Virus record (IMG/VR): IMGVR_UViG_3300027969_000047
Length of the DNA stretch: 64,000 nt
Strand: one strand, 5' to 3'
From: a virus
Below the pieces are notes generated by a model. That model made no database searches. It saw nothing but the letters and a program-made list of their open reading frames with translations, and was not told the DNA's origin. The position numbers were made by a program, and so were the translations under genes. How positions within the stretch are numbered: the first letter of the stretch is position 1; the number at the start of each line of letters is the position of its first letter. Positions 1-64,000 of the stretch are shown here, piece after piece.

Positions 1-96
1 AACCTGACACGGAAGCACCAATCAGGACCAGAACAGTAAAAACACAGAGAGCGATAAACATTTTTTTTCCTTTTCAATCTCAACTAACTTAACTAC

Positions 97-125
97 AGTA
101 TAGCGCAAATCGGTAGAAATGTCAA
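97..125 (-). promoter_or_regulatory. sigma70-type early promoter TTGACA-N17-TATACT
   Basis: plus strand agtata 97-102 and tgtcaa 120-125, 17 bp spacer. Confidence 0.85.
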
Positions 126-146
126 GCACTTTTAGTTGTTATTTTA

Positions 147-401
147 CTACGCAAATTCGTAAAACTTAACGGAGGGGTCAAGTTTTTGCAGTTCTTTAGC
201 GGCTTTAGTCAAAGTCTTATAACGAGCCTGTACTTGGCTACGGCTCAGTTCACCGTCACAAGTCAGGTTTTCGGGACTCAAATCCGAATCAATGCTATCA
301 GCAATGGATTGACGGTCAGCGGCATTTTGCAAACTTAGTTGTCGGCTACCGAAGATTTTAGCAAATGCATTTTTTCGGTCAACATAGGCAGTGAGGGACA
401 T
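147..401 (-). CDS. hypothetical early protein
   Basis: ORF with AAGGAAA SD, downstream of promoter 431-459. Confidence 0.75.
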   Translation of the reverse strand: MSLTAYVDRKNAFAKIFGSRQLSLQNAADRQSIADSIDSDLSPENLTCDGELSRSQVQARYKTLTKAAKELQKLDPSVKFYEFA

Positions 402-430
402 TTTGTTTCCTTTTCGATTAATCAGACTAC

Positions 431-459
431 AGTATACAACAGATTGGTAGAAATGTCAA
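431..459 (-). promoter_or_regulatory. early promoter TTGACA-N17-TATACT
   Basis: agtata 431-436, tgtcaa 454-459. Confidence 0.85.
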
Positions 460-466
460 GTGTTTT

Positions 467-691
467 TTACGCACTAATTTCAAAAAGTTTGCCTTCGCAA
501 CCTGATGTTACAGTGAATTTTTTGCCACCGATTGTGATGTAGCCGTAGCAACCATCATCATAGATGCCAAAAGGGCAGGGTTCGATTGTCACGGACCGAA
601 CAATCTCGCAAAATCCCCACCGCTTTGTGGGCAGGGTGCCACCAAAATGCCTCATATTTTCTATGGAGGTGATTAGGACTTTTGCTTTCAT
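467..691 (-). CDS. hypothetical early protein
   Basis: ORF behind promoter 720-748 with AAAGGT SD. Confidence 0.7.
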   Translation of the reverse strand: MKAKVLITSIENMRHFGGTLPTKRWGFCEIVRSVTIEPCPFGIYDDGCYGYITIGGKKFTVTSGCEGKLFEISA

Positions 692-719
692 CGGTGACCT
701 TTCTTACTAACTTAACTAC

Positions 720-748
720 AGTATAGCGCAGTTCTACCGATTTGTCAA
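720..748 (-). promoter_or_regulatory. early promoter TTGACA-N17-TATACT
   Basis: agtata 720-725, tgtcaa 743-748. Confidence 0.85.
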
Positions 749-928
749 GTGTTTTTAATGTATACGAAAGTGTATACGGGAAGCATCATTGTTCCATCGG
801 GTCGCCAAGTGTGTACTCAGTGATAAACTCAATGGTAAATTTTTCATTTTTATGATCCTTGATATAACGAATCATTGTCTCAAGGTCACGGAAAATCAGG
901 CTTCCGAGTTCATTTGTAATTCTAAACA

Positions 929-1303
929 TTATTTTCTTTCAAAGTAGCGGTATGGGAGACCGTTCAGGAAACAGAAGTATTCCCAGTCACCGTTGGCGGT
1001 GCTAGCCTCCATAATCCAGCGAAGTGCAGTTTCACGGTCACGAGCACCCATGCAAATGGTGTTGATAACATGCTGTTCGAAGTTCTTCACAGCGGTGGCT
1101 TCAGCGGCTTCACGAGCGATAGCCTCAGCATTGATAACCGTAGCCAGTAAGTCAAACTCAGCCATGAAGTCAGCTTCGGTCCAGCTAGAGGTGTCGATAC
1201 CACGAGGGCGAACACCATAGGCGTCCTTGTACATGTCCCAGTACTGGCACTGCATTTGTTCGAGTTCGGTCATTTCTTCCCAGCTTGTAAAAACTTCATT
1301 CAT
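929..1303 (-). CDS. hypothetical protein
   Basis: 124 aa ORF with AAGGA SD. Confidence 0.75.
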   Translation of the reverse strand: MNEVFTSWEEMTELEQMQCQYWDMYKDAYGVRPRGIDTSSWTEADFMAEFDLLATVINAEAIAREAAEATAVKNFEQHVINTICMGARDRETALRWIMEASTANGDWEYFCFLNGLPYRYFERK

Positions 1304-1312
1304 ATCAATTCC

Positions 1313-1585
1313 TTAGTTCGACCAAAAAGATTCGGAACGGGGTGAGCAATGGTACGGTGTATCGTATCGTTCTTGAAATTCTTTACCAGTCATCAGATTA
1401 CGAGTAGTCACAAAGGTTGCGAACACTTCAACGACAAAACCATTCTCACGGATGCTATCAGCAACAGACTTGATAGCGGCATCGGTGGAAGGTGCAAAAT
1501 CACGCACTTCAACCAAACGGCGACCTTCTTTGGTACGCTTATCGGTCTTGTAAATTTCGAGGGTGTATTCTTTCATTGCAGACAT
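1313..1585 (-). CDS. hypothetical early protein (start MSAMKEY)
   Basis: ATG at 1585 follows AAGGAAA SD and promoter 1616-1644. Confidence 0.7.
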   Translation of the reverse strand: MSAMKEYTLEIYKTDKRTKEGRRLVEVRDFAPSTDAAIKSVADSIRENGFVVEVFATFVTTRNLMTGKEFQERYDTPYHCSPRSESFWSN

Positions 1586-1615
1586 TTGGTTTCCTTTTCT
1601 TACTAACTTAACTAC

Positions 1616-1644
1616 AGTATACAACAGATTGGCACACTTGTCAA
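1616..1644 (-). promoter_or_regulatory. early promoter TTGACA-N17-TATACT
   Basis: agtata 1616-1621, tgtcaa 1639-1644. Confidence 0.85.
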
Positions 1645-1884
1645 GCAATAAAAGTTGTTATTTTACAACAGAAATTGTCGGCTTTCGCCTTCCACTGCTC
1701 ACGACTGCTTCCCAATTTCAGCGTCCATTGGCACCCGTGGTAGGGCTACAATGCTCATCGGCCGCACCTTCGAGGGTGCGTGATCCTTGGGATAGGACTT
1801 CCATGCCTTGACCTGCATGGACTCAGGATGTTCATTTGCCAGTAATTTTTCAACTGGCGACCTCGGGGATCCGATCCCTCTGTC

Positions 1885-2079
1885 TTAATCGTACAAGCAC
1901 TCAAAGGCGTATTGTTCATCACTCATGGCCTGAGCCGCAAGCAAATCAACAGAAATCACTTCAAGAAAGGACTCAACCTGTTCAACAGGAAACTTCACAA
2001 TCTCAGCAATCTCAGCACTATCGTAACCAGCACAGGCTAGTTCTTCGATACTAAGGGCTAGGTTGGACATTTTGCTCAT
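1885..2079 (-). CDS. hypothetical acidic protein
   Basis: ORF downstream of promoter 2113-2141. Confidence 0.65.
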   Translation of the reverse strand: MSKMSNLALSIEELACAGYDSAEIAEIVKFPVEQVESFLEVISVDLLAAQAMSDEQYAFECLYD

Positions 2080-2112
2080 TTTTTCAACTCACTTTTTTGC
2101 TAACTTGAATAC

Positions 2113-2141
2113 AGTATACTGCAATTCGGCACATTTGTCAA
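2113..2141 (-). promoter_or_regulatory. early promoter TTGACA-N17-TATACT
   Basis: agtata 2113-2118, tgtcaa 2136-2141. Confidence 0.85.
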
Positions 2142-2144
2142 GCA

Positions 2145-2387
2145 CTATTTGTTGTTATTTTGCTCAAGCGCCAGCGACTTTGAAAGTTGCAACTCCTCTT
2201 GCAGTTCTCGCTGATTCAACTGTTCGCCAATCTCAATCAGCATATCGTGCAAGGCTTCGGTTTTGAGGTACAGGTTGTCGATTTGTGGGTCATACAACCT
2301 AGTGAATTCTCTCAACTTCCAATCTACAGCATCCACCGCTTGGCAGAGTTCATTGTACTTGGCGTTAATTTCATCAATGTTTTTCAT
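2145..2387 (-). CDS. hypothetical coiled-coil protein
   Basis: GGAGAG SD; overlaps the stop of the upstream ORF. Confidence 0.65.
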   Translation of the reverse strand: MKNIDEINAKYNELCQAVDAVDWKLREFTRLYDPQIDNLYLKTEALHDMLIEIGEQLNQRELQEELQLSKSLALEQNNNK

Positions 2388-2614
2388 AAGTTCTCTCCAG
2401 TTTCATCATCAATCATACCAGTGTAGACAGCAATCTGTCCATCTCCGCACAATTCATTGAAGCCAGCAACCCACCCAATGGCTTCTTGCTTGTTATCAAA
2501 CTCACGCTCCATCAGAACCTTGTGGTCATTGATATGACCTGCATATATGGGGTAGACTTGAACATTGTGTACAATACGGCGTTGGATAGTATTGTGAGGG
2601 TGTTTCGTTTTCAT
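2384..2614 (-). CDS. hypothetical protein (probably leaderless start MKTKH)
   Basis: TATAAT (2621-2626) lies 6 nt before the ATG at 2614. Confidence 0.6.
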   Translation of the reverse strand: MKTKHPHNTIQRRIVHNVQVYPIYAGHINDHKVLMEREFDNKQEAIGWVAGFNELCGDGQIAVYTGMIDDETGENL

Positions 2615-3041
2615 AGGTGTATTATATCGCAACTCTACCGATTAGTCACACACTATAGTTGCGATTTACTTGCTACGGCGATATTCTTTTCCGTCTATGA
2701 TAAGCACATGGTTATAGGAATCAGCATCGGCTTCGTTCACTTTAGTTTGCAACTGTTGCAAACCTTGATGCGCTAGGTCTATGCACTTTGTAGGTCCGAG
2801 AGTAGCAATTACCAGACCCAATATGATACCAACAATAAAATGCATGTTAACGACCTCCGTTGGATGCTTTGCAATAGCCAAGATTTTTCAGTTCAGCAAC
2901 TTTGTGCCCATTGTAGGAAATGCTTCCCCGTTTCATTGGCCAAGTTCGTTCAGTGGGTCGAGCCTTGCGAGTAGCGAGGACTGACACATAGACACCAAGT
3001 TCTTCGTTGAAATATTTGTTAACAACTTTCATGGTACTTCC

Positions 3042-3359
3042 TTAGAATGTATTCAGTGAGGGATTCAGTTCAGAAATCAATTGGCGCTCTCGCTGGTGCG
3101 CTGGCTTGCGACCACGGACAACTTCAATCACTTCATATGTCCATGTACAGTCACTCAGTTCACGGAGAGCAGTACACATAGCCCATGCTTTATTCTCGCA
3201 TCTGGCTCGGCTCATATGCTTTTGCCAACGGACTTTGACAGAGCGGAGATATGCTTGTCCCTGCGCTACAGTCAGACCGATGTAGCTATCGCCAGTGTCT
3301 ATGCACTCTACACGATACAGCACATGGTTTCTGTCTTGGCGGGGTTTTCTTTTCAGCAT
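3042..3359 (-). CDS. small GIY-YIG family endonuclease
   Basis: VLY...YIGLT, RWQKH, ERQLI..LN motifs; ATG 3359 is 6 nt after the -10. Confidence 0.75.
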   Translation of the reverse strand: MLKRKPRQDRNHVLYRVECIDTGDSYIGLTVAQGQAYLRSVKVRWQKHMSRARCENKAWAMCTALRELSDCTWTYEVIEVVRGRKPAHQRERQLISELNPSLNTF

Positions 3360-3365
3360 ATGCAT

Positions 3366-3394
3366 ATAATAGCACAAACTGGCAGTAATGTCAA
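3366..3394 (-). promoter_or_regulatory. promoter TTGACA-N17-TATTAT with extended -10
   Basis: ataata 3366-3371, tgtcaa 3389-3394. Confidence 0.75.
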
Positions 3395-3446
3395 GTACTA
3401 TTGTTGCGATTTTGTTGCGTAGAAACAACAAGATTTATGTTGATTA

Positions 3447-3641
3447 TCATTTTTCCGTGTTGATACATTGTGAGTTAAACTCTACCAGCTTAACAGACAA
3501 TATAGTAGCTTTAGGTAAAAAGTCTACTGTAAAAAATTCTATGGCTCGGCTTATAGACGGACTATAATAGTTAATAGTTTGCTTCACGGCCGCAGGATTT
3601 AATGGATAACCTCTAATGTATTCAATAGTATATGCGTTCAT
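3447..3641 (-). CDS. hypothetical protein
   Basis: ORF downstream of promoter 3668-3696. Confidence 0.55.
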   Translation of the reverse strand: MNAYTIEYIRGYPLNPAAVKQTINYYSPSISRAIEFFTVDFLPKATILSVKLVEFNSQCINTEK

Positions 3642-3667
3642 TTCTTACTTTCTCAATCTATGGATAG

Positions 3668-3696
3668 AGTATATCACTAAATGTCACACTTGTCAA
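3668..3696 (-). promoter_or_regulatory. promoter TTGACA-N17-TATACT
   Basis: agtata 3668-3673, tgtcaa 3691-3696. Confidence 0.8.
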
Positions 3697-3730
3697 GTAC
3701 TATAGTTGCGTAGAAACAACAAGATTTATG

Positions 3731-3759
3731 TTGACAGGCTCGGATTTCTGTGATATAAT
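3731..3759 (+). promoter_or_regulatory. perfect sigma70 promoter TTGACA-N17-TATAAT (TGn extension), antisense to downstream genes
   Basis: ttgaca 3731-3736, tataat 3754-3759. Confidence 0.75.
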
Positions 3760-3769
3760 AGAGGGTTAG

Positions 3770-4075
3770 TCACCACTTGCCGCTTACATCCCAGCCTTCG
3801 TAGCCATCCATGTCTGGTATGTCTGGCACACCCACTGCGAATTCATCGATACTCACTGAGTCACTCTGTTCGCCACTGTTTATTCTTCGTATCTTCTCTA
3901 GTGTAGCGACACCCTCTGGTGTTTGCTGATACTCAAGCATGGCGATTCTGCGATTCTCATTCGTTTCTGCGCTGTGTTCTCGCACATTACCACACGATGC
4001 AGAGCAATATGGTCCTCTTTTGCGGTGTTTTATCCCACACCTCGGGCATTCTTTCTCTCTGAAGATTCCTGGCAT
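3770..4075 (-). CDS. Zn-binding (CxxC...CxxxC) small protein
   Basis: CPRCG...YCSASC motif. Confidence 0.7.
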   Translation of the reverse strand: MPGIFREKECPRCGIKHRKRGPYCSASCGNVREHSAETNENRRIAMLEYQQTPEGVATLEKIRRINSGEQSDSVSIDEFAVGVPDIPDMDGYEGWDVSGKW

Positions 4076-5160
4076 ATTTAATAATACCGTTTACACCCCA
4101 CATTTTTACACATTATTGCACTGCCGTTTCACTCTTTCTTCTTTCTTTTTTAATCTTCTTAGAGTCTTAGCATCTCTGAGTCTTTTCTGAAATTCTCTGT
4201 GTGCTTCTAATGCTTTAATCTCTTCTCTGACCATCATAGCGATTAGTTGCACCTGTGTGTCTTTCAGTGGCAAATTGTGTTTAATGAAGAATTGAATTAT
4301 CTCATTATATGTAAATGTCTTTGGTTTCATACTCTATAAAATTCTAATAGTTTCGCTTGTTCTTCTACTCTATCCTCAAGGTCTTTTACTCTTTTTCTTT
4401 CAGCAACTCTTTCAGCATATGATTCATATCTTCTCTCAAGGTGTGGTTGCATGGAAATAACTTTGGTATAGTGTTCCAGTTCTTTTCTTGCTTTATCTCT
4501 TTGGTCTCTCATCTTGTTCAGCTTTTTGTTCAGCCGACCAATCTGAATCTCATGCTTAGTTAGTGTCTGTTCCATATGTCATCTTATAGCCTTCTGGCCA
4601 TGGTGTGGGTTGAATATAGGGTGTCGGTGGCACATATGGTGATGGTCTTGATGCTAGATGATGCACCAGTTCTCTCAGTACTTTGTTCTCTGTGCCTAGT
4701 TCATCCAGCTTTTTATGTGCTAATTTAAGAGATTCTTCGCACTGTTTTAGTACTTCAATTATTTGTTCTTTATTCATATCTTGATTCTCGCCAGTCATTT
4801 CTTAATTTAAGAAGTATTTTAGTTGATTCGCCAGCATCTGATGAATAAAGCAAAACATCAAATATGCATTCTAATTCTTGGTTAGGTCGGTTGTACCATG
4901 TGCCGATGAATCTACCATGCGGGTTTCTTATACCGGCTAATATATTTGGTTCTGAGACATATACATGAGCCGATGGTGTCAATATCTTTCTTTTAATCCA
5001 ATCACCATACTCGGCCCAGTTGCCTGCGATAATATAGTTTTTCATTGTGTCATCAGTGCAATTGTTAATAGAAACCACCAGCCAGACCAGTTATAAGTTA
5101 CCATGAGGAATACTGTTCCGGCTACTAGTGCAAGATTGTATAGTAGTTTCATTGCTACTG

Positions 5161-5556
5161 TCATTTAGTTTGCTCTGCAAGTTTTTTATAACCTGCCCAA
5201 CTCGGATGCACTTTGTCTGCTTGTAGGTTTGGTATGGGTAACACCGTATCACCATAATCTTTCGCTATCAACTGAACCATCTGTTGTATATCAGGTTTGA
5301 TTGCTGGCAATATCCAAAATACTCTAGAGGATTCAACTCTTGCTCTCAACTGTTGCAGTTCCCATAGTGTACGAACACCTGCATGGTCGTTTGAGCCTAG
5401 GCTGATAATCACTGTGTTTGCATTCAGTTTTTTATTTGCATTCTGTTTGTTCCATTGCCAGCTATTGATACCGCCTTTGGCATAAGCAACACACTCAGGT
5501 TTGAATTGGTGTGTGCCCACTGCAATACTATCACCTACAATTAAACAATCAATCAT
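5161..5556 (-). CDS. SGNH/GDSL hydrolase family protein
   Basis: GDSI, GSND and DKVHP blocks. Confidence 0.8.
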   Translation of the reverse strand: MIDCLIVGDSIAVGTHQFKPECVAYAKGGINSWQWNKQNANKKLNANTVIISLGSNDHAGVRTLWELQQLRARVESSRVFWILPAIKPDIQQMVQLIAKDYGDTVLPIPNLQADKVHPSWAGYKKLAEQTK

Positions 5557-5773
5557 TCTTAGCCTCCGTAATACCTAATAACAGTATCTAATGCTTTAAC
5601 AAGTAATGTATTGCCAACCACATCTTCTGAATGTAACCAGTACCCAGTAGGATTAGAATCTGTTCTTGGGTTGTCTGTCCACTTTTGCAATTCATCAGAA
5701 ATATACTTTCGATGTTCTTTTAGATTACTCAAGGTAATACCATCAGCAACTTCTGCACTCAATTCAATATTCT

Positions 5774-6124
5774 TCATCTTGATACCCTCAGTTCTGCATC
5801 TGGATTGTCCCAACATGCATTGCGATATTTGTATACAAAATCAACCAGACCTTCATAACTACCCCAACCATTCTCTGGATCCCATTGCTTGAAATGTTCA
5901 GGATCAGACAATAAAGTGTTCCAACCTTCGTTAAGCAACTCTGAAATGTTTCTAGCAAAGACTAAACCTTCTTGCTCATCAGGTCGCCACAGCACATCAT
6001 ACAATGTCATACCATTAGACAATTTGACTTCGCCAGCCATTTTGCCTAAGTTATGTGTGATGTTTCCATCGTAAACTGAAGTAGGTTTCGTAATCATCAA
6101 ATCAACATCAAGACTCATCTTCAT
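5774..6124 (-). CDS. hypothetical phage protein
   Basis: 116 aa ORF tightly packed with its neighbours. Confidence 0.7.
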   Translation of the reverse strand: MKMSLDVDLMITKPTSVYDGNITHNLGKMAGEVKLSNGMTLYDVLWRPDEQEGLVFARNISELLNEGWNTLLSDPEHFKQWDPENGWGSYEGLVDFVYKYRNACWDNPDAELRVSR

Positions 6125-6349
6125 AATCCTCTATAAAATAATTAATGTACTTCAGAGCCTCTTCAGCCTCAGATTCTGTACATTTGTATCGTTCAATCAA
6201 AACTGTCTTCATCTCAGCATGTTCCACACATTCAATCAGGTCATCATAATCCCAATCGAATGTGTGGTCCATGTCATACCACAGAGACAGTTTGTCGTTT
6301 ACATTATGAAATGCATACCAGCAACTATTACTCCATCTAGCGTAACTCA

Positions 6350-7462
6350 TCAGAATGCATCAAAGTTAAAATATTTTGGCGTTTCTTTGACTAGAATCAA
6401 AGTCATACCATCTTTCTCAAAGATGAATTGATTTGTCTTGTTATTGAATTGAACCAAATCATCAGTGGTAAAAGATTTCTCACCCCAACCATTCTCATCA
6501 TCTGGATCATCATCAATACCAATAGTACCAATAGCAACTGGAGCATCACTTTCTGCTTTCTTTTTAGACTTGAACCAATAACTTAAATCGATTTCTTTTG
6601 TTGATAGTGGTGTACCATTCCAAGTAGCAGGACTCACTCTATCAGCCTTGCGGTCACCTTTGTATAATTCAACATTATATGGTGAACCACTGTCAAACTC
6701 AGCCCTAACATTTAGAATACGCATAGCTTGTTGCGGTGTCTCATTGTACCGATTCATCTCTTCGACAACTGCTTTCAACATGTCAAAATTGAATGCTGAA
6801 AATACAGATGCAATGTTGACAATGCTGTCGGTGTGTGATTTGTTTGCTAAGTTATCAGCACAGTATTCACGAATGAAACTCTCATCCAAGCCTTTGAATT
6901 CTACCATATAGAAGATACGACCGGGACGATTTCTCATGTGGTCATCTACACGCCATTTGTCGTTGCTGGTTAGCATAAACAATTTTTTAGATGTGAAGAT
7001 ACCATCCAGTAATGTCAACAGTTTTTCTTGGTCATCTCTATCATAGACCTTTTCAAACTCATCAAAGAAAACAATGCATGGCTGTTCAATAGACTGAATC
7101 AGTGTATTGAATTTGTCACCACTGAAGTCAGCGTTCACTACAATGGTGGGTACACCTTGCTTAGCCAACTCAACTGAGATGTTTTTGCTCAATAGTGTTT
7201 TACCAGAACCTTTCTCACCAACAAGCATAACACCTGTGCTTTGGTCACGATTCCAGAAACTATTGATAATCCTATCAGTATTGCGAGCAGTGTCGCCATA
7301 CAACTTTGTAGGCATAGTGAAATCTTCAATGTGTTCAATGAAGAAGTTTTCGAATGGGTCTTGCTTTACAACATAGTTACCAGCTGGCAACTGCTCATGC
7401 AAGTCCATCGATTCTTTTGTTGCAATACGAAATGTATTGCCTGATTTCATGTAGTAACTCAT
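6350..7462 (-). CDS. AAA family ATPase
   Basis: Walker A GEKGSGKT, Walker B IVFFDEFEK, RPGR arginine finger. Confidence 0.9.
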   Translation of the reverse strand: MSYYMKSGNTFRIATKESMDLHEQLPAGNYVVKQDPFENFFIEHIEDFTMPTKLYGDTARNTDRIINSFWNRDQSTGVMLVGEKGSGKTLLSKNISVELAKQGVPTIVVNADFSGDKFNTLIQSIEQPCIVFFDEFEKVYDRDDQEKLLTLLDGIFTSKKLFMLTSNDKWRVDDHMRNRPGRIFYMVEFKGLDESFIREYCADNLANKSHTDSIVNIASVFSAFNFDMLKAVVEEMNRYNETPQQAMRILNVRAEFDSGSPYNVELYKGDRKADRVSPATWNGTPLSTKEIDLSYWFKSKKKAESDAPVAIGTIGIDDDPDDENGWGEKSFTTDDLVQFNNKTNQFIFEKDGMTLILVKETPKYFNFDAF

Positions 7463-7797
7463 AATAAATCCTTTGTTTACATACCGTCTTCAAATTCTCT
7501 CATCGACCCACGGAGCCTAGCCCATTTCTCCGATTCTTCTTTTGCTTTTGCTTGCTCTTTTTCTTCAAGAGTTTTCTCAATCAATTCCTTAACTTCATCT
7601 TCACTCATCTTGATTCCCTTTGTTTTCTAATCACCATACGATAACACTCAACTCTTTTTTCGTATCCTGTCATTTTATCACAAAATGTAGCAGAACCTGA
7701 ATATTTTGCTAGGCAATAATATCTTTCGTTGTTTTTATGTCTCATGCAGTCATTCATACCTTCCGCATGAGCGTTTATTGTAAATAATAACAGTAGA

Positions 7798-8112
7798 CTA
7801 AAATACTTCAGGATATACTCCTGATGCTAACACACATGCCCAAGCGCCATCATATTCTACAATAGTCCATGACCTTGTTTTAGCATTCTCAAGTACTGCC
7901 ACGAATGTTGGTTTACCATCTATTGCCAAATCATTCTCACCAACACGGTGAGCCTTCTCACCATACATTTTTTCTATACCGAGTAAAAGCTGTTTAGTGT
8001 CTGCACACTTGATTGGCTTTCTTGCATCTATAAATTTGATGTTGTTCAAATCCTGTGCGTCACTCAACCCAAAAAATGCAATCAATGCGGTTGTAATTAT
8101 TATTTTACGCAT
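7798..8112 (-). CDS. secreted/periplasmic hypothetical protein
   Basis: AGGAG SD before MRKIII; signal-peptide-like N-terminus. Confidence 0.65.
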   Translation of the reverse strand: MRKIIITTALIAFFGLSDAQDLNNIKFIDARKPIKCADTKQLLLGIEKMYGEKAHRVGENDLAIDGKPTFVAVLENAKTRSWTIVEYDGAWACVLASGVYPEVF

Positions 8113-8479
8113 ATCGTTCTCCTTATAGGAATAGTTTTGCTGTCTCAACAATCCCACCGTACATTAAAGCAACCATCAGCATTAAAAATACAAGAGTGAC
8201 AAAAAAATAAACACCTATCAGAATCCATTTAAAAATTCTAATGAACCATGCGCCCAGTGGTATCTTCATTTCTCAATCTTTTCTCAGATATGTTTGCTAT
8301 CAAATTGCGAAACTCAACACCTGAACCTACAAAATCATTGGCAAGAACAAGTCTGGCGAGTATGATTGAAGTCAATGTCAATGGGTCTAATTTGTATTCG
8401 GTGATTAATCCCATGATTATATCATCGACCTTGAATGCAATCTCTTCTAGCTTGTCATCGGATTGTACCATCATATACC

Positions 8480-8914
8480 TTATATATTTGGTGTCATCTG
8501 ACGCAAAATTCTAACATTATCGTCTGGTGCTAGATAGCATCTCGCATTGATTATGGTTGAATTTTCAAGTAGATTCTCCTGCTTTGTGAATTCGATTAAT
8601 TTATTCTCAATCATGTATTTGACCAAGTGGTCAGCAACTCTCCATTTGATGGCATCTGGATTCAAACCGATGATATCAAAATTTGATAATTTTATGTTCA
8701 CATTAACAAGTTTACCACCAATAGCAATATCGGTGTACTTACCAACATAATTGTTGTCCCAAACATCATCAATGACTGATTTTGTGAATTTACCGTAGGC
8801 AGAATTAGTATTCGCAATCGGCAACATGTAAGTGCCATCTCCTGTAATTTTTGTAGTTCCATAACCAGTACCACCAATAGCGGCTGGCAGTGCTGTAGAA
8901 TTAGAAAAAGACAT
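8480..8914 (-). CDS. hypothetical protein
   Basis: 144 aa ORF within the operon. Confidence 0.65.
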   Translation of the reverse strand: MSFSNSTALPAAIGGTGYGTTKITGDGTYMLPIANTNSAYGKFTKSVIDDVWDNNYVGKYTDIAIGGKLVNVNIKLSNFDIIGLNPDAIKWRVADHLVKYMIENKLIEFTKQENLLENSTIINARCYLAPDDNVRILRQMTPNI

Positions 8915-8919
8915 AATGA

Positions 8920-9189
8920 TTACAGGTCAGTTTTGTATGTGACTTCATAACCACCTTTGCGGTCAGTCCACAAATCATCTTCATCTAACCAATCCCAGTC
9001 AAAGTCGATATTGTTTTCTCGACCGTCTTCAAGAAAAGTTTCAATCTCTCGCTCACCAGAAACTAATTCAGCATAAATTTCATCGGCCACATCTTCATCA
9101 CAATCATAGACTGCCATAACATCATCAATTGAAATTTCGCAATCATATCGTTTCTCGACCTGATGCCATTCTGATTTAATCACTCTCAT
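8920..9189 (-). CDS. acidic hypothetical protein (start MRVIKSE)
   Basis: AAGGAG SD; the ORF-track extension upstream runs over tRNA genes. Confidence 0.7.
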   Translation of the reverse strand: MRVIKSEWHQVEKRYDCEISIDDVMAVYDCDEDVADEIYAELVSGEREIETFLEDGRENNIDFDWDWLDEDDLWTDRKGGYEVTYKTDL

Positions 9190-9211
9190 AACTAACTCCT
9201 TCATAAAAAAC

Positions 9212-9298
9212 TGGTGCGAGTGGCGGGACTCGAACCCGCATGCCTTATTCTGGCGGCAGATTTTAAGTCTGCTGTGTATACCATTCCACCACACTCGC
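9212..9298 (-). tRNA. tRNA-Leu(TAA)
   Basis: cloverleaf, GCAGA-CT-TAA-AA-TCTGC, long variable arm, CCA. Confidence 0.95.
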
Positions 9299-9303
9299 TT
9301 GAT

Positions 9304-9378
9304 TGGTCCGGCGTGAGAGAATCGAACTCCCATCAGAAGGGTAGAAGCCTACTGTACTATCCATTGTACTAACGCCAG
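9304..9378 (-). tRNA. tRNA-Arg(TCT)
   Basis: GTAGG-CT-TCT-AC-CCTTC, TTCGATT loop, CCA. Confidence 0.9.
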
Positions 9379-9384
9379 AATATT

Positions 9385-9651
9385 TTATTTGAATATTGCA
9401 GACCACTTCTGCAATTTTTGTCGTTTAAGACCTGATGCATTGAGTAATTCTTCTCGGTTAATCATACCTGATTCAACCATCAATTCAATCATGCAATGCA
9501 AGTCACCCAACTCTTCAGTTAATCGTTGCTTATTTGTACGCTCATTGTACATTTCATTTAGACCAAATCGGAAACACTTGCTAATAGCCTGTGTGACCTC
9601 TGCACATTCTTCCTGTGCAATCAACATAATTTCTCTATCAACATCATTCAT
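9385..9651 (-). CDS. MazG-like NTP pyrophosphohydrolase
   Basis: EECAEV...EELGDL motif; AGGAG SD before MNDVD. Confidence 0.8.
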   Translation of the reverse strand: MNDVDREIMLIAQEECAEVTQAISKCFRFGLNEMYNERTNKQRLTEELGDLHCMIELMVESGMINREELLNASGLKRQKLQKWSAIFK

Positions 9652-9709
9652 TGTGCTTTCTCCTAATGAATGCATTATAACACAACCACACAGATTTGTG
9701 TGGCAATAA

Positions 9710-9792
9710 TGGTGCCCCAAGGGAGACTCGAACTCCCACGCACTAGGCACTGGTTTCTAAGACCAGCGTGTCTACCATTCCACCATCGGGGC
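9710..9792 (-). tRNA. tRNA-Leu(TAG)
   Basis: CTGGT-CT-TAG-AA-ACCAG, CCA. Confidence 0.95.
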
Positions 9793-9817
9793 ATAAATTT
9801 GCATTGCTTTTAAAAAT

Positions 9818-9893
9818 TGGTGCTACCTAGAGGAATCGAACCTCTTTCAATGGTTCTTCAGACCACCGCTATGACCACATCAGCTAAAGTAGC
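9818..9893 (-). tRNA. tRNA-Phe(GAA)
   Basis: GTGGT-CT-GAA-GA-ACCAT, CCA. Confidence 0.92.
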
Positions 9894-9894
9894 A

Positions 9895-9968
9895 TGGTGC
9901 TCTCACCGAGAATTGAACTCAGAATTCATCCTTACCAAGGATGTGTTATACCACTTAACTATGAGAGC
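9895..9968 (-). tRNA. tRNA-Thr(GGT)
   Basis: CATCC-TT-GGT-AA-GGATG, CCA. Confidence 0.95.
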
Positions 9969-9974
9969 AATTGT

Positions 9975-10049
9975 TGGTACCTTGTGACGGGATCGAACCG
10001 CCGACCTTCTCCGTGTAAAAGAGTTACTCTACCGCTGAGTTAACAAGGC
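9975..10049 (-). tRNA. tRNA-Val(TAC)
   Basis: CTCT-TT-TAC-AC-GGAG, CCA. Confidence 0.92.
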
Positions 10050-10052
10050 AAA

Positions 10053-10634
10053 TTACATAGTGGGACCGTTGCCGTTTTTAAAGCCAACGGAACCACCTTC
10101 TTCTTCGATTCTCTTAATCACATCTTCAAAGAGAATGGGTCTAAAGTCTGTTTGTTCTACACAAACACAATGGTATCTAGCATCAACACCCATAGGTTTA
10201 CCATTGAAGCCACGAATCATCACACGATTTGCATGTAGATGACCATGAATGTTTGTGCCAAAACGACCTAGACTGTCACTATGAATTGGGATATGACTAA
10301 GAATCATTCCATTCATTACATGATATGCTCTCAATTCACGAAAATGAATTCTGTATTCATCATCACGAAAGATATCATGGTTACCACGAATCAGAACTTT
10401 ATCACCGTTTAGCCTGTGCATGATGCTAAGTGCCTTTCGGTTGATTACAACATCACCGAGGTGGTACACTTTATCATTTGGTCGAACAGTTTCGTTCCAT
10501 CGCTTGACCATTTCTTCATCCATATCTTCTGGATTGTCCCATGGTCTTAATTTCGTTACTCCGTCATCACGAAGAAACTTACACACTCCAGCATGACCGA
10601 AATGTGTGTCACTTGTCAAAAATACTGAAGGCAT
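10053..10634 (-). CDS. calcineurin-like metallophosphoesterase
   Basis: SDTHFGH, HLGD, GNHD, HGHLH motifs. Confidence 0.9.
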   Translation of the reverse strand: MPSVFLTSDTHFGHAGVCKFLRDDGVTKLRPWDNPEDMDEEMVKRWNETVRPNDKVYHLGDVVINRKALSIMHRLNGDKVLIRGNHDIFRDDEYRIHFRELRAYHVMNGMILSHIPIHSDSLGRFGTNIHGHLHANRVMIRGFNGKPMGVDARYHCVCVEQTDFRPILFEDVIKRIEEEGGSVGFKNGNGPTM

Positions 10635-10657
10635 AATTTTCTCCTATTAATTCGCTT

Positions 10658-10733
10658 TGGGTTGTGCTATGAGGATTGAACTCATACTATCTCGGTCACA
10701 GCGAGAGGTGCAGACCACTACACTAAGCACAAC
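10658..10733 (-). tRNA. tRNA-His(GTG) with G-1:C73
   Basis: TCTCG-CT-GTG-AC-CGAGA; encoded G-1, C73 and CCA. Confidence 0.92.
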
Positions 10734-10763
10734 CCAAAGCAAATTGGTATCATAAATATAAGG

Positions 10764-11009
10764 ATGTTTTGGACTATCGTCATCATAAGTGTTGGTATTA
10801 TATCACCAAACATTCAATATGTGGGGCAATTTACAGAAGAATCCCAATGTATGAATGCTTTAACAACTCTGAAGAATCAAACTTATCCACCACAATTAAA
10901 ACTAACATGTGTTCAGTTTCCTGAGCCACCGCCACCGCCTGCGCCACCACCAGCACCACCTAAAGTCATACCTAAAGAATCGATATCTTCAAAAGATGCT
11001 AAGAAATGA
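10764..11009 (+). CDS. small exported Pro-rich protein
   Basis: hydrophobic N-terminus, two Cys, poly-Pro; CATAAATA late-like element at 10751-10758. Confidence 0.65.
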   Translation: MFWTIVIISVGIISPNIQYVGQFTEESQCMNALTTLKNQTYPPQLKLTCVQFPEPPPPPAPPPAPPKVIPKESISSKDAKK

Positions 11010-11497
11010 TAGACCCATTTACCGCATTTGTATTGGCACAAACTGCTGTTGCTGGCATTAAAAAAGCTGTTGCACTAGGCAAAGACATCAATGGCCTGAT
11101 AAAAGAATTCAGCGCATTCTACAAAGCCGCTGATGATGTACATCACTCGGCAGTAAAAGCTAAAATCGATTCTATTCGTATGAGTAATGCAGAGATAAAT
11201 GCCAGAGCATTAGAAATTGCTATGGCATCAAGAGCATTACGAATACATGAGAAAGAACTCAAAGACATTCTATTCTGGTCTGGCAATGCTGACACCTACT
11301 ATGAAATGCAAGCAGAACGCAAAAGAATGATGGAAGAGCGTCAAGCAGAAGAAAAAAGAGTAGAAGAGCAAAAACAAAAAGACCGTGAAGCCAAAGCAAG
11401 GGCTATGATGGGCACTCTTTGGATTATGGGTTCTCTTTGCATTGTCATACCAATGTGTACAATTCTCTTTCAACTGATAACAGTCAAACATTTATAA
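11006..11497 (+). CDS. membrane-anchored coiled-coil protein (paralog of 30975-31652)
   Basis: MIDPFTAF..AQ.A N-terminus, C-terminal TM helix. Confidence 0.75.
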   Translation: MIDPFTAFVLAQTAVAGIKKAVALGKDINGLIKEFSAFYKAADDVHHSAVKAKIDSIRMSNAEINARALEIAMASRALRIHEKELKDILFWSGNADTYYEMQAERKRMMEERQAEEKRVEEQKQKDREAKARAMMGTLWIMGSLCIVIPMCTILFQLITVKHL

Positions 11498-11571
11498 TGG
11501 AGCGGAGTGAGAGAATCGAACTCTCAACGGAAGATTGGAAATCTACAGTTTTACCATTAAACTAACCCCGC
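11498..11571 (-). tRNA. tRNA-Gly(TCC)
   Basis: GTAGA-TT-TCC-AA-TCTTC, U73 CCA. Confidence 0.92.
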
Positions 11572-11653
11572 AAATGCACCGATGCTTATTCAAGCAGAAG
11601 CAATGTTCGGTGCCACACAAAGGCAAGATTTAAAAAGAGCCTGCACTCTATAC

Positions 11654-11728
11654 TGGAGCGGGTAGAGGGAATCGAACCCTCAACTAAACCTTGGCAAGGT
11701 CTTGTGTTACCACTAGCACCATACCCGC
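11654..11728 (-). tRNA. tRNA-Gly(GCC)
   Basis: AGACC-TT-GCC-AA-GGTTT, U73 CCA. Confidence 0.95.
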
Positions 11729-11731
11729 ATA

Positions 11732-12220
11732 CTACGCCTCAGCTAATTCTTGTTCAGCCAAGATTCTTTTCAGTCTATCAGCACAGAAACTTGCGGCTGG
11801 CGCATCTGGCTTGACCATTGGTGTCACATTACATGTACCTTTGATATAACCAATTGCTTGTTGCACTACGCAAGAACTTCCGTGTTCATCAGATTTGTTC
11901 AAGTCCAAATGAACTTCAACATGTCTATCTTCAAGCACATCGGCTAACGATTGAAACAATTCTGAAACCTTGTAGACTTCAGTCATCAATCTCATAGCAG
12001 GTTTGCTTTTCTTGTGGTCATAATCTAATTCACGATTTAGAAAACCGAAAATCTTACAGCCATGGCGTCCATCAATGTGAACTACAACAGCCAATGCATA
12101 ATCTGCATACCACACGCCGTCAACTCTAACTCTTTCTGAATCAGCACCGAGATACACTTTCGTATCAGGTCCTTGATTCACAATGAATTGTTTCACTTTT
12201 TCGATTTCAAAATTTTTCAT
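11732..12220 (-). CDS. RNase H-like YkuK/DUF458 family protein
   Basis: VYLGADS, RLMTEV, VEVHLDLN, AASFCADR motifs. Confidence 0.75.
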   Translation of the reverse strand: MKNFEIEKVKQFIVNQGPDTKVYLGADSERVRVDGVWYADYALAVVVHIDGRHGCKIFGFLNRELDYDHKKSKPAMRLMTEVYKVSELFQSLADVLEDRHVEVHLDLNKSDEHGSSCVVQQAIGYIKGTCNVTPMVKPDAPAASFCADRLKRILAEQELAEA

Positions 12221-12236
12221 AGATACTTCTTTCTTA

Positions 12237-12311
12237 TGGCACCCCGCCAGGGATTCGAACCCCGTCCCACGGTTTTGGAGACCGTCATGCTGCCGTTAAC
12301 ACCAGCGAGAT
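12237..12311 (-). tRNA. tRNA-Trp(CCA)
   Basis: ACGGT-CT-CCA-AA-ACCGT, G73 CCA. Confidence 0.95.
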
Positions 12312-12314
12312 GTA

Positions 12315-12389
12315 TGGTCCTCTCGAAAGGAATCGAACCTTAGGTCTTTCGGTTATCAGCCGAATGCTCTACCATTAAGCTACAAGAGG
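12315..12389 (-). tRNA. tRNA-Ile(GAT)
   Basis: TTCGG-CT-GAT-AA-CCGAA. Confidence 0.95.
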
Positions 12390-12394
12390 AAACT

Positions 12395-12469
12395 TGGCGG
12401 GTCCTGAGAGAATCGAACTCCCACTCGTAGGTTCGTAGCCTACTGTAATATCCATTTTACTAAAGACCC
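12395..12469 (-). tRNA. tRNA-Arg(ACG)
   Basis: GTAGG-CT-ACG-AA-CCTAC. Confidence 0.95.
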
Positions 12470-12473
12470 ATAT

Positions 12474-12548
12474 TGGTGGTGATAGTTGGATTCGAGCCAA
12501 CGACCTCCTGCGTATGAAGCAGATGCACTACCGCTGTGCTATATCACC
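12474..12548 (-). tRNA. tRNA with CAT anticodon, probably elongator Met
   Basis: TCTGC-TT-CAT-AC-GCAGG; G1-C72 paired. Confidence 0.85.
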
Positions 12549-12552
12549 ATAT

Positions 12553-12628
12553 TGGTTGCAGAGGCAGGATTCGAACCTGCGGTTCTTGGCTTATGAGACC
12601 AAGCGGATGACCACTTCCATACTCTGCG
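12553..12628 (-). tRNA. initiator-like tRNA-fMet(CAT)
   Basis: C1:A72 mismatch; TTGGT-CT-CAT-AA-GCCAA. Confidence 0.85.
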
Positions 12629-12633
12629 ACAAT

Positions 12634-12710
<77 letters not shown>

Positions 12711-12718
12711 ATAAAACT

Positions 12719-12792
12719 TGGTGCCCCATGACAGAATCGAACTGCCGTAACCTGATTACAAAACAGGTGTAATACCATTATACTAATAGGGC
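12719..12792 (-). tRNA. tRNA-Thr(TGT)
   Basis: CCTGT-TT-TGT-AA-TCAGG. Confidence 0.93.
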
Positions 12793-12799
12793 GAAAACA

Positions 12800-12877
12800 T
12801 GGTCTGTGTGGTTGGATTCGAACCAACGGCTCCTCACTTCCAAGGCGAGATGTCTGACCTGACTGACATACACACAG
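12800..12877 (-). tRNA. tRNA-Pro(TGG), second copy, A37
   Basis: CTCGC-CT-TGG-AA-GTGAG. Confidence 0.9.
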
Positions 12878-12885
12878 ATAAAACT

Positions 12886-12960
12886 TGGTGGACCGTAAGA
12901 GAATCGAACTCTTAATTTCTGGTTGCAAACCAGATGTGTTACCATTAGCACTAACAGCCC
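12886..12960 (-). tRNA. tRNA-Ala(TGC)
   Basis: TCTGG-TT-TGC-AA-CCAGA; G3:U70. Confidence 0.95.
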
Positions 12961-13014
12961 GAAATATGTGATTGACTACTTATCTCATTATACGCCATCA
13001 ATCAAGGCGAGTAC

Positions 13015-13090
13015 TGGCTCCTCAGGATGGGATCGAACCACCGACATTCTGGTTAACAGCCAGACGCAACTACCGCTGTGCTACTGAGGA
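13015..13090 (-). tRNA. tRNA-Asn(GTT)
   Basis: TCTGG-CT-GTT-AA-CCAGA. Confidence 0.95.
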
Positions 13091-13096
13091 ATATTC

Positions 13097-13459
13097 TTAT
13101 ACTAACTCGTATTCTAAACTCACGGATTCAGAATAGTAGCCGTTTGATTCTCCCAACCAACGAACATCAACATAACCTTTGCGGGTAGCAAATTTGTAGA
13201 ATGTCCATGTGTAAGAATCATGGTACCCATCTTCCCAACCAGCAGGAGCCTCACCTGATACCTCTTCAGCCATCAACAGTGGTTCACCTTCTAAGTCTGA
13301 CAAGTCACCAACGATATCTTCTATCGAAACGGACTCACAACAATCTTGGTAATGGAAGAAACTGAATCTTTCTTTATCATTAGCAAATGTCATTGTTTCG
13401 CCATCTTGTGTCACCGATGTGAACACTTTACCAACCATATCATTTATATTCATTTTCAA
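13097..13459 (-). CDS. hypothetical phage protein
   Basis: AAGGAG SD; 120 aa ORF with QDCCE and SNGYYSE segments. Confidence 0.8.
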   Translation of the reverse strand: MKMNINDMVGKVFTSVTQDGETMTFANDKERFSFFHYQDCCESVSIEDIVGDLSDLEGEPLLMAEEVSGEAPAGWEDGYHDSYTWTFYKFATRKGYVDVRWLGESNGYYSESVSLEYELV

Positions 13460-13476
13460 CTCCTTACAAAAAAACT

Positions 13477-13551
13477 TGGCGGTTCGTAGGGGTAACGATC
13501 CCCTTCTTTATGCGTGACAGGCATATGTGCGTCCATGAACACTTACGAACC
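13477..13551 (-). tRNA. tRNA-Asp(GTC), atypical T-loop
   Basis: TATGC-CT-GTC-AC-GCATA; T-loop ATCGTTA. Confidence 0.88.
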
Positions 13552-13555
13552 AAAT

Positions 13556-13743
13556 TAGTACAAGCTACTGGTTTCCACACCAGCCCTTGATTGAGCGGTT
13601 ACTCTGTCCATCTTTTTTATCTGGTACCTGTGTGCAGAAAGATAACTGCCTATCAGAGCCTGAGTATTTCTCTCGCTAACGGTCTTCTGCCACCGGATCT
13701 CTATCGCTAATCAAACGCTACTTTAAGGGAAGTAGTAACCGGA
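13556..13743 (-). ncRNA. candidate ~190-nt structured ncRNA between tRNA-Tyr and tRNA-Asp
   Basis: no ORF in the track; 8-bp closing stem CGGTTACT/AGTAACCG, several hairpins, possible pseudoknot. Confidence 0.55.
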
Positions 13744-13744
13744 T

Positions 13745-13830
13745 TGGTGGAGACAGATGGATTCGAACCACCGTGCTTTTTACAGAACAGATTTACAGTC
13801 TGCCGCCTTCAGCCACTCGGCCATATCTCC
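13745..13830 (-). tRNA. tRNA-Tyr(GTA)
   Basis: GCAGA-CT-GTA-AA-TCTGT, long variable arm. Confidence 0.95.
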
Positions 13831-13838
13831 AAAACTTT

Positions 13839-13913
13839 TGGTAGGGGTACAGAGAATCGAACTCTGATTAATAGGTTAAAAGCCTACTACTTTAGCCGTT
13901 AAGTTATACCCCC
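13839..13913 (-). tRNA. tRNA-Lys(TTT)
   Basis: GTAGG-CT-TTT-AA-CCTAT. Confidence 0.95.
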
Positions 13914-13997
13914 AAAATCTACCATAGAAAAACACATTCAACATTACACCCTTGATTCGCTACTGCTACTAGGGGCGGGTTTTAATGTGTTTATCTA

Positions 13998-14072
13998 TGG
14001 TACTCAGTACGGGAATCGAACCCGTCTTTCCAGATTGAAAGTCTAGCGACCTAACCGATAGTCGAACTGAGC
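13998..14072 (-). tRNA. tRNA-Glu(TTC)
   Basis: CTAGA-CT-TTC-AA-TCTGG. Confidence 0.93.
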
Positions 14073-14086
14073 ATAAGCAATGCAAA

Positions 14087-14098
14087 TTTTTAAAGAAC
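14087..14098 (-). promoter_or_regulatory. boxA-like antitermination element GTTCTTTAAAAA
   Basis: resembles rrn boxA; lies between promoter and first tRNA; identical copy at 15049-15060. Confidence 0.7.
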
Positions 14099-14124
14099 TT
14101 ATCGATTTCTCAACCGATGCATGT

Positions 14125-14152
14125 AGTATAACAGAACTGTAGGTTTTGTCAA
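14125..14152 (-). promoter_or_regulatory. internal tRNA-operon promoter TTGACA-N16-TATACT
   Basis: agtata 14125-14130, tgtcaa 14147-14152. Confidence 0.75.
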
Positions 14153-14191
14153 CATCTTTTTTTCATACTGTTGCAAAAATACAACAGTGAC

Positions 14192-14269
14192 TGGAAGTGC
14201 GAGTGAGATTCGAACTCACGATTGTACTGGTTTGCAATCAGTTGCCTTTGACCACTCGGCCACCGCACT
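14192..14269 (-). tRNA. tRNA-Cys(GCA)
   Basis: ACTGA-TT-GCA-AA-CCAGT, U73. Confidence 0.92.
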
Positions 14270-14274
14270 ATAAT

Positions 14275-14353
14275 TGGTACCCTTACTCAGATTCGAACTG
14301 AGAGAACTCTTCCTTTTGAGAGAAGCGACTTTACCAGATTTGTCCACAAGGGC
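14275..14353 (-). tRNA. tRNA-Leu(CAA), short variable loop
   Basis: CTTCT-CT-CAA-AA-GGAAG; only 79 nt. Confidence 0.88.
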
Positions 14354-14354
14354 A

Positions 14355-14429
14355 TGGTAGACTGAAAGAGAATTGAACTCTTACTCGACCGATTATGAGT
14401 CGGCTGCTTTACCATTAAGCTATCAGTCT
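14355..14429 (-). tRNA. tRNA(CAT), probably Ile2 (lysidine-type)
   Basis: GCCGA-CT-CAT-AA-TCGGT resembles the bacterial Ile2 anticodon arm. Confidence 0.8.
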
Positions 14430-14671
14430 TCTTTTTCTAAATCTTGTTCGAGTCTTTGTTCTTGTATCGTTTTCTCTTTGAAAACTTTTCTAGGATTACT
14501 GCACATCACACATCTAGGATTACCACAATTCATAGCATGATGTTTTGCGAACTTGTGAGGCTCATCAACAACAATACCGAACTCTTTAGCAATCTTAACT
14601 TGTTTCTTCACTGCATTGTCTGTTTCGAAAATGCGTTTAGAATGCTTGATTTTCTCTTCTTCATGCGACAT
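14423..14671 (-). CDS. hypothetical Cys/His (CxxxxCxxC) protein
   Basis: AGGAG SD before MSHEEE; CGNPRCVMC. Confidence 0.7.
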   Translation of the reverse strand: MSHEEEKIKHSKRIFETDNAVKKQVKIAKEFGIVVDEPHKFAKHHAMNCGNPRCVMCSNPRKVFKEKTIQEQRLEQDLEKED

Positions 14672-14689
14672 ACCAACTCCTTTAAGAAA

Positions 14690-14781
14690 TGGCAGAGAGT
14701 AAGGGATTCGAACCCTTGGTCCACTTTTCAATGAACGACAGTTTAGCAAACTGTTGATTTAAGCCACTCATCCAACTCTCT
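14690..14781 (-). tRNA. tRNA-Ser(GCT)
   Basis: ACAGT-TT-GCT-AA-ACTGT, long variable arm, G73. Confidence 0.95.
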
Positions 14782-14788
14782 ATAAACT

Positions 14789-14876
14789 TGGCGGAAGAAC
14801 TGAGATTCGAACTCAGGGACCTTTTAAAGTCGGCAGTTTTCAAGACTGCTGGTTTAAACCACTCACCCACTCTTCC
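14789..14876 (-). tRNA. tRNA-Ser(TGA)
   Basis: GCAGT-CT-TGA-AA-ACTGC, long variable arm. Confidence 0.95.
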
Positions 14877-14959
14877 AAATACCATAGAAAAACACACTTC
14901 GAATGTTGTACAACAGAAATTATTCAACACGGCAACCACCGCTGAAGTGTGTTTATCTA

Positions 14960-15033
14960 TGGCAGGGACACTAGGAATCGAACCTAGACTAACAGAGTCA
15001 AAGTCTGTTGTGCTACCACTACACAATGTCCCA
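14960..15033 (-). tRNA. tRNA-Gln(TTG)
   Basis: ACAGA-CT-TTG-AC-TCTGT; first tRNA of the array. Confidence 0.95.
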
Positions 15034-15048
15034 ACAAAGCAATGCAAA

Positions 15049-15060
15049 TTTTTAAAGAAC
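15049..15060 (-). promoter_or_regulatory. boxA-like antitermination element GTTCTTTAAAAA
   Basis: precedes tRNA-Gln; part of a 25-nt exact repeat with 14075-14099. Confidence 0.7.
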
Positions 15061-15067
15061 TGTAGTC

Positions 15068-15096
15068 AGTGTAACAGAAGTCGATGCATCTGTCAA
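15068..15096 (-). promoter_or_regulatory. tRNA-operon promoter TTGACA-N17-TACACT
   Basis: agtgta 15068-15073, tgtcaa 15091-15096. Confidence 0.65.
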
Positions 15097-15126
15097 GCAA
15101 CCTAAGTTGCTATTTTTTACAACTAC

Positions 15127-15169
15127 AAACCAAAATCCCCTAGTTTTTTAGGCTAGGGGATTTTGGTTT
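15127..15169 (-). terminator. intrinsic terminator (putative attenuator) upstream of the tRNA array
   Basis: AAACCAAAATCCCCTAG, 9-nt loop, CTAGGGGATTTTGGTTT; U-rich tail. Confidence 0.85.
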
Positions 15170-15189
15170 ATTTTGTATTGGTTACAAAG

Positions 15190-15309
15190 TTAGCAAAATC
15201 CCCATCGTGTTCCATAATCCGCATTCATATTAATTGAGCATGGGCGTGACTCAACCTGCCAGAGTGCGGCGGGGCTTAACTTAAAGAAATGGGAGATTGT
15301 TTGCATCAT
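15190..15309 (-). CDS. putative attenuator leader peptide (M)MQTISHFFKLSPAALWQVESRPCSINMNADYGTRWGFC containing all 20 amino acids
   Basis: hand translation; perfect promoter with predicted +1 at the second ATG (15306); codons 36-39 are complementary to the terminator 5' arm. Confidence 0.8.
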   Translation of the reverse strand: MMQTISHFFKLSPAALWQVESRPCSINMNADYGTRWGFC

Positions 15310-15312
15310 AGT

Positions 15313-15341
15313 ATTATATATGTTTTTTTATTGCTTGTCAA
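15313..15341 (-). promoter_or_regulatory. perfect sigma70 promoter TTGACA-N17-TATAAT driving the leader peptide
   Basis: attata 15313-15318, tgtcaa 15336-15341. Confidence 0.85.
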
Positions 15342-15685
15342 GTGTTTTCTTCGGAAATATTTGGATTAATTTGTAAATTTTCTACAACATGATTCCAAAC
15401 TTCTTCTGACTGTTCATCTTCTAAATCTTTCTTCTGTTCATCTTCTAATTCTTCCATTTGTTCATCCCATAAATCTTCACGAACATCACTCCACAGTGTT
15501 TGAAATGCATCATCTAGTTTTGTTTGAATATCTTCTAACGAACCTTCAAGATAAAACAATGCCTCATTGATATCTTCAGATGTTGATTGTTCAACACCAT
15601 TAGCGATTACTCGAAATGTTGAATAGAAAGATTTAAGGCGAATTACTTCTTGTTCTAATTGGCTTAATTGATAATAATATTTCAT
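15338..15685 (-). CDS. acidic hypothetical protein
   Basis: AAGGA SD, 115 aa. Confidence 0.7.
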   Translation of the reverse strand: MKYYYQLSQLEQEVIRLKSFYSTFRVIANGVEQSTSEDINEALFYLEGSLEDIQTKLDDAFQTLWSDVREDLWDEQMEELEDEQKKDLEDEQSEEVWNHVVENLQINPNISEENT

Positions 15686-15696
15686 AACGATTCCTT

Positions 15697-16203
15697 TTAA
15701 TTTTGCGGGCTAACATAAACATTCACATTCAGCGTTGAGCCGATTTGTAAAAAATGACTTGTACGAATTGTCAATTGTCTTCCATGATAATCTAAAGTCG
15801 TATTGTATCCTTCAGGTGCAGATACTGTTTGATATGTGGTAAAGCATTGTGTCTGGACTTGTGATTGTTGCGACATTGATTTATCAATCTTACTACCAAC
15901 TATAGCACCAGTCACGGCACCAATTGCTGTTGATATGCCTTGCCCAATACCACCACCTACTTGATGACCAATGATGCCACCAGCAACACCACCAATCACT
16001 GTTCCTGTAGTGCCATCACTACTAGGTCCAACTACAGTCACTTGCCTACATGATTGTGATGGAACATTCTGCATTGAAAATACAGGCTCAACATCCACAA
16101 CTCTAGCAACATCACGAAACTGCAATTGATTGTTAGGTGTTATTTGATTTTGTGCAAAGGCAATGCTAGGTGCAATCAACAATGCAAGGACTGTCTTTCT
16201 CAT
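15697..16203 (-). CDS. glycine-zipper 2TM (YcfJ-like) exported protein
   Basis: signal peptide; GGVAGGIIGHQVGGG glycine zipper. Confidence 0.85.
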   Translation of the reverse strand: MRKTVLALLIAPSIAFAQNQITPNNQLQFRDVARVVDVEPVFSMQNVPSQSCRQVTVVGPSSDGTTGTVIGGVAGGIIGHQVGGGIGQGISTAIGAVTGAIVGSKIDKSMSQQSQVQTQCFTTYQTVSAPEGYNTTLDYHGRQLTIRTSHFLQIGSTLNVNVYVSPQN

Positions 16204-16502
16204 ACTTCTTCTCCGATAGAAAAATTGAAACCCTTAATAGAATCCCAGCGAAATGAACGCCATTCATCTTTCTCAACATCAAACACCGATTGTGATTCTT
16301 CACTCTTCTTGCGAGTAGAGGTTCCTTTTGGAATCATATCGAAAGGAATCAAATCTTCTTTCAGTGTAGCCTTAATCACTCGCTCACTTAAATCTTTTTT
16401 AGTGAATGTGATTGTCACAACACCTTCTTGCAATATGGCTCGAAGCCAATTCTTTTCTTTTTCACTCTTAAACACAATTTCAGTACTCATAAACATCTCC
16501 AT
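16200..16502 (-). CDS. SH3-like beta-barrel (WYL_2/DUF2693-type) protein
   Basis: TFTKKD..ER.IKATL and VFDVEKDEWRSFRWDS motifs. Confidence 0.75.
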   Translation of the reverse strand: MEMFMSTEIVFKSEKEKNWLRAILQEGVVTITFTKKDLSERVIKATLKEDLIPFDMIPKGTSTRKKSEESQSVFDVEKDEWRSFRWDSIKGFNFSIGEEV

Positions 16503-16870
16503 TACGATTCAGATAGATACATCTTAACACGATCCGCATAGTTTGTCAAGTAATCTTTTATCCAATTGGGCGAAGTATTGGTCTTTCTTAGAATGCAACC
16601 ATAGATGCTCATGTCAGATAAATTTTTGGCATAGACAATTGGGTCACTGAAGACTGCCTCAAAGTTTTCATCAAGAATCGGCACATTGTCATCATTGGTC
16701 TTGAACAGGATTACATGGTACAAGTCACCAAAATCATTGCCCTTAACTTTCAGTCCTCTAGTCTCGGCATTGTTGAATGTGAAATACTGAAACTGTGTGC
16801 TATCATCATCCTCCGGGTCTGGTACGAAATAGAAGCCATCGTAATCGGCAGGTTTAGGATGTAATGACAT
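16502..16870 (-). CDS. hypothetical protein
   Basis: AAGGA SD, 122 aa. Confidence 0.7.
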   Translation of the reverse strand: MSLHPKPADYDGFYFVPDPEDDDSTQFQYFTFNNAETRGLKVKGNDFGDLYHVILFKTNDDNVPILDENFEAVFSDPIVYAKNLSDMSIYGCILRKTNTSPNWIKDYLTNYADRVKMYLSES

Positions 16871-17051
16871 GCAGTTCCTTTTGATAGTTTTGTTTGTTCT
16901 TTGGGCGTGAATACACTTTTACACTCAACTCTACCCGTTGGCGATATTTAGGTGTGCGTAAATCTTTTGCAACTGGATTGCGAGGTTTTAGTGAAGGTTT
17001 CATAATGTGTGCCATGGCTCACCTAATGCAGTGAAATGTGTCAATATGTGT

Positions 17052-17080
17052 ACTATAACACACATTGTGCCATTTGTCAA
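17052..17080 (-). promoter_or_regulatory. promoter TTGACA-N17-TATAGT
   Basis: actata 17052-17057, tgtcaa 17075-17080. Confidence 0.75.
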
Positions 17081-17446
17081 GCACAAAAAAAGTGTTGTTT
17101 TTACGCAACACTTTTCTGAATGACAACTAAGATTGTACTATTTTGAATTTTCGAAATGAACCCTATTCGAATCTAACACATCACACACAAAATTGATAAA
17201 AGTGACTGCATCATTTTCTTCATTGAAGTACCTGATGAAGGTCTGCCCTGTGTGTTTAGATGTAAACAACAATAAAATGTTCTCATCTCTGTAGATAGAG
17301 AACTTGATGACCCAACCGTTTCTAAGGATTGGGTTCCAAGTTTTCATTGTCTTACGAATATCCTGTTGAAGGATTTTTCGATAGATGAGAGATAGAGGTT
17401 CTTTCTGCATACTATTATGTATGTAAAAGCAATCCTCTACTAGCCT

Positions 17447-17659
17447 TTACACCTTTGCTGGTTTTGCGAACTTCTCTAGGGTTGCTTGCATTTGCTCAGC
17501 CAACTCTTGATTAGTCTTCACAATTTGCTTAACAAAAGCGGTTTGTGTATCAACGAAAGCATTTAGAGGTTTTTGAATTTCTTTGTCTGTGATGTAAGTA
17601 TTGACAAAGTATTTTTTTGCACCTTGAACGGTGTCGATGAATGTATCTACTGCGAACAT
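17447..17659 (-). CDS. small helical, possibly phasin-like protein
   Basis: AGGAGA SD; amphipathic Ala/Gln/Thr-rich helices. Confidence 0.55.
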   Translation of the reverse strand: MFAVDTFIDTVQGAKKYFVNTYITDKEIQKPLNAFVDTQTAFVKQIVKTNQELAEQMQATLEKFAKPAKV

Positions 17660-17749
17660 ATTTTATCTCCTAAGACGATTAATTAATGGGCCTCACAATT
17701 GAGCGCCCATATCATTATATAGTAATCCATTGTGCGGTGCAACATAAAA

Positions 17750-18505
17750 TCAGTTAATATTGTCCTCATATTGCATCTTCGCCAAGATGTAGTCTTTCAC
17801 CAATGATGAACGAACAATGTCATCTGCGGTAAACTCAATTCTAGTGAATGCTTTCATGTGCATGGCAATATCAAAGAATTTAAGAATACCAGACACATCA
17901 TTTTTCTTCTTGTTCAAGTCTGTTTGACGATAGTCACCACACCAGATGATTTTTGAACGATAACCTACCCGTGTCATAACGGTATCGATTTCTTCAAAAG
18001 TCATGTTCTGCATCTCATCTACAATAATGATAGCGTCATCGAATGACATACCACGAATGAATGAAGTGCTGATAAACTCTATGTGATGTTGTTCTTCTAG
18101 TCTGTCCCATGCATCACGGCGACCGAATAGTGTCTCGCAAATTTGCCTGTATGGTTGCTGATAGATTTCCATCTTTTCGTTTACATCACCCGGAAGGTGA
18201 CCTATCTCACGGCTTTGCACCGCTGAACGAACTACAATGATTTTGTTGAATGGATTAGATTTGTCTAGAACTTCTTCAATTGCTTTATACAATGCACAGA
18301 ATGTTTTACCTGTACCTGCAACACCGTGTAGTGCTACGAAATAATCACCTCTACGATATGCATCAAAAAATATCTTTTGGTTCTCTGTTAATGGGGTAAA
18401 TGTTTTTAAGTCATCAATTCTAATTTTTAGTTGATTAGTTGTTTTGAATTGATTGGTTGTTTTGGCTACTGTTGATTCAGTGTTTGCTGTTGGTTTTCGT
18501 GCCAT
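17750..18505 (-). CDS. phoH: PhoH-like ATPase
   Basis: GVAGTGKT, IGHLPG, RGMSFD, DEMQN, GDYRQTD motifs. Confidence 0.95.
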   Translation of the reverse strand: MARKPTANTESTVAKTTNQFKTTNQLKIRIDDLKTFTPLTENQKIFFDAYRRGDYFVALHGVAGTGKTFCALYKAIEEVLDKSNPFNKIIVVRSAVQSREIGHLPGDVNEKMEIYQQPYRQICETLFGRRDAWDRLEEQHHIEFISTSFIRGMSFDDAIIIVDEMQNMTFEEIDTVMTRVGYRSKIIWCGDYRQTDLNKKKNDVSGILKFFDIAMHMKAFTRIEFTADDIVRSSLVKDYILAKMQYEDNIN

Positions 18506-18920
18506 CGATTTTTCCTATTACATGAGATTTGTGGATTTTACAAGTGACCCATGAGTTATAGTAAGACTCACTCAAAAGAGCGGAACGATTGAAGATTTCA
18601 AAAGTCTCCATATAACTGCATTCGGACCTTGATTTGCATAGATGTAGAATTTCCCTCCTGTATTTTTCTTTACCATGAACTGCAACCTCTTCAACTAAAA
18701 CTTTATTAGAACCCCAATAGTCTTCCCATCCAGAGCCGACTCTTGACCTTTTCTTTTTGCCTTTTAGCTGAGTTGTTTTTGCTTTTGTGAAATACTTTCG
18801 ACCTATATACTTTCGATTATTATCAGTGTTCGTAATGAGGTATACGAACCCATAGAAACCTTCAGTTTGTTCTGATGTAAATAGATTGCCATTATATGTC
18901 CACTCATTCGTTATCATCAT
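18477..18920 (-). CDS. GIY-YIG (Seg-like) endonuclease
   Basis: GFVYLITN...KYIGRK, YWGS motifs. Confidence 0.85.
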   Translation of the reverse strand: MMITNEWTYNGNLFTSEQTEGFYGFVYLITNTDNNRKYIGRKYFTKAKTTQLKGKKKRSRVGSGWEDYWGSNKVLVEEVAVHGKEKYRREILHLCKSRSECSYMETFEIFNRSALLSESYYNSWVTCKIHKSHVIGKIDGTKTNSKH

Positions 18921-19059
18921 CGTCTGTTAAAGTATCATCATCCTCAATAATGTATTCGCCGCAAAATGGGCAGTAATGAGGGTCATCCTCAGTTTCTGTC
19001 TCAACATATGAAATTCTAAAACTGGAATTGCAGTTTTCGCAAGTGTGTTTTAACTGCAT
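18904..19059 (-). CDS. small zinc-ribbon protein (51 aa)
   Basis: hand translation MQLKHTCENC...CPFCGE; AAGGAG SD. Confidence 0.7.
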   Translation of the reverse strand: MQLKHTCENCNSSFRISYVETETEDDPHYCPFCGEYIIEDDDTLTDDDDNE

Positions 19060-19069
19060 ACTTTCTCCT

Positions 19070-19077
19070 TATAAATA
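19070..19077 (+). promoter_or_regulatory. T4-type late promoter TATAAATA
   Basis: exact match 30 nt upstream of dps. Confidence 0.7.
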
Positions 19078-19107
19078 TACTTATATCTCTTAATTAAAGG
19101 ACTCTTC

Positions 19108-19545
19108 ATGGACCTAGTTGAACTTCTCAAGCGTGTGCAAGCAAATACCTTTGCTATGTATCTTAAATCTCATAACTTCCACTGGAATGTTGAGGGAATG
19201 TTCTTTGCACAATTTCACGACTTCTTTGCTGATTTATACAACGAACTTTTTCTCGCTGTAGACTTAATCGCTGAATTGATTCGCACTCAAGATGCATATG
19301 CTCCTGGTTCGCTTAGTAGATTCGCAGAACTTTCATCTGTCCAAGATGAAAATGCAGTACCATCAGCCCGTGACATGGTTATGAAATTAGTTGCTGATAA
19401 TGACATCGTGAGAGCATCTTTATATGATGCATACAATGCCGCTAATGCCGCTAATGAACAAGGTGTTGCTAATGCTTTGCAAGATAGAATCACTGCACAT
19501 GATAAGCATGGATGGATGCTTCGCTCATTCTTGAAACAATTGTAA
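19108..19545 (+). CDS. dps: Dps ferritin-like DNA protection protein
   Basis: HNFHWNVEG, HDFF, DLIAELIR, HDKHGWML. Confidence 0.93.
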   Translation: MDLVELLKRVQANTFAMYLKSHNFHWNVEGMFFAQFHDFFADLYNELFLAVDLIAELIRTQDAYAPGSLSRFAELSSVQDENAVPSARDMVMKLVADNDIVRASLYDAYNAANAANEQGVANALQDRITAHDKHGWMLRSFLKQL

Positions 19546-19548
19546 TTA

Positions 19549-20004
19549 TCAGTTGCACCACGACTGTTTGGCTTCACCGTAATACTCACGGGCAAAGCCT
19601 TGATGAATGAGCATTTCTCGAAGCGATTTGCCATCTAAAATAACATCACCCAATACACGACCACCATACTTGTCCCAGTCCATGAGTATGACTTGTCGTT
19701 TAGTTGATGCATTAACTTGAGTCTTTGTAAATAATGTTGCGGCTTCTCCTTTAGAAGCCTCTAAAGGGCATTGTGCCCTGTGACCTTTTTCTGGTGTATC
19801 AACACCAAACACTCTTATTGACAATTCCTTTTTAAGGGGTTCTGGCAAAAAATTTGCTTGAAATGCTACTGTATCGCCATCAATCACACGGGTTATAACC
19901 GCATCATATGTAACGCCTACCTTCTGCTTACCTTGAGCAATTGCATTAGTGTTTAAGCCACACACTAATAAACTGAAGGCGAAGTATAATGTTATTTTTT
20001 TCAT
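19549..20004 (-). CDS. exported thermonuclease (SNase-like)
   Basis: RVIDGDT, GVDTPE, DKYGGRVLG; signal peptide. Confidence 0.9.
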   Translation of the reverse strand: MKKITLYFAFSLLVCGLNTNAIAQGKQKVGVTYDAVITRVIDGDTVAFQANFLPEPLKKELSIRVFGVDTPEKGHRAQCPLEASKGEAATLFTKTQVNASTKRQVILMDWDKYGGRVLGDVILDGKSLREMLIHQGFAREYYGEAKQSWCN

Positions 20005-20007
20005 TTG

Positions 20008-20721
20008 TTATTTCCAATATTTTGAATAGTCTATGTTGTTCCAATATTTCTCATTGTTTCTGTTCCAAAAGTTTTTTATGAGATACCATACCATACCAAA
20101 GTATCCCATTCTCTGAAATCTTCTGCTGTCTTGACCAAAGTAGTGTTTGACTAACTTGAATTTCTTTACATCATATTTTTTTGATAGAAAGAAATCTTCA
20201 CTGGTGCCATACTTTTCTGCAAACCCACCATACTGCTCGAATTTATCTCGGCGAGTTAGCATGAATGCACCAACAGCAAAAGGAACTTTTCGGCTCATAA
20301 TTTTATTCACACCATTGAACAGCATGAATCCAATCTGAGCCCTTTTATCACCATCGTAACACTTTATGTATGTGCCAATCAAATCTAAGTTATTTGTCTC
20401 TAACTCTTGCACACAATCAGATATAATTGTATCTGAGAAGAATCTCACATCACTATCAATGAATAGAATGTATGGTGTGGTAGCAAGTTTAGCACCATTG
20501 TTCTTTGCAATAGAAACTGGTCCACCATCAATAACCTCTACATTCAATTTCAAATCTTCTTTGTAGAAATCGATGACTTCTCTTGTATCATCAGTAGAGC
20601 AATCGGCAATGATAATTTTTGTGTTGCCAATGTTTTGTTTCTTCAGATGATACAATAGATGAAAAATATATGTTTCTTCATTTTTACATGGAACAACGAT
20701 TGTAATTTTATCCTGTAACAC
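20008..20721 (-). CDS. GT2 family glycosyltransferase
   Basis: IVVPCKNEE, STDDT, FIDSD, SED motifs. Confidence 0.9.
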   Translation of the reverse strand: MLQDKITIVVPCKNEETYIFHLLYHLKKQNIGNTKIIIADCSTDDTREVIDFYKEDLKLNVEVIDGGPVSIAKNNGAKLATTPYILFIDSDVRFFSDTIISDCVQELETNNLDLIGTYIKCYDGDKRAQIGFMLFNGVNKIMSRKVPFAVGAFMLTRRDKFEQYGGFAEKYGTSEDFFLSKKYDVKKFKLVKHYFGQDSRRFQRMGYFGMVWYLIKNFWNRNNEKYWNNIDYSKYWK

Positions 20722-21472
20722 TATCGGTCTCCTGTGTCCATATAATTATCTCCCAACGGCCATCGTGATGTTCTACAAGTGCTGTACAACTTTCAACCCA
20801 ATCACCATCATTCATATACATCACACCATTAATCTCCTTTATCTCTGCATGATGTATGTGACCACATATCACACCATCATAACCTTTTTTCTTGCAATAG
20901 TTTGCTAAGTTTTCTTCAAACTTAAAAATAAAATCGATTGCTCGTTTTACTCTTGTTTTGAGATATTTGCTAAGACTAAAATACCGAAGACCAAAGCGGT
21001 GCAGTAGCCAATTGAATTTGCTATTAAGCGATAAAATAAAATCATATGCCCTATCTCCTAAAAATGAAAGCCATGGTGCCAGTCTTGTGATGCCATCGAA
21101 GAGGTCACCATGTGTGACCAGATAGTGTTTACCATCAGCACCGATATGTTCTATTTGATTGTGTATTTCGACTAGACCGAAACTGAAACCATAAGGTATC
21201 ATTGGTCTTAAAAATTCATCGTGGTTGCCAGCAACATAGATTACTCGTGTGCCTCGTTTAGCATGACCAAGCACACGGCGAACAACATTTGTGTGACTCT
21301 GTTTCCAACGCCACTTGTTCTGTTGAATTCGCCATGCATCAATGATATCACCCACAAGATATAATGTCTCGCAGGTGTTATTCTTTAAAAAATTGTTGAG
21401 TTGCTCTGCTTTGCAATCTCTTGTTCCCAAATGTACATCACTAATAAAAATACTGCGATATTTTTTTATCAT
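20708..21472 (-). CDS. LpxH2/YbbF-like metallophosphoesterase (UDP-2,3-diacylglucosamine hydrolase family)
   Basis: SDVHLG, GDIID, GNHD, HGD, GHIH, NDGDWVES. Confidence 0.88.
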   Translation of the reverse strand: MIKKYRSIFISDVHLGTRDCKAEQLNNFLKNNTCETLYLVGDIIDAWRIQQNKWRWKQSHTNVVRRVLGHAKRGTRVIYVAGNHDEFLRPMIPYGFSFGLVEIHNQIEHIGADGKHYLVTHGDLFDGITRLAPWLSFLGDRAYDFILSLNSKFNWLLHRFGLRYFSLSKYLKTRVKRAIDFIFKFEENLANYCKKKGYDGVICGHIHHAEIKEINGVMYMNDGDWVESCTALVEHHDGRWEIIIWTQETDSVTG

Positions 21473-22101
21473 TTTGAGTGTTCGTACATGACCGTATCTG
21501 TATCACCCAATGCCCATTTTGAATCGGTTTCAACTGACCATTTTTTTGTTGCAACTTTAAAATCTGGCTTTTTTAATTCTCCTGGATTACTACTAGGTTC
21601 CAAAATAATTAATCGATTATTTGGCTGAGCACCAAACTGACCATTATCACACATGATGAAATTATAAGACTTGTGGTCTTCGATATCTTCAGAAAACCCT
21701 GTATCAAGTATGTTAAAATCAGGATGAGCAGAATCAACTGTAAACATATAAACACCATATTGCCAATCTCCATTTTTTAACTTAAACTTACATTTCATTG
21801 ATTGCAACTGCGCTTTTTTAATGACAGTTATATCATATGAAAGGCAGTCCCACAATTGCAAATAGTCTAATGGCAATTCGTTTTGAATTGGTTTCCAACA
21901 AAATGCGTGTAATGGTAGTTTGTCATATAATGCGCCATAGTTGTTTAGATATGCTTCAATACGAAATGCTTGACCTCTTAGTGACTTGATGCTAACCCAC
22001 CAACACGGCTCAAGTTCTCCATGACCTTTCTCAAAGTCATAGAGAAACTCTTTACGAACAAAACATTTTACTGGTGGTAAATTAGCAACGATATGTGACA
22101 T
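21469..22101 (-). CDS. hypothetical phage protein
   Basis: 210 aa ORF with GAAGG SD. Confidence 0.75.
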   Translation of the reverse strand: MSHIVANLPPVKCFVRKEFLYDFEKGHGELEPCWWVSIKSLRGQAFRIEAYLNNYGALYDKLPLHAFCWKPIQNELPLDYLQLWDCLSYDITVIKKAQLQSMKCKFKLKNGDWQYGVYMFTVDSAHPDFNILDTGFSEDIEDHKSYNFIMCDNGQFGAQPNNRLIILEPSSNPGELKKPDFKVATKKWSVETDSKWALGDTDTVMYEHSK

Positions 22102-22120
22102 TATGCCTTCTTAATATTTT

Positions 22121-22438
22121 CTATACTGAAAAGCTACTGCCGCAACCACATGTTGATTTTGCATTCGGGTTTGATATCACAAATTGTGATCCCTTTAGTT
22201 TGTCTGTCGTGTAGTCGATTGTAGCAGTATCAAAATACTGCATACTCATGGCATCAACTAAAAGATTGTCGAAAACAAAGTCATCTTCTTCTTTGTTTTC
22301 TTCAAGTGTAAATCCATAATTGAATCCTGAGCAACCACCACCAGTGATAAATGCTCTCACATATTTCATGGCAGGCTCATCCAAAAGAATCTCAGTTAGT
22401 TGAGTTTTTGCGTTTTCTGTTAGAGTAATCATACACAC
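22121..22438 (-). CDS. A-type Fe-S carrier (IscA/ErpA/HesB family)
   Basis: GGGCSG and NPNAKSTCGCGSSF. Confidence 0.95.
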   Translation of the reverse strand: MCMITLTENAKTQLTEILLDEPAMKYVRAFITGGGCSGFNYGFTLEENKEEDDFVFDNLLVDAMSMQYFDTATIDYTTDKLKGSQFVISNPNAKSTCGCGSSFSV

Positions 22439-22812
22439 TCACATTTTAGTTGATAGTCATGTATTGCCGCTTTAATTGCATCTTCTGCAAGTATAGAGCA
22501 ATGAATCTTAACTGGTGGTAAGGCCAGTTCATTAGCAATCTCACTGTTTTTGATTTGCCATGCTTGGTCAAGTGTCTTTCCTTTGACCCATTCGGTAACA
22601 AGTGAACTTGATGCGATAGCTGAACCACATCCATATGTTTTAAATTTAGCATCAGTAATAATTCCATCTTCAACTTTAATTTGAAGTTTCATTACATCAC
22701 CACAAGCTGGCGCACCTACCATACCAGTGCCAACTGTTGGATCGTTTTTATCTAGAGAACCAACATTTCGTGGATTCTCGTAGTGTTCAATAACCAGATT
22801 AGAATATGACAT
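22429..22812 (-). CDS. iscU: Fe-S cluster scaffold IscU
   Basis: GAPACGD, GCGSAIAS, LPPVKIHC. Confidence 0.97.
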   Translation of the reverse strand: MSYSNLVIEHYENPRNVGSLDKNDPTVGTGMVGAPACGDVMKLQIKVEDGIITDAKFKTYGCGSAIASSSLVTEWVKGKTLDQAWQIKNSEIANELALPPVKIHCSILAEDAIKAAIHDYQLKCECV

Positions 22813-23804
22813 TATGCCGCCTTAGCCCAAACATCTTCTCCCCAACTACCAGACAAAGCGCCTTTAGCATAGTCAGTCACTCTGTTCTCAAAGAAGTTTC
22901 CGTGAATAGGTGCATTAATCATTTCTTCGACCCATGGTAGTGGATTTCTTTTTACTTTAAAAATACCTTTAAGACCAAGAGATATCAATCGTCTATCAGC
23001 AATATAACGAATATACTTCTTAACATCTTCACTAGAAAGACCTTCCATAGCACCCATAGAAAAAGCAAGGTCAATAAACTTATCTTCTAACTCGACCATT
23101 CTTTCTGCAATAGAATAGATGCGCCCTTTGAGGTCATCGTTCCATATCTCTTTATTCTCTTCTATGTATGTGCGAAAAACTTTAATCATGTTCTCAGCAT
23201 GTAGAGTTTCATCTACAATAGACCATGTAACGATTTGACCCATACCTTTCATCTTACCTGTTCTTGGAAAATTCAACAACATGATAAAAGATGAGAACAA
23301 CTGCATCCCTTCAGTGAAAGCACTGAACACGGCGATATGGGTTGCAGTGTTCTCTTTTGTTGTATTCTGTGCAGATAAGTCCATGACATAATCATGCTTG
23401 GCTCTCATTGCCTCATACTCAAGAAACTGATTGTATGTTGTTTCAGGAAGACCGAGTGTCTCAATCAAATGTGAATATGCGGCAATGTGCAATGCTTCAC
23501 GGGCCGCAAAACCTAACAACATCATACGAACTTCTGGTTGTGGAAAGTATGGTAGATAGTTTGTTACATAGCCACCAGCAACATCAATGTCACCTTGCGT
23601 AAAGAATCTGAAGATGTGTGTTAGAAATTGTTTCTCTTCTTTTGATAACTTATTCTTCCAATCTTTAACATCTTCTGCCATTGGCACTTCTGTATGTAAC
23701 CAATGTGATTGCTCATGTTTCAACCATGCATCATATGCCCATGGATAGTTGAAAGGTTTAAAACTTGTTCTCTCTTCTGATAGATTACTTTTTCTTTTGC
23801 TCAT
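22812..23804 (-). CDS. nrdB: ribonucleotide reductase class Ia beta subunit
   Basis: EALH..AY, EGMQLFSSF, DETLH, NFFENRVTDY. Confidence 0.96.
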   Translation of the reverse strand: MSKRKSNLSEERTSFKPFNYPWAYDAWLKHEQSHWLHTEVPMAEDVKDWKNKLSKEEKQFLTHIFRFFTQGDIDVAGGYVTNYLPYFPQPEVRMMLLGFAAREALHIAAYSHLIETLGLPETTYNQFLEYEAMRAKHDYVMDLSAQNTTKENTATHIAVFSAFTEGMQLFSSFIMLLNFPRTGKMKGMGQIVTWSIVDETLHAENMIKVFRTYIEENKEIWNDDLKGRIYSIAERMVELEDKFIDLAFSMGAMEGLSSEDVKKYIRYIADRRLISLGLKGIFKVKRNPLPWVEEMINAPIHGNFFENRVTDYAKGALSGSWGEDVWAKAA

Positions 23805-24043
23805 TGTGCCCACTCTTGTAATTCTTTTACTGTTTTCGATCCAACCATTCTTTTCACTTCAATATTCTCATCAAGCATCACTAATGTAGGCACACTGCGA
23901 ATACCATATTCTTTTGACAAATCATCATGCACATCGATATCAACAACTTCGATAGGTAATTTGATGTCTGCGCTTTCTAAATTCATTGACAATGCTTTGC
24001 ATGGTTCACACCATGATGCAGTAAATCTTAAAATTCTTTTCAT
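23801..24043 (-). CDS. thioredoxin
   Basis: WCEPC, SVPT. Confidence 0.92.
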   Translation of the reverse strand: MKRILRFTASWCEPCKALSMNLESADIKLPIEVVDIDVHDDLSKEYGIRSVPTLVMLDENIEVKRMVGSKTVKELQEWAQ

Positions 24044-24691
24044 TTATCTCTCCATTAATTCGTTTACAAAATTTAATAATAGTGTGTGTTGAGTTCCATT
24101 ATGATACTTACCCCTCATCCAACTATAACTATCATACCAAAACTGTCCACTCTCTGGATGACAACCAATTAAACCTATACGATTTTGAATAATGGCCATG
24201 TTGTCACCATTGCTATATGTTGCTATGGTTTCATACGGAGAGTTTTCACCACCAACTAAAGCACAACCATCATAGAAGAACATGTCGTATGGTTGATTTC
24301 TCCACATAACACGCATATTTTTTGCATGTGGTCTTCTTGTGCAAGTACCAGGTCTCTTAATATACTGTACCGCATCTACTTTGTCAAGTATGTTGAAGTA
24401 ATCTTTACCTGCCCAATATGCACCCATGCAAATGCCAAGATACTTACCACCTCTTGCTACAAAATTGACTACAACATCTTTGTTGTTTTTCAGTATGATA
24501 TCATATGAATCTGAATCACCGATACCACCTGGAAATGCAACCATATCAACATCATCAAAGAAACCCTCTTCAACTTCATTCTTTGAAAATAGTTTGAAGT
24601 CATAACTACCTGATAATGCTTTCATTACACCATTAGATGATTGTACTGAACACTTCGGATCACATACAAACAATGCTATAGTAGGTTTCAT
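24044..24691 (-). CDS. class I glutamine-amidotransferase-like (BPL N-terminal type) protein
   Basis: FPGG, YLGICMGAY, GCHPE. Confidence 0.82.
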   Translation of the reverse strand: MKPTIALFVCDPKCSVQSSNGVMKALSGSYDFKLFSKNEVEEGFFDDVDMVAFPGGIGDSDSYDIILKNNKDVVVNFVARGGKYLGICMGAYWAGKDYFNILDKVDAVQYIKRPGTCTRRPHAKNMRVMWRNQPYDMFFYDGCALVGGENSPYETIATYSNGDNMAIIQNRIGLIGCHPESGQFWYDSYSWMRGKYHNGTQHTLLLNFVNELMER

Positions 24692-26485
24692 TTAGCCCTC
24701 GCAAGCTAAACAAACTTCTTCAGTTGAAGCGAGTGCCTTCATATCAATTTCTTCAATTACATTTCTTTCGATTCTCTTCGATACTTTATCTGCTTTAGCT
24801 AATTTCTCAGAGCGGCAGTAGTACATAGTCTTCAATCCTTGTTTCCATGCTTGAAAGTGTACTGCATGAAGATACTTCACATTTACATCTGGTCTAAAGA
24901 AAACATTCAATGATTGTGCTTGGTCGATAAATTCTTGTCTATCAGCCGCATGTTGAATAACCCATCGTTGGTCAATCTCCATACCTGTTTTGAATACATC
25001 TTTCTGCCATTCATCAAGTATATCTAGATGTTGGCATGAACCATCGTTAGCAATGATTGATGACCATACATCATTATATTCGTTTTCAGTTTGTACAAGG
25101 CCTTTGATAATTCTATCTAGCCATTTGTTTTTATTCAATGATGCACCACTCAAGGTGTCTTGTCTGTAAGCATTCGCTCTGTAAGGTTCAATGGAAGGAG
25201 AAGTATTGCCCATGATAATAGAGGAAGATGCGTTAGGAGCAATGGCCAGCATATGACTAAAACGCTTCCCAGTACCAACGGCGTCAGGTGCTTCACCCCT
25301 TTCAGAACCCAATTGAAAATTTGCTTCATCTAGTTTACCTCTGATGTGTTTGAAGATTTGTTTGTTTCTTCCGACTGCTTGCGCTGATTCCCATGGGAAG
25401 CTGTTTCGTTGTAGATAAGCATGGAAACCCAAAGCACCGATGCCAATGCTCCGCTCACGAATGGCAGAATACTTTGCACGGCTAATGGCTTCAGGAGCAT
25501 TAGAAATGAAATACTCCAAAACATTATCCAACATTTCAGCAATATCACGAAGAAAATTAGCATCCGTTCTCCACTCATCATAGTACTCCAAGTTAACAGA
25601 AGACAAACAACAAACAGCAGTGCGGTCTTTGTCTGTTGGTAAAATAATTTCAGAACATAGATTTGATTGTTTGATTGATAGACCTAGTTTCTTTTGAAAC
25701 TCTGGCATCATGCGATTGCTTGTGTCAATGAAATGTAGATATGGCTCACCTGTCATCATACGCATCTCAAGAATTCTCTGCCACAATTCTCTTGCAGGTA
25801 TCGTGTCTCTTACTTCATTATTGTGTGGGTCTTTTAGTTCCCATGTATCATCAAACTCAGGGTCAAGCATACACTGTTCAATGATACGCATGAAGTCATC
25901 GGTGATGTTGATACCGTGATGTAGATTCAGGCAACGCATGTTTTGGTCGCCAGTAGGCTTTCTCATTTCAAGAAAGATAAGAATGTCTGGATGAGAAATA
26001 TCAAGATAAGCGGCATAAGAACCACGGCGTGTACGGCCCTGGCGGTAGGCGAGGCTTGACGCATCATAAGTCCTAAGGTGAGGCATAACACCAACAGACT
26101 TATCGTCAGTACTACGGATTCCAACGCCAATTCCTACTCCACCACCTAGCATCGATAGCCAGTTAACTTCTGCCAAGCAATCAACCAAACCTTCGGCAGA
26201 ATCGTGAAGATAAGGTAAGAAACATGAAATAGGAAGGCCACGCTTAGAACGCCCAAAACTAAGAATGGGAGTAGAATAAGATAACCAATGTTTACTGCTA
26301 TACTCATATAGTCTCTGCGAATGTTCCTGATTAGAGCCGAACGCTTTTGATACATATGCAAACCTTTCCTGAGGAGAAGATTCTTCTTCTCGCATATATG
26401 ATTCTTTTAATCTCTTTAAACCTAACTCATCAAATAAATTATCACGAGAAAAATCTACTACAATACCATTAACGGTGTCTACCAT
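24692..26485 (-). CDS. nrdA: ribonucleotide reductase class Ia alpha subunit (no ATP cone)
   Basis: ISCF, SNLCSEI, APNASSS, KTMYY, C-terminal CLACEG. Confidence 0.96.
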   Translation of the reverse strand: MVDTVNGIVVDFSRDNLFDELGLKRLKESYMREEESSPQERFAYVSKAFGSNQEHSQRLYEYSSKHWLSYSTPILSFGRSKRGLPISCFLPYLHDSAEGLVDCLAEVNWLSMLGGGVGIGVGIRSTDDKSVGVMPHLRTYDASSLAYRQGRTRRGSYAAYLDISHPDILIFLEMRKPTGDQNMRCLNLHHGINITDDFMRIIEQCMLDPEFDDTWELKDPHNNEVRDTIPARELWQRILEMRMMTGEPYLHFIDTSNRMMPEFQKKLGLSIKQSNLCSEIILPTDKDRTAVCCLSSVNLEYYDEWRTDANFLRDIAEMLDNVLEYFISNAPEAISRAKYSAIRERSIGIGALGFHAYLQRNSFPWESAQAVGRNKQIFKHIRGKLDEANFQLGSERGEAPDAVGTGKRFSHMLAIAPNASSSIIMGNTSPSIEPYRANAYRQDTLSGASLNKNKWLDRIIKGLVQTENEYNDVWSSIIANDGSCQHLDILDEWQKDVFKTGMEIDQRWVIQHAADRQEFIDQAQSLNVFFRPDVNVKYLHAVHFQAWKQGLKTMYYCRSEKLAKADKVSKRIERNVIEEIDMKALASTEEVCLACEG

Positions 26486-26502
26486 CTTAACTCCAATTTT
26501 AA

Positions 26503-27174
26503 TTAATTACTGCTATCTAATGCTTTTACAACATTAGGAAATTTCTGACCAATAATGTCCCAACAAGCACTTGCAATTTCTGCATGTTCTTTTTGAGTGC
26601 CGTTAGACATTCTTAATTGACAATAGTGAATCCATGAACGAAGAGTGCCGTTCATGTACATTTTTGAGTGTGTGTTTCCTTCAGGAAGAACTGCTCTCGC
26701 TTGTTCTTTAGCAATACCTTTTTCAATAGCCCACTGATATGTTTCTAATGAGTGAGCAATCAATTCTTGTTGTTTCTGAATCCATTCATCACTCAACAAT
26801 GCACTACCCAATGTACCATCTAACTCAACACTGTTTTGACGATTCTTTGGGTCTTGCTTTCTAGCTGACCTTAAACCAAAAGTCAATTCAGTTGTTGGGT
26901 CAGCATATCTTTGTGAAAATTCTTGAAACGAAAAAGAACGATGTCTTAAAATCTGTCTTGCTATATCCCGTGTAGTATTTATTTCTATCACGACTGACAC
27001 CATTTCAAATGGCGACCAGTGTTCATTGCGAATCAAATAACCAATGAGTTTGTCTTTACCTGTTGTGCTTTGTTGATTGCTTGGGTTAGAAACTCTAGCC
27101 ATGTAAACAATCAAATCTTCTGCACTACCATGTCCGTCTATTCCGGCTGTCAATCCTATCAATTTAACTCTCAT
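26503..27174 (-). CDS. thyX: flavin-dependent thymidylate synthase
   Basis: RHRSFSFQEFSQRY, HWSPFE. Confidence 0.96.
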   Translation of the reverse strand: MRVKLIGLTAGIDGHGSAEDLIVYMARVSNPSNQQSTTGKDKLIGYLIRNEHWSPFEMVSVVIEINTTRDIARQILRHRSFSFQEFSQRYADPTTELTFGLRSARKQDPKNRQNSVELDGTLGSALLSDEWIQKQQELIAHSLETYQWAIEKGIAKEQARAVLPEGNTHSKMYMNGTLRSWIHYCQLRMSNGTQKEHAEIASACWDIIGQKFPNVVKALDSSN

Positions 27175-28202
27175 AATTTCTTCCAATATGTAAACTCAGT
27201 CAACGCTCTCAAACCAGAGAATGTATTAGTATCTATGATTTCTTTGATTTCACTTTCTGTCATACCATTCATTATCATCTCATTTATGTCTTTACCTTCA
27301 ACATTATTTGGCCAAATGACAACTCTGTAGTTATTTTTTACAGCCCTCTCGACCATATTGACAATCTCTTTATTTCGAGGTTCGTTGTCATATATCAGAA
27401 CTGTATTGTGAATACCTAGTTTATCTGCAACAGCAGTCAGATTAGCATCGCCTGCGGCTACAGCATTATCGATAAAGAATGAATCGATTGGACCTTCTAC
27501 GACATATATGGGTTTGCTTGTATCTACAGTGTCCATTCCGTAAATCAATTTATCAGTACTATCCGTGGTTCGAATAGTTATATATCTGAGTGTTTTATCG
27601 GAAGTTTCTAGCGCACGACCAGAGACCGCTATAAGGTTATTATACTCATCGTAAAATGGTATAACAAGCCTTGCATCATCAATTAGTTTTTTTTCGTGAT
27701 TCGGAACAAGCGCATCAATGAACTGTCTGTAGTTACTAGTGAATAGCAATCTGTCTGCTATTCTAGACAAAAAGCCTCTATTTGTACAGTATACTAGACA
27801 AAAATGTCCACTCGGGAGTTTGCTGAGCCATTCAGCATTTTCGAAGATTTTTTCTTTTTCGACTTTTCCGAATCTTGGTGATGGGATGTTGAATGAGGGC
27901 TTTTTGAAGTTGGAGTTACCACTTTCTCCATTCTTGAATCTCTCAAGTATGTATTCCTTATAGAGATTTGGGTCGATATACTTGATAAGGTTACCAAGGC
28001 TCAGTCCTTGACCACAGTTGTGGCATTTGTAAAACATATCATTTTCTTTGCGAAAGATGAACCCTCGCATCTTTGATAGGTTTTTCTTTGAGTCGCCGCA
28101 GATGGGGCAACGAACATTGAATAGGTAATCATTTTTTCGAGAAAACTTCTCAAATCGATGCGCTATTTGATTTGTGTATTTAAGGTCGATGTAAAGGCTC
28201 AT
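27171..28202 (-). CDS. DNA primase (T4 gp61)
   Basis: CPICGDS...CHNC Zn finger, VEGPIDS TOPRIM; promoter TTGACA-N17-TATAAT at 28212-28240. Confidence 0.95.
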   Translation of the reverse strand: MSLYIDLKYTNQIAHRFEKFSRKNDYLFNVRCPICGDSKKNLSKMRGFIFRKENDMFYKCHNCGQGLSLGNLIKYIDPNLYKEYILERFKNGESGNSNFKKPSFNIPSPRFGKVEKEKIFENAEWLSKLPSGHFCLVYCTNRGFLSRIADRLLFTSNYRQFIDALVPNHEKKLIDDARLVIPFYDEYNNLIAVSGRALETSDKTLRYITIRTTDSTDKLIYGMDTVDTSKPIYVVEGPIDSFFIDNAVAAGDANLTAVADKLGIHNTVLIYDNEPRNKEIVNMVERAVKNNYRVVIWPNNVEGKDINEMIMNGMTESEIKEIIDTNTFSGLRALTEFTYWKKL

Positions 28203-28247
28203 AGTCTCATAATTATACACGAGACCATGAGGTTTGTCAACTACTTT

Positions 28248-28559
28248 TTAATTTCCACCAACAATTTTTAGTAGAGTTTCGGCATGCCCTGATACAAATC
28301 CGCCAGCGGCAACTATACCAGCGAATGTCCATACCCACTTATCTCTTTGATTTTTTAAGTATGATATCTCTTTAGCTAATTCAGAATGTTGTTTGCATGA
28401 TGCAGTATACATCTCTTCTAACTTCTCTGTCAATCCTTGTCTTGTATTATCAAGGCAATCATGCATATCTTTCACATCGACTTTCAAATCATCCATCTTC
28501 TCATTGAGATTTTCTACTTTGGTCTCTACGATACCAATTCGTTCAACTGTGGTTGCCAT
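28248..28559 (-). CDS. coiled-coil protein with C-terminal TM helix
   Basis: heptad pattern followed by WVWTFAGIVAAGG. Confidence 0.7.
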   Translation of the reverse strand: MATTVERIGIVETKVENLNEKMDDLKVDVKDMHDCLDNTRQGLTEKLEEMYTASCKQHSELAKEISYLKNQRDKWVWTFAGIVAAGGFVSGHAETLLKIVGGN

Positions 28560-28575
28560 TTTCTTTTCCTAGTTA

Positions 28576-28872
28576 TTAGTTGTTTTGTTCCATTGCTGTT
28601 GTCTTTTCTTTAGTACGACCATAAGCGGCAATACCAAGAACAGCACCCATAGCAAGGTGAAACAATCCAGCGCCTTGCAATGTAATTGGTTGCCATTGCA
28701 TATCAACTTTACCCGAACCTATTACTTGCACCAATGACCAAAGAATTGGTGCAATAATAAAGTCAAATATACATGTCGCCATGTAAGTCCATCCCATAGC
28801 TGGTCTCCATTTTTTAGTCATCCAATCTTCATCTTTTCCGTTAACGGAAACTTCTGTTGATATTTCTGGCAT
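28576..28872 (-). CDS. holin (3TM/GTA-holin-like)
   Basis: KWRPAMGW...LGIAAYGRTKEK signature. Confidence 0.8.
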   Translation of the reverse strand: MPEISTEVSVNGKDEDWMTKKWRPAMGWTYMATCIFDFIIAPILWSLVQVIGSGKVDMQWQPITLQGAGLFHLAMGAVLGIAAYGRTKEKTTAMEQNN

Positions 28873-29055
28873 TTTTTGTTCCTCTTATTGTTATTTTGAA
28901 TTAACAAAAATCGCCGTATCAATAATATTTTTCAAACCTTCATCGTCAGTCTCTAACACACTCAGTAGAGCCAAGTACTCTTCTTTCGAAATTTCTTCAG
29001 CTTCAAAAAGTCTTGTATACTCATTATAAAAAACTTCTGTTGATTGTGTATCCAT

Positions 29056-29799
29056 TTATATCTTCTTGTTTTGTATTTTTTTTACCGGCACTTTTTTAGC
29101 AACTGTTCTAGTGCGTCTGATAGGTTTTTTAACAATCACTTCTTTATGTGAGATAACCATTACCAACAAAAGTAAACTTAAATTTATGATAATAATCAAT
29201 GTCCATGCGGCTGTCATATAAAACAAATATTCAGATTGCAGTCTATTCACTACCATTACATAAAATTCATCAGTAGTGTTTAAAATTTCTTTCTTATATT
29301 TTTTATAGTCATCACCAAACATTAACATCTGTGCCTGTGTATAGTGATGCATTTGAACTTCAAAGTTTAATTCTGGAATTCCTTTATCAACCCAAGCAAA
29401 TGCTTCGACCTCTAGTTTAGCAAGGTTGTTACTTAACTGCTCTGCCTTTAGCAATTTATCTAATTCAGATTGTGTGAAAGGAACTTCTTTTACTCTATCT
29501 TTGAATGATTTACTAACACCCTTTTCATCTGTTATTTCGCCATTGCGAACTTTAAGTATGTTGTTGAACTCTGTTCTCCATTGTTCATTCTTTGTTGTTA
29601 CGAAATATCTGGCATAGTTAGTTAAATCATCAGAGGACTTTGCCATGGTACGACTAAGTGAAGAAGCATGGTTTAGAATATTCAATTGAGTTTCTGCACT
29701 TTTGAAACAACTAAGAACAGCTAGACTGCTTATGAATATAACTCCCGCAATAATATACGGAGTTTTCTTAAATTCTAAAATTTTATCTAATATTTTCAT
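29056..29799 (-). CDS. TM-sensor-TM protein resembling a chemoreceptor/histidine kinase periplasmic domain, with no output domain
   Basis: SSDDLTNYARYFV.T, SNNLAKLE, MFGDDYKKYK between two TM helices; short basic tail. Confidence 0.65.
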   Translation of the reverse strand: MKILDKILEFKKTPYIIAGVIFISSLAVLSCFKSAETQLNILNHASSLSRTMAKSSDDLTNYARYFVTTKNEQWRTEFNNILKVRNGEITDEKGVSKSFKDRVKEVPFTQSELDKLLKAEQLSNNLAKLEVEAFAWVDKGIPELNFEVQMHHYTQAQMLMFGDDYKKYKKEILNTTDEFYVMVVNRLQSEYLFYMTAAWTLIIIINLSLLLLVMVISHKEVIVKKPIRRTRTVAKKVPVKKIQNKKI

Positions 29800-29961
29800 G
29801 TTATTGTTTTCAGTATTAATCCTAGTACTTGTTTTACTTCTGCTTGATAATTGGTAAGTATAACCATACCAATGCCCAGTGCGGCGGTTGGAAAACTTTT
29901 CACTGATGGCGCTGACGGTTCAACTACTTTTCGTTTAGTAGTAACCTTTTTTGATACCATT

Positions 29962-30225
29962 TTATTCTACCTTATCGAATGTTTCTTTTTGTTTATTGTA
30001 CCATTCAATCCATGTATCATTTCTATCTGAACATCCATGATATTTCGCATAGTTGTCTGAAATAGTTTTTGTCACTTCAGACATTTTCATTGTGTTATTT
30101 AACGCATCTAAATTTGGGCATCTTTCCATCATAAGTTCTGGAGCATCAGGAAACTTGCGTGTCAAAGGAACATCAGTAGAACATCCTACTAATATAGTAA
30201 GCAATAAACATGCAAGGTATTTCAT
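29962..30225 (-). CDS. o-spanin-like lipoprotein
   Basis: lipobox LVGC; FPDAP..LM..C; adjacent to i-spanin-like gene. Confidence 0.7.
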   Translation of the reverse strand: MKYLACLLLTILVGCSTDVPLTRKFPDAPELMMERCPNLDALNNTMKMSEVTKTISDNYAKYHGCSDRNDTWIEWYNKQKETFDKVE

Positions 30226-30671
30226 TTTCCAACTCCTGCGGCTTGATTCAACGCATCAAAAAATTCATTAGGCAATTCACAATCGCCTCCTTGAATGAAT
30301 TTAGTATCGTACTTGACAACTTCTCTATCGATGTACTTGATTACTTCTTCGCCTCTTTCTTTGACTATTTGTTTCTTTACAATAATTTTCTCAACAATCT
30401 TTATATTCTCTTCAGCAGATTGTGTTTCTGATTGTGATATCTTCAACTCAAGGTCTTTAATTTTCAATTGCCATTTGTCTTCATTTGATATAGCGCCCGA
30501 CATGTATGTGCCAATGACAATAGCAACAATAGATGTTGCTTGAATAAGATTTCTATACATCGAAACAAACGGAATGAAACTCATCAAATAACTTACAAAT
30601 ATGCCCGCTAGACCTAAAGCCAACAGAGCATAGAACCACCAATCAGGCAGAAAACTTAATAGCCACATCAT
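30222..30671 (-). CDS. i-spanin-like membrane protein
   Basis: N-terminal TMs, coiled coil, C-terminal Cys. Confidence 0.65.
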   Translation of the reverse strand: MMWLLSFLPDWWFYALLALGLAGIFVSYLMSFIPFVSMYRNLIQATSIVAIVIGTYMSGAISNEDKWQLKIKDLELKISQSETQSAEENIKIVEKIIVKKQIVKERGEEVIKYIDREVVKYDTKFIQGGDCELPNEFFDALNQAAGVGK

Positions 30672-30974
30672 ATTGATTTTCCATATCTTAGATACATCAT
30701 CGCACCAGTAGTTTCATCTTGTACAATAATAGGTTTACCATAATTTGAATTGCCGTATTCACGAATTTGTTGACCGACTTCATCTGCACCAACATACTCT
30801 TCATACTTTGCATACTTTCTTTTCATCATTCTTGCATTGAGAAAGAACTTTGTAGGCACTTTGAATACACGAGAACCAGCAAATTTCTTAATGCCAGGTT
30901 CACCTTGTGAGCCGACACCAGCGCCAGCAATGTTACCTGAACTAACATTGTTAACTGCCATATCTTCGTTTATA

Positions 30975-31652
30975 TCATTCATTTCTTGACCTGCTGTATT
31001 GTTCTTTTAATTTTCGTTCTCTCTCATCTAATTCTCTTCTCTTCTGAGCAATCTCTTTCAATCTCCAATCTGGTTGAAGAGTTGGTATGAAATTGTCTCC
31101 ATATTCAGGATGGTCTATTTTTCTCATTTCGACAATCCAAAATATTGAACCTAACCAAGACAAAAACACAAGAAAACCTACACCAGCCCATATGATTACA
31201 TCTCTATGCTTTCTCATCAACTCTTGGCGTGCCCTGAGTTTTCTAGCTTCTTCAAGTTTTTCTTGTGCTTCTTGCTTTTCTTGTAATTCTCTTAGTCTCT
31301 TTCTTTCAGCTTCAAACTCTGTCCACACAGCACCAAGTTCTGGCGGACTTTGATACACTAACATCTCTCTCAACTCTTCTTCTGCCATCTGGACTTGTTT
31401 GGCTCTAAGAACATTATCTAATGCCTTTGAGTTTAAACCTTGTCCTCTTTTCGGAACAACTTTTCTCTGTTCTTCTGCCGCAGTCTTTACAACATCTGCG
31501 GCATCCATAAATCTACCTATGTGCCCGCCTACTTCATGGGCAACATCCATGACTTCTTTACCGGCTTGTTTCGCCTCCTTGTAGAAGGCTACACCTTTCC
31601 TGATAGCACCTATGGCAGCCTGTGCCATCGCAAATGCAGTGATTGGATCCAT
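30975..31652 (-). CDS. membrane-anchored coiled-coil protein
   Basis: MDPITAF N-terminus, TM near residue 155-175. Confidence 0.75.
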   Translation of the reverse strand: MDPITAFAMAQAAIGAIRKGVAFYKEAKQAGKEVMDVAHEVGGHIGRFMDAADVVKTAAEEQRKVVPKRGQGLNSKALDNVLRAKQVQMAEEELREMLVYQSPPELGAVWTEFEAERKRLRELQEKQEAQEKLEEARKLRARQELMRKHRDVIIWAGVGFLVFLSWLGSIFWIVEMRKIDHPEYGDNFIPTLQPDWRLKEIAQKRRELDERERKLKEQYSRSRNE

Positions 31653-31664
31653 TACCTCTTTCGG

Positions 31665-32060
31665 TCATTTTATTATTCTTCTCAATAAGTCAACAGTCGG
31701 CGAATCTAACTGAATGTCTGATGAAATTATATCATCATTATCAATACCTTTCACTTTCTCTGGCATATAACTTAAAAAAACTAAAAATGTCTTTAGTACT
31801 GGCCAATCTTCCTTTCGAATTTCGTGAAACAACATTCGAGTGGTAGGCTCAACACCAAAAACATTGTATAGCACGACAAGATGGTTGAGAACAAGTCTCT
31901 CACGCATCTCCCTATATTTACTATATCTACGAAAAAGTCGTTTCAAATAATTGAATCGCTTCATGTCCTCCTGAAATTCACTCTGTATTACATTCGGTCT
32001 ATCGTATGCCTTAGCCGCATATAATATAAAATTATCTTTATTCAGATTTTTAAAAGACAT
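31665..32060 (-). CDS. T4-like phage hypothetical protein
   Basis: EF.ED.KRF.YLKRL...LNHL..LYNVFG pattern recalled from T4-like phages. Confidence 0.75.
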   Translation of the reverse strand: MSFKNLNKDNFILYAAKAYDRPNVIQSEFQEDMKRFNYLKRLFRRYSKYREMRERLVLNHLVVLYNVFGVEPTTRMLFHEIRKEDWPVLKTFLVFLSYMPEKVKGIDNDDIISSDIQLDSPTVDLLRRIIK

Positions 32061-32451
32061 TATTCTTCTTCGTAGTCCTCCCCACCAATTGACATAATTT
32101 CTTCCAATTCATCTTCATCAATAATTTCAGAATAGAATTCATAATAACCGTCATCAGTGAGGCCATAGTTAATATACAAAAAGTAATCCGTTCCTTCGAT
32201 TGAAACTACTTCTTCAAATTCATAATCCTCGTCAGGCATTTCAGCTTCTATTGAAAAAGAGAAGTCTGCACCATATCGTGATAGAATGCTTCGAAGCATT
32301 TCAAGTCCAGCTTCGGCAGATAAAAATTGTTTATCTAAGTCCATAAGACCTTGATTGATATCTGCACGAACCATAGGATCGTTTACATCGACTGAGACTT
32401 GAAGACTAGCGTCATTCAACTCTTCAGCCAAATAGTCAGCAAACTTTTTCA

Positions 32452-32805
32452 TTAGCCTGCTGTATCTTGGAAGATTACATCATCGTTAGCAGATGCGGAA
32501 CCGTCACCAGTCATCGAACCCATCGCTACCAAAACTTCAGTTTGGACACGACCAACACGATTGCCAGTACCAGCTTTACGCAAAACCCAACCAGCGTGAG
32601 CAGGTTTACTCGCTTTACTTGCGGCTGATGTATTTGCTACCTCATTTGTATCGACACCAAATATTCCAACATTAGCACCAGTTACGAATGCGCTTGTTTG
32701 AGTATTAGCATACAATGTTCTTCCGTTTGCGGAAACGCCTAAACCACCTGCTCCACCCCATTTTGGTGCGCTTGTGTTTGCGTCTGTATTTGACCATAAA
32801 GCCAT
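32452..32805 (-). CDS. probable virion structural protein
   Basis: MALWS, HAGWV, EVLVAM; Gly/Ala/Thr-rich. Confidence 0.7.
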   Translation of the reverse strand: MALWSNTDANTSAPKWGGAGGLGVSANGRTLYANTQTSAFVTGANVGIFGVDTNEVANTSAASKASKPAHAGWVLRKAGTGNRVGRVQTEVLVAMGSMTGDGSASANDDVIFQDTAG

Positions 32806-32815
32806 TTTTTTCTCC

Positions 32816-33322
32816 TTAGTGAAAACCTAGTTCTCTTAATTTTAATAATGAAACCCTTGCGCTAACATGGTGAATGCCGATACCATCAGCACTGTCAAAT
32901 TCTTTGATGTTCTTGATATAATCGTCAATCAAAATATTCTTCTTGTCACCATCTTTAGTGTAATCTTGTTTTTCTTCTCTTTTAACTGCATGAAAACGAT
33001 CCATCGGAAGATTTAAGTATTTCTTTACCCACAACTTTTTACCTTCAATCGATGATTGATCCCATTCAGCATATGCAGTTAGAATGTGTGCATCATATTT
33101 ATCTATAACTTTCCACAATGTTTTAAAATCTTTCATTGGTGGCAAGTCAGCCCAGAAATTATCATGGCTCGCTATTTTTGCTTTACGAGCAATCTTATCT
33201 TTTTTATCATTGTATGGTGCATCGAAATGGTGTCCTAGAACTTTCTCAGCGCCTGCCAAGAAGTCAACTAAGACACCATCCATATCACAATATATGATAC
33301 CTATATCTTCTTTGTTTTTCAT
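32816..33322 (-). CDS. HAD-family 5'(3')-deoxyribonucleotidase
   Basis: DMDGVLVDF, ILIDD. Confidence 0.85.
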   Translation of the reverse strand: MKNKEDIGIIYCDMDGVLVDFLAGAEKVLGHHFDAPYNDKKDKIARKAKIASHDNFWADLPPMKDFKTLWKVIDKYDAHILTAYAEWDQSSIEGKKLWVKKYLNLPMDRFHAVKREEKQDYTKDGDKKNILIDDYIKNIKEFDSADGIGIHHVSARVSLLKLRELGFH

Positions 33323-35028
33323 TGTTTATCATTAACTAATGATGTCATTTGAGGTTCGGCTTCGAATTTGTCACCTTTACCACCTATAGCATCTTTTTTC
33401 TCTTCTTTTTTACCTTTTTTTTCCATACGGTCTTTTGCATCTTTCAATGCTTCACGAACAATAGCCTTCTTGCGAGATTCTTGAATGTTATCGATTGCTT
33501 CGGATGCTTGCACTTCTTCGCCATCAAGAACTTCTACAGATTCTTTGACATGACCATATTTCTTTTTGTACCAATCAGGCATACCATTCTTCTGACGGAA
33601 GTAACGAACAGTTGCAGAATCATTTGCTTGGTCACGATACTTATTCTCAGCATCTGTATTGTGTGACTTCATTGCATCGGCTGCCTTGTGTGCATCTTTT
33701 GCAATGTAAACTAATTCAGCATCAGTCTTTTTATGATAATCATGTCCTTCTAAAGGATGTCTTTGTGATGGGCGACCTTCTTCAAGAGTTTCATTCATAT
33801 TCTTTTTTGTATTATTATTCGACACAGCTTGTGGGCGTGACAATGATTTTTGAATAATTTTTAATGCATCACTGGATACTTTTTTAGCAGTTGTTGGTTT
33901 TGCTATTTTTTCTGGTCCGGGCATTGGTGGACCATCACGGCCACCACTAGGTTCACTTTTGTCCATTTCCATCACCCCTTCTTTTTTCATTGCAGGTACA
34001 CCTTCTCCAGGAACACAATTTGGTACTTTTTTACCATTCTTGTCTTTCATACCAACCATTTTGTAACCTGTCCAGCATGGGTCAGCATCTTCTTTTTTCA
34101 AGTCATTTGCAAATTGTTTCTTTGTTGCTTTTACAATACCAGAAAAACGACTATCTGCTTTTTTATAGTTACCTGCTTTATCTAACTCAGATGCTTGTTT
34201 GCTTGCACCAGTCTTGTAGCGACCAAGTAAATCGGTAGACAATTCATCAACTTGTTCAACTTCTTCTTTTCTCAATTCGCTTGCAGTTTTCTTGTGAGTA
34301 ATCACACCATACTTATCTTTAACTTTAACATGTATAGTATCGCCTTCAACTTTGTGTACTGTTCCAACTTTTTTCATAGTCTTTCCAGGAATTGCTTTCA
34401 TCGGATGGTCAAAGTTAACTTTGTCTCCAACTTGCATTTCTTCATCCATACGACCATTTGATGATAATCTTTCCTTGCGTCTTTGAGCGGCAAAGTCTGC
34501 ACCTTGTGGTAGTTTCTTTTTAGTTTGAGCATCATCATAAGCCTTATCAGTCTTCACATTGTGTTCTTTGCCACCAGCACCAATATCAGCAACACGGAAG
34601 CCAATTGGTTTATTGGTTTTAATCACAACAGCCTCATCAACTTCACTCAGCATATAATTAGCGACTGTTGAAATATAATCTTCTGCAAGAGTAATTTTTG
34701 ACTGTACCCATTCAGGAAGATTATCATTATCTTCTAACATATCATGCACTCTTTGAGCATTACTAATGACGCTTTGTAATTGACCACGAGCCATGTCACC
34801 TTCGTAATCATACTCAGTCTTTTCTTTAGCTTCGGCAGTAATTTCTACAGATTCTTCAGTGGTCTGCATGGCTCTTTTCTTAGCATGGTCAATTTGCTGT
34901 TGCCATTCTATTTCTCCAACAGCACCATGCTCTTCATCATCAGTTGAGCCTTTAGGACCCTTATCATGTTTAGGGTCTAACTTTGCAAACTTTATAGATG
35001 AAATGAATGATGATAATTTCTTAGCCAT
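33319..35028 (-). CDS. probable internal head protein (Lys/Glu-rich, modular)
   Basis: modules separated by xxEE/LxE motifs. Confidence 0.7.
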   Translation of the reverse strand: MAKKLSSFISSIKFAKLDPKHDKGPKGSTDDEEHGAVGEIEWQQQIDHAKKRAMQTTEESVEITAEAKEKTEYDYEGDMARGQLQSVISNAQRVHDMLEDNDNLPEWVQSKITLAEDYISTVANYMLSEVDEAVVIKTNKPIGFRVADIGAGGKEHNVKTDKAYDDAQTKKKLPQGADFAAQRRKERLSSNGRMDEEMQVGDKVNFDHPMKAIPGKTMKKVGTVHKVEGDTIHVKVKDKYGVITHKKTASELRKEEVEQVDELSTDLLGRYKTGASKQASELDKAGNYKKADSRFSGIVKATKKQFANDLKKEDADPCWTGYKMVGMKDKNGKKVPNCVPGEGVPAMKKEGVMEMDKSEPSGGRDGPPMPGPEKIAKPTTAKKVSSDALKIIQKSLSRPQAVSNNNTKKNMNETLEEGRPSQRHPLEGHDYHKKTDAELVYIAKDAHKAADAMKSHNTDAENKYRDQANDSATVRYFRQKNGMPDWYKKKYGHVKESVEVLDGEEVQASEAIDNIQESRKKAIVREALKDAKDRMEKKGKKEEKKDAIGGKGDKFEAEPQMTSLVNDKQ

Positions 35029-35030
35029 GA

Positions 35031-35927
35031 TTAATCCTTCATTGCTTGCTTGGTTGCTGTTGCATACATCACTGATTTAGCACGGTCACCATAACGCTCT
35101 TTGAAACCTGCCATACCTTTTTTCATGCCTTTTACAATGTCTTCACGCTTGTTCTTTTCATCATCAGTCATTTCGGCTTCACCGATAGTAGACATTTTTA
35201 CACCATTGATAGCATTGATATCCATGTCTTCTTTTTTCATTGTAGGCTTTGTCATCTTAGCATGTTTACGAACAGCGTGTTCTGGACCATCTGCCCAAAC
35301 ATGATGAGGTTCATCTTTCTCACCTCTTTCTGGATTATGTTTAACTGCTTTGCCATTCTTAACAGCATAACGGTCTTGATAACCAGTATCATCTTCTGCA
35401 ATCGCTTCAACTTCTTCTTGCTGTACTGCATCGACTTTAGCTTTAGCAACTTCAGCTTTTTTCTTACCTGTAGATTTAGATTGTGTGTCATCTAATTCTG
35501 CTTTGAATTCATCATTGGTAGATTCTTCAGCAATTGCTTTCTCTTCAATAGCTTCAAACAATGATTTTAGACCAGCAGACTTATATGTCTCAAGCATTTC
35601 GGAGAAAGGCTTTTTCTTTGTTTTTGCCATTGGCTTTTCTTTAACTTCTGGCTCATCTTTTTGATTACTACCACCATAGCGAGTACCTTTTTTGACACCG
35701 CTACCGCCACTTGGCTGTGGACCAGACTTAGCTTTAACAGCCTTCATCATATCATCCCAACCTTCTTCAACTTCATTGTCTTCTTTACGAAGTTTGGCTA
35801 AATCTTCACCATCAATTTTATTGTTCTTGTTGAGGTCTATCTTTTTTTGTTTTGCTGTCAATTCTTCAGCCTTCATTTTTATGTAAGCATTAGAAACGCT
35901 CTTTGTGATTGGATCATTCGTATGCAT
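35031..35927 (-). CDS. probable internal head protein with an EF-hand-like loop
   Basis: DLNKNNKIDGED; VMYATATK.A tail. Confidence 0.7.
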   Translation of the reverse strand: MHTNDPITKSVSNAYIKMKAEELTAKQKKIDLNKNNKIDGEDLAKLRKEDNEVEEGWDDMMKAVKAKSGPQPSGGSGVKKGTRYGGSNQKDEPEVKEKPMAKTKKKPFSEMLETYKSAGLKSLFEAIEEKAIAEESTNDEFKAELDDTQSKSTGKKKAEVAKAKVDAVQQEEVEAIAEDDTGYQDRYAVKNGKAVKHNPERGEKDEPHHVWADGPEHAVRKHAKMTKPTMKKEDMDINAINGVKMSTIGEAEMTDDEKNKREDIVKGMKKGMAGFKERYGDRAKSVMYATATKQAMKD

Positions 35928-36196
35928 TTGGGGTTCTCCTATTTAATTTTTATAAGCTATTGAAACTGCTCTAACATCTGTACCTGCATTAACTAATAAT
36001 GCGTGGTCTCTATCTTTTTCTATAATCATTTCTGAATTGTTCAGAATTGTTATATTTGCAATATTGGCACCAGTACTATCTTGAATTGTAATCACATGTT
36101 CTTGTGAGCCAATATGAACAAGTCTAACCACAACTGCATTGTTAACTGTTGTATTTGCAGTTGATGATAGAACAACTTCAGTTCCTAATGTTCTGA

Positions 36197-36478
36197 TTAA
36201 CAATTCCATCTCCTCAGGGCTTTGTTAATTGGTGAATCGGGGTCTCTCGCATTCTCAGGATTAGTCAATCTCTTTTTCATGCCACCCATTCTACGACAAA
36301 ACGCTAGACGGCGGTCTGCTCTTTTACCTTTTGGGTCTTTTTCAGTCACAGCAGTTTTTAATTTTGAACCAGGATTTTCACTACGATATGCGTTGACTGC
36401 TTTCTGAGAAAGCCCATCAGTCTTATCTTTACGATTGACATCCTGCCAATCTTCTGTAAATGTTTTAAATGATTTCAT
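36197..36478 (-). CDS. basic phage protein
   Basis: MKSFKTFTED N-terminus; FCRRMGG...RRWNC. Confidence 0.75.
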   Translation of the reverse strand: MKSFKTFTEDWQDVNRKDKTDGLSQKAVNAYRSENPGSKLKTAVTEKDPKGKRADRRLAFCRRMGGMKKRLTNPENARDPDSPINKALRRWNC

Positions 36479-38934
36479 TTTGGTATCAACTCAGGATATT
36501 TTTTATACATGTCTTCTTTTGATAACTCATGCATATCAGCCCACACCTTAGCTTCTTTTTTTGTTTTTGTGGTTCTGATATGATTACCTTTTTCATCATG
36601 CACATTATATTCAACATCAGCAGTTGTTCTACCTCTAAAACTTTCTTTCTTAGTTATAGAGGCTTTCTTTTCTTCTGTCACCCTACCCAATGAATCGTAT
36701 TTACTACTAGCAGTTCCTAATGGTGGCGTGATTAATTCTTTACCTTCAAACTCATCGTCAATATTGATTGGAGAGTTATGAAGTTTTTTCTTTATTTCTT
36801 TGAGCGAGAGGGTGCCGGCTTTGCGATTACTTTTTTCGCCGCTGGCTTCTTTGGCGTAGATTGTTGTTTCTTCGCTGGCGCTTTCTTCGGCGTGGTTGGC
36901 TTCGCAACCACAGTGTTCTCTAAGTTCACGGGTAGTTCTTGGACCGGTGCTGGTTCGACTGCTGGTGTCTGTACTACTTCCGGCTCTGGTTTCTTCTTGA
37001 ATAAGGCGGCTATTGCTTTGAACATGTGGATTCTCCTCTTTTATTTTTTGTGTCAACTTCTCTTTGATTGATGATAGCATCAATGGCTCTGCACTGCTAC
37101 CATAAATTTCAATTTGTTTACCAAGCATCAACATTTTGGTTGATGAGTTATCTGAAAATTCAAAACTCTCACCAATAAGTTCACTGAAACTTGTATCGAT
37201 ATCTTCTTTTCTGATACCTTTTTCTGCCGCTTTCAATTTATTGAGCGTAGATGATTTCTTTGCTTTGTCTAAACGACCTTTGAGTTCTGGACTCATTTCA
37301 GGTTTTGTAATATCTGCAACTGATTTTAATTTTGGTGCCGTAGGTTGTTTAGCATGTGCCGGTTTAGATGCACCTAAAGAACCTGACTGAGTTGGTATAT
37401 TTGGTGATGGTGTTGGTTGATTTTTATCGATAGCAACCAATTCATCATTAACTGAATGATGTGTTATTTGCCTATCTTTACCATAACGACCAAATCCATA
37501 GTAAGTCAGACCAAGTTTAGATGCTTGCTCACCTGCACCAGAACCTTTACGAACAGGTTTAGCTTCAAGATTTTTATCGACCGTCTTATCTTTACGAACA
37601 AGTTCAGTTGAAATCCATGACTTAGCAATATCTGATTTAGGTGCGGCCGATGTAAATTTTCTTACATTCTTGAAGATACCATCAAGTTCTTGTGTTTTCT
37701 TATGAACAACTTCGGGTGATGCATTTCGTAAATCTTCTGAGTTATCATAGTGAAAGAAATTGTTTTGACCAAATAGTTTTTGTAATTCGGGTCTTGCTTT
37801 CTGTGCAGACATCCATTTATCTTTACGAATGTCTTCTGGTACTTCACGACCACCTCTTTGACCTCTTTCAATATTTCTTTGACGAGACACTTCATCAGCA
37901 GTATCAACAAAAACCATTTGAGTCTCATAACCCAAATCTTCAAGTTCTTTTTTGATACGCTTTGTCTTTTCAATATCGTCAGCAGTACCATTGATGATTA
38001 GACCATTGCGACCATTGAGTGCAAGGCGCTGTCTTAATTCTGTAACTGACTTAGCAGTACCACGAATCTCATCTCTCTGTGCTTTTTCTGAATCAGGCAT
38101 CTTTTTATTCAGACGCTTTTTGTCCATCAAGAATTCAAAAGCATTGTCAGAATTGATTTCAGTTAGACCATTCCCAGCAAGAGTTTTACCCATCACAAAA
38201 TCTTTGCCTGAACCAGGACCACCTGCTAAGAAAATTGCTTTGAAGATACCTGAATCGTGAACACCTTCAACAAGAAGATTCTCAAAAAGAATGTCCATTG
38301 TAATCTCAACAGATTCTTTCACTTCACCGATGTACTTGTCTAAAAGACTCTTCACTTTCTCAGGACTTTTTGCATGTGGATATAATTGACTTATCATTTG
38401 TCTCTTTGCCTTATCATCCGCTTTGGCATACATCTCTCTGACTTGTGAACCTGAGTAGACTTCTTTGCCATTTAATTGGAATACTTTTTTCTTTGTAACG
38501 AATATGTATCCATGCCCAGTCTTCTCATCAAAAGGCTTGCATTCTTTAATTGATTTGTATGGTTGATAGTATGCCTTTGAACCATCTTTCTTTGTGTAGT
38601 TCACAGGGTCTCGCTCACTACGAACCAAGATAAGAATATCTTTCTTTGGGTTGTACTGCGCTAGAATTTCTTTGGGATTGACAGGTTGAATAACCTGCAC
38701 GAATTTATCTGTAACGCCTGCTTGTTGCGCTAAGAATTGTTTGTCTTTGAATGGAATAGGTCTTTGCTTTGTGTCGTTACTTGAGGCGACATAGAAATCA
38801 GCACTTGGGAAAGCACTTTTCGCTTGTTCGTAACTGCTCATATGACCTGCATGGAAAGGCTGAAAGCCTCCACCATACACGACAATGACCTTGGATTGAC
38901 TTTTGGCTTCCGCCAAAAACTTGCTAAATTTCAT
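36475..38934 (-). CDS. multidomain protein: HxGH nucleotidyltransferase plus zeta-toxin-like P-loop kinase
   Basis: GGFQPFHAGH...SGSQVR; GGPGSGK, INSD, SRQRNIERG; late promoter TATAAATA at 38969-38976. Confidence 0.85.
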   Translation of the reverse strand: MKFSKFLAEAKSQSKVIVVYGGGFQPFHAGHMSSYEQAKSAFPSADFYVASSNDTKQRPIPFKDKQFLAQQAGVTDKFVQVIQPVNPKEILAQYNPKKDILILVRSERDPVNYTKKDGSKAYYQPYKSIKECKPFDEKTGHGYIFVTKKKVFQLNGKEVYSGSQVREMYAKADDKAKRQMISQLYPHAKSPEKVKSLLDKYIGEVKESVEITMDILFENLLVEGVHDSGIFKAIFLAGGPGSGKDFVMGKTLAGNGLTEINSDNAFEFLMDKKRLNKKMPDSEKAQRDEIRGTAKSVTELRQRLALNGRNGLIINGTADDIEKTKRIKKELEDLGYETQMVFVDTADEVSRQRNIERGQRGGREVPEDIRKDKWMSAQKARPELQKLFGQNNFFHYDNSEDLRNASPEVVHKKTQELDGIFKNVRKFTSAAPKSDIAKSWISTELVRKDKTVDKNLEAKPVRKGSGAGEQASKLGLTYYGFGRYGKDRQITHHSVNDELVAIDKNQPTPSPNIPTQSGSLGASKPAHAKQPTAPKLKSVADITKPEMSPELKGRLDKAKKSSTLNKLKAAEKGIRKEDIDTSFSELIGESFEFSDNSSTKMLMLGKQIEIYGSSAEPLMLSSIKEKLTQKIKEENPHVQSNSRLIQEETRAGSSTDTSSRTSTGPRTTRELREHCGCEANHAEESASEETTIYAKEASGEKSNRKAGTLSLKEIKKKLHNSPINIDDEFEGKELITPPLGTASSKYDSLGRVTEEKKASITKKESFRGRTTADVEYNVHDEKGNHIRTTKTKKEAKVWADMHELSKEDMYKKYPELIPK
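36792..37025 (-). CDS. nested out-of-frame Lys/Pro/Ala-rich protein
   Basis: GAGGAG SD 7 nt before ATG; histone-H1-like PAKK tail. Confidence 0.6.
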   Translation of the reverse strand: MFKAIAALFKKKPEPEVVQTPAVEPAPVQELPVNLENTVVAKPTTPKKAPAKKQQSTPKKPAAKKVIAKPAPSRSKK

Positions 38935-38971
38935 TTTGCCTCTACAGCAAACAGTTAAAGAATACTGTTAT

Positions 38972-39439
38972 TTATAATTCTGCCATAGTGGGGTCTTTCA
39001 GCAACTCAGGAAAATCAGTACAAATGCCTAAGAAACTCATTTTAAGAACTTCATCAGGTAAGAAATGATGTTCTGGCATCACACCTATAGACAATGGTCC
39101 TACTGGCATTTGACCTGGATAAGCCCACACATATCCCCATGAAGTCATGGTGTAATCATCTTTATCATGGAAGAATGTGTGTAGGTTATGTTTCAGACAA
39201 TATTCAAACGCTTCTCTATTTTTAGCATGAATCCAAAGAAGAGTTCTTCTACTCTGAAGCCAATCTAAATCGATATCATATTGTGGACCATCGTGGCCGA
39301 GATAGATTACATCTCCAACAAGTCTCAAATCTATCTCAACAGAAAAACCTTTTGCTATCGCCTCATCAATGAATGATGGAGAATTCTCTCTGGTCTCATC
39401 AGGACCAAAGCGATTGCCACGATGGGAGATAAACATCAT
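38972..39439 (-). CDS. GDPD/PLC-like phosphodiesterase
   Basis: ISHRGN, EN, VEIDL, LGHD, ICTD. Confidence 0.8.
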   Translation of the reverse strand: MMFISHRGNRFGPDETRENSPSFIDEAIAKGFSVEIDLRLVGDVIYLGHDGPQYDIDLDWLQSRRTLLWIHAKNREAFEYCLKHNLHTFFHDKDDYTMTSWGYVWAYPGQMPVGPLSIGVMPEHHFLPDEVLKMSFLGICTDFPELLKDPTMAEL

Positions 39440-40128
39440 TTTTGCACCTGAACCCAAATCCATTGTGGATGCTCATCATGGCAAGTACCAGTCAATGTGT
39501 GTGAGAAGTTTTTGAATCCTACACTACAAACATCAGTCTGTAATGCATTTACATCTTCAACTCTTGTATCTTTGTTATGTACTTCACTAAACGAACCATA
39601 GTCGCTTTGAAAGTAATCAACAGACCTTGGATGTCCTGAACCAAATCCCATTTGAAAACAGAAACTACCGCCTGGTTTCAATGCACGGAAAAACTCTTTG
39701 TAGAGATTGATACGAACATTTCGTGATGTGATATGTTGCATACAGATAACACTGAAGATAACATCATATGTTTCATCTGCAATCATTGGAATAGATTTAC
39801 CATCATTAGCCCAAAGATTTGGGATTGCAATACCAGCATCTTCAAGATTGATTTTTGCTTTATCAATACAGTCAGGTGCAATGTCGCAACCATCAACTCT
39901 ATCAAACCAATCTTTAAAACGAATCATGTTACGACCAGGACCGCAACCATATTCAAATGCTAACTTGCCTTTTGTATCAAGACCTCTGAACAACTCAGTC
40001 TCATATTCTTTGAATGCTTGATGTTCGTGATACCATCCAACTACAGGATTCTTATTCTGTAATGACCAACCACCAGAAATGTGATTCCAAAAGTTGGATT
40101 GATTTTGTAAAAACTCTTCTTCTTTCAT
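39436..40128 (-). CDS. class I SAM methyltransferase
   Basis: EYGCGPG, LKPGG. Confidence 0.9.
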   Translation of the reverse strand: MKEEEFLQNQSNFWNHISGGWSLQNKNPVVGWYHEHQAFKEYETELFRGLDTKGKLAFEYGCGPGRNMIRFKDWFDRVDGCDIAPDCIDKAKINLEDAGIAIPNLWANDGKSIPMIADETYDVIFSVICMQHITSRNVRINLYKEFFRALKPGGSFCFQMGFGSGHPRSVDYFQSDYGSFSEVHNKDTRVEDVNALQTDVCSVGFKNFSHTLTGTCHDEHPQWIWVQVQK

Positions 40129-40129
40129 A

Positions 40130-40915
40130 TTAACCTCTCAAATATTTTGTTGTGAACCATGGATACCAATCAATCTCAGGGAATGCTGGCGGTGTCATAT
40201 AATTGATAATCGGACCGATACCATTTATTCCGTTGCCAGGAGTCTGCCACTTTGCTTTAAAGTGTGCTTGAGAATGATTGAGAATATAATTTGTATTAAC
40301 GCCAGTAATGTTTTCAATTTCGTGATGTTGATTTACATATGTTTCATCGATTGCTTTAGAACCAATGTCAGTAGCGATTAGACTTCTGATACCAATATCA
40401 TTGTGAACAAAACCCCAATCGTGAGTTTCTGCAATAGACAATTTAGATTTATCATAGAACATGAAACATCTTTTTAGAAAGTCTGCATCGCCACAGTAGC
40501 AACCAAGATATCTTTCATCGAACCAACCCACTGTAGCCAAGACTTTCTTCTTCATGTAAAAGAATGTATCACCAGCAGGTCCCCAAATCAAATCATACTT
40601 ATCACAATCTCTGCGAATCAGGTTTGAAATGTTAGGATGAATAGCAGTATCATCTTGAACAAACATTGCATCATCATTATTTTTGAATGCTTTAATGAAG
40701 ATGTTGTTCCAAGACCTAGCACAATATGAATTAGCCTCAGGGTCTGATAGAGTGTTGTAAGTGACACTCTTAACACGCTTTGCATTTTCTTCGGTCAACC
40801 TAACTTCAGGATGATTAGAAAATATATGAATGTCGTGAGCAGTAGATGCACCGAAAGTGTTAATCTGTCTGTTCAGTGCCTGTGGTCTATTAAATGTCAA
40901 AATCCAAACTTGCAT
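40130..40915 (-). CDS. GT-A fold glycosyltransferase
   Basis: TFNRP, QDD, GWFDERY..GDAD. Confidence 0.8.
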   Translation of the reverse strand: MQVWILTFNRPQALNRQINTFGASTAHDIHIFSNHPEVRLTEENAKRVKSVTYNTLSDPEANSYCARSWNNIFIKAFKNNDDAMFVQDDTAIHPNISNLIRRDCDKYDLIWGPAGDTFFYMKKKVLATVGWFDERYLGCYCGDADFLKRCFMFYDKSKLSIAETHDWGFVHNDIGIRSLIATDIGSKAIDETYVNQHHEIENITGVNTNYILNHSQAHFKAKWQTPGNGINGIGPIINYMTPPAFPEIDWYPWFTTKYLRG

Positions 40916-40917
40916 AA

Positions 40918-41514
40918 TTATCTCCAAAATTTCAAATCTACTTCTGTGTCGTGGGCATGCCAATAATCTTCTTCGACTTGAAATCCTTTATCTTGTAACC
41001 AAGACTTCACATCTTCATAGTGATTATTAATACCTTCGTAAAGAGGTACTTTATTCGTACACTCACAACGACCTGCTTGCACAATACTTATCTTATCTCC
41101 AAATGACTTCAGAACATTAAAGTCATTTCCTTGTGCATCAATCCATAACATATCTATCTTCTCAATACTTTCTTGTTTGATGAATGTATCCATACGAATG
41201 CATTTGACTTCGTAAGTATTGTGAAATCCTTCTCTGTAGCATTGATAGATACCAGCATCACTGTTAATCAATTCAGGATGCAAATCATAGAGACTACCAA
41301 TACCATTCTCAATATTAGATGAATGAAATGTTCTATTCTCTTCGCTAACATCTACAGCATACTCATACAATTTGACATTCGAATTACTGCCAAACTTTGC
41401 TCTCAATTTTTGAAATAGATTAGGTTCAGGTTCAAATGCGTAGACGATACCTTGTCCTGCAAATCCTTCTGTGTCTGAACCAATGTTCGCACCAACTTCA
41501 ATAGTGATATGCAT
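40918..41514 (-). CDS. FkbM family methyltransferase
   Basis: EVGANIG, AFEP, IDAQGND. Confidence 0.9.
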   Translation of the reverse strand: MHITIEVGANIGSDTEGFAGQGIVYAFEPEPNLFQKLRAKFGSNSNVKLYEYAVDVSEENRTFHSSNIENGIGSLYDLHPELINSDAGIYQCYREGFHNTYEVKCIRMDTFIKQESIEKIDMLWIDAQGNDFNVLKSFGDKISIVQAGRCECTNKVPLYEGINNHYEDVKSWLQDKGFQVEEDYWHAHDTEVDLKFWR

Positions 41515-42890
41515 TACTTGTAATTATCTAAAAAGTAATTCAAGTCCTCTGGTGTACCAATACCCCACATTTTTTGAATTTGTTTAACACGAATCTTCTT
41601 ACCATCACCAATAGCCTCATTGAATACTGGGCAGACATAGAACTCACCATTTGTTCTAATGTCTTTATGAATCATTTGTCTAGCATACTTGACATAATCA
41701 GAACCTTTGTTCCAGTAGTAAACACCAACTGTTGCTTGATTAGAAATTACTTTCTTCTCTGCAACTTCTGAAACAAATCCATTGTCATCTAGTTTAGCAT
41801 ATGACCATTTAGGATGTGTAGCTTCGAATGTCAGAATGCCACCATCGATGTTATCTGCTTTGAAAGCATACATGCATTCGTTTGAATTCCATTCGACAAA
41901 CTGGTCAGAGTTTGCCATGATAAGTGGTTCATCATTGTTGATAAATTCTTGTGCAAGTAATGTAGTGCAAGCGGCACCTTCTGTCATACCATCAACTTGA
42001 ACGATTGTGCAGTTTGGTGCAATCAAGTTAAGCATGTATTTAAGATTGTATTTCTCATAGTGTTCTTTCTGAACTAGAAAGATGTAGTTGGCTTCAATGT
42101 TCAAATTCTCAACAACAACTTGAATCATTGGTTTACCACGAACTTCAATCAGTGGTTTAGGGAATGTATATCCTGCTTGTGCAAATCTTGAACCTGCGCC
42201 AGCCATTGGGATTAAGACATTCAGTTTTTTGTCACGCCAAGGAATGTTTGTCTTCTGTTGTTCGTTTTCAAACTCTTCAACTCTTTGCATGAATTTCAAT
42301 GCATTCAAGTCACTGGCATTCTCAACTGGATATAAAATTGCACCAGAGTCAATTGCACCTTGGCGCCCTATGTGGCTGTCTTCAATGATGATTGTATTCT
42401 TAGGTAATGCATTCAACCCAATCATACAGCGCCAATACATTTCTGGAAATGGTTTTGCAAATCGAACATCTTGATTGCTGACAATGTAATCAATTTCACC
42501 TAAGATACCGATTGTATCAAGTGCAATGCGAACAGTTTCACGAATGCTGTTAGATGCAACTGCAATCTTCCAGCCTTTCATTTTCAACTGAGCAATTAGA
42601 TATCTAGCCGTATGATTCTTTGGAAGTTTTCTGAGCAAATCAAATGTTGCTGTCTGTTTATCTTCCCAAATTTGATTGAAGTATTTTCTATCTAAACCTT
42701 TTCGTTCAGACAACATCTCAAGTTTTCTTGTAGTGTTCAATCCATCGTATGTGCTTAGATGTTCTTCACGAGTAATTACAAACTCTTGACCAATCTTAGC
42801 AAGTGCATCATTCAATGCATCATAGTGTAACTCTCTCGAATCAATTAACACACCATCCAAATCAAAAATTACAAGTTTATTCTGCATCAC
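41514..42890 (-). CDS. HAD phosphatase fused to a sugar nucleotidyltransferase
   Basis: FDLDGV, KP.PE, EDS; PMAGAGSRF..PKPL, GTPED. Confidence 0.92.
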   Translation of the reverse strand: MMQNKLVIFDLDGVLIDSRELHYDALNDALAKIGQEFVITREEHLSTYDGLNTTRKLEMLSERKGLDRKYFNQIWEDKQTATFDLLRKLPKNHTARYLIAQLKMKGWKIAVASNSIRETVRIALDTIGILGEIDYIVSNQDVRFAKPFPEMYWRCMIGLNALPKNTIIIEDSHIGRQGAIDSGAILYPVENASDLNALKFMQRVEEFENEQQKTNIPWRDKKLNVLIPMAGAGSRFAQAGYTFPKPLIEVRGKPMIQVVVENLNIEANYIFLVQKEHYEKYNLKYMLNLIAPNCTIVQVDGMTEGAACTTLLAQEFINNDEPLIMANSDQFVEWNSNECMYAFKADNIDGGILTFEATHPKWSYAKLDDNGFVSEVAEKKVISNQATVGVYYWNKGSDYVKYARQMIHKDIRTNGEFYVCPVFNEAIGDGKKIRVKQIQKMWGIGTPEDLNYFLDNYK

Positions 42891-43500
42891 GATGAACCTT
42901 ATTATGTTTTACTATACTTGCACCATTACACTTCCAATTAGCAATCTCTCTCATACGAAGAGACCACTCAACATCTTCAGCACTGCCCCATGTCATTTCT
43001 TCATTCATTGGACACTTCTTCATAAAATCTTTTTTCACAATCATGTAACCACCTGACTGATACATGAATTTAGTATGACCCCAATCATCATATCTCAATG
43101 ATGTGTAACGAGGAAAGATACGAGAGTCCCAACAAACCCAATCAGTGAAATGTCTCTTACCAGTAATCAACTGTTGTGCATTAGAACACACATCCCAATC
43201 TTCACCGAATGCTACAAAGTTTGTATACCAGTCTTTGTCGAAAGTGTAGTAGTCGTGAAAAATTACAACATTGTCGTACTTAGCTTCCTGTGCAAGAATG
43301 TTTTTCTTACGAGTGACCCATTTATCTTTTACAGTCTCATCAAAGAAAATGTGTTTGGCATTAGCGGTGTCGTTAAGAAAACCTTGTCCGATGACTAGAA
43401 TTTCATGGTTAGGTATATTGAGTGCGGTAATAGAATCACAGACTTCATTTAGTCTCTGTTCATTTTTGTAGTCTGTTGTTATGCCGAAAGTAAAATTCAT
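42877..43500 (-). CDS. GT-A glycosyltransferase-like protein
   Basis: KKN..A, FHDY, AEDVEWS. Confidence 0.75.
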   Translation of the reverse strand: MNFTFGITTDYKNEQRLNEVCDSITALNIPNHEILVIGQGFLNDTANAKHIFFDETVKDKWVTRKKNILAQEAKYDNVVIFHDYYTFDKDWYTNFVAFGEDWDVCSNAQQLITGKRHFTDWVCWDSRIFPRYTSLRYDDWGHTKFMYQSGGYMIVKKDFMKKCPMNEEMTWGSAEDVEWSLRMREIANWKCNGASIVKHNKVHRDAE

Positions 43501-44450
43501 ACGCACCTCAAAATATCATCGACTGTGTTCCCAATCAATCTATTGAGTGTAACATATTCATAGGATTTGTCAATCAATTCTTTGTCGCTTTTGAATGTTT
43601 TGAGAATGTTTACCAATTGTTCATCAGTATCATACACCATACCAAAGTCTTTCATTGTCTCAGCGCCAGCAATGTTACGAGCAACCCATTGTGTTTTATT
43701 CAACATCGATTCAAGAAGAACTAAACCAAAGCCTTCTGAGTGTGAATGTAGAATATACAAGTCTGCTTCACGAATTGCAGACATAACATCTGCACGAGAA
43801 TCGATTAAAAATGGTTTGACAAACTCAGATTCATTTGGCATCATACCATGGCGATTATCATAACCAGTTAGCACGAGAGTTGTATCAGGAACTTGTGCAT
43901 TGTTGAACACTTTAACTAATTCATGCATTGCTTTGTTTGGCCAGTAACCACCGCATGATAGAAACATATTCTTAGTTTTGATACCATACTTCTCACGAAA
44001 GCCTTGCATACCGATAGAAATCTTCTCATCAATGCCATGTCGAACAGCAACACCTTTTCTGAGTATATTGTGTTTTCTAATGTGTTTCCAATCTGCTGTA
44101 GTTGAGCATCCAAGATATTTACAATCTTGTAATGCTTTCAAACATGTTGGCGATTCAGATGGCAGAATCAATTGATAGAGAATAGGTGATTTTATTTTTG
44201 ATGCATTCGATAAAACAAAATTCTGAACATTCACATCACCACCATGAACAACAATCAAATCCCATGTTTCATTTAGAATTTGTGCATCACTGCTAACTTT
44301 AACACCATTCAAGTCGCCTTGATGTTCGCCTGCTAGAACCCACACTTCATGCCCACGAGATAGGGTTTCTTCTGCCATGTCTCGAACATAGTTTTCTGAG
44401 CCACCAGGAAAAGGTGCATAACGATGCACAACATATAATAACTTAGCCAT
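43497..44450 (-). CDS. GT4 (GT-B) glycosyltransferase
   Basis: GGSE, EGFGLVLLESM. Confidence 0.9.
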   Translation of the reverse strand: MAKLLYVVHRYAPFPGGSENYVRDMAEETLSRGHEVWVLAGEHQGDLNGVKVSSDAQILNETWDLIVVHGGDVNVQNFVLSNASKIKSPILYQLILPSESPTCLKALQDCKYLGCSTTADWKHIRKHNILRKGVAVRHGIDEKISIGMQGFREKYGIKTKNMFLSCGGYWPNKAMHELVKVFNNAQVPDTTLVLTGYDNRHGMMPNESEFVKPFLIDSRADVMSAIREADLYILHSHSEGFGLVLLESMLNKTQWVARNIAGAETMKDFGMVYDTDEQLVNILKTFKSDKELIDKSYEYVTLNRLIGNTVDDILRCV

Positions 44451-45306
44451 ATTTCTTCTCAATAATTTTTCGCCATTCGGGAACACGGTCATACTGATGC
44501 ACAAGATAGAATGGTTCACCTGTGCTGGTACACACTACATCATCTTTCATAATTGGTGTAGGCTCAAAGAGATGTGGTCTGAATTCTTCAATCTTACTTG
44601 GGTCAGCAGTTGTTCCTAATTGGGCTGCCCAACCTTCTTCAGAATTTGTGAATCTAGTCGTATCACGATATGTTTTTGTTTGTAACAAAACATTCAGTGC
44701 GGCTTGGTCTGGACCACCACCGCCAGGAACATTCTGTGGTGAACCTGAGCATGACATGAACAGATTCAAAAACAAATCAATCATTGTATCAAATCTACCT
44801 GATACAGTTCCTGCATTGTAGATGAGATTGTTTTTGTTTGCTTCGTAGATTAATGGACCAAAAGATTGAATGAGGTTATTCTTACCCCATGCCTCATCTC
44901 TGTAACGAATAGATTCACAAGCGACATTGATAGTCTTGTCGCCCATATTCTTTTCTAACCACTCTGATGGATTTCTTTGAAAGACAACATCACGAACATC
45001 GGTTGCTATTAGATAGCGATATTCTGCACGGTCTTCTAGTTGACTCATAAAGTACCATAGATGCATGAATCGTTCAAGCATGATGTTGAACTCTTCACGG
45101 TACTCGAATCTTTTCAATTCATCATTGCGAGTGAAAGCAATGATTATATAGCCTCTTTTGGTTAACTCTTCTACAACATCAAAAGAGATATTGTAGCAAA
45201 GCATAACTTTCTTGCCTGTGAACCCACAAGTGTCAAGAGAGTTTACCCAATACTTTATTTTGTCGAAATCATAATTGGTGATAGCACCAACAACCACATC
45301 TTGCAT
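44443..45306 (-). CDS. GT-A glycosyltransferase-like protein
   Basis: TDVRDVVFQ, NAG, DQA, HQYDR. Confidence 0.8.
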   Translation of the reverse strand: MQDVVVGAITNYDFDKIKYWVNSLDTCGFTGKKVMLCYNISFDVVEELTKRGYIIIAFTRNDELKRFEYREEFNIMLERFMHLWYFMSQLEDRAEYRYLIATDVRDVVFQRNPSEWLEKNMGDKTINVACESIRYRDEAWGKNNLIQSFGPLIYEANKNNLIYNAGTVSGRFDTMIDLFLNLFMSCSGSPQNVPGGGGPDQAALNVLLQTKTYRDTTRFTNSEEGWAAQLGTTADPSKIEEFRPHLFEPTPIMKDDVVCTSTGEPFYLVHQYDRVPEWRKIIEKKYG

Positions 45307-45325
45307 AACAACCTCACTTAATTAA

Positions 45326-45847
45326 TTACTTATCTATAAATCCTAAAAATGACTCTACAGCAATTTTATCATCACTTGTTTTGAAATCTTTCTTTCGCAT
45401 GATAGTCTTCATTCTAACTTCAAACGAATCACCCATTATATCAATAACTACAGGAAGATTCAAGTCTTTTTGCAAGTCTACCAGTACTGCTTGCCCATCA
45501 CCATGTGCTTTAATCTTAGCCGCTTTGTTCTTCTCAATCTTTTTGAAGAACTGTTGCAACTCGGTAATCTTAATACAAGGAACATTTCTCGAATCGCTCA
45601 TTCTTTCAGCAAAGTGTTTTGTGAATTGAATGTCTACTTGATATTTTTTAAGAAGTCTATCGGCAAATGTTTCTAAGTCTTTCAATTGCTGTGATGTATA
45701 TAGAGTACATTGTTCAGCATCTTCTTTGACTGTTTGACCAGGAGTCTCTTTTTTATATTTCTTCACTAACTCTGGTCTACCTTCTTCACCAGCACCAGCT
45801 TTAGAGACAAACTCTTGTTCAGCAATATGTTCGGAAAACTTTAACAT
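45326..45847 (-). CDS. hypothetical, probably capsid-targeted protein
   Basis: MLKFSEHIAE N-terminus. Confidence 0.65.
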   Translation of the reverse strand: MLKFSEHIAEQEFVSKAGAGEEGRPELVKKYKKETPGQTVKEDAEQCTLYTSQQLKDLETFADRLLKKYQVDIQFTKHFAERMSDSRNVPCIKITELQQFFKKIEKNKAAKIKAHGDGQAVLVDLQKDLNLPVVIDIMGDSFEVRMKTIMRKKDFKTSDDKIAVESFLGFIDK

Positions 45848-46125
45848 TTAACCTCTTGTAAGTGTTAGAATCTTTTGAATCTGCGCTTCAAGAATTGGTC
45901 TACGATTAGGCCAATTGATATATGGTTTGTCAGCAGTCTTTAGAAGATTCGATAAGAACGGCATAATAAGTTTTTCTACTTGCGTCAATCGTGCTTTGTA
46001 TTCTTCAACAGTTTCATCTTTCTCTGCAATTACAGCATTGTATTCTTCTTCAGATACAGCAGAGAATCCAAAATCATTATCACTGTATTCATTTAGAATA
46101 GCATTAATATCATATTTCGTTGCCA

Positions 46126-47358
46126 TTATTTGCTCCATGCCTTTTGTGCAGTGAAGTTTAGATGACTGAACTCAAGCCTATCAACTAACTTCACAGCGTT
46201 GCCTTTTAGTTTATCTACTGCAACAAAGCCTTCTGGATTTGTCACTTTGAAACCATCTTCAGTTTGTACAAATGTACTTGTGACTTGTCTCATCTGTTGC
46301 AACTTCTTAATTGTCATGTTCTTTGCTTCAACAAGTAAATTCTGCAAATCAAAAATGAGTTTTAAGTTACTTGCATTTGAACGATAGAATCGCATGATTT
46401 CATTCTTCTCTGTGATTCTTTTCTTTATGGTCTCTGCCATCTTAACTTCTTTGATAGCCTTGTTCAATTTATCTTCAACATAACGAATCAATTCAGCAGT
46501 GTGTGCAGTAGTGTTCTTAATAGCTTCACCTGAACGAACTTTTGTATTGTTGAATGTTTTGATTTGAACTTTTATAGTTTCACTTGTAGCAATCTCATTC
46601 AATGTTTTTGCATTGATTTGATTGAAGAGTCTTCCTGCATCAGCAAGAATGCCGGTGATTTGTATTGTCTCTTCTTTTGTGAATGTTGCAGTGCCTGATG
46701 CATCAGTGAAATATGCATCACGGAACCAAACATCTTTTGTTGTTGTCAGATTCTTGATATCGATATTGAATGATGCCTTCATATCTGAGAAAGTTTTACC
46801 AGTGTATGAAGTGTGAAATACAATACCCATCTGTGCGGCAAGCATTGTCTTTGCTAACTTTGATTCTGATGGAACTGCATAGATTAGTGTGTTTGGTTGA
46901 AATGTAATATACTCAACACCATCAATTGTCTGAGTTTTCACATCACCTTTAGAGAACATCATGTCACCTTGCAAGACACCTTTGATGCCAAGTTTTGGAA
47001 GATATCTTAGTGCAACTTTCAACTTTGCATTAAGACCTTCACCACTATGGTTAGTATCGATATCGGCATCAGTGTAATTCAACTTTGCATTTGCATTGAA
47101 GACACCTTTAGTACCAACAAAGAATTTACCATTGTCTGGATTGATACCGCAGAACACTGCTGGTGAACCATCCCATTTTGTTGTGGTATTGATTTTTGAT
47201 TCTGAATGACCAGCAAGCATATCACGCAGTGAACGAAGAAAGTTAATCGCATCTCTAGTACCAGCGACACCACGATTCAGAACTTCATCTTCAAGATGTT
47301 CAAGGTGAAGGTTTGCACCCTCTTTCTTTGCTTCGTTTAAAAATTGTGCGAATTTCAT
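46126..47358 (-). CDS. T4-like phage protein (KWDG motif, possibly nucleotidyltransferase/ligase-like fold)
   Basis: HLEHLED, TKWDGSP, QGD, EGFV, KLVDRLEFS. Confidence 0.75.
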   Translation of the reverse strand: MKFAQFLNEAKKEGANLHLEHLEDEVLNRGVAGTRDAINFLRSLRDMLAGHSESKINTTTKWDGSPAVFCGINPDNGKFFVGTKGVFNANAKLNYTDADIDTNHSGEGLNAKLKVALRYLPKLGIKGVLQGDMMFSKGDVKTQTIDGVEYITFQPNTLIYAVPSESKLAKTMLAAQMGIVFHTSYTGKTFSDMKASFNIDIKNLTTTKDVWFRDAYFTDASGTATFTKEETIQITGILADAGRLFNQINAKTLNEIATSETIKVQIKTFNNTKVRSGEAIKNTTAHTAELIRYVEDKLNKAIKEVKMAETIKKRITEKNEIMRFYRSNASNLKLIFDLQNLLVEAKNMTIKKLQQMRQVTSTFVQTEDGFKVTNPEGFVAVDKLKGNAVKLVDRLEFSHLNFTAQKAWSK

Positions 47359-48428
47359 TTGCTGTAAATACCTCTACCAACTTCTAAGTAGAATTTTGCT
47401 TCATTCGCTGGCGGTGGTCTTAGTTTTGTTCTAATCTGAAAAATTGGAAGATTGAAAGTAAATTTATCAAATTTATAGAGACCTTCAAAAATTAAATTAT
47501 TTCCTCTAACTTTCACAATCAATTTTGTCTTTTTTTCAAGTTCATCAAAATGCTCTACAGTAATTTCCTTCACGGTGCTACTTTGCACATCAACAACATT
47601 TGCTAAGTCAGAACCAAAAATACTTTTTCTTAAAAAAGCATACGCCGTTTTTGAAAAATTTGCGTCTTTTGATTTTTTAACTATCTCATCTTTTAACTCA
47701 GTATACATTTCAGTTATCAATTCAAATTTTGCTTTTTGTTCAATAGGACCATTAAAAGGTTTACTTAGTCTAATATACTTTTCTTTCGCATCCCAATCAA
47801 TACCCATAGCTTTTGCAAAATCTAACATACCATGATAAGGTGATAAATTTGCAACTGTAACGCTTTCTGATTTAAGAGAAAATGGTAAACTACCAGATAT
47901 TATTTTTTTATTAGAATTTTTAGCTGTGGCATAAACTTCTAATGTAACATCACCTTTCAATTCTCCTCCACTCGATTCTCCTGCAATCCCATCGGCAATA
48001 ACTGTAAATGTCACATTATCCGATGCATTATTATCTAAAAAATAATTCACAGCATCATTAGCTTTTTTTGCAAAACTTGCCGACTTAAACGATGTGATTA
48101 ATTGATTAATTTTCATATCAATATTACCAACATCTTTAGATGATTTATATAACAACTCATATTCTTTATCAAAAGCACCTTGAACGGATTGTGGTTTTAG
48201 ACGCATTTCAAATCCAACATTAAATAAATCCGCAGGATTTTTATCTTTTTGTCTTTTCAGTTTTGAAGCTACAGTATATTTAAATCTTCCTGTATTAAAC
48301 ATTTTTGTGTCAATTTGTGTGCGAATTTTATTTAATGCACTCTTATCTACTTTTCCATAAGCCAAATGCAAAGCTAGAGCAATCGTGAAAAGACCTTCAA
48401 CTATGTCTCCTTCATTTAATTTTGCCAT
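47355..48428 (-). CDS. hypothetical late protein
   Basis: late promoter TATAAATA at 48461-48468; GGAG SD. Confidence 0.7.
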   Translation of the reverse strand: MAKLNEGDIVEGLFTIALALHLAYGKVDKSALNKIRTQIDTKMFNTGRFKYTVASKLKRQKDKNPADLFNVGFEMRLKPQSVQGAFDKEYELLYKSSKDVGNIDMKINQLITSFKSASFAKKANDAVNYFLDNNASDNVTFTVIADGIAGESSGGELKGDVTLEVYATAKNSNKKIISGSLPFSLKSESVTVANLSPYHGMLDFAKAMGIDWDAKEKYIRLSKPFNGPIEQKAKFELITEMYTELKDEIVKKSKDANFSKTAYAFLRKSIFGSDLANVVDVQSSTVKEITVEHFDELEKKTKLIVKVRGNNLIFEGLYKFDKFTFNLPIFQIRTKLRPPPANEAKFYLEVGRGIYSK

Positions 48429-48721
48429 TGTAACTCCATGAAGTTGTTATTGTAATGACCTATTTATATCAATCGGGTCCTAACATCTTCTCCATGAGCA
48501 TGTTATGTTTAGCGGTCTCAAGCATTCCAATTGTACCGACAAAATCATTTGTGTGTCCATATAGAGTAATCTCAGCATCTGAATCCATAGTTGCTACAAG
48601 ATATTCTTTAATCGTACCATCTTCAATATTTTTTCTCACTTCTTCTAAAATGTCAAGCATGTGTTGTTTTGTCTTTTTTTCATTTTTACTCGAATCAAAT
48701 TCTACGACTTTCATATGTTTC

Positions 48722-49285
48722 CTAAGTGTAATGCAAATAACCGCCAATGATATATTTAGGTCCGCTTATAGGTTTCAGACCTGCGTGAGGATATGTCCAC
48801 ATAGGCGGAAACATGAGTAGTCTGCCTGTGACTGGTTTAACTACGGATGTCGTTTCAGAATCACTATTCCACTGAAAAGCAGTCTCACCACCAACTTCAA
48901 CATCATTCAAGTACCAGAAGTAAACAAGAAATCTACGAGCCGAATCGTGATTACCCACATCAACATGAAGTTTGAATTCATCTTTATCATTGGGCATGTA
49001 TCTTTTCATTCGAAAATGTTCACATGCAAGTTCATCTGGCCAGACTTTATCATCAAGGCTCAAGTCATGCTTGTAATATTTCAGAAACTTCTGCATCTCA
49101 TCCACAAGCATATTGTGAATGTCTTTCCAATCAGGATATGCTGATATGTTTAATTCGGTAAAATATCTATGACCTTCCAATTCTGTTTGTATATGTCTAT
49201 CGGTGTCATACTCAAATCTCTTTATGATTTCATCACACTTATTTTTATCAAGTGCATTATCATAATATCTCACACAGTTTATCAT
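48722..49285 (-). CDS. 2OG-Fe(II) oxygenase
   Basis: HVD, GGET, YPHAG, KY. Confidence 0.9.
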   Translation of the reverse strand: MINCVRYYDNALDKNKCDEIIKRFEYDTDRHIQTELEGHRYFTELNISAYPDWKDIHNMLVDEMQKFLKYYKHDLSLDDKVWPDELACEHFRMKRYMPNDKDEFKLHVDVGNHDSARRFLVYFWYLNDVEVGGETAFQWNSDSETTSVVKPVTGRLLMFPPMWTYPHAGLKPISGPKYIIGGYLHYT

Positions 49286-50685
49286 ACTTTAAAACCCTCA
49301 AACTTTTTATTGAATTTACCTTCACGATTACCGAATGTGTTCAGTGGTCTGTCAGGTGCGTTCTGACCTGAGTCAGAGATATCATCTTGTGCAGACTGTT
49401 CAACATCATACAATCTCATCTTTGATTTGTCAATACCAACAACGAATCTTTTGTTTGTAGTTGGGTCTGCATATCTATTCTTCAATTGCTTTACCATAAT
49501 CTGATTCAAGGCTTCAAGTTCTTCAGTTGAAATCAAAGCAAACATAAAGTCAGCAGTCGCTGGTAGACCAAACGATTCAGAAGTATCTTCAAGCCCTGGA
49601 TCGGTATTTGAGAAACCACTTCTTGTTGTTTGTGTAGCTGATACAATTGGTAGATTCTCTTCAACAGCAAGCCCACGCAACTCTTCTGCAATTGCTTTGA
49701 TGTATGAGTAACTATTCACATTTGCGCCATGTTTCAATCGTGCAGAACAGCAAATGTTCAGATAGTCAATGAAGATAATATCAGGGCTGAAATTTCTTTT
49801 CAATCTCAATTCATTCAACAATGCTTTGAAGTGTAGAACAGATGCACCAGCGGTTGGATATTCTTTGATGATTAACTTACCTTGAGTCTTTGACTTCAGT
49901 GCAGAGAATCGTCTATCATAATCAGACTTTGAAATCAAGGCCAAGTCACTGATAGGCACATTCAAAAGATTTGCATCAATCCTCTCAGCAATCTTTTCTT
50001 CAGCCATTTCCATTGTGATATAGAGAACATTCTGACCAGCAGAGATACAACCAGATGCAACATGACACATGAACAAACTCTTACCAACACCAGTACCAGC
50101 AAGTGCAATGTTAAGAGTCTTGTTAGGTAGACCACCTTTTGTAATCTTGTTGAAGAAGTCTAAATCAAAACCAATTCGTTCTTCTTTACGATGATAGAAT
50201 TCGAATCGTTCATTAGAGTTTTCAAGATAATCATGCCCAACATTTGGGTCAAACGAAACACCAAGTGCTGTAGAAAGCATCTCTGGAATAGCACCTTTGT
50301 TCTTTGCGCCACTCTTATCATCAAGAACAGAAACTGCCTCTAGGACTGCATTGTAGATTGCTTTATCTTGACAGAACTTTTCTGTAGTCTTTACCAACCA
50401 TTCTTTTTCAGTTGGCTCATCTTTGTTTGTTTTGATTGTTTCAAGAATACCAATCGCAGAACGAACCTCTTCCTCTTTGAGTTTCTTAGACTCAGTTAAG
50501 TTTATTACAAGAGATTCGTGAGTTGGTAGATTATTGTATTCATTAACGAAGTCAGATATTTCTTTGAATACAACTCTCTCATTAGTGTCGCCAAAGTATT
50601 CTGGCTTTAGGAATGGCAGAACTTTTCGTGTAAATTCTTCACTATAGATTAGATTCTTCAGAATCGTAAGTTCCAACCGATGCAT
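49282..50685 (-). CDS. DnaB-like replicative helicase (T4 gp41)
   Basis: AGTGVGKS, IDYLNIC, SESFGLPATAD. Confidence 0.97.
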   Translation of the reverse strand: MHRLELTILKNLIYSEEFTRKVLPFLKPEYFGDTNERVVFKEISDFVNEYNNLPTHESLVINLTESKKLKEEEVRSAIGILETIKTNKDEPTEKEWLVKTTEKFCQDKAIYNAVLEAVSVLDDKSGAKNKGAIPEMLSTALGVSFDPNVGHDYLENSNERFEFYHRKEERIGFDLDFFNKITKGGLPNKTLNIALAGTGVGKSLFMCHVASGCISAGQNVLYITMEMAEEKIAERIDANLLNVPISDLALISKSDYDRRFSALKSKTQGKLIIKEYPTAGASVLHFKALLNELRLKRNFSPDIIFIDYLNICCSARLKHGANVNSYSYIKAIAEELRGLAVEENLPIVSATQTTRSGFSNTDPGLEDTSESFGLPATADFMFALISTEELEALNQIMVKQLKNRYADPTTNKRFVVGIDKSKMRLYDVEQSAQDDISDSGQNAPDRPLNTFGNREGKFNKKFEGFKV

Positions 50686-51004
50686 TTTCTTCCTTTAAAA
50701 TATATTGTTCAAGCAACAGCACAAGGATGTCACCCATCATTGTAGCAAATTTTTCATTTGATTGCAATGATTCGTATGAATGTTCACCTAGATAATCCAC
50801 AGTATATTCATACGATAATTTTGCCTGAACATCTTGGTCGGTTATCCATGTCTTTCCGTAGTGATACTTTACACCTTTGAAGTCACCCTGTAGGATTGTA
50901 ACACCAGTCCATTCAGGTGCTTCAAAGAATTTAAAGTCTACGCCTTCTTCAAGCGTCTTCAGCTTCGGCATGAACAAGTTCTTCAGTTTGGAGAATACTT
51001 CCAT
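50642..51004 (-). CDS. T4 gp40-like head assembly chaperone
   Basis: syntenic position between uvsX and gp41; similar size. Confidence 0.6.
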   Translation of the reverse strand: MEVFSKLKNLFMPKLKTLEEGVDFKFFEAPEWTGVTILQGDFKGVKYHYGKTWITDQDVQAKLSYEYTVDYLGEHSYESLQSNEKFATMMGDILVLLLEQYILKEENASVGTYDSEESNL

Positions 51005-52007
51005 AAGATATCTCATATTTTTTACTCACATATTCTTTGAAAGATTCACTTGATAAAATGTCTTTCCAAAATGCTTCGGTTTGAGTTGCATCGAATCTAA
51101 CTTTGTCACCAATCTCACCAGTTGATTGATTGACTTTTGCATACCAACCAGGACTTGGTTTGGCAACAAACTTACCTTCCATTGCGACATCAAGTAGACC
51201 AGAGAATTTCTGAATACCACCTTCAAATGAAACTGCAATTGGTATCTTTGATTTCTCTCTCACATAACGAGACTTCTCAACATTGATGATGAAGTTATAA
51301 CCTGTGACTTCTGTACCATCTTTTTCTTGTTGGCGACCAATGATGAAGATGTTATCAGCAGAGTAGTAAGAGCCTGTACCACCACCAACGATATCTTTAG
51401 GATACAAACCAATCTCTTTGTATGTGTGATTCACAACAATCATTGGAATGTCTTTTAGATTCAAGTGTGGAGTAATCATACGAAACAAACTCTTCACTTG
51501 TTTTGCACGAGACATGTCTGCAACAGACTTACCTTCAAGTGCATCATCAACTTCTTTCTTTGATGCCAAGTTACCGATTGAGTCAAGAATAACAATCAGT
51601 TTGTCACCACGGTCAACACCTTGAAATTGTTGCATGATGTCAAACTTCAATTGTTCAATGTCAGTCAATGGTGTGTGTAGAACACGGTCCATGTCAATGC
51701 CAAATGTCTCAAAGTATTTGATGGGTGTGCCAAACTCTGAGTCATAGAACAAAAGAACTGCATCTTGATACTTGTCCATGTAAGACTTTGCCATGAGTAA
51801 AGAGAATGCAGTTTTAAAGTGTTTAGATGGTCCTGCCCACATTGTAAGACCTGGAGTCAATCCACCATCTAGCTTACCAGACAATGCCACATTGACCATT
51901 GGCACTCCAGTAGTAATCATATCTTTATTGTTAAAGAATTTTGATTTCGAAAGAATCGCCGTCTCTTTGATAGAGGAATTCTTTTTCAATTTTTCAAGTA
52001 TGCTCAT
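50949..52007 (-). CDS. uvsX: RecA-like recombinase
   Basis: GPSKHFKT, YDSEFG, DSIGNLAS. Confidence 0.97.
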   Translation of the reverse strand: MSILEKLKKNSSIKETAILSKSKFFNNKDMITTGVPMVNVALSGKLDGGLTPGLTMWAGPSKHFKTAFSLLMAKSYMDKYQDAVLLFYDSEFGTPIKYFETFGIDMDRVLHTPLTDIEQLKFDIMQQFQGVDRGDKLIVILDSIGNLASKKEVDDALEGKSVADMSRAKQVKSLFRMITPHLNLKDIPMIVVNHTYKEIGLYPKDIVGGGTGSYYSADNIFIIGRQQEKDGTEVTGYNFIINVEKSRYVREKSKIPIAVSFEGGIQKFSGLLDVAMEGKFVAKPSPGWYAKVNQSTGEIGDKVRFDATQTEAFWKDILSSESFKEYVSKKYEISYGSILQTEELVHAEAEDA

Positions 52008-52825
52008 TTAAAATCTCCAGTCATATTAGTAATTTGTGTTTTCGGTATAACTTCTGAGTTTTCATCAACAAAGAAGTTGTCAATCGTATTTGTAGGTTTA
52101 GTTTCAGTTTTCTTTTTCTTATTCTTGTTCACTATTATATCAGGTGTCTTCTCAGATTGCAAGTTCTTTAGTGTCATATTAGCGGCAATCAATAACAAAA
52201 CTGCTAATGGGTCAAAGACAAAAATGATGATGAAGATAACCACTCTCACAGCTTTATCTATGAATTGGGCATCGTTTTTATCATACAACAACTCGGCGAC
52301 ATAGCGAATAGGACCAACATCTGCCATCAATTTATTTTCTTCAGTCATCAATGGCAATTTGTCTTTTGTTATCTGAGTCAACTCAACCTGAGTCTCTTGT
52401 ATTTGCTTATCGATTTTTCGACTTGCTGTTGCAGGGTCACCTGCCCTCTTCATCAAATATTCAAGTCTTTCTCTTGTCATCTTTTCTTGTGATTCAAGAG
52501 TCTTCAACTGAACCGTATTGGCACCAACTGATACAGTAGATTCAATGTGTGCTTTTGAAAGATAACCAAAGATACCCATCGATGTAATCAACATCAATAA
52601 GGCAACTGCAACTGTGAAATATGATTTCATCAAGATGGGTGCAGTCTTCCAGTTACGATACAACCATGATACAGTAACTAACTTAGATAACTCTAATGCA
52701 CCGCCCATCACAATGATTGGCCAATACGAACCAGGAAAGATTAAAGCAAGCCCCACTACCGAATAGTAACCTGCAATTGCTGATAGAATAATTGCTGTAA
52801 TGAATGGTAGTAGAACTTGTATCAT
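52004..52825 (-). CDS. multi-TM coiled-coil membrane protein
   Basis: 3 N-terminal TMs, coiled coil, FDPLAV TM. Confidence 0.75.
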   Translation of the reverse strand: MIQVLLPFITAIILSAIAGYYSVVGLALIFPGSYWPIIVMGGALELSKLVTVSWLYRNWKTAPILMKSYFTVAVALLMLITSMGIFGYLSKAHIESTVSVGANTVQLKTLESQEKMTRERLEYLMKRAGDPATASRKIDKQIQETQVELTQITKDKLPLMTEENKLMADVGPIRYVAELLYDKNDAQFIDKAVRVVIFIIIFVFDPLAVLLLIAANMTLKNLQSEKTPDIIVNKNKKKKTETKPTNTIDNFFVDENSEVIPKTQITNMTGDFK

Positions 52826-55362
52826 CCGAAGAAGTCTTCTAAAGAACTTTCTTTTACTGCTCTCCAACCAATGCAGTCAAGAACAATCTTCAAAGGCTCA
52901 ATGAATGATTTCTCAAACTGCATATCATAATCGATAACAGTAGTCATGTTCCATTCGGATGGCATACGACTTGCGAAAGAAAGTATGTTGGATTGAAATG
53001 TATTTGGTTCACGAAGAAAAATAAACTTAATCTTTTCACCTTCACGAATCAATTCATATCTCTTAGTCAACTTGTCAGCACGAAGTCTGTTATTGTGAAT
53101 CAATGCACCACGAACATGAATCGGTGTGCCTTTTGAAAAGATTGTCTTTTCATTAGCATACTCTTTCAAGCCATTCACTGTTCTTGGAAAAGAAATGTCT
53201 TCAATCGGAACTGACTTGAATTCTTTTCTAAACTTCTCAATGAAAGTATGTAACTCTTCTTCAGTACCACCAATGATAATCTTCAAGGCTTCTTTAATCT
53301 TATCACGACATGCACTTGGTGTTGATGATTTGATTGCCTCAAGACCTTGAATCTTGATTTGTGGTTCTGCATACTGAACACCTTCAGAATTATGTACATG
53401 AAGAATGTATCTCTTCTTAGCAGTCCAGATTGCTTTGTCTGCCAAGACCTCTCTCTTCATTTGCATTTTTTGCTGGTATGCGTGAACATAGTCAGCAAGC
53501 GTCTGATAACTTTCATCAATAAAAGGTTGAAGTTTATCTTCACAGACACGGTCCATGAAGGAGATGAGATTGTTAACATCTGTTGTTTTTGAATAGACCT
53601 TATCAACAAGCGGACCAAGATTAAGATAAATCGAATCTGTGTCTGAGGCGAGAACATAATCAACTTCATTTGTTTTCAATAAATTATTCATGTATTGATT
53701 GATACGATTTTCAATCCATCTAATACTTAGTTGACCTGCTAAGGTAATACCTTCTGCTTGTCTCACATCAAAGAATCTGAAGTATTGATTACCCAAAGCA
53801 CCATAAGCAGAATTCAGACCAACTTTCTTAGCCAACTGAAGATTCTTGTATCTTGAAATGTGATTACTCAATTCTCTTTTCGTTACAAGATTCGTTTCAA
53901 CTTCATACTTCTGCTGTGCCTCAATCATGCTCTTCTTATAAACTACACGACCATCATACATTCTTTCCATAATGTCTGGAAGAAAGCCTTTGATATCTGT
54001 GCGAAAGAATTGTCCGTTTGGAGTCAGAGTCACATTTTTCAATCTTGATGTGTCAATTTGACATGTCAAGAGTTTATCAACTGTAACACCTTGGGCAATG
54101 ATTTCACGCATCTCTGGTGTATAATCACGAGGCTCAACCAATGTCTCTGGTGAGATATTGTATTGCATAATCAAATGCGGATACAAACTGTTCAAGTCAA
54201 ACGATGCAACAAAATCATGCTTACCTACTTGTGGGTCTTTAACATATGCACCTTCATAGGCAGTGTCTTTAGCAGTAGTTCTCTTTGGTGGAACAATGAT
54301 GTTCTTTGAACGAAGGTGATTGAATGTGATTGCATCCCACATACGGACTTGCGTAAACACATCATCATAATTCACTTTGTTGTCGTAAGCCAAAGTCAAT
54401 GCCATGTCAATCAAACGACCTTTGGCATTCAGTTTTTCTACAAGTTCTACATCTCGAATGTTGTACTCAATGAATAACTGAAAGTTCTCACGATACAGTG
54501 CTTGCAAGCTATCATACTCATCATATGAAATCTTTTCACCGACTTTTTCTACCTGTGCAATATGGTCAAGACGATATGATTCTTGCGAATAGTTTGGCGC
54601 ATATTTGCGAAACAATTGCATATAGTCTAGTGTTGGCACACCAACTAAGTCATAGATTTTATTTGTCTTACCATAGAAGGTTTCTTCACGAACAGATATT
54701 AGACCCCAAGGAGAAAGTTTCTTAACTTCTTTCTCATCATAAAGTCTTTCGATTCGATTGTGTAGATATGGTACATCGAAGCCTTTGACATTCCAACCAG
54801 TCAATGCATCAGGATAATGTTTCTGCCAGAATTCTAAAAATCTTGCAAGCAAAGACAATTCATCTTTACATTGTGTATAGATGATATCATCACGATGCGG
54901 TTTGAAGTCACCACATGCGAACACATGAAATTTTGAATCTGTAGAAAGTTTAACTGTGATTGCAGTCACAGGTTCAGATGCTAATGATGGTTCAGGAAAA
55001 CCATTCTCAGAACCAACCTCAATATCAAGATAAGCTACACAAACATCTTGAACATTCCAGTCAATAGTTTCTTCTGGATGCTCATCTGAAATGTAAACAT
55101 ATTCGTAACGATTGTTACCATAGATTTCAAAGTTATCGACACCTTCATATCTTTTCACAAAGTCACGGGCATCACGAATACTCTCAAACTTCATCGGTTC
55201 AAGATAGTCACCTTTGAGGGTTTTGAATTTTGTTTGTTTTTTAGCAGGTAAAAACAAAGTCGGCGTATAAGGAACTTTCTCTTTTATACGCCGACCGTTC
55301 TCTACACCACGATAGAGAATGTTGTTACCTACACAGTTTACGCTGGTGTAGAATTTACTCAT
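52822..55362 (-). CDS. family B DNA polymerase (T4 gp43)
   Basis: DIEV exonuclease, SFDLNSLYP, K..LNSAYG, DTDS. Confidence 0.98.
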   Translation of the reverse strand: MSKFYTSVNCVGNNILYRGVENGRRIKEKVPYTPTLFLPAKKQTKFKTLKGDYLEPMKFESIRDARDFVKRYEGVDNFEIYGNNRYEYVYISDEHPEETIDWNVQDVCVAYLDIEVGSENGFPEPSLASEPVTAITVKLSTDSKFHVFACGDFKPHRDDIIYTQCKDELSLLARFLEFWQKHYPDALTGWNVKGFDVPYLHNRIERLYDEKEVKKLSPWGLISVREETFYGKTNKIYDLVGVPTLDYMQLFRKYAPNYSQESYRLDHIAQVEKVGEKISYDEYDSLQALYRENFQLFIEYNIRDVELVEKLNAKGRLIDMALTLAYDNKVNYDDVFTQVRMWDAITFNHLRSKNIIVPPKRTTAKDTAYEGAYVKDPQVGKHDFVASFDLNSLYPHLIMQYNISPETLVEPRDYTPEMREIIAQGVTVDKLLTCQIDTSRLKNVTLTPNGQFFRTDIKGFLPDIMERMYDGRVVYKKSMIEAQQKYEVETNLVTKRELSNHISRYKNLQLAKKVGLNSAYGALGNQYFRFFDVRQAEGITLAGQLSIRWIENRINQYMNNLLKTNEVDYVLASDTDSIYLNLGPLVDKVYSKTTDVNNLISFMDRVCEDKLQPFIDESYQTLADYVHAYQQKMQMKREVLADKAIWTAKKRYILHVHNSEGVQYAEPQIKIQGLEAIKSSTPSACRDKIKEALKIIIGGTEEELHTFIEKFRKEFKSVPIEDISFPRTVNGLKEYANEKTIFSKGTPIHVRGALIHNNRLRADKLTKRYELIREGEKIKFIFLREPNTFQSNILSFASRMPSEWNMTTVIDYDMQFEKSFIEPLKIVLDCIGWRAVKESSLEDFFG

Positions 55363-55377
55363 TCAGTTATTGTATCA

Positions 55378-55683
55378 TTATTTAGGGATAGATGTGGCAA
55401 TTTGAATACCGCTACCAAACACAGAATTGTATTGATTCTCAAGTTCAACCACTGGTGTTGTGATGCAAAGAATGTCGTTACGGTGAAACGATATTCCTGT
55501 TTTGAATTCAGCACAGTAGTCTAAGAAAGGAGAGAAAGCCATGCCGCCTTGGTCTTGGGCACTCTTTGGAGGAATCACAACAACTTGAACAGGTTGTTTG
55601 ATTTTGATTGTTTCATTACTAACATCAACATCACCTAAGATGGTGTGGTTTGTTTTGAAAGTGATTAGCAATATCTTGTTCAT
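55378..55683 (-). CDS. small beta-rich (Sm-like) phage protein
   Basis: 101 aa; Y...FGSGI tail. Confidence 0.6.
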   Translation of the reverse strand: MNKILLITFKTNHTILGDVDVSNETIKIKQPVQVVVIPPKSAQDQGGMAFSPFLDYCAEFKTGISFHRNDILCITTPVVELENQYNSVFGSGIQIATSIPK

Positions 55684-55979
55684 GCAAGACTCACTTTCGT
55701 GCTTGCATCAAGCACGGCTAAGGTTACCCAACGCTTGGGTACGAGCATTTCTCTACCAGAGAAATCATTCATGTTCACTGTTGGGTCAGGAACTCGACCA
55801 ATCAACTCGACCATATTGTCGAAGTCACGAAGAACCAAATCGTACCGGTCTGCACGAGGAAGTTTCTTTTCGATTGCAATTTTCTTAGCAATTTCAAAAA
55901 TATTCATATTCTCTTTCATTAACATTAAAAAAACATTATAACATAGTTCATGTTAGAATGCAATAGCTATGTTAGATTA

Positions 55980-56336
55980 TTACCTAACATATTCCTTCAA
56001 GTCAGGAGGTTTCCATCCCTCTGGCTTCAAGATTTTACCGTCTGCACGGCGTATTACTTTACCAGTTGCTTTATCAACTTTGGCAAAATTAGATTTGGCA
56101 ACTTCATCCCAAGCCAATGACACTTTGAATTTTTTCATGTGACAGTAGCCTAGAATGACCCAAATCATATCTACACATGCATCTAGTTGTTCAACATTAT
56201 CTTCATCAAGAAGTGCTTCCTTAAACTCATTAAACTCTTCTTCAATTAATTTTGCATAAAGTTCAGCATTTTCTTCTGAAGAATGTTGTTCACATGCAAG
56301 TTGAAATGCGTGAACATCAAGTGGCATGTTAGTCAT
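55980..56336 (-). CDS. MazG-like/PRA-PH nucleotide pyrophosphatase
   Basis: IEEEFNE, DACVD, DGKILKPEGW. Confidence 0.85.
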   Translation of the reverse strand: MTNMPLDVHAFQLACEQHSSEENAELYAKLIEEEFNEFKEALLDEDNVEQLDACVDMIWVILGYCHMKKFKVSLAWDEVAKSNFAKVDKATGKVIRRADGKILKPEGWKPPDLKEYVR

Positions 56337-56337
56337 A

Positions 56338-56949
56338 TTAAAGTACCTGTAAATTATTGTTCCAATGTTTTGTTCGGTCTTCTAATCCAATTGTACCACC
56401 ATTGATTCGTTTAGTCATCAAGGTAATATCTTTCTTATCTGCAATCTCATTCAATCCATTCTTCTTCCAGAACCAACATGCAGATTCAATTGCACCTTCT
56501 AGTGTTTCAAGATATATGATAGTCTCATCAATAGTCTTGCCAATATCTTTTGCAAATGCAGTGTAGTTGCTACATCCAGTCAATTGTATTGCACCACGAC
56601 CACGATACTTGTAGCCATCACCAGATGCCTCATTACCATTACCCATACGAGATGCATAAACACGATTAGCAATCATCTCTGGCTTGCGTTCATATTTTGC
56701 GGCAGTCGCATCATCAGGAAAATACTTACCAAATGTTCCACGAAGACCTTTAGCACCATAATTCAAATTCTCTTTTAGAACAGTGAAGTCTAAAGATTCA
56801 TGCCCACATTGTGCTAGAAAACCAGCAACTCTTTCTTTAGTGTTTATCTGATACTTCTCAAACACTTTATTGAATGCGTTCAACAGACCTGCATGGTCTT
56901 TGTTATTTGGTACGCACTTTTTTAGTTTTTCCAGATTTAGTTCGACCAT
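56338..56949 (-). CDS. GH19 family endolysin
   Basis: FLAQCGHES, YRGRGAIQLTG, INGG. Confidence 0.95.
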   Translation of the reverse strand: MVELNLEKLKKCVPNNKDHAGLLNAFNKVFEKYQINTKERVAGFLAQCGHESLDFTVLKENLNYGAKGLRGTFGKYFPDDATAAKYERKPEMIANRVYASRMGNGNEASGDGYKYRGRGAIQLTGCSNYTAFAKDIGKTIDETIIYLETLEGAIESACWFWKKNGLNEIADKKDITLMTKRINGGTIGLEDRTKHWNNNLQVL

Positions 56950-57121
56950 CTCTTTTGTCCTTTGTTAGATTTTTTATGAATACTTTTCCATCTTTCAATT
57001 TATAATCTAAAGTATCACCAATCTCCCATCCTAATTGTGTTACCAATTCATCTGGCAGTTCGACAATAGCGTCACCGTTATCGCATATTTCAACGACCTT
57101 TGTAGTATATATCTTGCTCAT
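56903..57121 (-). CDS. AbrB/MazE/SpoVT-like DNA-binding protein
   Basis: GDAIVELPDE..QLGWEIGDTL. Confidence 0.75.
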   Translation of the reverse strand: MSKIYTTKVVEICDNGDAIVELPDELVTQLGWEIGDTLDYKLKDGKVFIKNLTKDKRDGRTKSGKTKKVRTK

Positions 57122-57567
57122 ACTTGTTCCACCTCAATACCGGAATTTTTGAGAAATACGACACCAGCAATATCCCTATAAGTGTTACGATATAGAACAC
57201 TGCTAATACCACTTTGGTATATAAGTTTGGCGCAGTCCAAACATGGAGCATGGGTAATGAACATAGTAGCACCCATACCAGATTCGGTAGATTTAGCAAG
57301 TTTTGCAATTGCATTCGTTTCAGCATGTAACACCTCTGGTTTGGTTCTTAATCGATGGGATATGATAGAACCTTCAAATCCTGCGTAGCCATCTACAACT
57401 TCATATTCACATTCGTTTGTCCATCCAGAAGGCATGCCATTGTAACCGATTGATATGATGCGGTCATCTTTCACAACAATGGCACCAACATGAAGTCTTG
57501 TTGCAGTAGAGCATTCAGCAAATATTTCTGCTGTCTTCATGTATGCATCAATTAGTTTAGGCTTCAT
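57118..57567 (-). CDS. dCMP deaminase
   Basis: GYNG, HAETNA, PCLDC. Confidence 0.93.
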   Translation of the reverse strand: MKPKLIDAYMKTAEIFAECSTATRLHVGAIVVKDDRIISIGYNGMPSGWTNECEYEVVDGYAGFEGSIISHRLRTKPEVLHAETNAIAKLAKSTESGMGATMFITHAPCLDCAKLIYQSGISSVLYRNTYRDIAGVVFLKNSGIEVEQV

Positions 57568-57732
57568 TCTTATCTTTGCGAGATTTACCAGATTCACGCT
57601 TTGCTTTTTCACCAGCAAGTTGTGATTGAATCATCATTCTTTTGAATTCATTGCGTTCACTGTCATTCACAATTGAACACATCATTCTCTTAGTTGTTTT
57701 CGATAGTCGAAAATTCTTATCAGGTTTTAACA

Positions 57733-58404
57733 TCAGTCCCATAGCCCTTCATAATATTTACCAAACAAACGAAAGCCGTTTGTAATTCTTTCCTGAACCA
57801 CTTTCATACCATCATAGTCACATTTATATGTGTGATTTGGTCCATCAGCCATTTGGTACATTGTGGCTTTGCCGTTTTCATCCCATTGACAAGCAACTGA
57901 TTTGTGGTCGATATGACCATATCGAAATTTTTCTTGCCATGAATCATCAATTTTACATTCGAAAGAAAAAATCATCTCATCAAGTACCCAATCCCAGCGT
58001 TTGAAATGATTGTTATCAGTGTCCCATTCATTTTCTTTTGCTGGCGCTGAAGTAGATTTCAATTCTTCTGGAACATCTTCATCATCAACATAAGGTGCAC
58101 CATGTTTACTTTCTTTCAACTGTTTCAACATTGGCAGAATGATATCTGCTAATGTGTGGTCCATTGACCAAGTATCGTATCTGTCAATCTTCACATAGTT
58201 GATTTGCGGATGAACAAAATTGAGAAACTTAGTCCACGCACCACAAATTGGATTTAGAAAATTAATCCACTTATCATATTTGTGACCAGGAACTTCTTCG
58301 TGGTTGTAAAACACATCATCATCTTTCTCCCAAAAACAAACAGTCTTCAGAATAGTATATGGTGATACCCAATGATTACGATAACCGCTTTTGTAGATTT
58401 TCAT
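57733..58404 (-). CDS. hypothetical phage protein
   Basis: 223 aa ORF tightly packed with its neighbours. Confidence 0.75.
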   Translation of the reverse strand: MKIYKSGYRNHWVSPYTILKTVCFWEKDDDVFYNHEEVPGHKYDKWINFLNPICGAWTKFLNFVHPQINYVKIDRYDTWSMDHTLADIILPMLKQLKESKHGAPYVDDEDVPEELKSTSAPAKENEWDTDNNHFKRWDWVLDEMIFSFECKIDDSWQEKFRYGHIDHKSVACQWDENGKATMYQMADGPNHTYKCDYDGMKVVQERITNGFRLFGKYYEGLWD

Positions 58405-58678
58405 TCTTTATAATCAATCTTGTTAATAAAACTCAACTTCTTTTCTTCAGACCAAGAAGCCATGTACTGATTGTCCTTATCGAACAATGTCAGGTATTCT
58501 TCTTTTGAAATTTCACGAGAACTAAAAATCGATTCATCGATATGTTCTTGTGAAAATTCTTTGAAAGAATCATTACCTCTTTCCATAATGACTTCATCAT
58601 GTGAATGAGACTCTTCTTTAGCCTCAACAACATAACGCATACGAAACATCGAAACAGTCTCAACAATATATAACGGCA

Positions 58679-58963
58679 TTATAACATCCTTATTAAACCA
58701 ACAAAATCAATACTCACTAACAGAAGGTAGTTGGCTAACATACCAAATGATTTTCTAGAATAAGCAGCCCAAGCATACAAGGCACAACCAGCAATCCACA
58801 CAGGATATAAAGCAAGAAGAGGAGGGGTTGGGACTGTGAGTGCCATGGTAATTGAACAGCCAATACTAATAGCCCAAGCCAACAACTCAATAGCAAACCG
58901 TATGCGATTAGAAGAGTAATCATCTTTTATCCATTGCAAAGTAGGGCGAAACAATTCTATCAT
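58679..58963 (-). CDS. small 3-TM membrane protein
   Basis: hydrophobic helices. Confidence 0.7.
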   Translation of the reverse strand: MIELFRPTLQWIKDDYSSNRIRFAIELLAWAISIGCSITMALTVPTPPLLALYPVWIAGCALYAWAAYSRKSFGMLANYLLLVSIDFVGLIRML

Positions 58964-59904
58964 ATTTCAACACTCACCAATTTAAATGAATCAGCACGAC
59001 TTTCGTAATTGATATAACCACGAGGGTTACAAACAATGCGAGTCGAACCTAGCATGTAGTCAAAGTCTTCATGCGTATGCCCATGAGTCCACAATTTGAT
59101 TTGTGGATGTGCTAAGATGAATTCATTTAAGTCAGTAGAGTAACCACCATTCATCACTGTATCATGTTGATAGCGAGGATGAGTAGATGCTTTGCTTGGT
59201 GCGTGATGACCAACAACTACAAACTTCTGGTCGAACTTACCTTCAATCACAGTCTGAATATATTGCATAAATTTCTTGTGGTCTTCAACTGCATCTTCTG
59301 GAGAAAATGTTGAAGGCTCAGATTTTCTTTTATACCCAATCTCAATGTAATCGCCACCCTCTTTCGTAAGGTACATGCCGCCATTCTTACCATCTTCAGT
59401 GTACAATGGATTCTCTTCATAGATTGGAACTTTACGCTCAAGCATACGATTAGAATTTTTCACACAACGAAAGTCATTCATCATTACACGAATGTGACTC
59501 AGTGTCATCTCATCACTGTTGTTCATATCAGTCCACAGTGTACCACCAACAAATGTCACTTCATCAATTGTCTTAACTTCTTTGTCAAGCAAGTAAACAT
59601 TGCTCAACATGTTAGACTCTAACATTGATTTGATTTTGTTTCCACTTGTTGCAAAGTCACCATTGTAATGTTCATGGTTACCCATGATGTACACTACATG
59701 TGGAAATTGAAACGAACATCTTTTGAAGAAGTCGGTAACACGATTGCTACGAGCACCTTCTAAGAGGTTGTTTGGGTCAGGTCGACCAATGTCTGCGGCA
59801 ACGCAAATGTCACCACTGAGGATAAGAACATCGGCATTGTTATCATTGTTGATAAACAAGTCACCGAATTCTAAGTGTATATCTGATGCGATTGAAATTT
59901 TCAT
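58960..59904 (-). CDS. calcineurin-like metallophosphoesterase
   Basis: SDIHLE, GDI, GNHEHY, HH.P, HGHTH; start MKISI. Confidence 0.9.
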   Translation of the reverse strand: MKISIASDIHLEFGDLFINNDNNADVLILSGDICVAADIGRPDPNNLLEGARSNRVTDFFKRCSFQFPHVVYIMGNHEHYNGDFATSGNKIKSMLESNMLSNVYLLDKEVKTIDEVTFVGGTLWTDMNNSDEMTLSHIRVMMNDFRCVKNSNRMLERKVPIYEENPLYTEDGKNGGMYLTKEGGDYIEIGYKRKSEPSTFSPEDAVEDHKKFMQYIQTVIEGKFDQKFVVVGHHAPSKASTHPRYQHDTVMNGGYSTDLNEFILAHPQIKLWTHGHTHEDFDYMLGSTRIVCNPRGYINYESRADSFKLVSVEI

Positions 59905-59945
59905 AATGTAAGTATAACATAAAAAAATAAGTTGTGGGGCAAAGA

Positions 59946-59965
59946 TGGGAGCCAAAAGGCTCCCA
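59946..59965 (-). terminator. hairpin terminator after hsp20
   Basis: TGGGAGCC-TTTT-GGCTCCCA. Confidence 0.55.
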
Positions 59966-59969
59966 ACAA

Positions 59970-60434
59970 TCAACTCACTGTTTCAGAAAGTAATTGTTTT
60001 TTGGTAAAATTGAGTTCTTTGCTCAACTCAATTTTTCTTGGTTTCTTATGCTCAGGAATTACATTCTCTAAAGCAATTTTAAGAATACCATCTTTGAATT
60101 GGGCACCACGAACCTCAATACTTTCACTCAGTCTAATTGACTTGGTAAAAGAACGAGTAGCAATGCCACGATACAAATATTCCACTTCTGTTTGGTCTCT
60201 CTTTTCACCCTTAACGACTAGTGTGCCGTCTTGAAGTTCAACATCAATTTCATCTTGACTGAAACCAGCAACAGCCATTTCAACGACATACTTGCTGTCA
60301 TCGATTTTGATGATGTTGTGTGGGGGAAAAGATGTATTGCGTTGTGGTGCAGTACCTTCAACAAGTTTTTCCAACTCATTGAACAGGTGGTCGAAACCAA
60401 CAAATTGTGGATATAGTGCTGTTAAGCGTGTCAT
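59970..60434 (-). CDS. small heat shock protein (IbpA/Hsp20)
   Basis: FPPHNI, AVAGF, RGIATRSF, DGIL, PRKIE. Confidence 0.95.
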   Translation of the reverse strand: MTRLTALYPQFVGFDHLFNELEKLVEGTAPQRNTSFPPHNIIKIDDSKYVVEMAVAGFSQDEIDVELQDGTLVVKGEKRDQTEVEYLYRGIATRSFTKSIRLSESIEVRGAQFKDGILKIALENVIPEHKKPRKIELSKELNFTKKQLLSETVS

Positions 60435-60689
60435 AGTTTTCTCCTTTTAAGCGAGTTACAAAATTAGTGACCCCGAAGGCATCACATTTCTATTTATCCT
60501 GGACCTCGAAGGCATTCAGGTTAACTAGAAATTCTCTCTGAGGGTTCTCTTCTTTGAAAACCTTCACAAATGTTATGTTCTCTGACGATACAGTCTCTTT
60601 GATATTTCTTGCATAGACAATATCACCAGAGTATCTGTTCTTTAACTTCACAATTTTTTCTTTCACATTTTTCATAATAAAATCTCATA

Positions 60690-61094
60690 TCAGTAATCGG
60701 TTTTCTTTTTACCGATGTTGTATTTAGTGACCAACTGCCATTCATCTTTCTCTTTGAAAGAGATAATTTTTATCTGATGCAGAGGTGCAATGTTGTCTGT
60801 CATTACTTGTCGATTGACAATCTTAACGAGACCCCACTCTTCTAACAAATTGGCGATAGCATTTCTACGAGAAATATCATTATCATCAATAGTAGCCTCT
60901 TTACCATCTAAGGCAAAAAGTTCTTTAAAGTGGACAATGTAATATTGTCCCTGTTTGTGTAGAATATGACAAGATTGATACAAGACTTTTTCTTTGCGTG
61001 AAGATACCCCAATACGGGTTAGTGTTTCTCTTACTTTTAAAAAATCATCCTGCTCTTTCAATGTCACTTCAATGAAGCTATTCAAATCATTCAT
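60690..61094 (-). CDS. regA: translational repressor RegA
   Basis: DFLKVRETLTRIG, LYQSCHILHKQG, HFKELF. Confidence 0.97.
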   Translation of the reverse strand: MNDLNSFIEVTLKEQDDFLKVRETLTRIGVSSRKEKVLYQSCHILHKQGQYYIVHFKELFALDGKEATIDDNDISRRNAIANLLEEWGLVKIVNRQVMTDNIAPLHQIKIISFKEKDEWQLVTKYNIGKKKTDY

Positions 61095-61468
61095 TTTCCG
61101 CCAATATCCGTTTTTGTTTTTAGTTCTTGGATTTGTTCATCACTAAGAAGGCGAAGTGCCTCACGGGCTTTGGAATTTGAATAGCCGAAGATTATCTTGA
61201 TGCATTCTATATCTTCACTTTTTTCAGATTTAGCCCACTTGGTGAAAGGTCTTTTGCGAGACCTAACGGTATTTAGTAAAAAATCATTTTGCATTTTGGC
61301 ATCTACATGATGCCTTGTGTTCATCTCATTAGCAAACAGAATGCAATCTTTATGGTACGAAAGCGACCGATTAGTCAGAAACGGAACATACTCTTTCTCT
61401 GTAAGGTCATCAACAATTAACTGTTGTTTACCTTGCAAAATTTGGTTTACAAAGTCAAATGGTGTCAT
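61091..61468 (-). CDS. clamp loader small subunit (T4 gp62)
   Basis: Y.PF..NR.LS, ANEMN, RKR..KW; synteny. Confidence 0.92.
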   Translation of the reverse strand: MTPFDFVNQILQGKQQLIVDDLTEKEYVPFLTNRSLSYHKDCILFANEMNTRHHVDAKMQNDFLLNTVRSRKRPFTKWAKSEKSEDIECIKIIFGYSNSKAREALRLLSDEQIQELKTKTDIGGK

Positions 61469-61470
61469 GG

Positions 61471-61923
61471 TCAGTACTTTGAAATAGTGTACTTACGCAT
61501 CTCATCCATGTACTCATCTGAGACTCTCTCGACTGGGACAACAGCATCTTGTACGATGTTAACCAAAAGCATTTCACGACCATCTTTAGTATTGTATTTT
61601 CTAATCAAAAACTCTTGTGGGTTCACTTTGAAAATCCAACCTTCCCACTTGTATGAATGTGAAGGAGCAGGCACTGCTACAAAATACAACTCATCTACAC
61701 CACGACACTTCTTCAGTTGATTGGGTTTGAATGTGAAAGCATTCTGCATGATAAAAGGAACTTGAGTCTTCACCTCAATCTTCTTACCATCACACACCAA
61801 ATCTTTTTCTCTATCATACGGGTCGATTGATTCTTCAACAACAAGACCTTGTCTACTGAAATAGTTGACAACAATCTTTTCACCCATACGACCTAACCAA
61901 TCCATCTTCTGTTCGTTGTTCAT
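61471..61923 (-). CDS. putative PD-(D/E)XK nuclease
   Basis: G..GE...DL....IEVKT. Confidence 0.6.
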   Translation of the reverse strand: MNNEQKMDWLGRMGEKIVVNYFSRQGLVVEESIDPYDREKDLVCDGKKIEVKTQVPFIMQNAFTFKPNQLKKCRGVDELYFVAVPAPSHSYKWEGWIFKVNPQEFLIRKYNTKDGREMLLVNIVQDAVVPVERVSDEYMDEMRKYTISKY

Positions 61924-62855
61924 ACAAACTCACAATCTGCCATGATTTCAATTAGACATGCCACCACATTAATTTCAGTGTCGGCAACGAATGCATTCTT
62001 GTATTGATAGTCAGCGAGAATCAATACTGCACGAGGAATGCTTTGTGGTTTTATCGAATCATAAAGCGAGTCATAGATTTTACGAAAGAAAGTTGTTGGG
62101 TCAATGTCATTGCTACCAACCCATTTACGAATTGATGTGAAGTCTTTCTCTTTCATAAACTTGATGATTTCAGAAATTGAAACATCTTGAATCTGAGCCA
62201 GAAGACCTGTATCAATCTTTCCAAATTTAGAATATCGCTGTAGTTCATTTAGCACACGGCGAAAGTCTGGAAAGTGTTTCTTGATGATTTCAACAACCAC
62301 CTTGTCTTCATATTCGATGTGTTCTTTCTCACCAAGAATGTTTTGAATTCTCTTAAAGAAAGCACCAGCCATCTTAGCCCGTTCACCATTCTTCAAAACA
62401 AATTCAACCACTGCACAGCGAGAGTGCAATGGCTCAATGATTTTGTTTTTGTAGTTACATGTAAAGATGAATGAACAATTAGAAGAATACTCTTCAATTG
62501 CATTACGCAAAATTGCTTGTGCGTTTGGTGTCAGATAATCAGCCTCATCGATAATGACAACTTTACGACCACCTGCCATCGACATTGATGATGCATAGTT
62601 TCTGATTTTGTAACGAATAGTGTCAACACCATTCTCATCAGAGCCATTGATAATCATGTAGTCACAACCAATCTCTTCACACATGGCTCTTGCAATTGTA
62701 GTTTTACCTACGCCTGCACCACCAGTCAAAAGAAGATTAGGTATGCTACTCTGATTAACATATTCCTGAAATGGTTGTTTCAACCTATCAGGAAGGATAC
62801 ACTCTTCAACCGTCTTAGGGCGATACTTCTCCACCCATAACATATGTTCTGACAT
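61920..62855 (-). CDS. clamp loader large subunit (T4 gp44)
   Basis: WVEKYRP, GGAGVGKT, DEAD, SRC. Confidence 0.97.
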   Translation of the reverse strand: MSEHMLWVEKYRPKTVEECILPDRLKQPFQEYVNQSSIPNLLLTGGAGVGKTTIARAMCEEIGCDYMIINGSDENGVDTIRYKIRNYASSMSMAGGRKVVIIDEADYLTPNAQAILRNAIEEYSSNCSFIFTCNYKNKIIEPLHSRCAVVEFVLKNGERAKMAGAFFKRIQNILGEKEHIEYEDKVVVEIIKKHFPDFRRVLNELQRYSKFGKIDTGLLAQIQDVSISEIIKFMKEKDFTSIRKWVGSNDIDPTTFFRKIYDSLYDSIKPQSIPRAVLILADYQYKNAFVADTEINVVACLIEIMADCEFV

Positions 62856-62884
62856 TCAAATTCTCCATAATAAAATAAGTCATA

Positions 62885-63214
62885 TTAAGATTCAATAGCA
62901 ACTCGGTGCCACTCATCTCCAATTTTCATCCACAAGCGATTGTCTTTACCAACAGTCATAGAAACCTTGTGAGTAACCTCTTGGTTCCAACCATTGACAT
63001 AAAATGTTTGTTGACCCATAGTTGGTTCTGGTGCTTTAGGTTTCTCACCATATGCACCCGTAAACTGAATTGTTATTGCTTCTTTTGGTGGTGCAAGATG
63101 ACTAATGTCTTTATGCTCATTAGCCATCTCTTTCACTTGTCTATAAGATGCAACACCTACAGCAAATGCACCAATGATACCAGCACCTTTTAAAAAATTA
63201 CGCCTCTGTTCCAT
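62885..63214 (-). CDS. protein with a twin-arginine-like N-terminus
   Basis: GAGGA SD; RRNFLK followed by a hydrophobic helix. Confidence 0.65.
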   Translation of the reverse strand: MEQRRNFLKGAGIIGAFAVGVASYRQVKEMANEHKDISHLAPPKEAITIQFTGAYGEKPKAPEPTMGQQTFYVNGWNQEVTHKVSMTVGKDNRLWMKIGDEWHRVAIES

Positions 63215-63373
63215 TGCGAATTTCCTCAATGCGTTTTTCTAAGACTGAGATTGCGGTATTGAAATGTCCAGTACCTTCTGTCTCTGGATTGAAGTAATAT
63301 CTACGAAGTGTCTCAACTTCAGTTTCTAATACTGCAATGTATTCTTCACGAGTGGTATTAAAGACTTGCATGA

Positions 63374-64000
63374 TTAAGCACCTTCAAACTTTGAACCGTT
63401 TTCAGTTGCAAGCCAGTATTCGAGTTTACGATTCTTGTTCTTAAAGTGTGCAAGACCTTTAGATGAAATCTGCAAATCATAAGCACCAGTGATAACTTTA
63501 GAGAGATTCTCTGTCTTGAAGAGGATACGATAAACATCACCATTACCAGTAGCAACAGTTAAGGAGTCGCTGTGTGCTGAATCGTTTTGTAAATCTAGTG
63601 TAGAGATACAAACATCAGTGCCATCACTCTCAATAGCAATATGTGGAGAACTCAAAACAGATGCTACACGATTAACCCATGTGAAATCTTCTTCAGACAA
63701 TGCTAATGTGATTTCTGGTGTTGGAAGAACAATGTTCTTCTCTGGTGGTACCTTAATCATTGTAGGGTCACAGTAGCGATACTTGATTTTGCTACGACCT
63801 TTGTTAGAAACAATCTTGACCAACTTATCTTCAAATTCAATCGCAGGTGTTTCTTTACTCAGAGACATTACAGAAAGAAAAGTGTTCAAGTCATAGATAC
63901 CAAACTCTTGAGGAAATGAATCATCAATAGTCGCCTCAGCAAGAATTGTTTTCTGTGAAGAAACGGTTCTCAGTACATTACCTTTTTTGAAGAAAAGACC
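63374..64000 (-). CDS. sliding clamp (T4 gp45), 5' end outside the window
   Basis: FGIYDLN.FL, YRYCDP, YWLATE; synteny with gp44. Confidence 0.93.
   Translation of the reverse strand, partial: GLFFKKGNVLRTVSSQKTILAEATIDDSFPQEFGIYDLNTFLSVMSLSKETPAIEFEDKLVKIVSNKGRSKIKYRYCDPTMIKVPPEKNIVLPTPEITLALSEEDFTWVNRVASVLSSPHIAIESDGTDVCISTLDLQNDSAHSDSLTVATGNGDVYRILFKTENLSKVITGAYDLQISSKGLAHFKNKNRKLEYWLATENGSKFEGA

Follow-up and report, generated by a model that had tools for sequence, protein, structure and literature searches.

In the enterobacterial attenuators trpL, hisL, leuL and pheL, and in the multivalent thrL and ilvGMEDA, a short leader ORF of 14 to 32 codons, holding runs of regulatory codons, and an intrinsic terminator precede the regulated genes, which encode biosynthetic enzymes. 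The antiterminator overlaps the 5' arm of the terminator, the stop codon is placed such that the ribosome can cover the antiterminator, and a pairing between segments 1 and 2 is possible. The leaders of the erm and cat genes respond to another signal, ribosome stalling induced by drugs, with the help of arrest sequences, and they control resistance genes. Drug-induced stalling is also what the leader ORF of vmlR senses in Bacillus subtilis (PMC9226507). In mycobacteria, leaderless short ORFs encoding polycysteine are cysteine-responsive attenuators (bioRxiv 10.1101/834739).

The locus described here would add the tRNA genes of a phage to this list. The window, by which we mean the whole stretch of 64,000 nt that was analysed (IMG/VR record IMGVR_UViG_3300027969_000047), comes from an uncultured T4-like phage whose family B DNA polymerase shares about 51% identity with cyanomyophage homologues, and all its genes are carried by the minus strand. 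Among them is an array of 29 tRNAs serving all 20 amino acids (15033-9212), present as the preliminary description of this DNA had it, and all features which that description placed in the minus-strand element ahead of the array (15341-15127) were found present when we re-examined them. From the evidence given below, we consider it likely that this element is a ribosome-dependent leader-peptide transcription attenuator, with the tRNAs as the regulated genes.

The element resembles the enterobacterial attenuators in its short leader ORF, in the intrinsic terminator that stands ahead of the regulated genes, in an antiterminator that overlaps the 5' arm of this terminator, in a stop codon where a terminating ribosome would cover the antiterminator, and in a possible pairing of segments 1 and 2. 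It differs from them in that it is borne by a phage, that it would regulate tRNAs and not biosynthetic enzymes, that its start is often leaderless, and that its leaders, 35 to 45 codons long, have no codon runs and hold every amino acid (19 to 20 of them among relatives), mostly once or twice each. As in the mycobacterial case, an operon opens with a short leaderless ORF, translation of which is predicted to control downstream expression; the mycobacterial ORFs are devoted to one amino acid and to cysteine-related operons, whereas the phage leader combines all amino acids with an explicit terminator and antiterminator and with tRNA genes. As for vmlR, erm and cat, the proposed likeness is that general trouble in elongation is sensed and leads to read-through or unmasking of what lies downstream, but those leaders rely on arrest sequences and drugs and serve resistance genes, whereas the phage leader has no evident arrest motif and would serve tRNA supply. 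A full-text literature search, whose incomplete coverage makes its outcome absence of evidence only, returned no leader-peptide attenuation of tRNA genes and no leader with all 20 amino acids. While attenuation by leader peptides is a known mechanism, the tRNA-gene target and the sensing logic would be new.

For decades it has been debated what makes phages carry tRNA genes and how these are controlled. One proposal is that the genes counter host defences targeting tRNAs (PMC10264068). If our reading is true, translation itself feeds back on the supply of tRNAs, leader-peptide attenuation acts on tRNA genes as well as on amino-acid and synthetase genes, and an element of about 230 nt in all serves as a compact natural sensor of decoding capacity as a whole.

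The leader element in the window

The element begins with promoter P1 (15341-15313), in which a -35 hexamer TTGACA (15341-15336) and a -10 hexamer TATAAT (15318-15313) are separated by 17 nt. The claim that this promoter is perfect holds: it matches the sigma-70 consensus at 12 of 12 positions and is the best promoter in the 9-kb region scanned, and its sequence is invariant among all members of the window clade. The leader ORF that follows (15309-15190, stop codon at 15192-15190) counts 39 codons from an ATG at 15309, or 38 from a second ATG at 15306. Because the -10 hexamer ends 6 nt upstream of the second ATG, a distance which is 5 to 7 nt in four families of relatives, 15306 is probably the true start; the transcript likely begins on this same ATG, giving a leaderless mRNA, while leaders of ordinary length, 19 to 37 nt, follow the other strong promoters in the vicinity. 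Read over 39 codons, the ORF uses 30 distinct codons and reaches the 20th amino acid by codon 33, as had been described, and its GC content is 0.45, versus 0.38 for the window.

Segment 2, the putative antiterminator strand (15203-15194), falls within codons 36 to 39 and ends 1 nt before the stop codon. It had been presented as an exact 10-nt copy of the 3' arm of the terminator. This is correct in the window, where 15203-15194 is identical to 15140-15131 (repeat family D11), but in the sister haplotypes the repeat is reduced to 9 nt, because one base differs in their terminator 3' arm. It follows from the exact repeat that 15165-15156, within the 5' arm of the terminator (segment 3, 15169-15153), is the complement of segment 2. 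The two pair in the fold of the nascent transcript, from which the terminator 3' arm was left out, with a duplex energy of -16.0 kcal/mol, and the helix encloses a spacer hairpin (15188-15172), so that the hairpin announced between antiterminator and terminator arm is indeed there. According to the fold and a terminator scan, the terminator (15169-15127) comprises 20 pairs, is bidirectional and consists of segment 3, a loop (15152-15144) and segment 4, the 3' arm (15143-15127), followed by a U-rich tail that ends at 15119.

The full-length minimum-energy fold of the leader (z = -5.8 compared with shuffles) has segment 2 paired to the 5' end, namely 15206-15193 with a candidate segment 1, or anti-antiterminator, at 15304-15288. 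In the consensus fold of 6 haplotypes, all substitutions are either unpaired or pair-preserving. A candidate pairing of segments 1 and 2 is seen in the window clade and in the folds of families E and D of the relatives. A possible alternative segment 1 is a C-rich stretch in the middle of the ORF (15246-15240), whose Ser/Thr-Arg-Pro codons are the complement of the G run in segment 2. The Ser/Thr-Arg-Pro motif recurs in families A, D and F (window 15250-15240 and equivalents), and in the family D fold the C-rich segment pairs with the G run; the triplet may thus be kept for RNA pairing, as an anti-antiterminator, and not for the peptide.

Between the terminator and the tRNAs lies a second promoter, P2 (15096-15068, TTGACA-17-TACACT, 10 of 12 positions with a TG extension), which the preliminary description had rightly entered as a caveat. 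A short palindromic hairpin (15123-15096) directly follows the terminator tail and both adjoins and overlaps the P2 -35 hexamer. Next comes a boxA-like leader of the tRNA transcript (15061-15037), before the first tRNA of the array, tRNA-Gln (15033-14960). This 25-nt leader has a 100% identical copy at 14099-14075, and each copy is preceded by a TTGACA promoter and followed by the first tRNA of a unit (Gln and Glu, respectively). The core of the boxA-like motif is kept across diverged phage families and, in some of them, agrees at about 11 of 12 positions with the E. coli rrn boxA consensus. This duplicated leader suggests that the tRNA transcripts are subject to Nus-factor antitermination.

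Relatives of the element and drift of the leader peptide

The window block is about 97% identical across 8 to 9 haplotypes. Scans of viral and metagenome collections with the core motifs returned just these 8 to 9 near-identical haplotypes, which could not serve as a source of covariation, and a covariance model built from the window clade (R1) detected no diverged copy, because it was too specific. Homologues came via synteny instead: with PhoH, 2.4 kb upstream, as the anchor, 80 related loci were collected. The block and a tRNA array at the window position are restricted to relatives with at least 94% identity in PhoH, and no tRNA is found within 7 kb downstream of PhoH in relatives at 92% or less (loci L040-L106). 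Two more distant relatives (G002 and G004) have tRNA arrays with their own leader elements elsewhere in the genome; since leader-bearing arrays sit elsewhere in the relatives at 92% or less, array and leader appear to form a movable module. Immediately upstream of these arrays we found diverged forms of the window layout, a short ORF followed by a terminator, with the last codons complementary to the element's own terminator arm, and one of these ORFs holds all 20 amino acids in 38 codons. G002 has a shorter variant (L113:1431-1570), with an ORF of 26 codons and 18 amino-acid types and no good -35 hexamer upstream. Its stop codon falls within a hairpin of 10 pairs, which shares 3 nt with the terminator, and about 5 nt separate the terminator tail from the first tRNA. 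Cultured phages gave no match to the window block, to the flanking proteins or to the family D or family E elements.

The phage tRNA-Gln gene and the boxA-like leader, neither of which depends on the peptide, then served as anchors for a blind survey, whose automatic pipeline reported the strongest terminator together with the longest ATG ORF ending just upstream. Leaders were pooled if they had 36 to 46 codons and at least 18 amino-acid types; since this filter introduces a bias, the six dropped cases were inspected singly. The dropped cases include two leaderless ORFs with a spurious upstream extension, both complete, four ORFs of 35 to 36 codons in which a Shine-Dalgarno sequence and GTG or TTG have taken the place of the leaderless start (20, 20, 19 and 19 types), and one unrelated GC-rich context. 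Because the 29 survey cases without a terminator are mostly from unrelated lineages, the element belongs to one large T4-like group and is not a property of all phage tRNA arrays. Another lineage (L243, L248, L170, L175, L182 and L210) has, instead of the leader ORF, a different conserved and strongly structured element about 200 nt upstream of tRNA-Gln, which includes a long hairpin with arms about 50 nt apart and has no terminator and no short ORF.

The survey yielded 31 unique leaders of 37 to 45 codons, which fall into 7 families with between-family identities of 0.11 to 0.33; over all cases, ORFs of 35 to 45 codons with 18 to 20 amino acids are found in the 7 families. Three putative modes of translation start are seen: a leaderless ATG, 5 to 7 nt past the -10 hexamer (families C2, D, E and F), a stop-start overlap with the upstream gene, and a Shine-Dalgarno sequence with GTG or TTG. 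In family B, the leader ORF is translationally coupled to an upstream MazG-like gene. All changes in length are in frame, and the ORF stays open across the changes of start mode.

What is encoded seems to matter little. In four families, the variable sites at first, second and third codon positions number 3/5/5, 9/5/11, 26/17/23 and 3/6/7, without any third-position bias, and columns with amino-acid changes outnumber those with synonymous changes only by 6:2, 12:4, 26:5 and 8:5. Judged by these patterns, the peptide sequence is nearly unconstrained.

We also compared the content of the leaders with the arrays behind them. Arrays that are not cut by contig ends serve 19 to 20 amino acids, in line with leaders that hold 19 to 20, and a complete array stands behind a complete leader in the window and in L021, L017, L138, L123, L225 and L227. 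A fine matching of leader content to the tRNA repertoire is nevertheless unsupported, as the two are mismatched in L134, L155, L160 and L172: L134 has 14 tRNAs for 10 amino acids, but a leader with 19, and in L155 tRNA-Phe is absent from the array while Phe is retained in the leader. In this respect the leaders resemble a generalist sensor more than a list of the tRNAs that the phage itself encodes.

Amino-acid completeness, RNA pairing and alternative readings

All 20 amino acids occur in 23 of the 31 leaders, 19 in seven and 18 in one, and complete members are present in all 7 families, which share a common ancestor and are therefore not fully independent samples. The observed frequency of complete leaders, 0.74, compares with 0.0056 for background ORFs from the same loci (n = 709), 0.0064 for 39-residue windows of real proteins, 0.013 for ORFs over tRNA genes (n = 376), 0.009 to 0.021 when sequences are drawn from the leaders' own pooled amino-acid frequencies, and 0.030 for perfectly uniform usage. 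The preliminary description had taken the presence of all 20 amino acids in a single leader as notable. Within the window alone this is at chance level, as the probability is 0.006 to 0.007 per 39-codon ORF and about 200 to 330 ORFs are of similar size, so that about 1 to 2 complete ones are expected; completeness becomes significant through the relatives. The possibility of a chance ORF was dropped upon the family survey, given completeness in 7 families against a background of 0.6 to 3%. The leader is the sole all-20 ORF of 30 to 50 codons in the window. At 40 to 60 codons, four of the five all-20 ORFs of the window are spurious frames over tRNA genes (9214-9372, 9817-9987, 12778-12951 and 12972-13136); taken over all loci, frames that overlie tRNA genes contain slightly more amino-acid types (1.3% complete versus 0.6%).

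In family D, amino acids change in 26 of the 46 aligned columns, yet 7 of the 10 sequences are complete, whereas chimeras obtained by shuffling residues within columns have a mean of 1.3 complete sequences out of 10. In 20,000 shuffles the observed number was never reached, relatedness within the family being ignored in this test. We read this as sub-lineages attaining completeness via different positions, an amino acid lost at one site being compensated inside the same sequence. In family B, Val disappeared from one site and came back at three different ones; the shuffle test is weak there (P = 0.03 on the mean). Completeness is also imperfect, since Phe, Val, Cys, His or Ala is absent from some members.

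The RNA pairing was assessed by duplex energies and by swapping arms between families; column-based pair counts were unsuitable, because MAFFT had put the helices of the families in different registers. When the nascent transcript is folded, the final ORF codons are paired, in every family, with the 5' arm of that family's own terminator, and the helix encloses a small spacer hairpin. Duplexes between own arms have a mean of -19.7 kcal/mol, versus -11.9 (standard deviation 3.8) when arms are swapped between families, -3.5 for other windows of the same ORF and -8.3 for shuffled segments, just 0.17% of which reach the observed mean. The paired segments thus differ between families and covary, while sequence outside them is poorly conserved. 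Relatives had been expected to keep both completeness and antiterminator complementarity while the peptide diverged, and this is what the 7 families display, at identities of at most 33% and with 19 to 20 amino acids in 30 of 31 leaders. In all families segment 2 ends 1 to 10 nt upstream of the stop codon, and therefore a terminating ribosome would cover it; the terminator lies 16 to 33 nt past the stop codon in every family.

Could the same features arise in another way? An attenuator might report only general ribosome availability or coupling, completeness being a by-product of a long, unbiased and unstructured coding track. The narrow range of ORF length, 35 to 45 codons, would suit such a timer, as would the lack of a fine match with the tRNA repertoire and the loss of one or two amino acids in some members. 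However, even usage on its own makes no more than 3% of ORFs complete, family D leaders are complete far more often than chimeras of the same columns, and Val, lost once in family B, reappears at three sites. For these three reasons the data point to selection on amino-acid coverage itself, and we regard the purely general timer as unlikely. The alternative of a stand-alone small RNA gene is more doubtful still. Under it, P1 would serve to make a structured RNA of about 180 nt, with a terminator of its own and a function in trans, and the ORF would be incidental. This reading does account for a self-contained unit running from a promoter to a strong terminator with P2 behind it, for the fold with z = -5.8 and the unpaired or pair-preserving substitutions of the clade, and for a GC content above the genome average. 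Spurious ORFs over tRNA genes are also somewhat richer in amino-acid types. The small-RNA reading does not account for an ORF kept in 7 families through in-frame indels and three start signals, among them an acquired Shine-Dalgarno sequence, and the composition of structured RNA gives all 20 amino acids in 1.3% of ORFs, as opposed to 74% of leaders. Moreover, the element matches no Rfam family, and in many relatives the tRNAs come straight after the terminator, with no promoter. In a weaker version, the terminated leader RNA would have a role in trans besides attenuation, comparable to rnTrpL of Sinorhizobium (PMC6614838).

The conserved and covarying alternative helices, and a site upstream of tRNA genes that would suit an RNA sensing tRNA, could also be explained by a switch independent of translation, the leader RNA binding a ligand or another RNA such as uncharged tRNA, in the manner of a T-box. 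A ligand pocket should be conserved, however, and between families the sequence outside the paired segments is not; nor would such a switch explain the upkeep of the ORF, the position of its stop codon or its completeness. An Rfam cmscan with E values up to 10 gave no T-box or riboswitch match, and only tRNAs and terminator-like chance matches. We hold this switch to be very improbable. Least probable of all, in our view, is that the ORF encodes a small functional protein at the end of an early transcription unit, the terminator being an ordinary operon end. In its favour are the conservation of the ORF and, in family B, the coupling to the MazG-like gene, but the peptides are barely alignable between families (11 to 33% identity), most changes alter the amino acid with no third-position bias, and no Cys or other motif is kept. 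A protein gene would moreover leave unexplained both the completeness and the fact that the last codons always copy the terminator arm of the same family.

Proposed mechanism and the role of the second promoter

For the attenuator that we favour, the following course can be proposed. Host RNA polymerase would start at P1, probably on the ATG, and a ribosome would load on the leaderless 5' end as it emerges, then race the polymerase along an ORF of about 38 codons holding every amino acid. A ribosome arriving in time at the stop codon would cover segment 2, in the last four codons, so that the terminator forms and the transcript ends. If the ribosome is late, whether through any slow codon or because translation failed, segment 2 would pair with the terminator 5' arm, and the polymerase would go on to transcribe the boxA-like leader and the tRNAs behind it. 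The outcome would be a negative feedback between translation capacity and tRNA supply, and tRNA synthesis probably rises whenever translation slows. Translation of the ORF, read-through driven by the kinetic race and by stalling, and a trigger that consists in tRNAs being scarce or cleaved, as opposed to translation slowing for any reason, are what we infer from this architecture. The broadest form of the proposal is a universal sensor of the tRNA pool, widespread in T4-like phages, in which the race of a single ribosome along a leaderless ORF, testing all 20 aminoacyl-tRNAs, would let a shortage or cleavage of any host tRNA, for example by starvation or by anticodon nucleases, call up a full replacement set. 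We put it forward tentatively, as an idea that is rather less likely to be right than wrong.

The balance of the switch may differ between families, as judged from the folds. In family A, the terminator has 17 to 19 pairs and is far stronger than the 10-pair antiterminator; read-through may be rare there, and early stalls may still end in termination. Termination may be the default in the window clade, because the terminator is much the stronger structure and segment 2 pairs with the 5' end as well. In family D, the antiterminator persists in the full-length minimum-energy fold, which suggests that transcription reads through unless a ribosome intervenes.

Whether the leader gates the array or adds to its expression depends on what lies behind the terminator. 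In the window, P2 would supply basal transcription of the tRNAs. It belongs to a module that is duplicated, at 100% identity, ahead of tRNA-Glu, and this second module has neither an ORF nor a terminator. Because P2 follows the terminator, the leader can only add to expression in the window clade, and its regulatory weight there may be small. About half of the related elements lack such a promoter behind the terminator. This is the case for families D and F and for four members of family B, and in family D the terminator is separated from tRNA-Gln by 52 to 56 nt. Since the leader promoter or the upstream operon is the only source of transcripts in these phages, transcription of their arrays needs read-through, and in relatives lacking P2 the leader is predicted to be the gate of the array.

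One further ORF was noticed within the tRNA array itself, on the minus strand (14671-14423). It encodes 82 residues and is rich in Cys. Among cultured phages, its relatives are limited to hypothetical proteins encoded by Pseudomonas jumbo phages (PhiPA3 and phiKZ-like), with E values down to 4e-9.
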